The notes under the pieces are model-generated. The model ran no database searches, was not told the DNA's origin, and worked only from the letters and a program-made list of their open reading frames with translations. This document shows positions 1 to 64,000 of a stretch of 64,000 nt of DNA, piece by piece. Numbering within the stretch: position 1 is the first letter of the stretch; every line of letters begins with the position of its first letter. Both the position numbers and the translations under genes were made by a program. The DNA comes from a virus. Location of the stretch: the IMG/VR virus record IMGVR_UViG_3300037231_000119, positions 1 to 64,000 of that record. The stretch is one strand, 5' to 3'.

Positions 1-628
1 GTTTTAGGTGATACGGATGGCAGAAAAGGCTAACGATATTTGTTCTTTTAAGAACTGTCTGTTTTAGGTGATACGGATGGCAGAAAAGAAATAATGAACT
101 CTTTCTAAGACTTCTAGCTTGTTTTAGGTGATACGGATGGCAGAAAAGATGTCTGAACCTATTAAGAAACCCCCAGTTATGTTTTAGGTGATACGGATGG
201 CAGAAAAGATGATCAATCTCATCGACTGGGTCACCTATAGGTTTTAGGTGATACGGATGGCAGAAAAGTTTGGTAGGGTGGTAGATGCAACCGTGGCCGT
301 GTTTTAGGTGATACGGATGGCAGAAAAGAAAATGGAGTCTACTAAGAGCGCCTTGGGATCGTTTTAGGTGATACGGATGGCAGAAAAGAAGAAACATCAA
401 ATTATGGGTTCGCAGCCCCCGTTTTAGGTGATACGGATGGCGGAAAAGAGCAACTTGTGGGCTGGATTGGTTGGCGTAGGGTTTTAGGTGATACGGATGG
501 CAGAAAAGTTTCCTGGATCAACTTCTTAGTCGCGCTTTGTGTTTTAGGTGATACGGATGGCAGAAAAGAGCCAGCCATTGTTGATAAATGCTCTCTAAAC
601 GTTTTAGGTGATACGGATGGCAGAAAAG
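1..628. CRISPR. CRISPR-like array: 11 repeats GTTTTAGGTGATACGGATGGCAGAAAAG (28 bp) with 10 unique 32-bp spacers; may continue left of the window
   Basis: Exact 60-bp periodicity (repeats at 1, 61, ... 601). The repeat at 421 has one A>G change. All spacers differ. No cas genes in the window. Confidence 0.93.
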
Positions 629-703
629 AGAATTGAATTGGATGAGAGCGGAAATGAAGTTGGTCATCAATGGATCGTTAAACAAGATTTGAAGTGGGAA
701 TAA
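617..703 (+). CDS. 28-aa micro-ORF starting inside the last repeat (MAEKRIELDESGNEVGHQWIVKQDLKWE)
   Basis: SD AGGTGAT and ATG lie in the repeat. TAA at 701-703 sits 5 nt before the next ATG (709). Confidence 0.4.
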   Translation: MAEKRIELDESGNEVGHQWIVKQDLKWE

Positions 704-708
704 GACAT

Positions 709-894
709 ATGGCACTCTTTGGACCCGACGAAAGATTCACCTGCATTAATTGCGAAGATCCATTCACGGATAAGAATGTTTTTACACATCTGGGCTGGAA
801 AGAGACGCGTATCAGCGGCATGTGCGAAAGGTGTTTCGATGCCTGGAGCTGGGCGTTTGAAGACGAAGAAGAAAGCTTTGGACTAGAGGAATGA
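709..894 (+). CDS. small Cys-containing hypothetical protein
   Basis: ATG at 709; two CxxC pairs; tightly packed with the next gene. Confidence 0.7.
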   Translation: MALFGPDERFTCINCEDPFTDKNVFTHLGWKETRISGMCERCFDAWSWAFEDEEESFGLEE

Positions 895-895
895 T

Positions 896-1096
896 ATGAG
901 TGACGTACGATTTTGTTGGCTTTGCGGGAATAAGCTTTGGGGTAACCATAAAGAACATCTCGTGGTGGATAATTATACGAGAACTCTCCATAAAGCATGC
1001 GCCAAGGATATTAAGAAAGAATTTGATTACAAAAGGGATAAGGACGGGACGTATCATTCTATGGAGTGGGTTACGTCTGGATGGGGTACGTTTTGA
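896..1096 (+). CDS. small zinc-finger-like hypothetical protein
   Basis: GAGGA SD; CxxC...HxxC. Confidence 0.7.
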   Translation: MSDVRFCWLCGNKLWGNHKEHLVVDNYTRTLHKACAKDIKKEFDYKRDKDGTYHSMEWVTSGWGTF

Positions 1097-1097
1097 T

Positions 1098-1322
1098 ATG
1101 ACACTATCAGATGTAGGAAATGTCCTGTGTGACATATATGGGCATGAGTGGGCCGCAAAGGAAGACTGCGTAAATCATAAGGTCACAATTTATATTCCAA
1201 TTGCCTTCGACATTTCAATTTCCGATAGGTTATATTTAGTTAAGGCTGCCGGAGTTCTATTTGAAGTTAAAACTATGAGCTTCTTTATGAAATTTATTTG
1301 GAGGCGGCGGGGTTGGTTTTGA
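1098..1322 (+). CDS. hypothetical protein
   Basis: ATG immediately after the previous stop; 3' part of ORF 900..1322. Confidence 0.6.
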   Translation: MTLSDVGNVLCDIYGHEWAAKEDCVNHKVTIYIPIAFDISISDRLYLVKAAGVLFEVKTMSFFMKFIWRRRGWF

Positions 1323-1325
1323 AAT

Positions 1326-1757
1326 TTAGCTTAAGTCTAGCGGCCAAAACATAATTTGGCCAATAAATTCGACGCTAATGTGGTAGATCCCCTTGGCTTG
1401 GGCTGATTCTTTCACGCTCGTTATTTTCGCTTTCGTAACACTCCATAACGTTTCAGAAGTTGAACGATCTTCTAAACGAAGACTTACATAGTTGCTGGCA
1501 GCAATGTCCTGGAACAGAGGGCGAAGATTGACGGCCTGAACACCTCCAGAATTTTTTGTGCGAACGATTGTAAAACTTCCCTTAACTGAATTCTGTCCAC
1601 CGCCCGCAATTTCTTGGGGATACGGGCTGTTTATACCGTAGATCGAATACTCGCCAGAATCTTGACTTATATTAACACTCTGAGTAACTGGATAGATTTT
1701 ATTGTTACAATATAAGCGTACGAGGGCACTAGACACTATAATCGATTGTTGAGCCAT
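1326..1757 (-). CDS. virion structural protein, tail-tube-like
   Basis: 143 aa, beta-rich, last gene of the baseplate operon. Confidence 0.55.
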   Translation of the reverse strand: MAQQSIIVSSALVRLYCNNKIYPVTQSVNISQDSGEYSIYGINSPYPQEIAGGGQNSVKGSFTIVRTKNSGGVQAVNLRPLFQDIAASNYVSLRLEDRSTSETLWSVTKAKITSVKESAQAKGIYHISVEFIGQIMFWPLDLS

Positions 1758-1767
1758 AAATTAAACC

Positions 1768-3705
1768 TCAGGGGCCATATACATAAGAAATTTCGTTAGC
1801 CCCTGGAGTGGGACTTTCCCAACCGCCTAAACCGATCGAATTTGGAAAAAGCACGGTGTATATAACTGTGACACCCGCTGCCGTAATCGTGTCAATCAAA
1901 TTCTGGGCATACACGCGACCGCTTGCCGTATCCGTTAAATATCCTTGATAGTAACTTCCATTGCTCGGTAAAGTAATTGGACTGTCCTGAATTACCAATA
2001 GCACTGAAGATCCGATAGGATGGTCCTGTTTGAGAAAATATGCGGGGCTGATAAGTAGTGTTCCACTACTGGGGGACGCGATGTATGGGATCGGACCTTC
2101 TTGATTTTCAGTTCCGTAACCAATGATGATATGCCCGGATGAATTTGGAAACCCGTCGCTACTAGCAACCGTAATTACGTGGCTCGTTTCGCCATTTACG
2201 TCTTCAGTTAGGGTAGTACTGGCGCCACCAACCACGAAACTTTGACTCGTGTCAAATATATAAGGCCCCAATGTTGTTGGTAAACTTGGTCCGGCATCTG
2301 CAACAGTAGAGGCCGTAACATTTGTCAAGGTAATTACGTTATCGCTTATAGTATATGTTAATAGAGGAATAGCGGCCATCAGCGCAACATAGGCCTCATT
2401 GGCAACGGTTGGTGCTGAATCACCGCTGCTAACATCAACCTCAACCCCAATAAAACCAGCAGGAGCCGGATCGGTATTCCCACCATCAACATTGAACCAA
2501 AAATAATACTGGAAACTTGGACCTTGATCATCTATTAAGTAGTACTCGCCAGCACCAGAAGCTGGCATGTCTACGGCCGCAGGAATAATGAATTGTGATA
2601 CTGGAGTTTCGGTTACTCCATGAAGATGCATTGATCCAATACGACTTCTCTTGATAACCTGGGTCGTAGCTGGCATAAAAATCTGTAGAATATTGGCTTC
2701 AGTTTGGTATACGGCGGCATAGTATTGCTTACTCAAAATAGTCTCTCGAGTAGGTGTATAGAAGAGAATGGCACTATCCGTACCTTGCACTACAATTCCA
2801 GTAGTTCCCGTAGGATTACTTATTTGAAAATACGCTATTCCTACAGCGCCTCCCTGAGAAGAAACGATAGGAAATGACCCTTCAAGATCCGAAGACGCAA
2901 AACCACCGCCAAAAATATTCACGTATTGAAGCGGCTCAACAACGCCAAGATCCGGATTTGCTCCACCAGTCCAAGTAAATCTGAGTAGGCCACCAGACTG
3001 ATTAGATATGGTCCATTGAGTTGAAAAGTTTCCACCCGCAGCAACTTGAGAAGGAAATAGGAAAACGTTTTGTGATCTGCCACCTAGGACTGTAACCGAT
3101 GAAGATGCCCCTATGGTATCTGAAACCAATTCGACATAGTTTCCATTACCGCTATTGTTTACTATCGCGCTTCCTGAAACTCCTAGATTGCTGAGTCCAA
3201 TTGAAATTGCGTTAGCGACCTCTTGAGCTGTGGCGGCAGCAATGCTTGTAAATTGAGCGGTAAAAAATGTGATAGTTTGAGTAGGAGTTCCGTCAAAATT
3301 AACTATGAGGGTGTCACCATCTTGCAGGGCATATGGCTCGATAGTTTGCGCGGAGGAATCGGCCTTAACGAATAGGTCTCCAAATACGGCGTCTAAAATA
3401 TTATTTATAAGATCTCTGACCTGTTTACGATTTTTGACTTGGATTCCAATTGTGCGAAAAATATCATCTGAAAGCCCAATTGTAGGGTCTCGAGTAATTC
3501 CGTAATTTGCCAGAAGCAGGTCCAAATAATTCCCTTGGGCGGTCACAACATACAAAGAATCGTTCACGGCCTGTACGGAATTGACCAGATACGCTGAGGG
3601 ATTAGAAAGTGCGCCAAGAACCGCGTTGACAACAGGTCCACGAATCGCGGGGTTTAAATATTGGCGTAAACGAACTGCTTCTTGTGCTGGTGTTGTTACG
3701 GCCAT
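1768..3705 (-). CDS. baseplate wedge/tail structural protein
   Basis: Follows the baseplate-J-like gene. N-terminal 'TAQGNYLDLLLANYGITR..LSDDIFR' is wedge-type; shares the DPAP module. Confidence 0.7.
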   Translation of the reverse strand: MAVTTPAQEAVRLRQYLNPAIRGPVVNAVLGALSNPSAYLVNSVQAVNDSLYVVTAQGNYLDLLLANYGITRDPTIGLSDDIFRTIGIQVKNRKQVRDLINNILDAVFGDLFVKADSSAQTIEPYALQDGDTLIVNFDGTPTQTITFFTAQFTSIAAATAQEVANAISIGLSNLGVSGSAIVNNSGNGNYVELVSDTIGASSSVTVLGGRSQNVFLFPSQVAAGGNFSTQWTISNQSGGLLRFTWTGGANPDLGVVEPLQYVNIFGGGFASSDLEGSFPIVSSQGGAVGIAYFQISNPTGTTGIVVQGTDSAILFYTPTRETILSKQYYAAVYQTEANILQIFMPATTQVIKRSRIGSMHLHGVTETPVSQFIIPAAVDMPASGAGEYYLIDDQGPSFQYYFWFNVDGGNTDPAPAGFIGVEVDVSSGDSAPTVANEAYVALMAAIPLLTYTISDNVITLTNVTASTVADAGPSLPTTLGPYIFDTSQSFVVGGASTTLTEDVNGETSHVITVASSDGFPNSSGHIIIGYGTENQEGPIPYIASPSSGTLLISPAYFLKQDHPIGSSVLLVIQDSPITLPSNGSYYQGYLTDTASGRVYAQNLIDTITAAGVTVIYTVLFPNSIGLGGWESPTPGANEISYVYGP

Positions 3706-3706
3706 C

Positions 3707-6700
3707 TTATGATCCTATCAAGGTAACAACTATGTTGGACTGTTGGTTAATTACGAAAGCTTTTTGCCCCGTAACCAGTTTAATTTCGTCGTTTGCTACA
3801 GTGTACGCTGGACTTGTCAGAACTACTGAAGTTACACCGGGAATCGCCCTTACAGTCTCAACGATGCTACTCAAATCTAGACTTTGTCCGAGAGGATTGC
3901 TCAAAATGAGAGCGTAAACCGAACTTTGAATCTGAGAAGTAATCTGTGCAAAACTTACGCCGATATTAGTCCTAATAGAAAGAGCAATACTGACAGGCAA
4001 CAATAATGGTTCGCGAATAAAAATGTTGGTCCCGGCCGCATTAACCCCACTGTACGTGATTGCGTCTCGTGGATCGCCGTAAATGACCCTATTGGCTTGT
4101 CCAATCAATCCGGTATCATAGTTGTAAGCGTCCGTTCCAGTCTTAATGGTAACTGGGAAATTCAATTTTCCGAGTGCTGTCATTCCCACGTCTGCAGACA
4201 AGTTGATCTTATCAAACTGTGCTGAGGTGTTAAACGCGATATTGTTGAAAGTCAAAGATCCCGGATCCATCGCCGCATAAAGAACTTGTTTATATCCAGT
4301 ATAGGCCGTTCCTTCTTGCACTGAGAATGACACAAAGTTTCCAGCAAGGTTTGTGTTGAATTGTGTCGAGATGGTTCCTGTAATTATCGCCGTAGTAGGA
4401 TTCAAGACTTGAACTATGGTGTAAACTCCAGCATTCCCAGCGCCAACTACTGTTCCATTGACAACCAGTTTATCACCAGGAACGGTTGCATCATATGGGA
4501 AGAACTGAATTTGTGGGCGGCTAACAGAGAGGGTTACCGAAGAAAGTCCACTTTGAGTCACGCTAGTGGGATTGATTACGGTTAGGAATGTCATCTGTCC
4601 CGATTGCGTGACGGTGAAACTGAATGCGGCAGGCATCGAGACATCAACTGGGCTATTGGTAGCTGCGGGAACGGTAGCCGTTACAGTTACGACATTGGTT
4701 TGAGCTACATATGAGGAAGTCATGGCGGTCAGATGACCGTTGATGGCCGTATATGTTTCAGAAGCAACGGTAACAGCAGAATCAGAAGAATTGATAGCCA
4801 CTTCTATTCCCGTAAACCCACCAGGAGCAGGGTCGGTATTAGAGCCACCAGCAACATTATACCAAATGTAGTACTTATTGGCATTTCCACCGTTGTAAAG
4901 TTCAAAATAATCAGCTACTCCTGAAGAAGAGAAAGTAATTCCAGAAGGAAACGTGAATTGAACAACTTGCTGTTGGGAAGGTCCTGATTCGGTTACTACA
5001 AAGCTTCCTTGATTGGCAGTTTCAAATCCAGATCCGAAAGTTACGACATCTCCCGGCAGTACAGATCCCAACAAAGGAGCTGTTCCAACGCCAGTCCAAA
5101 CCAAGGTTTCTATCCCTCCTGCAGCCTCAACATTAAACTGAGTGGATGAACCATAACTAAAGCCCGTAACCGGATTAGTAACGCAAGTAACCTCTTCTTC
5201 CACGGTATCACTAGATAAGGGGAATTCTAGTTCTTTTGGATTCTCGTACCAAACACTATTTTGGTTTTCCCTAATAACTCTAAATTCACCCTGATTGAGT
5301 GGAGAGAATGGGGCCGATATGATTAGTGTATCGCCTTCTGAAACTGACGTAGTCGCAGTAAATTCTCCAGCAGTAACGATCGTGCCTGTTTCTGTAACCG
5401 CATTCGGATTATCAACCGTAAAGGATAGTCCGTTTGGAGCAACAGCAGACACTATGAACGTGCCATCATTTCCAGAATTAGCCAATCCTGTAATTGTGAT
5501 TATATCTCCGGGGGTCAAAGCCGCAAAGTTTGCATTATTGGCAACATCGGGCCCAGTCACCGTATTTATGGTGGTTATTTGACTTAGGGTTACTGCCCCG
5601 TTCAGTGCAATCAGACTACCATTAACAATTCCGCCAAGAGTGTTTGTTATGGAAGTATTGGCGACAATATTTCCTTCAAATGTTCCTGCATTTCCGGCAT
5701 TGATGGTCGCCGAAGAGCCGATGATCCAGAAAATGTCTGCAGCGGTGGCGCCGCCCGTGAGCGTAATCGTAGGGGTTCCACCAGCGCCAGTAGTCAGGGT
5801 AGAGGCCGTATAGATAATATACTGACCGGCACCATTGAAAGTGAGTGTTGCGGGACCAGAAGTAGCCAATGTTGCCGCACCGCTAGAGAACTTATAGGCT
5901 CCTGGCGTAAGTGTCTGACCATCTAATGCAGATGGAATAACTGTTCCTGCCAAACCTTGCGTCTGCATACTGGTAAAAGTAGATGATGCCGAGGATTGAG
6001 CAGTTGCTGCCGCCGCATTTCCTAGATTTGTTGCTCCTGAGACCGTAAATGTGCCAGTAACAGTGGAACCGGGACTTTCTCCTAAGTTTCCATTGATAAC
6101 GCTCGTACCGACACTGTTTGTGATTGCCGAACCTGCCAGGATTCCGTATGTGGCTGCGGTTCCCAATGGACTTGGTGGAGGAGCCGATGTAGGGCTCACA
6201 GAATAGGTACCATTTGAAGATACGTCTACTACCCAGCTTCCAGCATCATTGAAGTTTACCGCAGAGCTGAAGTTGGGAGAAGTTCCTACTCCATTCCAGC
6301 TTAAGCACGTGAGGGAGCCCTGTTTTTCTATTCTGAAAGTATTGCCTTCAATATTTAGTCCGCCTCTTGGAGAGCCAAAGTATCTTTGTCCCAGATCTTG
6401 ATTTAATAGCGTTACGGTTGATTGTCCAGCAATAGGGGTATTGCTAAGAACGGTAACGCTAGTATTGGCGGCGATTCCCGTATTCTTATTCTGAAAATTC
6501 TGAGCTTGAAGTCTAAACCATTGGTCGCTAGCTACGGCCTGACTAGCGATCTTATTGGCGGAAACTACCATCTCGTTATTGCCGATCAATTCACCAGAAG
6601 TCAGAATTGGGACAACATATTCGTTTCCACTACCACCAACTACTTGAATTGACCCTACAGACCCTATCGTATTGGTTGCGAGTTGCAACTTAGTTCCGCG

Positions 6701-9700
6701 ATCAGAAGTTTCAACAGTGCCAACGGTAGTAAATCCTGTTACGGCCAATATATTCCAGAAATCTTTAACCTGATCCGTGGTAGTTGGGATCAACATTACT
6801 TGATCTCCGGGAGTAAAGAATGAATATCCTGGAGCACTTGAATAAGAAAGGGGTTCTTTGAAAGTGAACTGTGGACTTCCAGAAACATTGGAACTAAAGA
6901 TCCAATTTACGCCGTCTTTCAGGGAGTAATTTTGCGTCGTAAACGAACTATCTTCAAAAGTGCTATTAGAAATAATTCCCGATCCATCCCCATTAACTAT
7001 AGTAGAAGTGAGATATTGACTTAAGTTCGCATTGACGTAGGTATTGATCGCCGAAGCAGTAGTTGGCGTAGAAACATAGAAATTCATTCCAGTAGCCACG
7101 GTTGTAACTGCGCCAGATTGTGCAATAGCCGTTCCAGTAGGCACCTGAACACTGAAAGATGTCGTGGTGGGCGTATATCCTACACCCATAGAGATGCGGA
7201 AAGTTCCGGTATTACTTACATTGAATCCGGTGCTAGTAGAAATATTTACAAATGCTCCGGATCCAAGGCCGACTGGAAGATTTGGGTTTGTTCCGGTTCC
7301 ATTCCAAGTATAAGTTACTTGATCAATTCCAGCCGTGGGAGTGTTGGAAGTAACAGTAACATTCCACTGTGTATTGGCGGCAATATTGGTAACTAGAGGC
7401 AATCCCGATATCAAACTGATTGCAATATTTACGGAGCCGTTAGTAGTTACGACTGAACTAATTGGTTGATTGGCAGAAGATGGATAAACATACGAGACAT
7501 TTATCATCTCACCACTACGACCCCAAACAGCGGATCTATAGAGAAGAGACGTGTTAGAATTTGATCCGGACAATACGTATTTCGCTTGCAGGAGAGCCTT
7601 GTAATTTGCGAAGAAATCCGTAGGCGTAGAAAAATTTGCAGCAAAGTTGGCATTTGTTCCAGCAGCTACGTCATAGGCATTAAAACTATAGTTGTTAGAT
7701 GGATAGGTGCTGTTTATTAAGGCCGCTCTAAAAAGAGGCATCGTATACGTTTCACCTACCGTATTATTGTCAACTATGGCCACTACCGTATCATTGAAGC
7801 CAAAGTCCAGAGGATTGGCCACGAAATATCTATCGGCAACCCTCAAACGTCTCACATCTGGATATACGGGAAGGATAGTAACAACGTCTCCTGAGAGGGC
7901 AGACATTTGCACGTTTTCCAAAGTGGGTTGTTCGTCGTCTATGAGTCCAGCACCAGTCGTAATTAGAGTAGTACCGTCGACGATAGTGCTCGTAACCGTA
8001 AAAAGAAGACCGTTGGTACTGTAAACCGCACCAGCTGTAGCATTTGCGGAATTGACCGTGAAAGTATATTGGGAAGGTTGTACCGGAACAGTATATGCTG
8101 TAAAGGAAATGGTCGCGTCTCCCGTTCCATTCACCAGTGTAAGAACTCCTGCAGATGGTCCGGAAGCTGGAACCGTTATGGTAGTCGCGGCACTGAGAGT
8201 AACTGCCCCATTGAGGGCTATAAGTCTTCCATTGACCGTTCCGCCGATGGTGTCAGTGATCGATGTATTGGCTAAGATAGTTCCTTGGAAGGTACCAGCG
8301 GATCCAGAGTTAATGGTGGCCGAGGAACCTACCAACCAATAAACGTTGGTTGCGAGTGCTCCGCCAGTTAGTGTAATGGTCGGAGTACCACCAGCACCAG
8401 TAACTAAAGTGGATGCGGTCTTAATGACGAAGACATCGGTCGAAGAACCACTTAAAGTGAGGGTGCCTGGACCAGATGCAGCCAAGGAAGCGGCGCCCGT
8501 ACTGTAGTATCCAGCGGTCAAAGTCTGACCATCTAAAACAGCCGAGATGGTAGTGGAAGAATGGGCCGATAGGGTGGTGTATACAGAAAGTGCATCCGTC
8601 TGCGCAGACATGGCGGTCGAGTCGTCATTATGAATGGTTCCAGTCACTGTCCATCCACCAGGAGTAATAGAAGTTCCTGGAGCAATCCCCACATCTCCAG
8701 TAATAACGCTTGAACCCGTATTTGTGATGGCCGAACCGGCTAAAATGGCAAACGGAGCTGAAGCGGTAAGTAGGCTACCACCACCACCGCCTGAAATTAT
8801 AGGCGTAACTCCGTATGGGTTCAGAAATTGGATCATCTCATTTGGATCAAATTGAGATAGGGACTCTGAAGAGGTGAAGTTAGTCAAATAGGAATAGGGA
8901 GGTTCAGCGTAGTTATCTGCGCTAATGGTAGAATGAAAGAATAGGGGGAGTTCTGAAGTTAAAGCCTGAGTTTCATAGAACGCGATAAGGGCAGTTTGGC
9001 TTGCACTATTAACGCCGCCAACGAAACCAAGAAGGGCCCCTGAAGCATCGGCCGTAACTACTACTATTTGACCTTCCGTATTTAGGGTATTTGTTACAAC
9101 CGTTATATTCGTATTATCAAAAACTCCAAAAGTAAGTTCATCCGTTTGGGATTGAAGTTCGCTGGCTATAACATCTAAGGTGCTCGTCCCTGCAGTGACC
9201 GTGAATTTCTGTGGTACGTTGGCAGTTCTAACCACTACAAATCCCTGAACAAAAGTGGCGTTCGAGACTGGAGTAGCAAGAGCATATTCAGCAGCAGTGA
9301 TTTTTATGTCTAGAGTAGATCCGGATTGCGCATGAACTCTTCCTTCCAACTGATCGGTCGTCGGAACTTGAGGGGACCAAACTATGACATAATCGCCAGG
9401 AATTACATTTGAGAAGGCAGAAGAAACATTGGAGGTAAATCTAACGATATTTGGGGAAACTAGCGATACGGACAAAAGAGATCCGGACTGGATAGTAGGA
9501 ATAACGACAGCATCTGTATCAATGGCGATCCAAATATGGGCATCGGTAGCCAGAGTTGCACTTCCTGAAGGGACCGATCCAGAATCAATATTCGCTTGGG
9601 TAATAAGTGTACCGGCAGAAAGAGAATCGCCTTTTACTAGGGCGCTAACCAATTCAATCTGGGCGGTGTTTCTGTCCAGGGTATACTGAGAAGCGACACC

Positions 9701-11557
9701 AGTAGAGGCGAGGTCTGAATTGTTAATCATCCCCTTTGTGATGAGAGAGGAAGGATTAGAGCCAGTGTTAATTACGGTAATCTGAGCCCTATCAACCGGT
9801 CCAAGATTACTTGAAAATTCGATAGTAGATCCTACGATAGATGCTGTAATTCCAGTAAGAAGGTCATTGAAAACATTAACCCATGCCTGTAAGCTATTTG
9901 ATGCGGCGGCGGTAGTATAGGTACCTTCGGCGATGAATTGGGCATTAGTGATAGTATAGGTTATGGGGGCCGTTCCATCTACTGAAAAGCTGAGCGTATC
10001 CCCTTGAGCTATCGTATTGGACCAAAGACTTTGTGGCTGTGTGAAGATAGAGGCGGTTGTACCATCTTCAATGAGAAGAATTCCATTTTTATAAAGACGT
10101 AAGGTCTCTTCTTTTTGTGAAGGAAATTGTAGGATTGTGTTTGCGTCTATAACCAGAGAACTGGCCGGAGTCGTGATCTGGATAACATTGGTAAGTTCAT
10201 CTGCCGGGCGAATAACAACGAATGTTCCATTACCAGCGGTAACGGCTTCATAGTTCAACGTCGTATCAAAGTTAATGCTGGCGCAGACCTCATAGGCGGT
10301 AGCGGAACCAGGATTGGCGAAGTCGGTGGAAGCAAAGGTGTGGTTGTAAGTAATATCGCCTACGATTACTGCCAGAACTTCTCCACCATTAAGATCGAAG
10401 GGTTCAGAAGCAACAGTTTGAAGGAGTGCCTTAGTGACAGAAGTCTGAGTTCCGCCTGTCACTAATTGAAAAAACTTTTCTCCGCCGAGTGCTGAATTAA
10501 CAATAGCTTCAATCGCAACTCCAGTATGGGTAGCTTCCAAAATTGCCCCATTATCGATATAGACCGTGGTATTGGTAGCGGAATTTAGAACGTCGGTGCT
10601 GACAATGGTGTCTGAACTGGTGGGACTTTGAACGCCCTTCAAAGCACTCTCGATCGCCGTGACAGTACCCAATCCAGTCGATGCTAAGGCATTCTGAACA
10701 CGAACTCTGAGTTGATTATCCGTCTCGAGATCTTGGCCAGTAGTTACGTCAAGCGGATTAGTGACTGAGGCATTAGGGAGTCCGGGAGGGTTACCAGAAA
10801 ATTCGGATATAGCGCCACCTGGAACGTTAGCTGCAGATCCAGGAAGAAGGGCTACGATTGGGACGTTAGTAACTGTGGTTTCTCCATCCAAAATAACGCC
10901 CTGCTGGGTAACAGAATATTGGATGTCAGCCGTAGTCCCAATGCCGGGAGAAATAACGATAGTGTTAACAGGGACGGTTCTAACTCCACCCTGAGATAAA
11001 ATAACGGTCTCTGAGATATTATGAAACTTGGTAGTATTAGACGAAAGAGTGATCGCGTAATAAGAACCAATCGGAGTAATCGCAGAATAGGCAATCGGGC
11101 CCTCTATATTGACACTGCCTCTTCCCAAGTACAAACTTCCTGTGGCGGGGAAAGAAGCGGCATTTGATACAAAGATAGTGGTCGAGCCCGGTATAGGAGG
11201 ATTTACGCCAGCATATATGAAAGTGGAGATTTTTTTGAAAGAGAGATCGACGACGGTAACTTGGCTGGTAGCGGTTACTGCTGGAAGAGGAGGTACGCCA
11301 TACTCGATGGCTAGATTTTGTAGGGCTGGGCCCTGAGCCCTTTGCAGGCTAAAATTCATGAGGATCTGGAAGACATCTCCGCTGGATCTCGCAACCATAA
11401 GGGCGACTAGCTGCATAAAGCTAGTATTCGCGGATCCAGTATTAAGATCATTGATTCCTAGCGTTGAACCATATGAAGAAAGCATTTGTCCAAGTATCTG
11501 TTCGTAACTAAGGGGCTGCGGAAGGCTCGAACTTGGGGGTGTAGGATTTGATGCCAT
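3707..11557 (-). CDS. giant baseplate-J-like protein (2616 aa) with two inserted DUF3494 ice-binding-like domains
   Basis: J-like N-terminus (AQGPALQNLA...GQDLETDNQLRVR...GTVTAI) and C-terminus (LGQSLDLSSIVETVRAIPGV). DUF3494 motifs FAILAGSAITNTG...YWLVGSSATI...FQGTILANTSIT...NGRLIALNGAVTL at about 8170-8770 and 5560-6170. Confidence 0.85.
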   Translation of the reverse strand: MASNPTPPSSSLPQPLSYEQILGQMLSSYGSTLGINDLNTGSANTSFMQLVALMVARSSGDVFQILMNFSLQRAQGPALQNLAIEYGVPPLPAVTATSQVTVVDLSFKKISTFIYAGVNPPIPGSTTIFVSNAASFPATGSLYLGRGSVNIEGPIAYSAITPIGSYYAITLSSNTTKFHNISETVILSQGGVRTVPVNTIVISPGIGTTADIQYSVTQQGVILDGETTVTNVPIVALLPGSAANVPGGAISEFSGNPPGLPNASVTNPLDVTTGQDLETDNQLRVRVQNALASTGLGTVTAIESALKGVQSPTSSDTIVSTDVLNSATNTTVYIDNGAILEATHTGVAIEAIVNSALGGEKFFQLVTGGTQTSVTKALLQTVASEPFDLNGGEVLAVIVGDITYNHTFASTDFANPGSATAYEVCASINFDTTLNYEAVTAGNGTFVVIRPADELTNVIQITTPASSLVIDANTILQFPSQKEETLRLYKNGILLIEDGTTASIFTQPQSLWSNTIAQGDTLSFSVDGTAPITYTITNAQFIAEGTYTTAAASNSLQAWVNVFNDLLTGITASIVGSTIEFSSNLGPVDRAQITVINTGSNPSSLITKGMINNSDLASTGVASQYTLDRNTAQIELVSALVKGDSLSAGTLITQANIDSGSVPSGSATLATDAHIWIAIDTDAVVIPTIQSGSLLSVSLVSPNIVRFTSNVSSAFSNVIPGDYVIVWSPQVPTTDQLEGRVHAQSGSTLDIKITAAEYALATPVSNATFVQGFVVVRTANVPQKFTVTAGTSTLDVIASELQSQTDELTFGVFDNTNITVVTNTLNTEGQIVVVTADASGALLGFVGGVNSASQTALIAFYETQALTSELPLFFHSTISADNYAEPPYSYLTNFTSSESLSQFDPNEMIQFLNPYGVTPIISGGGGGSLLTASAPFAILAGSAITNTGSSVITGDVGIAPGTSITPGGWTVTGTIHNDDSTAMSAQTDALSVYTTLSAHSSTTISAVLDGQTLTAGYYSTGAASLAASGPGTLTLSGSSTDVFVIKTASTLVTGAGGTPTITLTGGALATNVYWLVGSSATINSGSAGTFQGTILANTSITDTIGGTVNGRLIALNGAVTLSAATTITVPASGPSAGVLTLVNGTGDATISFTAYTVPVQPSQYTFTVNSANATAGAVYSTNGLLFTVTSTIVDGTTLITTGAGLIDDEQPTLENVQMSALSGDVVTILPVYPDVRRLRVADRYFVANPLDFGFNDTVVAIVDNNTVGETYTMPLFRAALINSTYPSNNYSFNAYDVAAGTNANFAANFSTPTDFFANYKALLQAKYVLSGSNSNTSLLYRSAVWGRSGEMINVSYVYPSSANQPISSVVTTNGSVNIAISLISGLPLVTNIAANTQWNVTVTSNTPTAGIDQVTYTWNGTGTNPNLPVGLGSGAFVNISTSTGFNVSNTGTFRISMGVGYTPTTTSFSVQVPTGTAIAQSGAVTTVATGMNFYVSTPTTASAINTYVNANLSQYLTSTIVNGDGSGIISNSTFEDSSFTTQNYSLKDGVNWIFSSNVSGSPQFTFKEPLSYSSAPGYSFFTPGDQVMLIPTTTDQVKDFWNILAVTGFTTVGTVETSDRGTKLQLATNTIGSVGSIQVVGGSGNEYVVPILTSGELIGNNEMVVSANKIASQAVASDQWFRLQAQNFQNKNTGIAANTSVTVLSNTPIAGQSTVTLLNQDLGQRYFGSPRGGLNIEGNTFRIEKQGSLTCLSWNGVGTSPNFSSAVNFNDAGSWVVDVSSNGTYSVSPTSAPPPSPLGTAATYGILAGSAITNSVGTSVINGNLGESPGSTVTGTFTVSGATNLGNAAAATAQSSASSTFTSMQTQGLAGTVIPSALDGQTLTPGAYKFSSGAATLATSGPATLTFNGAGQYIIYTASTLTTGAGGTPTITLTGGATAADIFWIIGSSATINAGNAGTFEGNIVANTSITNTLGGIVNGSLIALNGAVTLSQITTINTVTGPDVANNANFAALTPGDIITITGLANSGNDGTFIVSAVAPNGLSFTVDNPNAVTETGTIVTAGEFTATTSVSEGDTLIISAPFSPLNQGEFRVIRENQNSVWYENPKELEFPLSSDTVEEEVTCVTNPVTGFSYGSSTQFNVEAAGGIETLVWTGVGTAPLLGSVLPGDVVTFGSGFETANQGSFVVTESGPSQQQVVQFTFPSGITFSSSGVADYFELYNGGNANKYYIWYNVAGGSNTDPAPGGFTGIEVAINSSDSAVTVASETYTAINGHLTAMTSSYVAQTNVVTVTATVPAATNSPVDVSMPAAFSFTVTQSGQMTFLTVINPTSVTQSGLSSVTLSVSRPQIQFFPYDATVPGDKLVVNGTVVGAGNAGVYTIVQVLNPTTAIITGTISTQFNTNLAGNFVSFSVQEGTAYTGYKQVLYAAMDPGSLTFNNIAFNTSAQFDKINLSADVGMTALGKLNFPVTIKTGTDAYNYDTGLIGQANRVIYGDPRDAITYSGVNAAGTNIFIREPLLLPVSIALSIRTNIGVSFAQITSQIQSSVYALILSNPLGQSLDLSSIVETVRAIPGVTSVVLTSPAYTVANDEIKLVTGQKAFVINQQSNIVVTLIGS

Positions 11558-11616
11558 TTTAGGAGAAACCTCTTATAGATAAGATTGAGGGTTTATGATT
11601 CCCGTACCCGTATATA

Positions 11617-14226
11617 TCACATGTATGTAGGTAGTTGAAATGACACAGGAAAAATGCCTTGACCTTGTCCAGGTAGCTGAATTCCTAAGTTAATAACAGC
11701 ACTTGGTGGAGTCAAATTTACCTGCATTCCACTGATTCCACTAAAACGAGAGTCACTGGTGATCATGGCAACTATTTGAGAATATATCTGGGTTGCAGAA
11801 GTATCGGACACCATAGTTCCGGATTTGATGGGAAGGCCGAAATTAGGGTTCAGAAGAGATGTGCCCTGTGGAGTTGAAAATTTAAGTACCAGGGCCTGTA
11901 TTAGATTCGGAAGACCTGCCGCCAATCTGAAGTCTCCGGTATTAGTTGTAGCAATGTCCCCATCGGGTCCGAGCAACCAATCCACTTTCGATAGACCGAC
12001 TAGGTCAACATTAGCAACTGACGCCGGAATATTAATCTGGTCATCTACAGTAGTTGGCAAATCTGAGGGAATAAAAATTACATTCTGCGAGTTTACCGTT
12101 CCCGGCAGATACGCTTGAATATACGCTCCATCTGCAATAGTGAATACGTCGAGATTAGCCAATCCGTCTAGGGTAATTAGGAAACTGGTCTGAGAGAGTG
12201 GTGTAATATTTATGATAGTTCTAGCGGTACTTGGTTGTGTTGTGGAATTGATAAATACAGTCTGAGCCAGAAATAAGTCGAAATCATTTCCTACAACAAT
12301 ACTTCTACCGTCCGCATTGCTAAGTAGTGGAAGGACGAACCCCGACTCGTCGATATAGGGCTCTCTTAAGAAATTTAAAGTAGCTATCTCGAGCCATCTT
12401 TGTGGGTCACCGAGATATCTCATGGCAATTTGTTCCATCGTAAGACCGAATGGAACAGGGACTTGAATTTTTGAGTTCGATATATTAAATTCAATATTTG
12501 ATGTGGCGGCTAATGCAGCAACATATTCCATATTGTTAAGAATTTGATTATTATCTAGCTGATTTGTGGCCGTTAAAACATCATATGCTTGGACCAATTC
12601 ATAGAAGGCTACTAGAATGGAGTAGTCGTCCGCAGTCATAGGCTCATTGGTTACGATTGGCGCTGGCTGATTGAAAAGGGTGCTATAGTATGCATTTCCA
12701 GCACCAAAAGAGTTGGACAGCTGAGTACAAAGCGTTAGAATGGTCGCGCGCATAGCTTGCAAATTCGCAACCGTAAAATTACCAACATTTGTAAGTTCGG
12801 TCTGAAGTGCGTTCTGCTGTGCTGAATTCAAAGTGAGGTTGTTCACTGGAACTTGGCCAAAAAGAAGTGGATATTGGAGTGGATTTGCAAAGACTGCATT
12901 TGACGGATTCAGAGTTCCAGAAGCTATTGCGGAAGGGCCCAGTTGACCACCAGAAACAGCTGTAGTAGATAGGCCCTCACTATTTTGGTGCTGCAATTGT
13001 ATATTTTTAAGAGCGGTTATTGTCGTAGGATCCGTTGCGGCCGAACCAAACAGATTGTTCGGACTTACTGTGCTCAGGAAATTGGATATCGTACTCTGCG
13101 TATCTGTCGCAAGTTGGGCCGGAAGATCGCTAGCAGCAATGGCGACACCAGCCAATTGTTTTACGAAAATTCCAGTCTGCCTTATAATATTTAAAATATT
13201 GTCTACATCTGAACGAACCGATCCAATCAAATTATACGCGGCGGCAGCCGTATTCTGTGCAGCGCCTATAGTGTTCAATATGGTTTGGAGCGCTCCTGGA
13301 GAAAGCGGGGTAACTTGCAATGGGACATCTGCCAATGAGGCTCCAGAAAGATCGATTCTGCGCCAGGCCTTAAGCTGGAGATTGTAGTTAACTTCCATAG
13401 GCCTATTCTGGTTTTCCGACCACGTAAAGCCAACTGGCGTGACTACGAAACTTTGATTTTGCTTTGGTATGTCCAATACTAATCTGTAGGCCGCATTTGC
13501 CGGATTTCTTTTGGATTCAGCGTACTGTTCTAGAAACTGAGTCAGCATTATGGTTTGAAAATATCCAGTTCCCACCCCTCCGAATTCCGGACTGCTGGGA
13601 GCTTCAGTTTCGGGTCTTATAGTAACTGGTTTAGACGCCGCAGATCCTGTGGACAGAGTATTGAGGATAGATGTAAACTGCGTTGCCACATTTTGAGCGG
13701 ATGCTATAGTTCCACCAAATACTGACTGAAGAAGGCCTGGAGTTCCGGGGGGATTAACTATGGAGGGCCTACCGGGCCATACTCCAAAGGTTCCCTGGAT
13801 GGAGATGGCTTTGAAGCGAACTCCCGAATGTTCTTCTAAGACACCACGTAGAGTCGCAGACGTATTTATAGCATAAGAGTCCGTTATGGATAGCTGCTGC
13901 GGTGTTATGGGGAATCTTATCTCCCAAGCGTCAGTCATAGGAGTAAAGGCTAAGGTGCCGTTTCCTAAGGGATTAATAGATACCTGCGTAGGGGCGTTTC
14001 CACCCACAACCACGTTATTGACCGTATCCCAGACTATAAGCCTATAATGTAAGAGTTTGTCCCAAAGGGTGTCGTCAGGATCCAAAAATCTAAAGAATGG
14101 GCTTATTACATCCCCGCCAGTAAGGCTGCTCCATGGTAGCGGTGTGACCGTAGTGGCCGTATGTGGCGTAACCGTGGCACCTACGGATGGCCCAGAAATA
14201 CCTAGAGTTTGAAGAAGACTTGCCAT
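11617..14226 (-). CDS. baseplate/tail protein with LysM-like and C-terminal gp25-like regions
   Basis: 'LTMEQIAMRYLGDPQRWLEIATLN' is LysM/tail-X-like; 'GDFRLAAGLPNLIQAL..TPQGTSLLNPNFG' is gp25-like. Confidence 0.7.
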   Translation of the reverse strand: MASLLQTLGISGPSVGATVTPHTATTVTPLPWSSLTGGDVISPFFRFLDPDDTLWDKLLHYRLIVWDTVNNVVVGGNAPTQVSINPLGNGTLAFTPMTDAWEIRFPITPQQLSITDSYAINTSATLRGVLEEHSGVRFKAISIQGTFGVWPGRPSIVNPPGTPGLLQSVFGGTIASAQNVATQFTSILNTLSTGSAASKPVTIRPETEAPSSPEFGGVGTGYFQTIMLTQFLEQYAESKRNPANAAYRLVLDIPKQNQSFVVTPVGFTWSENQNRPMEVNYNLQLKAWRRIDLSGASLADVPLQVTPLSPGALQTILNTIGAAQNTAAAAYNLIGSVRSDVDNILNIIRQTGIFVKQLAGVAIAASDLPAQLATDTQSTISNFLSTVSPNNLFGSAATDPTTITALKNIQLQHQNSEGLSTTAVSGGQLGPSAIASGTLNPSNAVFANPLQYPLLFGQVPVNNLTLNSAQQNALQTELTNVGNFTVANLQAMRATILTLCTQLSNSFGAGNAYYSTLFNQPAPIVTNEPMTADDYSILVAFYELVQAYDVLTATNQLDNNQILNNMEYVAALAATSNIEFNISNSKIQVPVPFGLTMEQIAMRYLGDPQRWLEIATLNFLREPYIDESGFVLPLLSNADGRSIVVGNDFDLFLAQTVFINSTTQPSTARTIINITPLSQTSFLITLDGLANLDVFTIADGAYIQAYLPGTVNSQNVIFIPSDLPTTVDDQINIPASVANVDLVGLSKVDWLLGPDGDIATTNTGDFRLAAGLPNLIQALVLKFSTPQGTSLLNPNFGLPIKSGTMVSDTSATQIYSQIVAMITSDSRFSGISGMQVNLTPPSAVINLGIQLPGQGQGIFPVSFQLPTYM

Positions 14227-14241
14227 AGATTACCCTTAATA

Positions 14242-14249
14242 TAAGATTG
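14242..14249 (-). promoter_or_regulatory. putative late promoter core CAATCTTA (also 11580, 21081, 34193, 57059; CAATCTTT at 63973)
   Basis: Lies about 15-55 nt upstream of six minus-strand structural/late gene starts. Confidence 0.7.
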
Positions 14250-14280
14250 TCGGTTTATGCCTTATGTGATATAAAGGGGT

Positions 14281-14853
14281 ATGAAACTCTCCAGATTCAC
14301 TCTAAACCTTCTTTTATTGGCTTTGACCGTGGCCTGCACCGTCAATATACGCACTATGGAGCGCTTTAAGCCTAGATATAAAGGCGTCGATCCTATTATT
14401 GCACCATTAGTCAATGAATACTTGGACTTAGCTAAAGATCGAGGTCTTAAGTTTAGGCATAAGGTGACGGTAGGATTCATGAATATTAAGGATTCTAATG
14501 TGATCGGGATGTGTCATTACGATGCGTTTTTTCGGGAAATCGATATTGATAGGAATTACTGGAATCATGCTTCAAAAATTAGTAGAGCTATACTCCTAAA
14601 ACATGAGCTAACTCATTGTTATTGCAACAGAAATCATGATTATAAGGGTATTCCATATAGTTCTACCGACGAGGATTTTGCCCTACACAAAGATTTTGGT
14701 ATGACGGGCCATATAACCCATAATACGGAAGGGTATTATGCTGATCGATGCGCCAAATCGATCATGTTTCCTAAGATCCTAACAGACGATTGCACTAAGG
14801 CACATTATGCGGATTACGAAGCTGAGATGTTCGATGGCTGCGAGGCTTGGTAA
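14281..14853 (+). CDS. exported zincin metallopeptidase
   Basis: Signal/lipobox-like N-terminus; HELTHCYCNRNH zinc motif; SIMFP Met-turn. Confidence 0.75.
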   Translation: MKLSRFTLNLLLLALTVACTVNIRTMERFKPRYKGVDPIIAPLVNEYLDLAKDRGLKFRHKVTVGFMNIKDSNVIGMCHYDAFFREIDIDRNYWNHASKISRAILLKHELTHCYCNRNHDYKGIPYSSTDEDFALHKDFGMTGHITHNTEGYYADRCAKSIMFPKILTDDCTKAHYADYEAEMFDGCEAW

Positions 14854-14856
14854 GTT

Positions 14857-15219
14857 ATGATGACTAGAGAAGAAAAAGAAGCTGTCCAACTTGTCTACAA
14901 TAGGCTTATCTCATCTGAGGAAGAGGATTGGAGTCAAATCGATGATATTTTGTATGAGTGCTCCTATTTAACGGATAGTGAATTGGTAACAGAATCCTCC
15001 ATAAAATACGTGGTGCATTCACAAGGCGTATTTCGTTGTTCCCAAGACCACCCAGCAGCCCATTGCATGGCTCCCAGATTTCTAGACGCGGTTGAGGCAA
15101 TTCTGGCTCTATATTGGCAAACTAAAGAGCTTCATACTAAAAATAAGTATATTTTGGAATACTATTTGACTATGACCGAACTTAGGATGCTGTTTATTGA
15201 ACCTTCAGGGGCCTTATAA
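14857..15219 (+). CDS. hypothetical protein
   Basis: 120-aa ORF abutting the previous gene. Confidence 0.65.
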   Translation: MMTREEKEAVQLVYNRLISSEEEDWSQIDDILYECSYLTDSELVTESSIKYVVHSQGVFRCSQDHPAAHCMAPRFLDAVEAILALYWQTKELHTKNKYILEYYLTMTELRMLFIEPSGAL

Positions 15220-15457
15220 TAAGTCCCGGCAAAAGATCTAACGCGTAAGTCCTATCCTTCTCCTCACCCGTCTTAATTAAGCTCAAAAGATTCTTAAGGT
15301 AAATTTTATACAATCTATCCGCCTCTTTTTTGGTGAATAGGTAGATCCCATCTTCCTGTACAAAGTCTCCACCTAGGACAACACAGAAACAACTCTTCTC
15401 CATAGTTGAGACTTCTTCGACGGTATATCCTTTATAGGGAGAGTTCTTTTTGGTCAT
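15194..15457 (-). CDS. hypothetical protein
   Basis: Start overlaps the stop of the upstream minus-strand gene. Confidence 0.65.
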   Translation of the reverse strand: MTKKNSPYKGYTVEEVSTMEKSCFCVVLGGDFVQEDGIYLFTKKEADRLYKIYLKNLLSLIKTGEEKDRTYALDLLPGLIIRPLKVQ

Positions 15458-16050
15458 TACGATATTATCCCCGTTCCTACGCCAGTTCCGGGCCCAGTTG
15501 GAATTCCCGTGCCGCTAATAACTACCGCACCAGTTCCAGAAGATAGAATTCCGCTGCATATTCCATTTGCTATTGCATCTGAGAGATTGGTTCTATTTTT
15601 ACCATTGGCCCCCGATGACTGAAGTTGGGAATCAATATCTGATCCCATTACGGAAGCTGATACTGAAATACTTCCTACCACTATAGTTCCTGTTCCAATA
15701 AATACCGGAGAGTCTACCGTAGATAAAGTTGCTGCACTTCCAAGATAGGCCACTACGGCCGTCATTATAGCCTGCATCATCGGGGCCGCGTTCTTCCCCG
15801 TACTAGACATACTGGCTAGAGCTATTTCTTCCATAGAAGAAGCCGACAATCCGATTATTCCAATGCCCGTTCCGGTCCCCGCTCCAGTTATAGTACCTAC
15901 GTCTATGGTCGTGAAGGTTTGGCCAGTAATAGCCTCTATGATTCCGGTCGCAACAGCGGTACAAAACTTCTGGAGATTATTTCCTTTGGCACCCGCAGTT
16001 TGCATATTGGTTAGAATTAAGGATGCTAGGGCTGAGGGTGAAAGGGCCAC
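15457..16050 (-). CDS. Gly/Thr/Ala-rich virion protein next to the spike gene
   Basis: Composition and position in the tail operon. Confidence 0.6.
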   Translation of the reverse strand: MALSPSALASLILTNMQTAGAKGNNLQKFCTAVATGIIEAITGQTFTTIDVGTITGAGTGTGIGIIGLSASSMEEIALASMSSTGKNAAPMMQAIMTAVVAYLGSAATLSTVDSPVFIGTGTIVVGSISVSASVMGSDIDSQLQSSGANGKNRTNLSDAIANGICSGILSSGTGAVVISGTGIPTGPGTGVGTGIIS

Positions 16051-16914
16051 TTAAGCACCCGTTTTTACTGTGGCAAAACCCATTTGAGGTTCACCAAAAA
16101 TACTATCGATAACTGGAGATGAGATATCGGTAATCACATGGGCTTGATCACCATTTAAATCAACCTCTGCGGCCATGATAGATGTCTTACCTGAAGAGTT
16201 AATATTACAATCACCTCCAACCGTAATATTCGCATCTCCACTCGTAGTAATAGTCAGCTCCCCACTTTTAGCGGCCAAAATAGTAATGGTGGAATGGTTA
16301 AATTGGAAAGACCCGTCCGTTTGAATCTGGAATGTGGTGGGGCCTTGAGAGGGATCTGTTGGGGCTCCAGAACTATCAGTAGCTCCATTAAATGTGAGAG
16401 AGCAGGAACCATCATTGGCGATCTGGATATTGACGCCATTATATTCCCCTGCAAGTTGAGGGTCAGTGCTAGTTATCGTAGTGGGACGATCTGGATGGAT
16501 GAAATTTCCGATTACTATAGCCTTAGATCCGATATTATCCAAACATTGGATCATGACTATTGCCGCATCTTGACCTGCAAAATCTGGTGCATTCTTAGAT
16601 TGGTATGTTTGCGGTCGCAAGGTATATTCCAAGAAGTCGGCTATGGAGCCAAAACCCTGACTAGAAATGCAGTGTTTGTATAGGATCGAGGTGGTTCCCT
16701 TATTTTCATCCTGCTCAATGGTTTGAACGTCGTACTCTGTGCATAGACCATTTTGATTCGACGGATCATCGGCCGAATACGATTGAACTACAAATCCGGC
16801 CTTAATTCCAGTATTTTTATATGACCGATTAAACGCAGCAATGTTTTTCTCTCGACCCTGCACGCTAACAAGTCCATGAGGGAGAACCGTCCCGTTGGGC
16901 AGAATAGTACTCAT
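16051..16914 (-). CDS. baseplate central spike (gpV/gp5-like)
   Basis: OB-fold-like N-terminus, beta-helix-like C-terminus (GELTITTSGDANITVGGDCNINSSG); follows the hub gene. Confidence 0.7.
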   Translation of the reverse strand: MSTILPNGTVLPHGLVSVQGREKNIAAFNRSYKNTGIKAGFVVQSYSADDPSNQNGLCTEYDVQTIEQDENKGTTSILYKHCISSQGFGSIADFLEYTLRPQTYQSKNAPDFAGQDAAIVMIQCLDNIGSKAIVIGNFIHPDRPTTITSTDPQLAGEYNGVNIQIANDGSCSLTFNGATDSSGAPTDPSQGPTTFQIQTDGSFQFNHSTITILAAKSGELTITTSGDANITVGGDCNINSSGKTSIMAAEVDLNGDQAHVITDISSPVIDSIFGEPQMGFATVKTGA

Positions 16915-18794
16915 GAATCCCTCGTTGACTTACTTATAGAAGTATTTGTATTCGGTTGAACAAAAGACCTATCGCCAGCAGGGGGAATTTTGGTCGGATC
17001 GGGATTATTAGGCCTATATGTCACATCTTGGCTTTCAGACACCCCTGACAATATTTGGGCGTGATTGTAATCATTGGAGCGATCGTCATATGCGTTACTG
17101 TCAGTCATTTCATTATATCTGACACCACCCGAACTATTGGATATACTCATTCCATAACTAACTGCCACTGTGGTTCGAAAACTCTTAATTCCATTCTGCT
17201 GTATCATCGCATTATGACTTACTTGCTCTATATGGTATACGACCCCGTCAAATTGCAGATTATCTCCAACCGCTATAGGAGCCACTATTCCAACAAACTC
17301 TATGGTGCCACTCATTTTTAGATGACCGCCAATTAAAGCATCTCCCATTATTTTTGCCCAACCGGGAGACCTAAACGTTCCCTTATCTCCTATAAGGTCG
17401 AATTCGGAGGTTATTACCGAAGGTTTTAGACCATTCCTCTTCACGTCATCTATGTCGTAAACATAATTTTGTGAGGCGGTCTCTGATGAAATTGCAATTT
17501 CTGCCGGAAAGTTTACCGCACGACCGTAAAACTGCATGAAATTCAATCTTAGGGCCTCATCTCGTCCAAGATCGAAGCTAAACGCCAATGCTGGACTTAT
17601 ATTCCACCTTGGGAGGCTCATAAATCTAGTTACATTGTATCCACTTATGGTTTGAAAGTTGTCGGTAGTAAATGGGATCTGTCTCAGAACCATGGTTGGC
17701 ATCACGCTACCATTTGGTGCCAATCTGAAGCAGGTGTAAAGCTCATTCAGAGGGGCATTTGTAAATTGGTTCAATATCGCCCACGTTTGTGTTTGATTCC
17801 AATATTCTGGTTTGGTTACAGTTGCACCATCTACAGGAGTGCCTAAAATTATGAATCTGCTATCGTGTGTTGCTTTTGTGGGATCTGACAGCTGTATATT
17901 TGAGGGATTCATTCCCTGAGCTAAACTCTGTGCGTGGGCCGAATACGACTGTATGCCAAACATAAAGTTGTACACGTCTTTGGCTGCCTCTACAGTATCC
18001 AGCCCCAGTAAATTTCCTACTGCGTTGGGCATATAAAAATGCGTATTCGCGCTGAGTGGAGATATTCCGGTAGTCTTCCTGCCACTATCGGGAATTCCGG
18101 TTCCCACAAGGCTTTCGATGAGAAATTGCAATATTCCCTGTATTTTATTGAGGCCTTTATTGGTCTGTAAACTATTCCAATCTCTGCCCAGATTTGTAAG
18201 ATACAGCTCCAAATTCTGATCGGAAGTGTCATTTATTAGGTTGGGGTTAAAGTAAATATTATTGTTGAATTCGGTAAAAGCGTACCCTGTTATCTTAACC
18301 ATCAATCTTTTCGTTCCAGATGCTGGGTCTACTGAAAGTGTTTTTCTGACGCTTTGAACTTTATAAAATCCCTTGAACCCATCTTTTACCCGATTTATTG
18401 CTTGGGAATTTCTGGCTGCCTGGGCGACCCTTCTAGCCTCAGATTCCCAATTGAGCATATTTACGAACACGAAATCTCCAGGAGCTATCGCAGTTTCGTA
18501 ATTAATGTCTGTTACTAGAAGCGTTGCGCTCATGGTAGGAGTTAATGTCGATTTAGCGTCCGCTACCCCCAATTGAATACAATCACTTTCAACCACCAGG
18601 GGTTCTATTATGGTAGAATAATTGGAGGTTGACGTTGGCTCTGTTCTTAGGGTATCCCTCACTGCCCAGCGTAAGAAAGTTAGTACCCATGCCGGACTAG
18701 TCTGGTGTACGGCAGGCGATCCATTAACCGTTTCTTGGGGGCTAGTGGAATTAGGTACTATATTGTGAACAAATGCTGTTTTATTTGCGGACAT
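16911..18794 (-). CDS. baseplate hub protein (gp27/gpD-like)
   Basis: C-terminal 'SGTIEFVG...IAVGDNLQF...YHIEQVSH...FRTTVAV' hub pattern; lies between tape measure and spike. Confidence 0.7.
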   Translation of the reverse strand: MSANKTAFVHNIVPNSTSPQETVNGSPAVHQTSPAWVLTFLRWAVRDTLRTEPTSTSNYSTIIEPLVVESDCIQLGVADAKSTLTPTMSATLLVTDINYETAIAPGDFVFVNMLNWESEARRVAQAARNSQAINRVKDGFKGFYKVQSVRKTLSVDPASGTKRLMVKITGYAFTEFNNNIYFNPNLINDTSDQNLELYLTNLGRDWNSLQTNKGLNKIQGILQFLIESLVGTGIPDSGRKTTGISPLSANTHFYMPNAVGNLLGLDTVEAAKDVYNFMFGIQSYSAHAQSLAQGMNPSNIQLSDPTKATHDSRFIILGTPVDGATVTKPEYWNQTQTWAILNQFTNAPLNELYTCFRLAPNGSVMPTMVLRQIPFTTDNFQTISGYNVTRFMSLPRWNISPALAFSFDLGRDEALRLNFMQFYGRAVNFPAEIAISSETASQNYVYDIDDVKRNGLKPSVITSEFDLIGDKGTFRSPGWAKIMGDALIGGHLKMSGTIEFVGIVAPIAVGDNLQFDGVVYHIEQVSHNAMIQQNGIKSFRTTVAVSYGMSISNSSGGVRYNEMTDSNAYDDRSNDYNHAQILSGVSESQDVTYRPNNPDPTKIPPAGDRSFVQPNTNTSISKSTRDS

Positions 18795-18797
18795 AAA

Positions 18798-21044
18798 TTA
18801 TTGAGAAGTGGGAGGTCCACCAGATCCGGTGGTGGTCTGGTTAGATGGAATTAGAGTGCTAGAAGATCCGTATAGATTCCTTTGCGCCGTATCTATAGCT
18901 GCCGCATTGCCGCCCTTCATGGCTGCTATTAAGGCGTTAACATTGGTAGTAAATATTGCCGTCTGTTTGGCAGTATTTACTATATCGCTCTGCATTTGGG
19001 TAAAAAGTTCATTAGCCATTCTAGACGTTTCGGCAAGAACTTTATTTGATTCATCTCCTGGTCGAACATTCTTATTAGATTCCGCATCTTCTTTTACTTG
19101 CTTCTGAAGAGCGGCCATATCTTGCCCGTTACCGGACGCGGCAGCTCTAGCTACCTGCAATCTAACTTTTTCATTAGCTCCAGAATAGTTGCCTTCCAAC
19201 CCTATTTCACCGGCAGCATTTCCTTCAGCAAGACCTAATTTATTCAACTGCTGACCGTAAAGATCCCCATTGGCCATTGGGCCTGTCACACCTTGTTGAG
19301 CACTCCTCAACCTGGCAACTGCTGCGTCAGTAGTGGGACTAATAAATTGAGATTTACCCAGAGCTTTGCCGTAGCTAGATACGATCTGACCAACGGACAT
19401 ACCGGACCTGGAGGCCATATCCTGAATAACTTGACTGTCTGGATTTACACCTTCTTGGCCCATTAAGGACAGCTTAGCTCTATCCCTTTCACTCAATTGC
19501 CCTAGCACCGCATCCCCTCGCATCTCCGCAGAACGCATAACCGCAGTTGGTCCAGACTGGAGTTTGGATTCACTTTGGTACATCTGGTATGCAGTCTTGC
19601 CAGCTTCCATACTGGCCATGGTATTGGGGCCGCCCATGAACTTGGAAAGCGTTCCCAGTATCTGATCCACACCAGCAGAAGAGGTTGCCGTTGATTGTCC
19701 AATAACACTGGACGCTATTTCTACGAATTTTCTATTCTCTTCTGTGAACTGAGAGCTATTAACACCAATCCTGGTTCCTTCGGCTTGGATGTTAATTAGG
19801 GCCTCTTTACTCATTTGAGAAGAGCCGAGTTGACCCGAAAGTGAGCCTATTGCTTGACCTGCGTTTGTAAGCCCAAACTGTCTTTGCATTTGTAGAGCAA
19901 AAGCGGCATTCCCACCTGAAGCTCGAGTTGAGCCTCCAGCACCCATAATGGCCGAGGACATCCCCATACCTTCTTCATTTTGGAATCCGGCACTGTTGAC
20001 TCCGCCAAGGAAGCCCATCATGCCTTGCTGACTCATTCCCATTTTTCTCTGGAAGTCTAAATCTCTTCTCCAATTTTTAAGATACGTGTTAGCAACTTCG
20101 GTTCTAATTTTACCTTGGGGACCGTTTCTAATTGCCTCTTCTTGTTGGGCTTGAATTTCAGCTTCTTCTCGCCTTCTTTTATTTTCCGATTCTTCATTGG
20201 TACCAGCAGATCCTAAACCAAGATAATTGATCATTTCTTGAGGATGGGTTACGTAACGAAAAGGAGAATTAATGTTGGCATTCTGGGTCTGTCTAGCTAT
20301 CCCAAAAGCTTGCGATCTTTGCTGAGCAAACATCGTATTTTCTAGACCACCGCCAGAAAATGCGCTGCTCAACAATTGACCGGCTTGTCCTTGCATATTG
20401 AAGCCATTGGCGCTTTCAGTTCTAGCCCTATTCTCTGCTTGAGCATAGAACTTTCTGATACCTTCTCCAGCTGCCATTCCAGCTATAGTGGTCGCAAGGG
20501 CTCCAATTGCCATGACAGGAACGCCCATTGCTCCGGCTAACCCCGATAAGGACGTAATGCCTCCCTTAGGCATACCAAAACCTGCAGCGCCTCCAACTCC
20601 AGTTCCACCTCCGGCGCCTCCGCCAGCGCCCATACCAGATGTCTTCTCCAACATCTTCTGCTGTCTTACTAGAGTGTCTTGCTGTTTTAAAAGTACGTTT
20701 CTTTCCGAAATAATACGATTTTTTTCTTTTTCGGTATTGTTGGCTCTCTCATTGTCCAGATTGTTCATCCTGAGGAGTCTAGCGTTGTCTTCCAATCTAC
20801 TTCTAGTAATTCTGAGGGCTTCTTGGTCAGTCTTATTTTTGGATTCCTGCGCTCTCGCAACTTGAGCAGTTTCATGGAACCTTTGTAATCCAGGCATATT
20901 AGAGGCCATGGAGGCTTTTGCAGCAGTAGGGGCGATCTTAAGCTTATCGGCATCCGATTGGATCTTTTTTATGAGATTTCCAAAGGCCCTTTCGATTTCG
21001 CTTGTGTCTGCGCCTATCTTAAGCTGAATTTTTTGATCGGCCAT
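18798..21044 (-). CDS. tape-measure-like tail protein
   Basis: 748 aa, helical, Ala/Gly/Gln/Met-rich, upstream of the hub gene. Confidence 0.65.
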   Translation of the reverse strand: MADQKIQLKIGADTSEIERAFGNLIKKIQSDADKLKIAPTAAKASMASNMPGLQRFHETAQVARAQESKNKTDQEALRITRSRLEDNARLLRMNNLDNERANNTEKEKNRIISERNVLLKQQDTLVRQQKMLEKTSGMGAGGGAGGGTGVGGAAGFGMPKGGITSLSGLAGAMGVPVMAIGALATTIAGMAAGEGIRKFYAQAENRARTESANGFNMQGQAGQLLSSAFSGGGLENTMFAQQRSQAFGIARQTQNANINSPFRYVTHPQEMINYLGLGSAGTNEESENKRRREEAEIQAQQEEAIRNGPQGKIRTEVANTYLKNWRRDLDFQRKMGMSQQGMMGFLGGVNSAGFQNEEGMGMSSAIMGAGGSTRASGGNAAFALQMQRQFGLTNAGQAIGSLSGQLGSSQMSKEALINIQAEGTRIGVNSSQFTEENRKFVEIASSVIGQSTATSSAGVDQILGTLSKFMGGPNTMASMEAGKTAYQMYQSESKLQSGPTAVMRSAEMRGDAVLGQLSERDRAKLSLMGQEGVNPDSQVIQDMASRSGMSVGQIVSSYGKALGKSQFISPTTDAAVARLRSAQQGVTGPMANGDLYGQQLNKLGLAEGNAAGEIGLEGNYSGANEKVRLQVARAAASGNGQDMAALQKQVKEDAESNKNVRPGDESNKVLAETSRMANELFTQMQSDIVNTAKQTAIFTTNVNALIAAMKGGNAAAIDTAQRNLYGSSSTLIPSNQTTTGSGGPPTSQ

Positions 21045-21167
21045 TTTCTTTCCCCAGATCCATTATAAAGCCACTACAGATAAGATTGTCGGTTTGGGCC
21101 TACTCCTCTATATCACCCATTCAATAAATTTCTTGACGAATTCCTTAATTTAAGCTACTTTGGTTAT

Positions 21168-21383
21168 ATGGCAATTAGTAAGAAAAGTAAAAAGAAGACT
21201 GTAAAGAAGAAGATTACCAAAAAGGTCAATAAGGTCGTAGACTTACAAGTACTTCATCTACGGACTCTCATTCAATACTGTTTGGGAGCCATGGACGGAA
21301 GAAGTGCGGTTTTGGACGATATCTTCCAGGTTCAAATAAATCGCCTACTCAACCAAATCGTAGAAATTGAGCAAAAACAATGA
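21168..21383 (+). CDS. small Lys-rich protein
   Basis: Downstream of TTGACG-N17-TACTTT. Confidence 0.6.
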   Translation: MAISKKSKKKTVKKKITKKVNKVVDLQVLHLRTLIQYCLGAMDGRSAVLDDIFQVQINRLLNQIVEIEQKQ

Positions 21384-21555
21384 CTTACCTTAAATCATAC
21401 GCAGAAACTCTCCTCGAGATAGGCAAAATGCTGAGTTTGATCTATATGGTAATGTCCTTTTTTATGGGTTCAGATGGCGCATCGTTCTTCATCTATCTAG
21501 CCATCGTATCTTCGGCGGTTGGTCCAGCGTCTTTATTTCTAGAGAGTGAGCGGAA

Positions 21556-22044
21556 ATGAAACGTCTTATAGTTTTAGGATTCATGCTTTTGTCGGTTAAC
21601 GGTTGGGCTCAGGACGACCAAATTATCGTGGATGGTGGCGTTGGGGTTTTTCATAGTGCTGATAAGGGACTTTCAGAGACTAAGATGATCACAGTCGGGA
21701 TTCAAGAAGATTTGTGGTACGCCCTTAAGATGAGAGGTACCGGGGGCGCTTGGATCGATAACGCTGGAAATGGTCGTACCGGATCCGCTCTAGTTTCGGG
21801 TCAATTGGGATACGAGGTTAATAGTCACGGTCTTATTGGAAGCGTATTTTGCGGTCCCACCCTAATTAGCCACCCTGACCAACAACTTCTTGGCGGCTAT
21901 TTTGAGTTTATGGAAGATCTTCATTTAGGTATACAGGATGAACATGGAAGTTACATTGGTGTAATGTATCGTCACATTTCGGACGCTGGTTTGACCTCTG
22001 TAAATATTGGTAGAGATATCATAGGCTTAGAGATAAGGTGGTAA
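21556..22044 (+). CDS. PagL-like outer-membrane beta-barrel (lipid A 3-O-deacylase family)
   Basis: Signal peptide, alternating beta strands, YRHISDAG..N.G motif resembling PagL HxSNAG, terminal aromatic W. Confidence 0.7.
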   Translation: MKRLIVLGFMLLSVNGWAQDDQIIVDGGVGVFHSADKGLSETKMITVGIQEDLWYALKMRGTGGAWIDNAGNGRTGSALVSGQLGYEVNSHGLIGSVFCGPTLISHPDQQLLGGYFEFMEDLHLGIQDEHGSYIGVMYRHISDAGLTSVNIGRDIIGLEIRW

Positions 22045-22047
22045 TAT

Positions 22048-22539
22048 ATGAAAGTAAAATTTAAGAAGTTACACGATCTAGCCGTTCTTCCCTCGTATGC
22101 TAAACCTGGCGACGCGGGAATGGACATTACGACTATAGAAGATGGCTCAATGATTAGATCTGAAAATGGTCAAGATCTCTGGTATTATGTTCGCTACAAA
22201 ACGGGATTGGCTGTCGAGATTCCGGAGGGTTTTGTTGGACTGCTATTTCCAAGATCGTCTATTAGTAAGTATGCTTTATTTTCCTCAAATGCGGTTGCCG
22301 TGATCGATAGCGGATATCGTGGGGAAATGGAATGCAGATTTAAGATAGATGCGGGAATTGTCTCCGATTCTAGATTCTGTATGCCCAATCCAGCAGTTTA
22401 TAAGAAGGGCGATCGTATTGGCCAATTGGTAATTCTACCGTATCCGATTATTGAGCCTGAGTTTGTGGACGAACTTTCTACAAGCGAGCGTGGTACTGGT
22501 GGTTTCGGTAGCAGTAATATTAAGAAGGAGTCGGTATGA
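22048..22539 (+). CDS. dut: trimeric dUTPase
   Basis: AGMDI, PRSS, VIDSGYRGE, RIGQL and RGTGGFGS motifs. Confidence 0.97.
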   Translation: MKVKFKKLHDLAVLPSYAKPGDAGMDITTIEDGSMIRSENGQDLWYYVRYKTGLAVEIPEGFVGLLFPRSSISKYALFSSNAVAVIDSGYRGEMECRFKIDAGIVSDSRFCMPNPAVYKKGDRIGQLVILPYPIIEPEFVDELSTSERGTGGFGSSNIKKESV

Positions 22540-22928
22540 ATAGAAATCTAATTACTGTCGATATGATTAAGGGAAAGAAGAATAGGTTTAAGGTCGGTCA
22601 GAAGGTTAAGGCCAAGCTAAATCTAGCTAAAGAACACGTTGAACATCTGGTGTCATTCTACGGCGTTAAATTTGGTGAAAACATAGGAAAAGAGATTCGC
22701 GAACAGGATCTAGAAGAAGTCTACAATTGGATCGGATCATACCTTTCAAAAAATCCACCCGTGGGCGTAGTTTCTTCATATGGTGAGCATGAAATGGATG
22801 AGGATTACGCATTCAATGATAAGAAATTCGTATGGGTAGAGTTTAAATTTAAGAGTGGTTTTAAGTTGGGAACCTACGTATCAGAGAAATATCTGACGGC
22901 CGTAAAGACTAAATCTCGAAAGAAATAG
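22536..22928 (+). CDS. hypothetical protein
   Basis: AAGGAG SD, ATGA overlap with dut. Confidence 0.7.
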   Translation: MNRNLITVDMIKGKKNRFKVGQKVKAKLNLAKEHVEHLVSFYGVKFGENIGKEIREQDLEEVYNWIGSYLSKNPPVGVVSSYGEHEMDEDYAFNDKKFVWVEFKFKSGFKLGTYVSEKYLTAVKTKSRKK

Positions 22929-23568
22929 GTGCGTTAACGGGCCTGTAATTTTCGTCGCAAATACTGGCATTCACGAAAAGGATGTTGTCCTCTTTGTGGG
23001 TGCCGTACGATTCGTGAATATGGCCAAAAATATGAGCGCTGGGCTTAACTTCAAGAACCTTCTTTAGAAGTTGTGGGCATCCAACGTGCCTAACGCCCAT
23101 TTCTCCCTTAGCACCATCATATTCTGGGAACCAATCCAAAATATATTTCGGAGGACCATGGGTTACCAGGATGTCGATGTTATCGGGAATTCTATCCCAG
23201 TGTTTCTGGATTTCTTCGCCGGGATAGCGGTTCCAAGCCCAATCACAGAAAAAGGGGGTAATTGCGGATGTCCAAATTCTTAGGCCTTCGATCTCAACAA
23301 GTCCTTCATCCATAAAATGGACTCTGGGACAAGCCTCTTCAGCTATCTGTTTAGATAGGGAGAAGTTCTTTTCGACCTGCTTTTCGTGATTACCGTTTAA
23401 AGAAATTATATTCCTTGCGGGCTGCTTGTTTAACCACTTATGAAAGTCTTTAACGACATGCGGCTCGCCTCGGAAACTGTAGTCCCCTGCAGAAATGAGT
23501 ATGTCACACTCTGGAATAATGAGCTTGTTCCACTTGCAGTGAGTATCCGATATTGCACAAATTTTCAT
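22909..23568 (-). CDS. calcineurin-like metallophosphoesterase
   Basis: SDTH, AGD, GNHE, THGPP and FGHIHE motifs. Confidence 0.93.
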   Translation of the reverse strand: MKICAISDTHCKWNKLIIPECDILISAGDYSFRGEPHVVKDFHKWLNKQPARNIISLNGNHEKQVEKNFSLSKQIAEEACPRVHFMDEGLVEIEGLRIWTSAITPFFCDWAWNRYPGEEIQKHWDRIPDNIDILVTHGPPKYILDWFPEYDGAKGEMGVRHVGCPQLLKKVLEVKPSAHIFGHIHESYGTHKEDNILFVNASICDENYRPVNAPISFEI

Positions 23569-23584
23569 AAATTATTCCTAAAAA

Positions 23585-23651
23585 TGGGTGAGGAATTGAG
23601 CCTCATTCTCCTAGTAACAAGCTAGGGCTTCATCCTATTAAAAGCTTCCCA
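23585..23651 (-). ncRNA. degenerate tRNA-like cloverleaf (TGT in the anticodon position, short acceptor stem)
   Basis: TGGG-AA-GCTT[TTAATAGGATG]AAGC-CCTAG[CTTGTTA]CTAGG-AGAA-TGAGG[CTCAATT]CCTCA-CCCA. Confidence 0.6.
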
Positions 23652-23659
23652 AAAACTAA

Positions 23660-23866
23660 CTAACGTTTCCTATTGGCGTCGAAAATCTTGGGTACTTTTT
23701 CTGCAGCCATTTGCATGTCAAGATCTCCAGGATAGTGTTTTAAGCAATTATATGCGCGTTTGCGAATACTGGAATGTATTCGCGGAGTTTTCTTCGGATC
23801 GAGAAGGTCCCTCATAAACTCTCTGGCGTATTCTACGGCCCTATATTTCTCGTCTGGTAAACTCAT
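23660..23866 (-). CDS. conserved-looking small phage protein
   Basis: 'MSLPDEKYRAV...PKKTPRI..IRKRAY.CLKHYP'; AAGGAGG SD. Confidence 0.75.
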   Translation of the reverse strand: MSLPDEKYRAVEYAREFMRDLLDPKKTPRIHSSIRKRAYNCLKHYPGDLDMQMAAEKVPKIFDANRKR

Positions 23867-24138
23867 CCAATCCTCCTTAGCCCAAAATCTGGCATATTCT
23901 CTGGGGCACCTTTAATCGTACTGTATCCATAAAACTTTATCAATCTCTTAATCATTACAACCAGTTCTGGCGTAAAACCGATCTCTTCAGCCAAATAGAA
24001 CCCCAAAACTACATTCGCCGTATGAATCGCTGGTGAGGTCACACAAATGATCTCCAATACGTCCTTAACCGTAGCTATATCATACGCCCTAATAATTTCT
24101 TTCTTCTGCACTCTATACGAATCTAGATCTATAAGCAT
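23863..24138 (-). CDS. hypothetical protein
   Basis: Overlaps the next gene; sigma70-like promoter upstream. Confidence 0.65.
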   Translation of the reverse strand: MLIDLDSYRVQKKEIIRAYDIATVKDVLEIICVTSPAIHTANVVLGFYLAEEIGFTPELVVMIKRLIKFYGYSTIKGAPENMPDFGLRRIG

Positions 24139-24292
24139 TATATCATACTACCTTGGATTGAGCAGTTCGTCAAGCCCAATAGGATGAATTATGACTGGAT
24201 TGTCAATTATGGCGTAGTAACTATGGTACAGAACAAGGCCTAAAAGGAGTGCCCAGACTAAAAATACGAAAATGATGGGTTTTGTATTGGAA

Positions 24293-25229
24293 CTATTCAT
24301 CTTTTTGCTCTTCGACTTCTTCACCTAAAGCTTCAAATAGTTTATGTAGGTGAATTTCACTATCATCAATAATATACTCCCTAAAATTGCTACGAGCTTC
24401 TTCAGTTGTAAGTCTTCCTAACGACCATTCTTTACATATGATGCAGATAAATAACTCCTTAAAAATCCCAATTTTTCTTATCGTCTGGAAAGTCTGGACT
24501 TCCCTCGTAAGTATCGATCTTTGTTCTCTGTAGGTCAACTACTTTTATATTTGTATCCTTGCACTTCGAACACTGGGAATCGTCCTTACCGATATAGTTA
24601 GTTTCCCAAGAAAAGTTACAATACCAACAAGTTAGCTCAAACTTGTTCATTATCGAAACCAAAAGAAAGAATAAGTTCCCACCCTAGAGTGTCCCTTAAT
24701 TGACAGACTAAGAGGCAAAACTCGGAGTCATTCTTCATTTGAACCAAAATAGGTGCCATGAAGTATCCAGGACATAACTCTTCGGCCTTCTTAAGAAGCT
24801 TATCGCCCTCTTCTTCCATATGGACTTCATACCAATCATGAGCTAGGCAAACCATAGCCTTGGCCACCGTTAGTGGGGGTAATACAGACTTACGGTCATT
24901 AAGCCACGCCTGTAAAAGCAGGATCTCACTAATGATTCTACGATCCTTATCTGGAATATCCCCATAAGGCGTCATGACAGTTCGATAGTCTCTGAAAGAA
25001 ACTTGATTTTGCCATGCACGTCTTGTACCAAGTAATCAATCCAGCTTCCGGTATTTTGGGCAAGATGGTCTGGCCATTTGGCCTGGAAGAGCTTAATGAA
25101 TGTATTGGCGTGTTTGAGACTCGAGAACTTTTTGATCTTTGGTTCACAGTTGAGAACATACATGAGAAGATGGTAACTCTTAGTCTTATTGGCAGTTTTC
25201 TTATTTGTAGTCTTTTTCATAATCCACAC
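24293..25229 (-). other. run of four small overlapping hypothetical CDSs (24293-24538, 24459-24662, 24637-24975, 24972-25229; starts approximate)
   Basis: Head-to-tail ORFs; the 24459 ORF has two CxxC pairs. Confidence 0.6.
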
Positions 25230-26842
25230 ACTCCATTAATGCATTCGCGTTCTTGTTCCTCAAAGACCTTACCTTCATCTGCCAAAGCCTCTTCGAGACT
25301 AACTCTGGTCAGTGGCTGCCCACCTCTAGAACCATCGGGATAAACAGTGAACCCCCTTAGACGCTTTGCATATTTAAGTAGAGTGTCTGCATTTTTTTCG
25401 TAATTAGATTCATTGTTTTCTTTAGATCCCCAGCTTTCCATATTGCAGGTACTGGAAATCGACATATCAACATAATTCTGAACATCGGCTTGGAACTTCA
25501 CTCGCTGTTTAAAGGTTAGGTCCCCAGAGTCTTTAATGTTTTCGAGCTTGACTCCTTGTTCGAGAAGTCTCTTGACGGATCCATCAACCACATACTGGAA
25601 CATCCACTTACCGTCTTTGAAATAGCGCCTCTTGTAGGCCTTGCAAAATAGTGGCTCAATGCCGGTAGTGCTCTCTGCTATGATCCCAATGGTGCCCGTG
25701 GGGGCAATCGCCCTAACACCCTTGGGAACGGAGACTCCTAGCTGTTTAGCGCCCATAAATGCGGCAGAGTCGCTCTCTTGTTCATATATTGATAGGAACT
25801 TGTGGAGTTCTGGGGTTACTTCGTAGTTTTGACCTTTTGCCATCAACCATTCATGAATTCCACCGAGGCCGAGTCCAATACGATTATTCTTGATCCCTAC
25901 TTCCTTGATTTTAGGGGTAGGAATATCGCTATAAATACCTCCACAAAGAAGGAAAAGTGTCGCGTACTTGGTAGATTCGGCCAGATCTTTCTTATCTTTC
26001 ATCCGATTAAGCCAAAGAGTTCCTAAGTTGCACTTATCTGAATCATCTTCGCTCGTTACTTCACAGCATGCGTTTCGCAAACTCTCGTTATCCTTACGAA
26101 AATTGAAGCTCATTCCTGGTTCTGCAGTAGAGAAGGCCTGTTTGCAGTTCTCAAGCCAAACTTTAGAGGCAAGTTCGTGTTTGGGATGGTCAGAATTTTC
26201 AATCGCAATGAAAAATTCCGTATCGTAAATAACTGAAATATTGGTTAGCTCCATAGCAACTGGAAATGTGAAGTCGTTGAGTTTAGCGGCTTTGATTTCT
26301 GGAGAATAGTCCTTGAAATGAATAAATTTGAAAACATCGGGATGCGACCAAGAAAGTCCGGCCCAAATTGCCGAGCGTCTTTGTCCACCCTGCATAATAA
26401 ATCTACCAGATTCGTTCGTCATTTGCATCAAAGCTAGGGGCCCCGTAGACTTACCGCCCGTACGACGAATAATCGCACCCTCTTCCCTAAGTCTAGTGTA
26501 GTCTACTCCAATGCCGCCCCCAGTCATAAGGGAGGCCGTAGTCTTATGCATAAGCTCTGCCCAGGATTCACGACTATCTTCGGCACGGAAGAGAAAACAA
26601 TTATTTACCTGATGAAACTCCCTACCGGCAGAATAAAGATACCGGCCACCGGGAATAAACTTTCTTTCTAAGATAGTATTGTAGATTTTTTCCTTAGTTT
26701 TTGTATCCAGAAGCTGCGAACAAACGGCCTCGGTAACTCGCTTGGCCGTATCTGCCCATGTTTCTATTCCGTCTTTGGAATATTTCTGGATATAAATGTC
26801 ATGTGGGAACTTGCTGGAAAATACGTCGAACTCTTTTTTCAT
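25217..26842 (-). CDS. nrdJ: compact ribonucleotide reductase, class II-like
   Basis: FIPGGR, NNCF, GGGIG, RRSA, NACCE (NPCxE-equivalent), CNLG, IAPTGT, C-terminal CxxxxC. No beta subunit seen in the window. Confidence 0.85.
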   Translation of the reverse strand: MKKEFDVFSSKFPHDIYIQKYSKDGIETWADTAKRVTEAVCSQLLDTKTKEKIYNTILERKFIPGGRYLYSAGREFHQVNNCFLFRAEDSRESWAELMHKTTASLMTGGGIGVDYTRLREEGAIIRRTGGKSTGPLALMQMTNESGRFIMQGGQRRSAIWAGLSWSHPDVFKFIHFKDYSPEIKAAKLNDFTFPVAMELTNISVIYDTEFFIAIENSDHPKHELASKVWLENCKQAFSTAEPGMSFNFRKDNESLRNACCEVTSEDDSDKCNLGTLWLNRMKDKKDLAESTKYATLFLLCGGIYSDIPTPKIKEVGIKNNRIGLGLGGIHEWLMAKGQNYEVTPELHKFLSIYEQESDSAAFMGAKQLGVSVPKGVRAIAPTGTIGIIAESTTGIEPLFCKAYKRRYFKDGKWMFQYVVDGSVKRLLEQGVKLENIKDSGDLTFKQRVKFQADVQNYVDMSISSTCNMESWGSKENNESNYEKNADTLLKYAKRLRGFTVYPDGSRGGQPLTRVSLEEALADEGKVFEEQERECINGVCGL

Positions 26843-27165
26843 TGGACTTCCTTTTTAGTAATCTGCTGTAGTTCTTCTTTCAACTTTAAGCCATTTGCCT
26901 TCATCTGTCTATCAAAATAAACGGTCATGAAGGCACAATTTACAAAGGCCGAAACGAAACAAAACCATTCCCAAGTGCTATCATCAACATCTTCCATGAT
27001 TTTGTGGCCTAGGAGCTGGCTGATAAAATTAACTAGGAATAGGCCACCAATAAGCTTAGCAACCGCAAGAAACATACCAAGTCTTGATTTGGACATGGCC
27101 TTCTTGGCTTTGGCTTGTTGTTCTGGGGTAAGCTCATTCCAATTTTTGAGATCGTCGTCATTCAT
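26839..27165 (-). CDS. membrane protein (2 TM)
   Basis: Two hydrophobic segments. Confidence 0.7.
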   Translation of the reverse strand: MNDDDLKNWNELTPEQQAKAKKAMSKSRLGMFLAVAKLIGGLFLVNFISQLLGHKIMEDVDDSTWEWFCFVSAFVNCAFMTVYFDRQMKANGLKLKEELQQITKKEVQ

Positions 27166-27451
27166 CGGAATATTCCTTCTTTAGGTCAGCAACCAGTTTA
27201 TCTAGAGCTTCCTGGCCGTTATATACGGCGTACCAGTCCATCATAGTTACCAGATTGGCCACTGCGCTCTCTTGGGAGAATAGGATCTCGGTTGCCTTTT
27301 CTTGGTGTGGCGCCTTCTCATAAACGGTCAACATATCGGAAGTCGTAGAATACTCCCAGAAGAAATCGACATTGGCCCACTTAGCACCATAGCATCCGGG
27401 AGGATAGGTCTCTAGCTTGAATTGATAAATTTTGCCCTTCCATGTAGCCAT
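27158..27451 (-). CDS. hypothetical protein
   Basis: Packed ORF. Confidence 0.65.
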   Translation of the reverse strand: MATWKGKIYQFKLETYPPGCYGAKWANVDFFWEYSTTSDMLTVYEKAPHQEKATEILFSQESAVANLVTMMDWYAVYNGQEALDKLVADLKKEYSDE

Positions 27452-27454
27452 AGT

Positions 27455-27691
27455 TTAATCCCACCAATTTCTGAGATGTCCATTAACATCTTCTTTCGAT
27501 TTCAAAAATACAGGGGATTCTTGATCTCCAACTTGTTCGCCACTATGATTAATGCAGCGCTTATCGGCACAATAATACCAATAATCACAGTATTTTTCGG
27601 TGGGCTGTGTAACAACCACAAATCCGTCACACTCTTCACAGATGCCGAATTTACATATCCAACTTAATTTCTTCATTGCCTTCAATCCCAC
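27455..27691 (-). CDS. Cys-rich hypothetical protein
   Basis: Packed ORF; ends RNWWD like the upstream gene. Confidence 0.6.
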   Translation of the reverse strand: MGLKAMKKLSWICKFGICEECDGFVVVTQPTEKYCDYWYYCADKRCINHSGEQVGDQESPVFLKSKEDVNGHLRNWWD

Positions 27692-28314
27692 CAGTTACGC
27701 ATATACTTATGCAGAATGTCAAACATCCATTTCTCTTCCCTTTTGGTCTTCTTATCTGTAGCCGCATAGGAAGCTAGACGGTCCGCCAAACACTGAACTT
27801 CGTCTTCAGGAGTCTTTATATTGGCATAAGTTGAATGCCATTGGGAGTTTCCCTTATCCCCATAAGGAGTTGTCCAATGCCTATACTTACCCCACTTTTT
27901 CTCAATGCGATCGAACGCCACTGAGTCGTAGTTATCGTCTTTAAGTCTGCCTGAAAGCTTAATGGCTAAATCCAAAGCTTTCAAGTCCTTGGGGTCATGG
28001 ATGGAATGACCATTATCTAGACAAACTTTGATTCGTTTAAGCTTATATTCGATAATGGCAAACATGGAATGGCCATCAAAATCAAAGTCGTTATGGAATA
28101 CATTTACGTACCACTGATACAATCTCTTGGCCTGGAAAATAGGGTTTCCGAAGTATTTCCAAGTGAGGTCGTAATACCAATCGGCTACAGGAGTTTGGAT
28201 CCACCAAAGATAGAGCTTTGAGGAGGGTTTGGAATGCGTAGGGTCTTTAAGGGCTTTGGATTGAAACATTTTATTTCCTAACCTAGAACTTCTTCTATCA
28301 GACGTTTTACCCAA
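27682..28314 (-). CDS. hypothetical phage protein
   Basis: 210-aa ORF; true start may be internal. Confidence 0.7.
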   Translation of the reverse strand: MGKTSDRRSSRLGNKMFQSKALKDPTHSKPSSKLYLWWIQTPVADWYYDLTWKYFGNPIFQAKRLYQWYVNVFHNDFDFDGHSMFAIIEYKLKRIKVCLDNGHSIHDPKDLKALDLAIKLSGRLKDDNYDSVAFDRIEKKWGKYRHWTTPYGDKGNSQWHSTYANIKTPEDEVQCLADRLASYAATDKKTKREEKWMFDILHKYMRNWWD

Positions 28315-30082
28315 TTATTCTCCGAGGAGACACATTTTAGTTTTTGAAGCGCCTCTTTCATTTTGAAATTCTCCTCCAGAATCCTGTGTCTGTCGGCCAT
28401 CATAGCATTGTAGCCCCTGAGATCGGATTGGAGTTTTTCGATCTCCGCGTCTCGGGAGGCGAGTGTCTTGTGAAGTACGTCACGCTCATTCTCTGCCAGT
28501 TTTCTCATGCAGCAATTCGCATAGCCGTCCTGTTTCTTGCAGTCACAATTACTCATCTTTCGCCCCTCCCTCGCGCTCCGCGAGCTTTGCCTTAACCCTG
28601 TCGTGCAGTATGTAATTTACTAAGTCCTCGCGATGTGGCGCGTCTCCGTACTTGTCCATTCCAGCCATGTGCGAGTCTCTTATTTCGATCTTGAGCATCT
28701 CCAGCGCCGCCGCCACGCCCTGGTCGAAGCCGAAGGAGGCGCCATCAAACCAATCCTCTTTTGCATTATCATTATTTTCTTGATAACTCTTAACTGTAAG
28801 TGGCCACATAAAGTCAGCGTATTTTTCCGCCTCTTCTCGCGCGAGTTTATTGAATTCTTCTTTAGTCATTTCTTCTTTCCCCTATTGGCCATAATCTTCT
28901 TAACGTAATCCTGGAGCTTATTGGGATCCGCTCTCTCATCAACCAAAATAAATGCGAACCTCTCTACTGCGTCAATTGGATCTTCAATCTCCAACATATG
29001 GACCAAAAATTCCTGTTCATCGCGATTTAGGTATATTTTTCCGTCACTCATCTTTGGTCTCTTCCTGAGGTTCTTTGAGGGCTTGGCGGGCGATCCTTTG
29101 ATTGATGAATAAGTGGTGATCCAGAATTTCGTTATTTTCCTCATCACTATTGCACAATTCAGTTCCATATGTGGGTTTCGCTACGACCTCAAGCGCCCCT
29201 CGATACCGCTCGCAGCGGGCTTTCAGCTCCTTATTCCCTTCTACGACTCTCTCGTGCATCCAGCTCGGAATCCTCTCCTGTGATTCCTGAGTGAGCCGGG
29301 CAATCTCCGCGTCTCTGGAAGCGAGGACGGCCCTAAGATTACTTGCTGCGGATTGCTCGCTTTCCAAATAGCCACGAAGGTCGTCACATTTAGCACAATC
29401 GTTCCAGTCACTCATCTTTGGTCTCTTCCTGAGGCTCTTTGAGAGCATTGCGGGCAATCTTAGTGTCGGTCGCCAATACAGTAGCGCAAGAGGCGTGATC
29501 GATAGCTAACCAATATCCCTCTTTCTCGTGACGAGGCCTGTGCTTTGATGCAATCGATTCAAGGGCTTCTTTATACCGACTACATTGGGCTTTCAGAGTC
29601 TTATTCTCCGATATGGAAAGCTCTGCAATGCGCTCCCATGTGTCGTCATTCTTAGAATCGCGATACTGAATATTGGCAAAAAGATTCTCGTTTGCTTTCT
29701 TCAACCACTTCACCTCCACTAGAAGTTCCTGGTTCTGAATAACAATGCGCCCGTTTTGTTCTTCCATCTCTGAAAGCTCTTTCTTCAGCGCCCCAACCTC
29801 AACCCTCGCCTGCGCCCAGTTCTTTTCCCATTCATGCGCGGCGGTTTTGTATGAGTCGCGTTCGGTAATGAGCCTCATCCGTTCCGACTCAAGTCGCAGC
29901 ACATGCTCCGCGTGCATTTTGTCGCGGTCCTCCAGGGTGGCTCTGAGCGCGTCTATCTCATCCAGAAGCTCCGCGACTTCCTTGGATAGGAGCCCGGCCG
30001 TCACGCAGCCGCATGATGGACATTCGTCGAATTCTTCAGGCATGGGCTTCCCTCTTCTGATCTCGCCTATTTTAACTTCCAT
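28278..30082 (-). other. cluster of small coiled-coil CDSs (28278-28556, 28549-28869, 28866-29051, 29044-29415, 29408-30082)
   Basis: Overlapping stop/start junctions; shared LASRDAEI and LKEPQEETKDE segments. Confidence 0.7.
29043..29446. repeat. 40-bp direct repeat (29043-29082 and 29407-29446) spanning gene junctions
   Basis: GTCACTCATCTTTGGTCTCTTCCTGAGG(T/C)TCTTTGAG(G/A)GC, 38/40 identical. Confidence 0.9.
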
Positions 30083-30266
30083 CTTTCGCCCCTTCTTGAC
30101 CTTCAACACAGACTACTGATTCTTCTGGCTCATCATCGAAAGCACCCGCTTCAAGTAGACAATCAAAACACGCTTTATTCCCATCTTCGTCTAGCAATTG
30201 GGTTCCATTATAATCAAAGTAGGCGAGTGCATCATTGCAAATGTGACAAATCATATTCTTAGCCAT
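30072..30266 (-). CDS. small zinc-binding protein
   Basis: CxxC...CxxC. Confidence 0.6.
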   Translation of the reverse strand: MAKNMICHICNDALAYFDYNGTQLLDEDGNKACFDCLLEAGAFDDEPEESVVCVEGQEGAKDGS

Positions 30267-30398
30267 AATTAAACGTGAGTCCTTCCTTTGTATCGAAGAT
30301 GGATTTTCCACCCTGTATTAGCACTAACTTAACCTTACGCGACTTCTTAGGACAAAACAAGATAAAAGCAAAGATTAGGAGGAATATCTCGAGAACCA

Positions 30399-30881
30399 TT
30401 ACTTCTTCTTAGAAGGCTTTTTGGACTTCTTATCCTTTGGGGCATCTTCAAACATTTGCTCCAAAAGAGATTTGACTTTCTTAGTTTTATTAGACTTCTT
30501 GGTCTTTTTTGTTGGTTTCTTGACTGACTTCTTTTTGGACTTCTTGGCAGGTTTGAGACTATCCCCGAATTTATCGAACTTGGGTTTAGGCTCATCTGTA
30601 GACATGGGAACTGGACCAAACTCGCACGGTCCATTGCACTCGGGACAGTTTTCTGGATACTGATCGATATCAAATCCGCCATTATGCACAGGAAGATCTC
30701 CACTAACAGTCTCGGGAAGGTCGTATCGATCATTTGTGGACCATGGCTCGTCTGCGTCGGGTTTATAGGTATCTGGACCCGCATCTGGCGCCATTTCAGC
30801 GGAGGTCCAACCAGTCAATGCGTAACTAAGGGTGCCAAAGATAACAAAACAGATCACGACTCCAAGCAAATAATAACTCAT
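30399..30881 (-). CDS. membrane-anchored protein with Lys-rich tail
   Basis: N-terminal TM; basic C-terminus. Confidence 0.65.
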   Translation of the reverse strand: MSYYLLGVVICFVIFGTLSYALTGWTSAEMAPDAGPDTYKPDADEPWSTNDRYDLPETVSGDLPVHNGGFDIDQYPENCPECNGPCEFGPVPMSTDEPKPKFDKFGDSLKPAKKSKKKSVKKPTKKTKKSNKTKKVKSLLEQMFEDAPKDKKSKKPSKKK

Positions 30882-30882
30882 T

Positions 30883-31865
30883 TTAGAGGCCCTCCAGGAC
30901 CAACATTCGAACATTTCCTTCTTCATCGTCTACACAAAGATATCCAGCTTTGGTATTAACCCAGATAATTTTATTGGTTTCTGGGGTGCCCTGTGCAGCA
31001 ATGATTTCCCATCGGCCACGCAATTGATTGGTGGGACGACGATCTCGATCAAAAGTAAGATAAACTGTATTGTCGGTTCTGACTCTAAGACTCCACATCA
31101 TGCACTCTCCTTTGTAAATAGGTCACACCATTTGTCGTGTTTGTGGGAATTGACTGAATGGGCGCCACATCCACACTTCCTAGTTGGTTCCGAACTTACG
31201 TTAATCTTGACATCCGCATATTCCAATGTTGGCATTTGTACGCCATTAATATAGACAGTGGCATTGGAGGGAGTATTTGAGATAGTATTGGGACCGCCAC
31301 TAATAGCGAGTAGTTGAGCGGAAAGACCGAAAATTCCAAATCTGTCCTTAATCACAGTATCGTTCTCCCATGCAAGGTTGCAGTTTTGGAGCAATTCTTG
31401 ATAGGAAGAGGACTTTGATGGGCTATAGGGGCTTCCTAGAGCAAAGAAAAATATCGTATAGTAGCCCATATTGCACGTATAGCTCCAATAATAACTAGTA
31501 GGGAGCTGGGCGGCAACTTGATTCAGAAAGGTGGACTGGTCAATCTTTGGGAATACTGGGGTTGGAATAGATGGACTGGAGGGAATGAGGGTGTTAGTTA
31601 CGTTACCAGTTAATGCTTGAGCTGCGGAAGTACTGGTTAATTGGGCGAAAGAATTGTCAGAATCTTTAATAACGCACCCAGATTCCCAGATATGAGAGAC
31701 ATTGGCTAATTTCCACGTAATGTCGTTTCTTGATTCCGCCAAAGTATCCAGCGCGAATATGTAGTCTCGTGCGCCCAATATCCCAATATAAGTCTGGGAA
31801 TACATACGTTTATGTGAATTTTTGATCCAGACCGTACTTCTGAAATAAGCTCCTGTGCAGTTCAT
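30883..31865 (-). other. two hypothetical CDSs (30883-31101, 31098-31865)
   Basis: Packed ORFs; TTGACA-N17-TAGCCT upstream. Confidence 0.6.
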
Positions 31866-31867
31866 AT

Positions 31868-32431
31868 TTAAAGGCTATCCGAAGAAGGTGGATTTGTCAA
31901 TTTCTTTCTTGGACCAGATAAGTCTTTTGAGCTTTTCCCTTTGTGGCATTTATAACATAAAATCTGGACGCCCTCTAGACCAACAGATAAGGGAGAATTG
32001 CCCTTATAGATACACTCCTTATGGTCCACTTCGGGCCGATAGCCTTTCTCGCATTTCTGCTTAAGTCTTTTCATTAGGGACCAATTAAACTCGGTCCTAA
32101 AGTTGGTTGGTTTACCATAGATTCGGCCATTAATTAGGAGCTGTTCGATCAGGGGTACGTAATCATGTTGGCATAAGGCACACCTGAAGTCTTGTCTAAC
32201 CAATAGGTAGAATAGGGACTCCTCGTGCTGGGGCCGGAAATGCGCTTTAGCACTAAGGGAGCAATCTCTACCACAGTACTTTTTACCCTTTACTTTCGTG
32301 GAGTTGCACCATGCGCACATCTTGATGCCATCAATAACAATGGTCTTAATTTTATCTAGGGCCTCATATCGATTGGTGCAGCTTTTGATTAAATCTATGG
32401 CGATGGGGTTGAGGGGAAGCTTGAGGATCAT
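31868..32431 (-). CDS. HNH-type endonuclease with zinc finger
   Basis: RCALC...EVDHK...QILCYKCH. Confidence 0.8.
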   Translation of the reverse strand: MILKLPLNPIAIDLIKSCTNRYEALDKIKTIVIDGIKMCAWCNSTKVKGKKYCGRDCSLSAKAHFRPQHEESLFYLLVRQDFRCALCQHDYVPLIEQLLINGRIYGKPTNFRTEFNWSLMKRLKQKCEKGYRPEVDHKECIYKGNSPLSVGLEGVQILCYKCHKGKSSKDLSGPRKKLTNPPSSDSL

Positions 32432-32455
32432 ATGATAAGATATATCACAATAAAC

Positions 32456-32490
32456 AAAAAGCGCCCAACTAATTAAAGTTGGACGCCTTT
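32456..32490 (-). terminator. intrinsic terminator
   Basis: GCGTCCAACT/AGTTGGGCGC hairpin followed by TTTTT on the minus strand. Confidence 0.75.
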
Positions 32491-32518
32491 CAAATTCATC
32501 CTACCGTGGGTAAGTAAA

Positions 32519-34150
32519 TTAAGTGATTACGTAGGCGGCAGAACCAACTTGAGAAGTAGCCTGACCAGCCAGAATAGCGATCGCCTGAACCGTCTCACTA
32601 GCACTCACAGTGATGGGTCCAGTATAGAGAGTGCTATGGACAGTAGGAGTCGATCCATTGACGCTGAAGTAAATAGCCGCTCCAACGGTTCCACTACTGA
32701 TCGTTACAGTTTGCGACGCAGGATAAGATCCGCCAAGAGGACTGAAGGCTGGACGAGCTACCTGAGAGGAAACAGGAAGCAATACGGTCGTAACTACCGC
32801 ACCGTTGGAGCTGGAGAATGCTTCAGCCATAACTGGAGTCTCAGGTCCAGTAGAAGGCGCTACAACGGCCGTCGCCGCACTCAAAGTGACCGCACCCGTA
32901 AGAGCAATCAGGGAACCGTTAACCGTTCCACCTTCAGTAACCGTGATACTATCTTCAGCAATGACATTACCGTAAAAAGTAGCGCCAGCGCTTGCCACAC
33001 TCTGATTGATGGTAGCTGAAGAGCCGACGATCCAATAGATACTTGTATTAGAAGCCGTTGCACCACCAGTGAACACCATAGTTGGAACGTCCGTACTACC
33101 AGAAGCCCCCGTTAACAACGTCGATGGTGAGTACAAGATATACGTACCGGCACCATTGAAGGTGAGAGTGCTATGCCCAGATGTCAACGACAATCCGAAA
33201 CTAGTGGCAGATTGATAGTTGCCAGGAGTTAGGGTTTGACCACCAAGTTCAGCGGCAATCGTGGTACCGGCCAACCCTAGGGTCTGTTTAGCTGTGAACG
33301 AAGCTTGAGCTGCAGTTTGAGCGCTGGACGCGACACCATCAGCAATGTGCTCTCCGCCAGAATAGACAGCTGGTGGAAAACCAGTAATGGATGTACCAGG
33401 ATAAATGCCCAGATCTCCAGTCAATACGCTGTTACCCGTATTTGTAACCGCTGAGGCTCCCAAGACAGCGAAGGCGCCCATCCCACCCGAAGTAGCATTC
33501 ATAGCTAATACCGTTTTAGCAGCTACCTGTGCGGCGGTATCTCCAGAAAGGATCGTAACCTCGATCCCCGTAAACCCAGCAGGGGCTGGATCCGTATTAG
33601 AACCACCGGAAACATTGTACCATACGTAGTACGAGTTAGAGTTTCCTCCGGTATAGATTTTAAAGTATTCGCCAGCACCGGTAGAAGCGAAGGCAGAACC
33701 CGCAGGGAACGTCATAACATCGTATTGTTGAAGCGCTGGCCCTACAAAGTTAACCGCAAATGAAAATCCCGCAGGCATCGTGACATTCATCGGACTTGAA
33801 TTTGCGAACCCATTAGGGTAAGCATTTGGAGCAACATTGGGGAGAAAGTTTGGATAGCCAGGAACCTGGACGCCGCCAGCTAGATTGGCCAAGACGGAAG
33901 CCAGAGCCGAATCGGGCATGCTGAAGCCATCTTTCAAAAACTGAGTATCGCGCACCGAAAGGCTATATGTACCCAAAATACAGGCCTGAATATTTGAGGC
34001 CACGTCTGGCTCCGTGGCATCACTCAATCGAGTAAAATCGATGGTGGAAAGGACGGTGCCGTTTTGGATGGCCGAAATCAGATTATTACCGGAAGTTGTA
34101 CTCCCCATACCGCTAATAAGATATGATTGTGCTTCTAAAGAAATTGACAT
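32519..34150 (-). CDS. probable virion protein: DPAP module + DUF3494 ice-binding-like domain + Fn3/chitobiase-C-like domain
   Basis: FAVLGASAVTNTG...YWIVGSSATI...GSLIALTGAVTL; C-terminal PAFSPLGGSY...IYFSVNGSTPT...YTGPITV; late motif upstream. Confidence 0.85.
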   Translation of the reverse strand: MSISLEAQSYLISGMGSTTSGNNLISAIQNGTVLSTIDFTRLSDATEPDVASNIQACILGTYSLSVRDTQFLKDGFSMPDSALASVLANLAGGVQVPGYPNFLPNVAPNAYPNGFANSSPMNVTMPAGFSFAVNFVGPALQQYDVMTFPAGSAFASTGAGEYFKIYTGGNSNSYYVWYNVSGGSNTDPAPAGFTGIEVTILSGDTAAQVAAKTVLAMNATSGGMGAFAVLGASAVTNTGNSVLTGDLGIYPGTSITGFPPAVYSGGEHIADGVASSAQTAAQASFTAKQTLGLAGTTIAAELGGQTLTPGNYQSATSFGLSLTSGHSTLTFNGAGTYILYSPSTLLTGASGSTDVPTMVFTGGATASNTSIYWIVGSSATINQSVASAGATFYGNVIAEDSITVTEGGTVNGSLIALTGAVTLSAATAVVAPSTGPETPVMAEAFSSSNGAVVTTVLLPVSSQVARPAFSPLGGSYPASQTVTISSGTVGAAIYFSVNGSTPTVHSTLYTGPITVSASETVQAIAILAGQATSQVGSAAYVIT

Positions 34151-34433
34151 TTAAGACTCCTAGTGTTTTTTGACCCTTATGTGGGCTGATTATAAGATTG
34201 GCTGAACTCGGACAGTTATAGTAACTACTTGATTTTATTCACTTTCATCTTTTGGCTCTGGCACTATACATACCATGATCCAAAATCCTACGGTGGGACG
34301 ATCGGATAGGCCATAGTAAGCATGGCAGGCTTCTCCGGTAGGATAGCCCGTCTCTGGATTTAATTCTAGCCAATAATGGTCTGGGTAAGTCATTTGTCGT
34401 CCTCTAGGTGACATTCTTAGTCACATACTAGTC

Positions 34434-37400
34434 CTATAGCTTCTTAACTATCATTTTGGGGGTAGATTCGGACTCTACCGTGAAACTCTTATTGCAATGT
34501 TCGCAAGTAAAAGAACCCTCAAATTCCATATCATCAATGGGATCTATACCAAAACGATACGTGTTCATATATCCAGGCTTCTTTTGGTCTGAAGTCTCCT
34601 CACCACAATGAGGACAATCAATTAAAAGAGTGTCATAACAGCCCATTTAAGATCCTTCCGATAGAGTGTCTTTACTCATTGGGGTTAGGCCTAGATCTTC
34701 TCTAACGCAATTCAATAGTTCAAATCCGAGATCGACCATATTAACTCCTCCTGGATTATGTATGGCGGCAAGAAGTTCTATCTCGAATGTCTTGATACCA
34801 CCCTCAGTCCAATGCCTAATAGGCACGATCTTCCGTAAGTCCATAATTATTTTTTCTCTGTAAGACCAGCCGCCTTAGCCTCTTCAAGCTTAGCATTAAC
34901 CATAGCAAGTTCCCTACTGAGAAACTGGCGATATGAGGTCTCCCGATTCAAATGCTTTCCAGGAAGATTCTTATCCTGGAGCTTATTCTTGGTATCATTG
35001 GCGTACTTAGTCAAACTGGCGAACTTTTCTTTAGTCATATTGGTCTCCTATGGGTTATAAGCTATCCTACATTCCTTCTTATGTCAAGATACTTCTTCCT
35101 CTCCTAAACTCTCAATGTCTTTTGTGGGAATTTCCAGCCACGAATAAGCTTCCGGGTCCATAGAAATAATCATTTCTCGAGCTGCTATAAAACCAGCCTT
35201 ATACAAATCCATTGCAAATTCCAACTCAATTTGTACTGGACGATTCCCGAAATCCAAAGTTACTAGGCCTGAATTTAGAGCTGCCTCTCGGGCTAATTGA
35301 TCAATTTTCTTCATAATTTATTCCTCTACACAGGTAATAGGCCTGTTATTGTATACATGAAATTTCTCAATTGCCAATTCGGCCTGATTTATAGCGCTCT
35401 GCTCGTCCGGAGCATAAACTTTTACCTTAGATTCGTATGAAGATCCTACACAATCCCAAATTGGATTATTGAATGAATCCGAGGGTATAGATGAACATCC
35501 GGTTAGGAAAAGACCTAAGATAAAAACCTTTACCTTAACAAAGACGGACGCCTTCTTTGGAGTTTCCCACTTCTTATGGAATGGATTTGCCAAACAAAAC
35601 TCCTGAGTACATTGGCCTTCATTATTAAGAAGGGTTTCGCACATACAGCAATTACAAATAATGATTTCTGATCTTGGATTTGGACAAACTAGTCTTCCCT
35701 CGTATACTTTACCAAAAAAATCGATGCCTGCTTCTGTAATTACACCATCCCTTAGTACCCATCCATAATCTGGGTGGAACATGTGTTCGGCTGGTCCCAT
35801 GTTGAGAGCGGATTGTATTGCCGCTTGTTCAACTTCTTCTTCGGTCATACTTAAGCCTTCTTCGTATCGCAATGTGCACAATATTCGTATTTGGTCCAAC
35901 CGGAATCGTAGGTCTTCCAGGAATGGTCGCAACTCTTTGAAACTACTGGAAGTTCCATAAGATCTTCTTCATTGAAAACAGAGGTATGTCTCATGCGATT
36001 ATATTCTGTGGCATTAGAACCATTAGGAGCGATCTGAAAAAGAAAATCGTCGTGATCGTAACTAACATTATACGTTACGGCCTCAATATCCGGATATCTC
36101 ATGACATGCCACCCGGTAACAACGCCTTCCTTGTTGAGGGGTTTAATAAAAACTTTCTCCATCACACTAAATTTAGTCACAATCATACTTCCTCCTCTGT
36201 CGCTTCTCTAAAATCCTGAGGGTGCGTCAACCAAACAACCTCACCAGAATGCTTGATAACGGCGCAATGCCCTGGAGCATTAGGGATGTCGCCCAAATAT
36301 AAAACGCTTTCGCCGATCTTAATGAGACCATCTTTGTAAGCTTCCGGATGTTCCTTGCCATAAGGGGGTTCAAATATTACTATTGACAACTTCTTAAGTT
36401 TTTTCATTTTACTCCCATAGAATCGCACAAAAGTATACCAATGTCAAACCTTTATTACTTCAAAACACTTAATCTCGCAAAGAGGGACGTAATAGCCCGT
36501 ATCTTCATGGACATATCGACCCCTAGAGATGAAATTTTCGATGCACCGTTCAGCCTTATCCCTAGACGAATCCTTATCTAAATAATATTGTCCTAACCAA
36601 TCAATTTCGCAAGTTGGTTCAAATGTGGAGGACATAACAATCTCGCCACCTTTTGTTTTCACTTTAACTCTAAACTTTGGCTTCAGATTTTGTTCGGCCA
36701 ACCAGTCTTTTTGCTTTTTAACGAGAGCTTCCATTTCCTTCTTACTGGTCTTTCTGTCAGAAAGAATTGCCCACATGAAAAAGGCTGGAATTGCCATAAA
36801 TAGAGTAAGCACGTATCCATTAGTCATTAATAAGCTCCTTTGCTCTCTCCATCCAATAGTCCCTATTTAGGGACCTCACTCCGGTTGTAGGCCATTCCAC
36901 AATATCTATAAGTGCCGAGAGAACTTTTACCAACTCGTCTCTTCGTTCTGCAACCAATCCTAAGACTCCAGATTCGTCATCTCTTTGGCCAGTAGCAATG
37001 AAAAGTTGGTATTCGAGGTCTATAACGTGCTTTTCTAGATCCCTAATGCGCTCGAATGGACCTGGCTTATTGGGGTTGTAATTTGTCCGGACTGATTCCA
37101 CAATGCATGAGTGGCAAGAGAAAAATTCTTGATGTGGACACTTCATATTCAGCTCCAAATACCCTTCCTATATCCACTAACCCTATTTACCTTTAGGAAC
37201 TCTCTGACTTTATTATACTCTGACAGTTTTAATACCATTCCCTTACCGTCGAAACGTATAATAGAAGCGTGAATTTCGGACTTGGTACCACGATCGAAAT
37301 ATGACTGTGGCCATCTAGACGTATGTTCCCATTTCTTCTTATGAAACTCCTTCATAAATTGGTCAAAGGTGCCATATCCCCAAACATCAGAGTGATTGAT

Positions 37401-38671
37401 TGTCATCTCCTTATGAACTTTTGATTCAGTGTCGAGATAGGCATTGACGATGACCATTAGGAAAATGGCGACTAGGGAAAGGACGGCGATTGGTAATATG
37501 TAGTGCGTCATAGTATGACCATAACTCAAAGTTTTTGGGGTGTCAATAAGTATTTTGTATTGCAAGTTAAGACACAGTTTGTGCTATAAGTTGTGCTTTA
37601 ACTTTATAGCTAGGGATAAAGATGAGTAATTTCGAATACTTGTAAAATACGGTCCGATACTTGTTATTTCATACAAGTATGATCTGGTTCTGGATCATTT
37701 TACGTTTCATGGTCCACAAATCATCGTGGAATGATACCCTTCACGCCATACACATAACCTAAACTCTTGGTTTATCACTATCTAAGTAATTCATTTTAAA
37801 TATACCCCTTCAAGAGCCCTAAGGACTAGTTCTGCGTCTTCCCAAGAGATTTGATACTTACCTTGAATTACGATTCCGTTCCGCATACAATCTAAAGAAA
37901 GCCCCGAAACAGTACATCCAGAAATGGAATCCCTGGTAAGATCCGCCAAGGCATTCATCAAAGGGATGGGATCAAATGACCAATTAGTACCGATGCAAAG
38001 AAAACTGTCCTTCAACTCGACCTTCCATGGCTTATTATCTGGATTATCTCTACAGTCGTAACCTTCCTTTGGGCCAACATAAAAGGGTGCGAAGGTGGGT
38101 TTTGGATTTTGGCGATAAACCGAATAGCCTTTGTAAGGATTGGAGGAAAAATTGTACCATTGGCTGTCATCATCGTTATTATGTTTTCGCTGTACTTTAT
38201 CTGTATATTGTGACAGGAGAAGATGTTCGGCTTTTATGCCCGCATTCGCGGTTGCAATTAGGGATTCAAGATCAGACTCTTCCTTGACCAATTCGAACCG
38301 ACTGACATCTACGCTAATATCTGCCGAAGTCATTTCAACGAAATCCATGTCGTTTTCGTAAACTGCAGAGACTGTAAAGGTCTCTCCGGGATGACCAGTA
38401 AAAGAACCATCGATTGAATCTCCAATACAAACTACCTTATCACCTACCTTGAATTTAGTCATTTTATATTCTCCAACTTATAAATATCACACCAATCAGA
38501 GTGATTGGCGAATCCATGGGTTTCTTTTCCGCACTCGCAGATTGGGACTAAAATGGGAGTTCTGAAGGAAGGTCCGGCCCCCTCTATACTCTTACGAAAC
38601 GCTTCTCGAAACCACTCGATATCGACCAAATCTGGTGTAACGCTAAAGTTGCCAATAATTAAAGTGCCCAT
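34434..38671 (-). other. tandem small hypothetical CDSs (34434-34646, 34647-34844, 34847-35038, 35084-35314, 35318-35848, 35851-36186, 36183-36407, 36444-36827, 36820-37158, 37149-37511, 37791-38462, 38459-38671)
   Basis: Packed minus-strand ORFs; sigma70-like promoters TTGACA-N17-TAGCTT (~35058-35087) and TTGACA-N17-TATGGT (~37518-37546). Confidence 0.7.
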
Positions 38672-38688
38672 AAATTACCTCAAAATTT

Positions 38689-38835
38689 GTAAGTGGGTAG
38701 GGCGCTACTCCTACTATTGGATATTCAGTGGTATTACCCATATCGCCTACGATTGCGTGTCTCTAGAGAAGGTACGTTGACGCGGCGTCCACCGAATCCG
38801 TCTTCCTGTCCTCAGCTTTCCACGCCGCCACTTAC
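38689..38835 (-). ncRNA. tRNA-like structured RNA in a gene leader
   Basis: 8-bp closing stem GTAAGTGG/CCACTTAC, GCGTG/CACGC arm, T-arm-like GTAGG[AGTAGCGC]CCTAC; TTGACC upstream. Confidence 0.55.
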
Positions 38836-38929
38836 TTAAATAAGGTCTCATAGATTAACCAAGGGGTCAAGGGAATTTTTGGACGGATCTGTCCTTGGAA
38901 GGCTTTATTCTTAAATTTAGGCCAAAATC

Positions 38930-39117
38930 GTAAACTAAAACAGTTGAAAACCAAAATCCTCAATGAAATCAACAAACACTTAAAAGAATACTTGGATAAA
39001 CCAAAGAAGAGAAAGATGACTCTTATCTATCATGGCTAAGAGCAATTAATACAAACTATTATTGGTTAATAGTAAAATAAATTATTAGTTTTGGTTAAAA
39101 TACATAAAAAGAAAGAA
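38930..39117. repeat. long A-rich direct repeat, copy 1
   Basis: 38930-39000 is identical (71 bp) to 55552-55622, followed by colinear conserved blocks. Confidence 0.95.
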
Positions 39118-39153
39118 CTGGACAGAGGAAACGAGGTGTGAGATGGTGAAAGT

Positions 39154-40121
39154 ATGAAAAACAAGCAAATGCGAATTGACGGTCTTATTAAGCGCCTGCA
39201 AACCGTCCGGAAGAAATATGGGAACGTGCCCGTGAACACTTTGGACTATACTGAGTTGGAAAGCAATGGTGAGATTGTCTCCGCTCCCATTTCCTTTTGT
39301 TTTGTAGAAGATGAAGGTGGGAGTCTAAGCGAGCTTCAGATTATCAATATGTCTTTGGCTCAAGATCTAGATCCCTGGAATAATTGAGGAATATATGAAC
39401 TTAGTAGCAATTGCACTATTGTGCCAAGTAACTGGGGTCGCACAGGGCCATAGGCAGAGGGATCCGACCTATGATGAAATTCAAACGACACAACAATCGT
39501 GCCAAAAGTACTATGTGAAGTGCTGGAATAATAAGCGTGAAGAGCAACTTAAGAATGCCGCAAAAGGTGGAAAGTTAACCCAGGATCAGATTTACGATTC
39601 AGACGCCTTCCTAGCCCAATGTGTATTGGAGAGACCGTGACCTACATCTTAAAGACTTTATTGGGGCTATTCGCCGTATCATTACTATTGGCGGCACTTT
39701 ATAAGACTGCTTATTTTATTGGAGGGCTATATGATCCAACAGATATGACCAATCGAATCGAAGGGGGAATATTTACTCTGATCGTTGCACCATTTCTGAT
39801 TCGAGGACTCTATTGTGTAGGAAGTGATATTTGGGGATTGATTCGGGGAGAAGTGTTCTAATGGGATGTTCTTGTCATATCGATCCTCCGTGTAACTATT
39901 GCACCGAACTTTACGAATGCATGGGGTGGGAATTAATTCAGACTACAAAAGTTCCCGGATCGTATATGACATGTCTGGTTTGGAATTATTATCAAGCAAA
40001 TCAAGCATTTAACTGTCTATTCGCACCCTCTCCAATTTTGTGCCTTGACGCGAATAAGATGACCATGAGATATTGTAACTCGTTGATGGAAGCTAAAGAA
40101 TTTTACGAGGAGACTATATGA
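39154..40121 (+). other. four small hypothetical CDSs (39154-39387, 39395-39640, ~39637-39861, 39861-40121)
   Basis: Packed plus-strand ORFs leading into the recombinase. Confidence 0.6.
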
Positions 40122-40684
40122 AAGGCGCTAGACCGCTTACAGACCAAGAAATTCAGGGAGTTCTCAATGATCTCAAGACTTTACGGGACAAAGCTCTACT
40201 GATCCTTGGCTGCAAAACGGGCCTCCGTATCTCAGAAATGCTTTCTCTCACATGGGGAGACGTTATGGAGCACGGATCCATTGGGGATTATGTGACGGTC
40301 CAAAAGAAGAACACAAAGGGTAAGATCGAATCGAAGACTCTACCTCTGGGACCAACGATCAAGGAAGCTCTCAGAACCTATCATGAATCCATTAGACCCA
40401 TTGACCTCACTCAACCCCTTTTCAAGTCCACTCAATCCAATAAGTCGATTACTCGAGCCCAAGCCCATAACGTGCTCAAGGATGCCTTCAGGAGCCAAAA
40501 GTTGACTGGGAACTGTTCGACCCATTCCTGTCGAAAGAGCTATGCCCAAAGGATCCACAAAGCCTTAGGGGAGAAGATCGAGATGACACAGGTAGCTCTC
40601 TGTCACCGGAGCCTCTCAAGCACGCAGTCCTATATTTCCGTTGATAGGGAAGCCGTGGAGAAGGCGATTGTGGGGTTGGGATAA
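40118..40684 (+). CDS. tyrosine recombinase, catalytic domain only
   Basis: GLRISE (R), TK (K), HSCR (HxxR), LCH (H), TQSY (Y); GAGGAG SD. Confidence 0.95.
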   Translation: MKGARPLTDQEIQGVLNDLKTLRDKALLILGCKTGLRISEMLSLTWGDVMEHGSIGDYVTVQKKNTKGKIESKTLPLGPTIKEALRTYHESIRPIDLTQPLFKSTQSNKSITRAQAHNVLKDAFRSQKLTGNCSTHSCRKSYAQRIHKALGEKIEMTQVALCHRSLSSTQSYISVDREAVEKAIVGLG

Positions 40685-40718
40685 TGAATCCCCGGAGCGC
40701 AGCGACCAGACGGGCAGA

Positions 40719-50171: not shown

Positions 50172-50582
50172 ATGCGATCACTACGGTCAAATCTAGTTCT
50201 GGTATCGGCCTACGGTTCTAAACTCTCGAATGAGCAAAATCATGCCAACCATGAGAAGGCCATTGAAATGCTTGAGAGAGACAACGTTCGATTCCAGGTA
50301 GTCAATGGAGTCTATAAGGGAGCCAAGGAGCTTGTATTCCTAATGGCTAGCACTGACACTGATACACATGACCAAAATGTGACGACCGCTTATATGTTAG
50401 GGCACTTGTTTAATCAAGAGAGTCTACTTGAAGTTCATAACGACAATACGGCGGTACTTCACTACTTGGGAGGCGAGAGCGTTAGCCTTGGGAAGTTTCA
50501 GGAAGTTAGTGAATTTGAAGCTTTGAGTCACGATTCATATACGCATGAGCCAGTATTGGATCGATATTTTGTGGTTAAGTAA
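50172..50582 (+). CDS. S-adenosylmethionine lyase (T3 SAMase-like)
   Basis: VLVSAY..L..E.N...H, G.YK..KE, FNQESLL, TAVLHY and LGKFQEV match T3 SAMase as recalled (VLVSAF, GCYRE, WEQDCVL, TAGLVY, GSFQEV). Confidence 0.8.
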   Translation: MRSLRSNLVLVSAYGSKLSNEQNHANHEKAIEMLERDNVRFQVVNGVYKGAKELVFLMASTDTDTHDQNVTTAYMLGHLFNQESLLEVHNDNTAVLHYLGGESVSLGKFQEVSEFEALSHDSYTHEPVLDRYFVVK

Positions 50583-50603
50583 TTAAAACTTAAGGAGAAT
50601 AGT

Positions 50604-51584
50604 ATGAGTATTAAGGGGTTCAAAGCAATGAGTGCAGATATGACCTGCCGTGAGTTTAAATTCAAAGTAGGTAAAACCTATACTACCGATACGGTTACTA
50701 TGTGTTCTAGCGGGTTTCATTTTTGTGAGAATGCGTTTGATGTATACAATTACTATCCTAAGAGCGTCAATACGGTCGTATGTGAAATAGAAGCGTTAGG
50801 TGAAGTTCTTAAAGAGGGAGATAAAAGCGCAACTAATAAAATTAAGATCATTAGAAAATTAACAGAAACCGATTTACTTAATCTTTGGATTAAACGAACG
50901 AACTCGGGCTATGGGAACTCGGGCAATAGGAACTCGGGCGATTGGAACTCGGGCGATTGGAACTCGGGCTATGGGAACTCGGGCAATAGGAACTCGGGCG
51001 ATGGGAACTCGGGCGATTGGAACTCGGGCAATAGGAACTCGGGCAATAGGAACTCGGGCGATGGGAACTCGGGCGATTGGAACTCGGGCAATAGGAACTC
51101 GGGCTATGGGAACTCGGGCAATAGGAACTCGGGCTATGGGAACTCGGGCAATAGGAACTCGGGCGATTGGAACTCGGGCGATGGGAACTCGGGCTATTTT
51201 AATACAACTATTCCAGTTTATCTCTTCAATAAGCCATCCACTATGGTCTACTCGGAGGAATTTGAAAATCGTATTAGAGGCTTATCTGTCAAGCCTATTC
51301 TTGAATGGGTTGGAATGGACACTATGACTGAGGAAGAAAAAACGATTTACCCATCCCACAAAACTACAGGCGGATTCCTACGTAAAACAGATAGGTTCGA
51401 CTGGCGCTATCTGACCAATGAAGATAAGGAATTCATTAAGGCACTTCCAAATTTCGATGATAGCTTGTTTAAACAAATCAGTAATGGTGTCAGTCTTTCA
51501 GATAATGTGGAAGTTACTATTAATGGTAAAACTAAAACTATCTCCAAGGCTAAGGCTATTGAGATGGGGTTAATCGAAGAATAG
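50604..51584 (+). CDS. phage protein with GFHFC N-domain and NSGxx pentapeptide repeats
   Basis: KGFKA...C..GFHFC...YY domain; 20 NSGxx units. Confidence 0.9.
   Translation: MSIKGFKAMSADMTCREFKFKVGKTYTTDTVTMCSSGFHFCENAFDVYNYYPKSVNTVVCEIEALGEVLKEGDKSATNKIKIIRKLTETDLLNLWIKRTNSGYGNSGNRNSGDWNSGDWNSGYGNSGNRNSGDGNSGDWNSGNRNSGNRNSGDGNSGDWNSGNRNSGYGNSGNRNSGYGNSGNRNSGDWNSGDGNSGYFNTTIPVYLFNKPSTMVYSEEFENRIRGLSVKPILEWVGMDTMTEEEKTIYPSHKTTGGFLRKTDRFDWRYLTNEDKEFIKALPNFDDSLFKQISNGVSLSDNVEVTINGKTKTISKAKAIEMGLIEE
50901..51200 (+). repeat. 15-bp tandem repeat x20 (AACTCGGGCxATyGG)
   Basis: Directly visible. Confidence 0.95.
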
Positions 51585-51629
51585 GGTCAGAAGTGATTTT
51601 TAACAAAAGTGAATTTTAAGGGGAATGGT

Positions 51630-52007
51630 ATGTTGAAGAAGAATGCAATGAGATGGGTTAAGGCTTTGAGATCTGGTAAGTATAAACAGGGAGATCAATT
51701 TTTAATGAGGGGAGATGAAGACTCAGTCCATAGATTTTGTTGCCTCGGGGTATTGGCAGCCATCAATGGAGTTGAGGTTGAACCAGACGATCGTCAGGCT
51801 CTTGATAACGGCTTGCATGTGGACTGTGACCTCGCCACCGAAGCGGGAAGAATCTATAAGCTCGATGAATATAACAACCGTTTTCCAATTAAACTGAAGG
51901 TGGGAGGAAAACTGTGGTCTTACCAATCGTTGGCGGATGCTAATGATAGTGGTGCAAGTTTTAAGGTCATCGCAACTTGGATTGAAAAGAACTATAGGTT
52001 AATTTAG
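51630..52007 (+). CDS. conserved phage protein (WV.ALRSG.Y.QG...CCLGV...ND.G.SF..IA)
   Basis: Motif pattern. Confidence 0.8.
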   Translation: MLKKNAMRWVKALRSGKYKQGDQFLMRGDEDSVHRFCCLGVLAAINGVEVEPDDRQALDNGLHVDCDLATEAGRIYKLDEYNNRFPIKLKVGGKLWSYQSLADANDSGASFKVIATWIEKNYRLI

Positions 52008-52053
52008 TTCCAGAAGTGAATTTTCAGCGTCGATAAACAATAAGAAGGAAAAT

Positions 52054-52806
52054 ATGAATAACGGTATTAAGTTGATCTTGATCTTGGTTGGATGTGTTGT
52101 GTTGAATGGCTGCGGTGGGAGTCAAGGTAATACGGGCGCAACGGGAGCACAAGGCAATGACGGAGCGGTCGGCGCAACTGGTGTAACCGGTCCTACGGCA
52201 TCTCCTAGTCCAACGGCAACCGAGTCAGCTGCTCAAGTATTGGTTGATGAAGTTAATGCTTCTAGGGAGTTACAAGGACAAGCTCCATTCACTTCCGGTC
52301 TTGCTTGTACGGTCCAAGCAGTTGGATCTGGCCAATGGTTGTCGGCTTCTAGTCCCGGGTACGTCGCCTTGACTGCGGCACAACAGACAGCGGAGGGTAT
52401 TATTACGGTTCTGGCCGGTTCTAAGTCCTATCCCTATCTGTTCACCGGCTCGTTTGACCAGGTTAATAGCGGTCCAGGGGCCAACAGCCTATTGCCAACG
52501 GCCTTGCAACCACTATTCTTGGCCAATAACTATAAGATCGGCTGTAATGGTCAACTTGTGATTACTCAAGCTGGATACTATACGTTGGATATGAACAGCG
52601 ATGATGGATCGATCCTAACCATTGACGGTGTTCAGGTCATCAATAATGACGGTAACCATGCCATGACTGATGGAACGGGCGTATACTTCTTTACTGAGGC
52701 AGTCCATACGTTTAGCTTGCTCTATGCTCAATCTGGTGGTGGTAACTTTGGATTGGTGCTTCAGTCTAATGGCACGGTTCTCGATGGTTCGTTGTTCTAT
52801 CATTAA
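52054..52806 (+). CDS. lipoprotein with collagen-like GXY segment and PA14-like domain
   Basis: LNGC lipobox; (GXY)n; SDDGS.L.IDG..VINNDGNH. Confidence 0.85.
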   Translation: MNNGIKLILILVGCVVLNGCGGSQGNTGATGAQGNDGAVGATGVTGPTASPSPTATESAAQVLVDEVNASRELQGQAPFTSGLACTVQAVGSGQWLSASSPGYVALTAAQQTAEGIITVLAGSKSYPYLFTGSFDQVNSGPGANSLLPTALQPLFLANNYKIGCNGQLVITQAGYYTLDMNSDDGSILTIDGVQVINNDGNHAMTDGTGVYFFTEAVHTFSLLYAQSGGGNFGLVLQSNGTVLDGSLFYH

Positions 52807-52818
52807 TAGTTAAGGCGC

Positions 52819-52856
52819 CCCATATGTGATTTTAGGGTTGCATATGGGATTTTTTA
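52819..52856 (+). terminator. intrinsic terminator
   Basis: CCCATATGTGAT/GTTGCATATGGG followed by a T run. Confidence 0.75.
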
Positions 52857-52885
52857 TAAAAGTGAATTTTAACAAAGGAGTTTAT

Positions 52886-53203
52886 ATGAATAAGATCTTG
52901 ATCGGCTTGTCTTTCTTGGTAATGTCCTGTGGTTCTGGTTCCTCTAGTCCATTCGCCCCTTCTTGTCAGACGGGTCAGTTACTTGGATATGACAATCAAT
53001 GCTATTCCTGTAATACCGGTACCCCAGAATACGCATCGGGGGAATTTGGATACTGTAGTTCCATAAATTCTGGGGGAGTTACTTGTTGTTCTACGGAATT
53101 CTGGAACTATAATAACATTACTTGTGAGCCAAGAACCCCATGGTTGTGTTCGGATGCACTATGCCACTCTTCAAATATTGGAGTTTGTGTTTATCTTCCA
53201 TGA
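52886..53203 (+). CDS. Cys-rich lipoprotein
   Basis: VMSC lipobox; AAAGGAG SD. Confidence 0.75.
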   Translation: MNKILIGLSFLVMSCGSGSSSPFAPSCQTGQLLGYDNQCYSCNTGTPEYASGEFGYCSSINSGGVTCCSTEFWNYNNITCEPRTPWLCSDALCHSSNIGVCVYLP

Positions 53204-53229
53204 GAAGTGAATTTTAAGGAGAATTCTAT

Positions 53230-53660
53230 ATGACCAAATATGAAGAAAGTCAACAAGCTAAAAGAATTCTGGCCGGTCAGTTTTATGCCGCTCCACCATA
53301 TGAAGGATGGGCTAAGCTTTATGTGGACGCCGAACGTGGTATTCCAAAGGCTTGGTATAACGATTTCATTGACGAATTGGTTAGTGAAGATGTGCACTAC
53401 AGACATCAGCTTGAGGAGTCGGTGAGATATTTTGGGGTGCATTGGGTATGACAGACGTAGTTTTTAGGGCAGACTTAGAACCAATGAGCTGTTCAACTTG
53501 TAATGTTCCTCTGAAGAAAGCTTCATATGTTCCAGGAAACCATGGACTTTATTGTAATATATGTGTTGAATTCGTGGAAGAAATTGAAGAAGAGGGGGAG
53601 CAAGAAATTGTGGAAGATAGTGGGGTTGTGCCAGAAGTGAATTTTGAGGAGGCAGTATGA
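53230..53660 (+). other. two small CDSs (53230-53451, 53448-53660)
   Basis: SD and ATGA overlaps. Confidence 0.65.
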
Positions 53661-53863
53661 AAAGTGTTTTTCTGGTAGAGTCAGGAGAGAGATATGAGGG
53701 ATCGGTTGTTATAGGAGTTTATAGATCCCGAGGCGGTGTTGTTCAGGCAGCGATGGATGAACAGGAGGATCACGAAGGAAAATGGGTTAAGAACAATCAC
53801 TCTTCTTATTGAACCAATGGATCCGACTATGTGCGCATAACTGAAATTGACGTTGAGGAGTAA
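53657..53863 (+). pseudogene. 68-codon gene with an internal TGA (53810-53812)
   Basis: GAGGAGG SD; frame continues TNGSDYVRITEIDVEE to a TAA just before the next ATG. Confidence 0.6.
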
Positions 53864-53866
53864 AAT

Positions 53867-54055
53867 ATGGATTTTGTTAATGGAGATACTGTGATCATGA
53901 AGTCTGGTGGACCTACTATGATCGTTATAGATGAAAACACAAAGTATGGTTATGTAACCTGCGCATGGTTTGATAGAAATGGTGAAGTTCATCAAAATAA
54001 CTTTCTTCCCATTACATTGGAAAAATATAGGCGCCCAAGGCCAGGTCCAAGATGA
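53867..54055 (+). CDS. YodC/DUF2158-like protein
   Basis: GDTV.MKSGGP.M.V...V.C.WF. Confidence 0.85.
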   Translation: MDFVNGDTVIMKSGGPTMIVIDENTKYGYVTCAWFDRNGEVHQNNFLPITLEKYRRPRPGPR

Positions 54056-54157
54056 GTGCGCCAGGACCAACCAAGTTAGATAGGCAAATGGCCCATGTAT
54101 GTTTTCTATTGTCGATTGTGATTTTTGTGATAGTGTGGAAACTGAAATGAGTAATTT

Positions 54158-54325
54158 ATGAAATATTTGAAAGTGATTTTGCAGCCAATTAAAATTAAGG
54201 GTGACTTGGATGATGAAACCCAACTACAGCAGGATGTGTATGAGAAAGTAATGAATATGATCGAGTCGGAAACATTGTCGTTCCAGGTGGACGACGAGGA
54301 AGAGGAAGACGACTGTGACTTCTAA
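54158..54325 (+). CDS. 55-aa acidic protein
   Basis: MKYLKVIL...DDEEEEDDCDF. Confidence 0.6.
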   Translation: MKYLKVILQPIKIKGDLDDETQLQQDVYEKVMNMIESETLSFQVDDEEEEDDCDF

Positions 54326-54332
54326 TATTTCA

Positions 54333-54536
54333 ATGTTGGAATTTTACCGAATGCTTGAAGAGCACGACTGGTACTTTACCATGTCGGATGACAGAAGTGT
54401 TTATCTTAGGGGAAGCCGAGAGGAATCGGAACTAAAAGCTATTTCTAGCAGTTCTCCTGAACGTAAGGCTCTTTATGATGAGTACTATTCCTATCAGTGG
54501 AAGGGTACTGAAAAGCCAGCTAAGCCTCTATTCTAA
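54333..54536 (+). CDS. conserved small phage protein (HDWY..MSDD)
   Basis: Motif pattern. Confidence 0.7.
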   Translation: MLEFYRMLEEHDWYFTMSDDRSVYLRGSREESELKAISSSSPERKALYDEYYSYQWKGTEKPAKPLF

Positions 54537-55012
54537 AAGCCTTCTTTATTGGCTTCAGCTTTTCCATCAATCTCTTCTAAGTTGCCGAAATCCATCCCAC
54601 CTGACTTAGGTAGTGGCTTAGATTCGGCTTTCTTAATTTCAGCTTGGATGGTTTCCTGCGTAGGCCTTTTCTTTTTAGCCGCTCTGGCAATCTCTCTATT
54701 AAGTACGGCGTCAACCATTTGCTCTTCTTCCTCCTTACTTACGCGACGATAGGTTGGATCTTTGATCAGGTAGAGTTTCTCGAGGAGGTCTTCCCCTTCT
54801 TGCTCAATAATGGATGGATGGTACTTATCTTCATACAGCGCCTGTAAGACCATCATAGGATCTAGCTCGTTCATAACCACATGAAGAGCGGTATGGAATT
54901 GGACGCTATACTGGCGACAGCGAATTCTCCACACAGAATCTGGAGTGGGATCGAGACATGCGTTGATTGCTTTGAGTTCGCAATACTCAAATAGGGAGAA
55001 GAAGTCGATCAT
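54533..55012 (-). CDS. hypothetical protein, possible tail assembly chaperone partner
   Basis: Helical; follows 55025..55471. Confidence 0.5.
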   Translation of the reverse strand: MIDFFSLFEYCELKAINACLDPTPDSVWRIRCRQYSVQFHTALHVVMNELDPMMVLQALYEDKYHPSIIEQEGEDLLEKLYLIKDPTYRRVSKEEEEQMVDAVLNREIARAAKKKRPTQETIQAEIKKAESKPLPKSGGMDFGNLEEIDGKAEANKEGF

Positions 55013-55024
55013 AGTAGGGGCCCA

Positions 55025-55471
55025 TTACTCAGCAGCCTTCTGAAGAAGTGCCTCAGCCTTAGCTATTGATTTAGTTAAGATCTCCTCACGTTCTTTAGAA
55101 ATCTTATCTTTGAACATAGTCTCGGCACGATCGCTTGCGTCAAGAACCAATTTGATGATCTGAAGGTCCCCTATGTTTCCTGCGATGCCCCCCGGTTCTT
55201 GGGATGCGGATGTCCAAAAAGGTGGGGCCTTAATAATAAGCTGGTTGAGACGACTAAGAGCGTAAGCTAAGTTAATTTCCGTCTCACTGGCCAACATCGC
55301 AAACTGTCCGAGATAGCTCCTATACTCCCTACCAGCATGAAGAAGTTCTGTGGGATTGAGATAGGTGCGAAATACGAAGGTCCCAGTGTATGTTCCACCT
55401 ACCTCCGAATCAGTTTTTGGCATAACCCAAGTAGCCGTTGAACCTTCTAAACGAATATCATTGTTGTTCAA
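55025..55471 (-). CDS. possible tail assembly chaperone
   Basis: TYTGTFVFR...KAPPFW pattern; GAGGGG SD. Confidence 0.5.
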   Translation of the reverse strand: MNNNDIRLEGSTATWVMPKTDSEVGGTYTGTFVFRTYLNPTELLHAGREYRSYLGQFAMLASETEINLAYALSRLNQLIIKAPPFWTSASQEPGGIAGNIGDLQIIKLVLDASDRAETMFKDKISKEREEILTKSIAKAEALLQKAAE

Positions 55472-55551
55472 AATAAACCCCTCAATCCTTATTTACAATA
55501 TATCACGGAACTGTGACCTGACGGCAAATCCCCGAATTAAACCTATAAATT

Positions 55552-55739
55552 GTAAACTAAAACAGTTGAAAACCAAAATCCTCAATGAAATCAACAAACA
55601 CTTAAAAGAATACTTGGATAAATCAAGAGAAAGAAAACTTACTCTTCTTCTATCATGAGAAACAACCAAAGCTACAAACTATTTTACATAAACAGTAAAA
55701 TAAATTTCTTTCCTTGGTTAAAATACATAAAAGAAAGAA
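55552..55739. repeat. long A-rich direct repeat, copy 2
   Basis: See 38930-39117. Confidence 0.95.
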
Positions 55740-55764
55740 GGCAGCTAGAAAATCAAATTTTCGC

Positions 55765-55793
55765 TTGACCATCTTCTCGAGAGTTGATATGGT
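55765..55793 (+). promoter_or_regulatory. sigma70-like promoter
   Basis: TTGACC-N17-TATGGT then AAGGAG. Confidence 0.7.
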
Positions 55794-55816
55794 ACTAATT
55801 AAGGAGTAACTGAATT

Positions 55817-56664
55817 ATGAACAACCTTTACGAGATCGGTCCAGACCTCTTTGAAGTCCACTCAAGCCGCCCTACAGCTGTCTACAAGGGCACGCAGCTT
55901 CAAACCTTAGTCTATTGCGTCCAAGTGCTCAAAGTCGATCCAGAACAACTACAGTTCGCTATGATAGATATGATTCAGAAGGATCACAACAGCGCGGACT
56001 TTGGTATTCTTGGAACATTCCTGTATAGTTTTAATAGATATGAAAAGAAGGCTTCCTAATATGTTTAGACCAATGGAACTCTGGCGGCATCGTAATTGCT
56101 TAGATATCGATATCTTAGTACTCAAGATACAGTTTCAACATAGTGATTATGTTATGGCCAAGGTTAAATACTGGAATCGACACTATAAGGTATTTTCTTG
56201 GGCTGACCCAGAAACGGTTAAGATCTTGAGAAGTGATTTCAGTAAGTGGACCTTGGTGGAAGAAGCATGAGTGTAGAATTGATCAAAACTGAATCAAAAC
56301 CATGTGTTAGATGTGGCTGCAAGGATTTTAAGGTGATCTTGGGAGCTAAGGCTTGTGTTGAATGCCTTACTTATATTCCTAAAGAATTAGTGCGTGATAT
56401 AAGAAAGTAGGAGTATCTATGGAAAACATGAAGACTTTGACCGTTCATTGCTATGCAGAAGATCCAACTCAAGAACGGAGGGTTACCATGAGGCTTGCCC
56501 TTATTACCGTTATTGCAGCAGCCACGGAAGATACTGTGATTAGTGGAAAGCCTCGTAGGATAGTTACGGTGATGTTTATGGATGGCGCCAGCCTGGATGT
56601 AGTGCTCGATCATTCTGATTTGACCATGTTGGAAGAAGCAATTGGGTCTTACTGTTTTGAATAG
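55817..56664 (+). other. small CDSs (55817-56059, 56061-56270, 56419-56664)
   Basis: Packed ORFs. Confidence 0.65.
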
Positions 56665-56668
56665 TCGA

Positions 56669-57040
56669 CTATTTTGAATCGACGAGCTTCACCAAAAGCT
56701 CCAGCATGGACTTAGTAGAAGCGGCCAAATCTTCCCTAAGTTCTTGAATTCGTTGACCTAATACTCTAACTTCCGCATTGTACGTATCTTTTACGTGTGT
56801 AAATTCGTTTGTTACGATTTGTTTTTGAGTTTCTAATTCAACTTCTAACTTTTTTATCTTGTCTTCCAATAAGACAGACACCTTAGCCACTTCTTCTTTG
56901 GCCTGATCTAGGATAGACTCTCTGTATTTCTCTCTCTTAATAGCCATCCCAAGCGTAACATGGCGATATGATGTATAAATCATGCCACCTGTGGTGGCTA
57001 TAGCTGCTATAATTCCGGTTGCGGTGCCTATATCGATCAT
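56669..57040 (-). CDS. TM-anchored coiled-coil protein
   Basis: N-terminal TM; CAATCTTA motif upstream. Confidence 0.7.
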   Translation of the reverse strand: MIDIGTATGIIAAIATTGGMIYTSYRHVTLGMAIKREKYRESILDQAKEEVAKVSVLLEDKIKKLEVELETQKQIVTNEFTHVKDTYNAEVRVLGQRIQELREDLAASTKSMLELLVKLVDSK

Positions 57041-57108
57041 ATGGTGTATCCCTTCGAGTAAGATTGGCTGAAAATAGGTCATGATATAGTAAGGGATAGG
57101 GGATTTAT

Positions 57109-57381
57109 ATGGAGACTAAAGAAGAAGGTTTTTTCGATTTTTTGCTAGGCTACAGGAAGACTCTGGCTTGGGTTGCCATGTTTGCGATTTCAATAGTTTT
57201 CCGCCTTAAGGGGTATATTGACGGAGGCCAATTTGTGGACCTATCTAAAGCCACTTTTTTGGGATTCATAACTGGTAACTTGGGTGAACATCTCGGGAAC
57301 CTAGGACAGGCCTATTTTAATAGTAAGGCCGGAGCGGCTGTAGAAGCTAAGGCTATCGCTGAGGTTAAAAATGTCATCTAA
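57109..57381 (+). CDS. holin-like membrane protein
   Basis: 90 aa with two hydrophobic segments. Confidence 0.55.
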   Translation: METKEEGFFDFLLGYRKTLAWVAMFAISIVFRLKGYIDGGQFVDLSKATFLGFITGNLGEHLGNLGQAYFNSKAGAAVEAKAIAEVKNVI

Positions 57382-57673
57382 ACTGTCCCTCCTCTGGGCA
57401 TACATTAAGGCCGAACTCTCTGACATCTGGGCCAAAAGTAAGATGTGGATTATTGCAGGGGCAAGTCTTATTATCTATTTGAAATGGCGTCAGATTAAGG
57501 AAGCTCTTATTGTAAGAGCCGGAAATAAAGAGATTCAGCAGTCTAATGCACAAGACAAAGATCTTTCGGTAGCTGAGACCACGGCCAATGCTAGCGCTGA
57601 AGCGATCATTAAGTCTGCAGATGCCTTGCCAGCTAGCGAACCGGCCGTCGATGACAATTGGAATACCAAATGA
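57371..57673 (+). CDS. membrane protein, possible spanin
   Basis: One TM followed by an Ala-rich helix. Confidence 0.45.
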   Translation: MSSKLSLLWAYIKAELSDIWAKSKMWIIAGASLIIYLKWRQIKEALIVRAGNKEIQQSNAQDKDLSVAETTANASAEAIIKSADALPASEPAVDDNWNTK

Positions 57674-58062
57674 AAAAACTTATTGTTAGCCTTCTTCTAC
57701 TCTGCACTTTTTCAAATTTAGCTTTCGCCGATTGCGATTGGAAGACCGGCATTGTTCCTGGTCCCAATAAGACCTTTGTGTATTCAGAGGCGTGCCATTT
57801 AGCCGTGGGAAAACTGGTTCAAGATTCGACCGTTAAAGACCAGCAGATTCTGGATTACAAACAGGCTATTTCACTTAAAGATCTTGCTCTAACAAATTCC
57901 GACGCTCGTGTGGCTATGTGGGAAAAAAGTTCTTTAGATCAAATGGATAGGCTTACCAAGATTGATTCAGAGCAGAAACACAATGACTTTCTATATTTTG
58001 GATTGGGAATTCTTAGCGCTGTGGCGGTTGGTTTCGCAACCGCAAAATTGGTGGGTAAATGA
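57670..58062 (+). CDS. exported protein with C-terminal TM, possible spanin
   Basis: Signal peptide, coiled coil, C-terminal TM. Confidence 0.45.
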   Translation: MKKLIVSLLLLCTFSNLAFADCDWKTGIVPGPNKTFVYSEACHLAVGKLVQDSTVKDQQILDYKQAISLKDLALTNSDARVAMWEKSSLDQMDRLTKIDSEQKHNDFLYFGLGILSAVAVGFATAKLVGK

Positions 58063-58569
58063 TCAGCCCCTAACGGGTAGGGAAGCCACAATTTTATACA
58101 GATCCGCTGGCGCTAAATTTGCTACTGGTTGAGTGATCTTAACCCCCTCGTAGTTCTCTAGAATATAAGCGACCATTTCCGAACAGAAGTCAGACGACTG
58201 ATCATACTGAAAAGGATTGCTTATTTTAATTCCCACTAATTGTCCCAAACGAACTAGAGCCATACCTAGAATCCCACTAATGCTGTAAGGTTTACCTAAT
58301 TGATTTATGGCAAATTGTAATAGAGCCTTCTTATCCTTAATGGGGAAGGCAAATTCCTTATAAATATTCTCTTTTGTATCGAAAAGAGGTTCGCCTATGA
58401 AGTTAACCACTAATCCACTTGCCTGTATTACTATATTTTCACTTAGCCCGTTCAATTGGACCCGGATATAGGAATGCGAGAACGGCGACCAGTACGCCAA
58501 GCGAATCAGCCATGAAAATGGAGCAAACCAAGCAGCCGGTTTTGAAAATCCTATTACGATTGAGTCCAT
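58063..58569 (-). CDS. permuted papain-like NlpC/P60 amidase (YiiX/YebB-like)
   Basis: FSHS...LGKPY...FCSEMV. Confidence 0.85.
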   Translation of the reverse strand: MDSIVIGFSKPAAWFAPFSWLIRLAYWSPFSHSYIRVQLNGLSENIVIQASGLVVNFIGEPLFDTKENIYKEFAFPIKDKKALLQFAINQLGKPYSISGILGMALVRLGQLVGIKISNPFQYDQSSDFCSEMVAYILENYEGVKITQPVANLAPADLYKIVASLPVRG

Positions 58570-58571
58570 GT

Positions 58572-59087
58572 CTAACTCCCCGGATTGGCCGTAGGGACGA
58601 TGCCCAGGTATGCCTGTATTTGATTTAAGTAACTATAAAGAATAGAATTAGTCACAAAAGGAGATAGGGCCGTTTTTATCGAGCTTGTATCTGCAATCAT
58701 AGTATTGATTTCGGTGATAGCGGCATATAGAGATCCAGTTTGAAGATAATAGGCTAAGGTTTGAGCATAGGTCGCCACCGCAATAGTTTTTCCCGACTGT
58801 GTAATTCCAGCTAACATATTTTGTGTCGCGAACTGTAGGGACATATTAGCTCCAAAATATTGCGCTTGCTGTAATATATCTGAAACTATTTCAGTTTCGG
58901 ACATAGATGCGCTAACAGGCGCTGTGAAAACGACATTATCTGTAGTAGTCCAGCCCGTGGTGGGCTGAGGAGATGTATTTGTTATATCGACTAAAATATA
59001 TTGTGAACCAGGATTCCATGCCGATACGCCATCCCAAGTTGCCGTACTGATTACCACACCATTTTGAATAATAGCAATAGTTTTCAT
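58572..59087 (-). CDS. tail-fibre-associated protein
   Basis: AII.NG.V...GW...FTAP; follows the fibre gene. Confidence 0.65.
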   Translation of the reverse strand: MKTIAIIQNGVVISTATWDGVSAWNPGSQYILVDITNTSPQPTTGWTTTDNVVFTAPVSASMSETEIVSDILQQAQYFGANMSLQFATQNMLAGITQSGKTIAVATYAQTLAYYLQTGSLYAAITEINTMIADTSSIKTALSPFVTNSILYSYLNQIQAYLGIVPTANPGS

Positions 59088-59089
59088 AT

Positions 59090-62000
59090 TTACTCCTGCC
59101 AGGTTATGATCATATTTCCAGGATTGCCAGGGGATCCCGCTCCACCATTTCCACCCGCTGAACCCGTACTCGCAAGACTTCCCCCGCCGCCGCCACCGCC
59201 GCCACCAATTCCACCTTCGCCCGCATTGACTACGACGGAGGCCTGGCTTGCAGCGCTTATTCCTGCTGCTCCAGAAGCCCCGCCATTTCCACCCTTTCCA
59301 CCAATGGATAGTGTGACATTGCCAGCAAGATAGTCGGTACCACTGGACGGTGCGCCCGCTCCACCTCCTCCACCTCCCAAAGATCCGCCGCCCGTTGAAG
59401 CGGCTGGGTTTCCACCGCTGATTGCAAAAGGAGAGTTCCTTTGCGTAATGTTATTGGGAAGGATTCCCGCCGCATTTGTTAGGCCGCCAGCTCCACTTAC
59501 CGCCCCATTTCCGCCATATAAACCAGGTCTAGAACCCGCTGCTGCACCTATAGTCGATAGGGAACCTCCTCCTCCACCAAATCCCTCAACTGTACCGACC
59601 CAGGTATACGTATTCCCAGAAATAGCAAAAGTCGTATTGCCTCCCTGTCCACCAATAGTTCCAACGGTACCCGTAGCACCGGCCGCATTAGCCACGGCTC
59701 CAGCGCCACCCGCTCCACTGGTTCCGGCAGCTCCGATGGTAATAGTCGCGGTTGCACCAGGAACAACCGTGAGCGTAACCGGAGTGGATATTGCCGAGGG
59801 CGCGCTCCCCCCGCCGCCGCCCCCAGCAGCACCTGCCGCTGTTGATCCACCACCTCCTCCACCTCCTCCCGATCCTCCACCTGTACCGCCCCGCCCCGTC
59901 GCTGTGATGTTCGTAACTCCAGCAGGTATAATAAAAGAACCACTTGAAGCAAAAGATGCACTTGCTAGGTTGGACGAAGCTGAAACTTTCCACCAGTTCG
60001 TCCCATCGCTTTGGAACGCATAATTCCCGTAATTCGCATAAAGCTTTACTGGGATGGTAGATGCTTGGCCCTCTATTGTTTCCGTTCCAAATGGCGCAAC
60101 GGTCAATTGATTGGTCCCCAATGCCCCACCAACATCCTTAATGCGGAATATTTGTCCAGTTGTGGTCGTAGGATTTGGGAGAGTAACAGTGAATGCTCCA
60201 CCAGACGTATTTACGAAGACCGTTGCATTAGTTGCCGTAATAGCATAAGCGGAAGTTTTTGTAGAAACTAAAGCTGACTGTCCAGTTCCACCATTAGAGA
60301 ATGCAACGACACCAGTTACATTAGATGCGGTCCCGGTTATAGATCCGCTGGGAATAACATAATCGGTACCAGCGATGGCAGCACTAATCGCCGTGCCATT
60401 GCCCTTCAGTATACCTGTGATAGAGGTCGATAAAGTAATCGCAGGCGTGGTTGTAGAAGTGGCAACAGTTCCCGTAAATCCATTTGCGGATACCACTGAA
60501 ACGGAAGTAACTGTTCCGGAAGTAGCGGGAGCGGCCCAAACAGGAACTCCACCAGAAACTGTTAAAACATTACCTGTAGATCCGATAGGAAGTCTAGCAG
60601 CCGTAGGAGTTGAATTCTCATAAACTAAATCACCAACCGTAGTCATCGGGCTTAAGGCATCAAAAGCCGCATTGGGCGTTGTTTGACCAGTTCCTCCGGT
60701 TGCAATTGGTAAAACTCCCGACACTGCTGTCGTAAGAGAAATAGCTGCGGCCACTACATTCTTGCTTGCATCAAGCTGAAGAGGTAGTGACGCGGTAAGA
60801 GTAGGCAATACAATAGTTCCACCAAAAGAACTGGGGGCTGTACCGCTCTGGTTAATGAAATAATTTCCAGAATAGGTGACATTATCAGATATGAAAGCAG
60901 TATTTGTTCCTCCAGAGAGGGCTCCGAACTGGATAAGATTCTTATATCCAGTGATCGCTGTGGAATCGGCTGTAAATAGTAATGCCGCATAATCAAACGC
61001 TAGAGTCCCAGTTCCAGTGAGCGTCACCGGCTGGGCAAGGATACTAGCTATTTGCTGACCCGTATTTGTATTTGTATAAGTTGAACCTGACGGAACATTA
61101 AAAGATAATTGCGTGTGAATACATCCAATGGATCCGGTATCGGACGTAGTAGCTGTAATTGCTCTTACCAATGAAATCTTGCTTCCAATAAAACTCTGGG
61201 TGTTAGTTGTATTGCCCGAAATAGTAAGGCTGCTATTTAGACCAAAATAAGCTCCACCCGTCAAAGGCGACGCAAGCGCGGATTTCAGGGTGATCGTTTC
61301 CGTTCCAGCACCTATTGGCACGTTAGTTCCGATACGAAGTGCGATATTGGTGTTATCCCAGAAGAAGTTCGCATTGTTTTGAGTGAGGGCTGTCCCATTA
61401 GAGAAAATAACAGAACCCGCCGTTAAGGCAGAGCTGTTACCTGTACCACCATTACTTATACCTAGAGTTCCGGTAGTCTGGGTAAGAGGAAGGCTCAAAG
61501 CTGATAAGGTAACCAATGTACTATTTGTTGTGGTAGTTATGTCAGACGCAGTTCCCGTAGTATTCTGATTTAATATTGGTATATCACCAGAAACAAGTAA
61601 TCTAAAGGTGGGTTCTGCGGATCTTCCCCCTACAGGTCCTGCGAATACTGAGTGCTGGTTTTGATCATCAAGGGCAAAATTTAATGTACCGGAATTAGTT
61701 ACCGGACTGCCGGTGATAGTATAGATGGGGAGAGCACTTATATCTGCAAGGGCAACAGAAGTTACCGTTCCACTTCCTGGAGCTGCAGGTGTAACCCATG
61801 CAGGAATACCTCCAGAAACAGTCAATACTTGACCAGTAGAACCAACGACTAATCGGACATTGTGCGTACCGTCATAATAAAGCGTGTCGCCAGCGGTAGT
61901 CAGGGGAGAAAGAGCGTCAAAAGCGGAAGTTTGCGTAGTTTGACCTGTGCCACCATTTGCAATTGCGATCGCTGTTCCATTCCAAACACCAGAAGTAATC

Positions 62001-63211
62001 GTACCAACACCAGTCAGGCTAGAACCTATAACTGTACTATTCAGGGTAGTACCAGAAAGTGTTCCAGCAGGAGCAACTACCACATTGCCACTCGCAGCGG
62101 TAATAAGGCCCTTAGCATTAACCGTGAAAGAAGGGATAGATGTACTAGAACCGAAGGGTCCAACATTGGAGTTGACAGTGGCAAGCGTAAGAGCCGCAGA
62201 TCCAGGACCTGAAGCAGTACCATCACCCGTAAGAGCTGTAATGTAGCTACCTGCTGCTTGTTTTCCATTGAAGGTTGTGAAGTTGGCACTCGTTAAGTAT
62301 CCATTCTGGCTGGCAGATGCTGCGGCTTGAGCAATAGTTACTGGGCTTGCGCCTATAACCGCTCCAGTACCGTTGGTGATAGTGATGCCGTCAGTTCCAG
62401 CATCTGTAAGGTTGGTGATTGATAGGGCTGCTTGCTTGCCGTTAAAGGTGTTCCAGTCAGTTGAAGAAAGATACCCATCTTCAGATGTAGTGGCTTGCTG
62501 GACCGTGATATTTGGAGTAGATCCCCCAGAACTAAACAAGGGGCTTGTGGCAGTTACACTCGTAACACTAGAGCCGCCTATGGTATTGATTTGTCCCTGT
62601 ATTTTTTCAAAAGCTCCCAATACGGAGTCTGTGGCCGCAACCGGCGTATCTGCCCCCACAGCATAACCCGTCAATAACTTACCAGTAACTACAGAAGAAG
62701 TGATCGAAGTAGCTGACTGAGTCCCCGTTACATCACCTGACAGGGATCCAGTAAAAGAAGATGAAGAGCCTGATACATTTCCGGTAATATTCGCAGTAAT
62801 TATTCCCGCTGAAAAATTTCCACTTGAATCTCTTTCTACTAAGCTGCTAGCCGTATCACTTGAAGTAGCGTTACTAACTTTCGTAGCAGCTGTATTGAAA
62901 GTTGACCAATCGGTAGCACTAAGGTATCCATCAACTGAAACAGTTGCCTCTGGGATAGATATATTACTCAAACTTTCTTGAAGAGGTGCTGATACTGTTA
63001 GTCCGCTTCCATCGGCCAATAGTTGCCAATAGGTAGTATTTGTAGGTAAATTTCCGGTAGTGGTTTGTATGGCTATGTAACTATTCCCCAGATAACTTAC
63101 GGAATTTCCCACGGTATATGTTGTGGCTGGATTGTAAGCGCCCATTGGAACTATATTACCAAAATTAATAATTACGGGAGTGTCTAAGAGCTTGACTATA
63201 TTAACGGACAT
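59090..63211 (-). CDS. tail fibre protein (CBM5/12-like N-terminus, repeats, Gly-rich C-terminus)
   Basis: YNPATTYTVGNSVSYLGNSY; GYLS.TDW.TFN and IANGGTG repeats. Confidence 0.85.
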   Translation of the reverse strand: MSVNIVKLLDTPVIINFGNIVPMGAYNPATTYTVGNSVSYLGNSYIAIQTTTGNLPTNTTYWQLLADGSGLTVSAPLQESLSNISIPEATVSVDGYLSATDWSTFNTAATKVSNATSSDTASSLVERDSSGNFSAGIITANITGNVSGSSSSFTGSLSGDVTGTQSATSITSSVVTGKLLTGYAVGADTPVAATDSVLGAFEKIQGQINTIGGSSVTSVTATSPLFSSGGSTPNITVQQATTSEDGYLSSTDWNTFNGKQAALSITNLTDAGTDGITITNGTGAVIGASPVTIAQAAASASQNGYLTSANFTTFNGKQAAGSYITALTGDGTASGPGSAALTLATVNSNVGPFGSSTSIPSFTVNAKGLITAASGNVVVAPAGTLSGTTLNSTVIGSSLTGVGTITSGVWNGTAIAIANGGTGQTTQTSAFDALSPLTTAGDTLYYDGTHNVRLVVGSTGQVLTVSGGIPAWVTPAAPGSGTVTSVALADISALPIYTITGSPVTNSGTLNFALDDQNQHSVFAGPVGGRSAEPTFRLLVSGDIPILNQNTTGTASDITTTTNSTLVTLSALSLPLTQTTGTLGISNGGTGNSSALTAGSVIFSNGTALTQNNANFFWDNTNIALRIGTNVPIGAGTETITLKSALASPLTGGAYFGLNSSLTISGNTTNTQSFIGSKISLVRAITATTSDTGSIGCIHTQLSFNVPSGSTYTNTNTGQQIASILAQPVTLTGTGTLAFDYAALLFTADSTAITGYKNLIQFGALSGGTNTAFISDNVTYSGNYFINQSGTAPSSFGGTIVLPTLTASLPLQLDASKNVVAAAISLTTAVSGVLPIATGGTGQTTPNAAFDALSPMTTVGDLVYENSTPTAARLPIGSTGNVLTVSGGVPVWAAPATSGTVTSVSVVSANGFTGTVATSTTTPAITLSTSITGILKGNGTAISAAIAGTDYVIPSGSITGTASNVTGVVAFSNGGTGQSALVSTKTSAYAITATNATVFVNTSGGAFTVTLPNPTTTTGQIFRIKDVGGALGTNQLTVAPFGTETIEGQASTIPVKLYANYGNYAFQSDGTNWWKVSASSNLASASFASSGSFIIPAGVTNITATGRGGTGGGSGGGGGGGGSTAAGAAGGGGGGSAPSAISTPVTLTVVPGATATITIGAAGTSGAGGAGAVANAAGATGTVGTIGGQGGNTTFAISGNTYTWVGTVEGFGGGGGSLSTIGAAAGSRPGLYGGNGAVSGAGGLTNAAGILPNNITQRNSPFAISGGNPAASTGGGSLGGGGGGAGAPSSGTDYLAGNVTLSIGGKGGNGGASGAAGISAASQASVVVNAGEGGIGGGGGGGGGSLASTGSAGGNGGAGSPGNPGNMIITWQE

Positions 63212-63921
63212 TATGAATACCCCAATGAAGTTCTATTGTTCCATATATTTGTAAAACTAGCAGATCCATTTGCATACAAAACGCTTGTCATTTCTGAAAT
63301 TTCGACGATTTTAATTATTTGCCATACTGCCGCGCTTGCAACAGATCCAGGGAGTGCTTCCCCCACATAAGTGGTATTGGGAACCGAACTGTCTATTAAA
63401 TAGATGTAATTTGGACCGGGAGCGACGTTGACTGATCCATCTGGATTGACGACCATAGTATTGCCGCCCTCGACGATCGACACGTCTCCTATAGATACAG
63501 TCCCGTCAAAAGTTATGGGGAGGGGGTTCGAATTGCTATAGCCATTACCATACGGATCTACGGGACGAACTCTCCAGGCATCGATAGGATCGGTTTCGTA
63601 GGTAGCCTGAAGTCGGGCCTCCGTTGGGACAGTTGATTTATTTTGCATTTCAGCCGAGATGCGAGAGCCAGAAGTAACAGTGAACGCACTTAGGTCCACA
63701 TTGTGATCTGCACCACCTTTGGTGAGACCAACCCAAAGAGTATTTTTATCCACCACTCTTTTAACATAAACTGTGAGCTGGATAGGCGTATTATTTACGA
63801 GGGTGGCCTGCATACTAAAGAAAAAACCTGCAGTATCAGTAACTTGGAGTACGCCTTCGGTGGTACCATCAGATATGAGTAATACTGGAGGGACTGCATC
63901 CCATTGCCGCTCGTTAGCCAT
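63211..63921 (-). CDS. virion structural protein
   Basis: C-terminal YVGEA.PG....AVWQI.KI...WNNR..L.Y; late motif upstream. Confidence 0.7.
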   Translation of the reverse strand: MANERQWDAVPPVLLISDGTTEGVLQVTDTAGFFFSMQATLVNNTPIQLTVYVKRVVDKNTLWVGLTKGGADHNVDLSAFTVTSGSRISAEMQNKSTVPTEARLQATYETDPIDAWRVRPVDPYGNGYSNSNPLPITFDGTVSIGDVSIVEGGNTMVVNPDGSVNVAPGPNYIYLIDSSVPNTTYVGEALPGSVASAAVWQIIKIVEISEMTSVLYANGSASFTNIWNNRTSLGYS

Positions 63922-64000
63922 AAAACCATTTCCATGCCCATAAAACGATCAACCATATGATCGAGTTACAGTAAAGATTGGCTAATTTTAGGTAACGGGA

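Follow-up and report, generated by a model that had tools for sequence, protein, structure and literature searches.

The CRISPR array that opens the analyzed window (the first 64 kb of an IMG/VR phage contig of 162,446 bp) very likely belongs to a self-contained miniature type V system, dependent on tracrRNA and encoded by a tailed phage of 162 kb. This accounts for a phage array that had seemed an orphan and beyond classification. Positions 1–628 hold 11 direct repeats of 28 bp (starts at 1, 61, ... 601) with 32-bp spacers and an exact 60-bp period, a pattern far above chance, and the earlier description of a phage-borne array with a 28-bp repeat was confirmed for all 11 copies. The repeats are identical in 10 cases out of 11, the sole variant (421–448) carrying one A>G. 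Five further repeat copies lie at the far contig end, which carries three extra repeat-spacer units together with the cas operon; the complete array (window plus far contig end) comprises 14 repeats and 13 spacers. The elements of the system are listed below, in window positions or, where marked G000:C1, in positions on the contig.

1–127, + strand: terminal-overlap stretch, two repeat-spacer units and the start of a third repeat, identical to the contig's last 127 bp
1–628, + strand: repeats 4–14 of the 14-repeat CRISPR array, 28-bp repeat and 32-bp spacers
421–448, + strand: variant repeat with A>G at its position 22, where the tail segment pairing with the tracrRNA hairpin loop begins
G000:C1 159282–160781, + strand: cas12, 499 aa, TnpB-like
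G000:C1 160778–161611, + strand: cas1, 277 aa, TIGR00287
G000:C1 161602–161871, + strand: probable cas2, 89 aa, assigned from its position and weak matches of its orthologue
G000:C1 about 161902–162114, + strand: tracrRNA gene, ~213 nt, conserved RNA with a terminator at its end
G000:C1 from 162140, + strand: array repeats 1–3, outside the window, at the opposite contig end

The Cas12 effector and its tracrRNA

The 499-aa protein contains the Pfam Cas12f1-like TNB domain (E = 3.2e-18) and bears the TnpB signature, scoring 114.6 bits against the cut-off of 100 for NCBIfam guided_TnpB (NF040570). Of the solved structures, RdCas12n (PDB 9J09; PMC12216341) matches its sequence best, with E = 2.8e-19 over the C-terminal half only. 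In a fold search with an AF2 model of the protein (pLDDT 69), TnpB and Cas12f lead with E of about 1e-15, and the lower matches include Cas12p, Fanzor2, TranC, and Cas12m. The best PADLOC profile was Cas12u4 (151 bits). However, annotated IS605 TnpBs, taken as a control, score 185–285 bits on the same profile; as ordinary TnpBs outscore the phage protein, the match is not specific and Cas12u4 was rejected as a subtype. The Cas12f cut-offs were missed by far, with 67.6 vs. 450 bits for NCBIfam Cas12f2 and 72.8 vs. 350 bits for C2c8. Judged by these profiles, the effector reaches the threshold of no named subtype, the numbered groups V-U6 to V-U45 (PMC10691335) being outside the comparison.

Among 5.8 billion proteins, six close relatives were found (33–51% identity, 214–508 bits), and the remaining matches, at 134 bits or less, are TnpB. 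The resulting family of seven proteins (424–499 aa) occurs mostly in relatives of Myxococcus phage Mx1; the phage itself has one such cas12-like gene. The RuvC D/E/D triad and the CxxC...CxxC zinc finger are invariant in 7 of 7 members, and the split RuvC triad and TNB zinc finger by which type V effectors are recognized are both present. The context is not that of a TnpB transposon: no tnpA was seen among the scanned neighboring ORFs, a tracrRNA and a multi-spacer array take the place of a single contiguous omega-RNA, and a cas1 gene is attached. The array lies downstream of the effector gene on the same strand, as in type V loci. Further upstream of cas12 stand phage genes and an ORF for a transglycosylase with an SLT domain.

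Between the end of the cas operon and repeat 1, which share a strand, lie 268 non-coding bp. Comparison of six loci showed that a conserved RNA gene, roughly 130–215 nt long and closed by a terminator, occupies the non-coding stretch; in the phage, the strong terminator hairpin (L009:19638–19660) stands about 33 nt before repeat 1. In the covariance model built from the six loci, stem 1 (the 5' hairpin) covaries at two pairs. An Rfam search of the RNA returned no family, and the model (R1), run over TnpB loci totaling about 1.6 Mb and over 131 genomes from the class of the metagenome-assembled genome (MAG) carrying locus L107, found the family loci only.

Two pairings link this RNA to the repeat. 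The first involves an anti-repeat, the 8–9 nt after a conserved GAARCAGKAA motif, which in each locus is exactly complementary to the center of the repeat: CATCCGTA opposite TACGGATG in this phage, CGTACATA opposite TATGTACG in L011, CCATACACA opposite TGTGTATGG in L014, TTATGCGT opposite ACGCATAA in L101, and CCATATAC opposite GTATATGG in L107. The longest cognate Watson-Crick runs in the six loci are 8, 8, 9, 8, 7, and 8 nt, whereas non-cognate anti-repeat/repeat runs are mostly 2–5 nt, rising to 5–9 nt within the trio L014, L106, and L107 with their similar repeats. The anti-repeat was revealed only by comparison with relatives; in a single-locus duplex scan all matches were at background (about -20 kcal/mol) and the true 8-nt site was not distinct. 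The second pairing joins the 6-nt loop of the 5' hairpin to the last 7 nt of the repeat, with one A bulged. Loop and tail change together, as CUUUCU/AGAAAAG, CCUUAC/GUAAAGG, CUUCAU/AUGAAAG, and CCUCAC/GUGAAGG, although this test is less discriminating than that of the anti-repeat because some non-cognate pairs reach 6/6 when G-U is allowed. Both pairings covary with the repeat over six loci, comprising about four independent variants, and at the level of sequence the RNA has what defines a tracrRNA, being separately encoded and containing an anti-repeat.

Between them, the two contacts take up the 17 nt at the 3' end of the repeat; its first 11 nt stay free and are presumably trimmed. Since the tracrRNA would supply the structure, the repeat can do without a hairpin of its own. 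The leader of ~30 nt between the terminator and repeat 1 is also conserved (AAAAGTTAA ... TTAAT.ATAG; G000:C1 162115–162139 and the equivalents in L011, L014, L106, and L107) and may hold an array promoter or an integration signal; no sigma-70 promoter was called in the leader before repeat 1. That no array promoter was identified and that a strong terminator precedes the array so closely both count against the proposed reading.

From these elements we infer how transcription, RNA processing, DNA cleavage, and spacer acquisition might proceed. The array is probably transcribed from the + strand, in which case the crRNA would consist of the 3' part of the repeat followed by the downstream spacer. 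The ~213-nt tracrRNA would make two contacts with each repeat. The 8-nt anti-repeat that immediately precedes its terminator would bind repeat positions 12–19, and the 6-nt loop of its 5' hairpin would bind the last 7 repeat nucleotides (one A bulged), forming a pseudoknot beside the guide. The tracrRNA:crRNA pair would then be loaded into Cas12, the RuvC site of which would cut DNA that matches the spacer and bears a PAM. Cas1 and the probable Cas2, of the I-E/I-F clade, would add new spacers and set the 28+32 spacing. The family offers very small (424–499 aa) candidate RNA-guided nucleases with a defined candidate guide design.

Related loci, cassette mobility, and spacers

The organization of the related loci varies. 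L011 and L012 contain cas12, cas1, cas2, the non-coding stretch, and then a 20-repeat 28+32 array; L013 and L104 contain cas12 followed by cas1. In L014, L106, and L107, cas12 and the non-coding stretch are followed by short or degenerate arrays with no cas1, and in L101 by a single repeat. Loci without cas1 still retain cas12, the tracrRNA, and repeats. In L101 (2826–3080), the would-be guide after the single repeat extends into the ribosome-binding site and start codon of the gene that follows, which looks like an omega-RNA-like or regulatory arrangement. In the MAG-borne L107 (5998–7289), the cas12 frame is split into ORFs of 260 and 142 aa, with the tracrRNA and a 3-repeat mini-array intact, and the effector may be decaying. 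The small family seems to preserve stages of the TnpB-to-CRISPR transition side by side, from the single repeat (L101) through degenerate mini-arrays without cas1 (L014, L106, L107) to full arrays with adaptation genes (the phage and L011). It provides a compact natural example of TnpB-type nucleases becoming adaptive CRISPR systems inside phage genomes.

The flanks of the cassette in the phage include the following:

G000:C1 159205–159279 (L009:16759–16833): duplicated source, the 3' end of a 115-aa phage gene upstream of cas12
629–703, + strand: gene-end remnant copy of ~75 bp, about 87% identical to the 3'-terminal part of the 115-aa gene that directly precedes cas12
709–894, + strand: cysteine-rich phage ORF of 61 aa, flanking the cassette on the right and outside the CRISPR system

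The ~75-bp direct duplication brackets the whole cas12-cas1-cas2-tracrRNA-array cassette, as would be expected of an insertion or recombination scar. Positions 629–660, the 32 bp after the last repeat, were considered as a further spacer and rejected, since alignment and BLAST place them within the gene-end copy. The ORF at 709–894 is 75% identical to a 62-aa ORF that in L013 lies between the homologue of the 115-aa gene and cas12. In that locus, the flanking genes of which are 70–91% identical to those of the phage, the homologues of the 115-aa gene and of the ORF at 709–894 are adjacent and the cassette stands one gene further downstream; it has therefore moved or been exchanged between closely related phages. 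In L011 and L107 the cassette is found elsewhere, flanked by a helicase gene at one end and by chaperonin and portal genes at the other. It is an accessory module; no relative with an "empty site" lacking the cassette turned up in a search. Between the phage and L013, Cas1 is 62% identical and Cas12 only 39%, and Cas12 either evolves much faster than Cas1 or was swapped.

The window encodes baseplate proteins, a ribonucleotide reductase, and an HNH endonuclease. Among deposited phages, only Myxococcus phage Mx1 has a homologue of the 869-aa baseplate protein (30% identity over 91% of its length); the phage described here is a tailed one, distantly related to Mx1. Locus L107 is carried in the MAG "Deltaproteobacteria bacterium bog_1112," and a Myxococcota-related host is plausible. 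Two further ORFs of the phage are worth recording. The 2,616-aa ORF at 3707–11557 (- strand), with a baseplate wedge subunit as its only PHROG match (residues 190–354), is predicted to be a giant baseplate or tail-fiber fusion protein. A 288-aa ORF among the tail genes (G000:C1 156037–156903; L009:13591–14457, - strand) has a weakly REase_MTES_1575 endonuclease-like C-terminus and is absent from the otherwise collinear L013.

The spacers gave few clues to the target. The earlier note had noticed no spacer match within the window, and this holds across the whole genome of the phage and for all fetched loci; the L011 spacers do not match this phage either. The search for targets, PAM, and strand bias that it had recommended yielded no credible protospacer: nothing credible among INPHARED phage records, no match in IMG/VR for the first 24 nt of spacers 1–3, and chance-level matches only in the 131 genomes from the class of L107's MAG. 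Spacer 7 agrees with an ABC-F ATPase gene in L107's MAG at 23/32 positions; this match was judged to be chance, because its per-genome E-value is 0.002 with 131 genomes examined and the BLAST alignment takes in 3 bases of the repeat. By analogy with the CRISPR systems of other phages, a rival mobile element or a host defense element is the probable target. The first base of 32 spacers from the phage and L011 (window 29–600, G000:C1 162168–162319, and L011:12810–13918) is A in 15, T in 11, G in 6, and C in none. The chance of zero initial C at about 21% C is roughly 5e-4, and this absence hints at a constraint on the repeat-spacer junction or on prespacer choice.

The cassette could also be RNA-guided with a role other than interference, acting as a guide-directed repressor or serving its own mobility (homing), by analogy with TldR, Cas12m, and TnpB. 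The ~75-bp duplication that brackets it, the different neighboring sites in related phages, the single repeat of L101 with a "guide" that runs into the start of the next gene, and the searches in which phage or plasmid protospacers were not found are all in line with such a role. However, the RuvC triad and zinc finger are invariant, unlike in TldR and most Cas12m; the presence of Cas1, the probable Cas2, and a varied set of 13 to 19 spacers suggests that foreign DNA is acquired adaptively; and no spacer matches the phage's own genome. We consider this explanation unlikely.

Array geometry, adaptation genes, and the contig junction

The repeat as RNA is essentially unstructured. Folded alone, the + strand has a minimum free energy of -2.1 kcal/mol (z = -0.9) and the - strand one of 0 kcal/mol, which upholds the earlier view of a nearly unstructured repeat. 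The 28-bp repeat and ~32-bp spacer lengths are, as previously pointed out, those of type I-F arrays; the stable hairpin recognized by Cas6f is lacking on both strands, so the reported absence of a partner stem for Cas6f is also borne out. The reverse-strand end had been likened to Cas13 repeats without their stem-loop; there is indeed no stem, and the repeat is not a Cas13 substrate. Because no stem is present and the neighboring effector is Cas12, both the Cas13 and the Cas6f readings of the reverse strand were rejected. No match was found to any of the known repeat families tested, and the repeat pattern searched in IMG/VR returned nothing. The earlier sense that the repeat is atypical was right; the operon next to it is very likely that of a miniature type V system.

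The cas12 and cas1 reading frames overlap by 4 bp, and those of cas1 and the 89-aa ORF by 10 bp. The 277-aa ORF scores 137.3 bits (cut-off 71.7) with TIGR00287, the generic Cas1 equivalog, and stays below the subtype cut-offs (136 vs. 215.6 bits for I-E and 104 vs. 150 bits for I-F). Its nearest solved structures are 8k21 and 4w8k, followed by the Cas1 proteins of E. coli (I-E) and P. aeruginosa (I-F), and these matches identify it as a Cas1 of the I-E/I-F clade. The 89-aa ORF is a probable Cas2. The phage protein itself gave no match to Cas2 models in profile searches, and its AF2 model (pLDDT 55) was left out of use. It is 52% identical to an orthologue at the same place in L012, which shows weak, below-threshold similarity to I-E Cas2 in PF09707 (E = 0.0019, 18.7 vs. 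24.7 bits) and a weak match to PADLOC Cas2 (E = 1.9e-4). The best explanation of the I-F-like 28+32 spacing lies in this Cas1 and the probable Cas2 rather than in a type I effector.

The same spacing and the same Cas1 would also fit a type I-F/I-E-style array with Cas1-Cas2 that uses the Cascade and Cas6 of the host, the TnpB-like gene being an unrelated transposon passenger, and borrowing of host I-E adaptation has been proposed for the Cas12r arrays of Thermus phages (10.64898/2026.04.20.719267). This is very improbable. The genes beside the array are cas12, cas1, and the 89-aa cas2-like ORF, with no csy/cas6f, cas2-3, Cascade, or Cas3 genes among them; neither strand of the repeat forms a Cas6-type hairpin; the 4-bp frame overlap couples cas12 to cas1; the cas12-tracrRNA-repeat trio is kept in loci without cas1; the tracrRNA covaries with the repeat; and no tnpA was seen among the scanned neighboring ORFs.

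The link between the array and the operon depends on the ends of the contig. Its last 127 bp are an exact copy of its first 127 bp and include two unique 32-nt spacers, and the assembly therefore closes on itself inside the array. Positions 1–127 mark the opening point of a circular or terminally redundant assembly. The cas genes are absent from the window because the contig was opened within the array, which calls for caution in window-based scans, where such an opening separates an array from its cas genes. The earlier note was right that no cas gene is in view in the window and that the effector could lie to its left; it does so across the circular junction, where the cas operon is directly upstream, which means that the array is no orphan and does not have to rely on the host. 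By the earlier note's own standard, a canonical operon directly upstream with a repeat of a known family would have refuted it; this came about by half, since an operon was found but a non-canonical one, and the repeat matched no family tested. That the junction is an assembly artefact, joining a window array and a far-end cas operon from different molecules or strains, is barely credible: the IMG/VR label of the record is "linear" and arrays often break assemblies, but the 127-bp overlap includes two unique spacers and not repeats alone, and L011 and L012, the repeat of which differs from that of the phage in 5 central bases only, keep the cas12-cas1-cas2-tracrRNA-array order on uninterrupted contigs.

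Comparison with known systems

Cas12n, which is type V-N and was formerly named V-U4, has an A-rich 5' PAM (AAN). The phage locus resembles it in the miniature TnpB-like effector and the predicted dependence on tracrRNA. However, only the RuvC/TNB half of the phage Cas12 aligns to RdCas12n, and the tracrRNA of Cas12n overlaps its ORF (PMC12216341), whereas that of the phage is a separate gene after cas2. In contrast to Cas12n, the phage locus also has its own cas1 and a probable cas2.

Cas12f uses a guide with a long scaffold RNA, a pseudoknot-type pairing beside the guide, and a second repeat:anti-repeat duplex. Cas12f and TnpB (8J12, 8H1J, 8IAZ) are the top fold matches of the phage Cas12, and the design of the phage tracrRNA resembles both the dual guides of Cas12f and the omega-RNA pseudoknot of TnpB, with unusually short helices. 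The phage system differs from Cas12f in its 28-bp repeat, in duplexes of 8 bp and of 6 bp with a bulge, and in an adaptation module of the class 1 type. It differs from TnpB in having no tnpA among the neighbors scanned and in dividing the guide RNA between a tracrRNA and crRNAs encoded by the array. Type I-F and I-E systems, including the I-F system of Vibrio phage ICP1, share with it the 28-bp repeat, the 32-bp spacers, and a Cas1 of the I-E/I-F clade; the phage array has no adjoining Cascade, Cas6, or Cas3, and its repeat has no Cas6 hairpin.

The phage locus is the same kind of system as the known phage-borne compact Cas12s. CasPhi and CasLambda are likewise small Cas12 nucleases carried by phages. 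The "hacker" Cas12p (bioRxiv 10.1101/2025.01.20.633832) is phage-borne and has a tracrRNA, as here, but its repeats are of 37 nt and it is only a distant fold match of the phage Cas12. The Cas12r of Thermus phages (564 aa; 10.64898/2026.04.20.719267) has I-E-like spacing, with 29-bp repeats and 32–33-bp spacers, and, unlike the phage locus, neither a tracrRNA nor cas1/cas2. MvCas12m of myxophage MV-1 (610 aa; 10.64898/2026.09.14.751636) has no cas1/cas2 and no recognizable tracrRNA. The combination of an effector with its own Cas1 and probable Cas2 and a tracrRNA is absent from Cas12p, Cas12r, and MvCas12m. Type V systems arose from TnpB many times, and adaptation modules were captured at least 12 times (PMC10691335). 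The locus may, as a tentative proposal, represent a type V subtype not yet described, combining a TnpB-grade effector of 424–499 aa with a captured class 1 Cas1-Cas2 module of the I-E/I-F clade and a split omega-like RNA that contacts the repeat at two very short sites.
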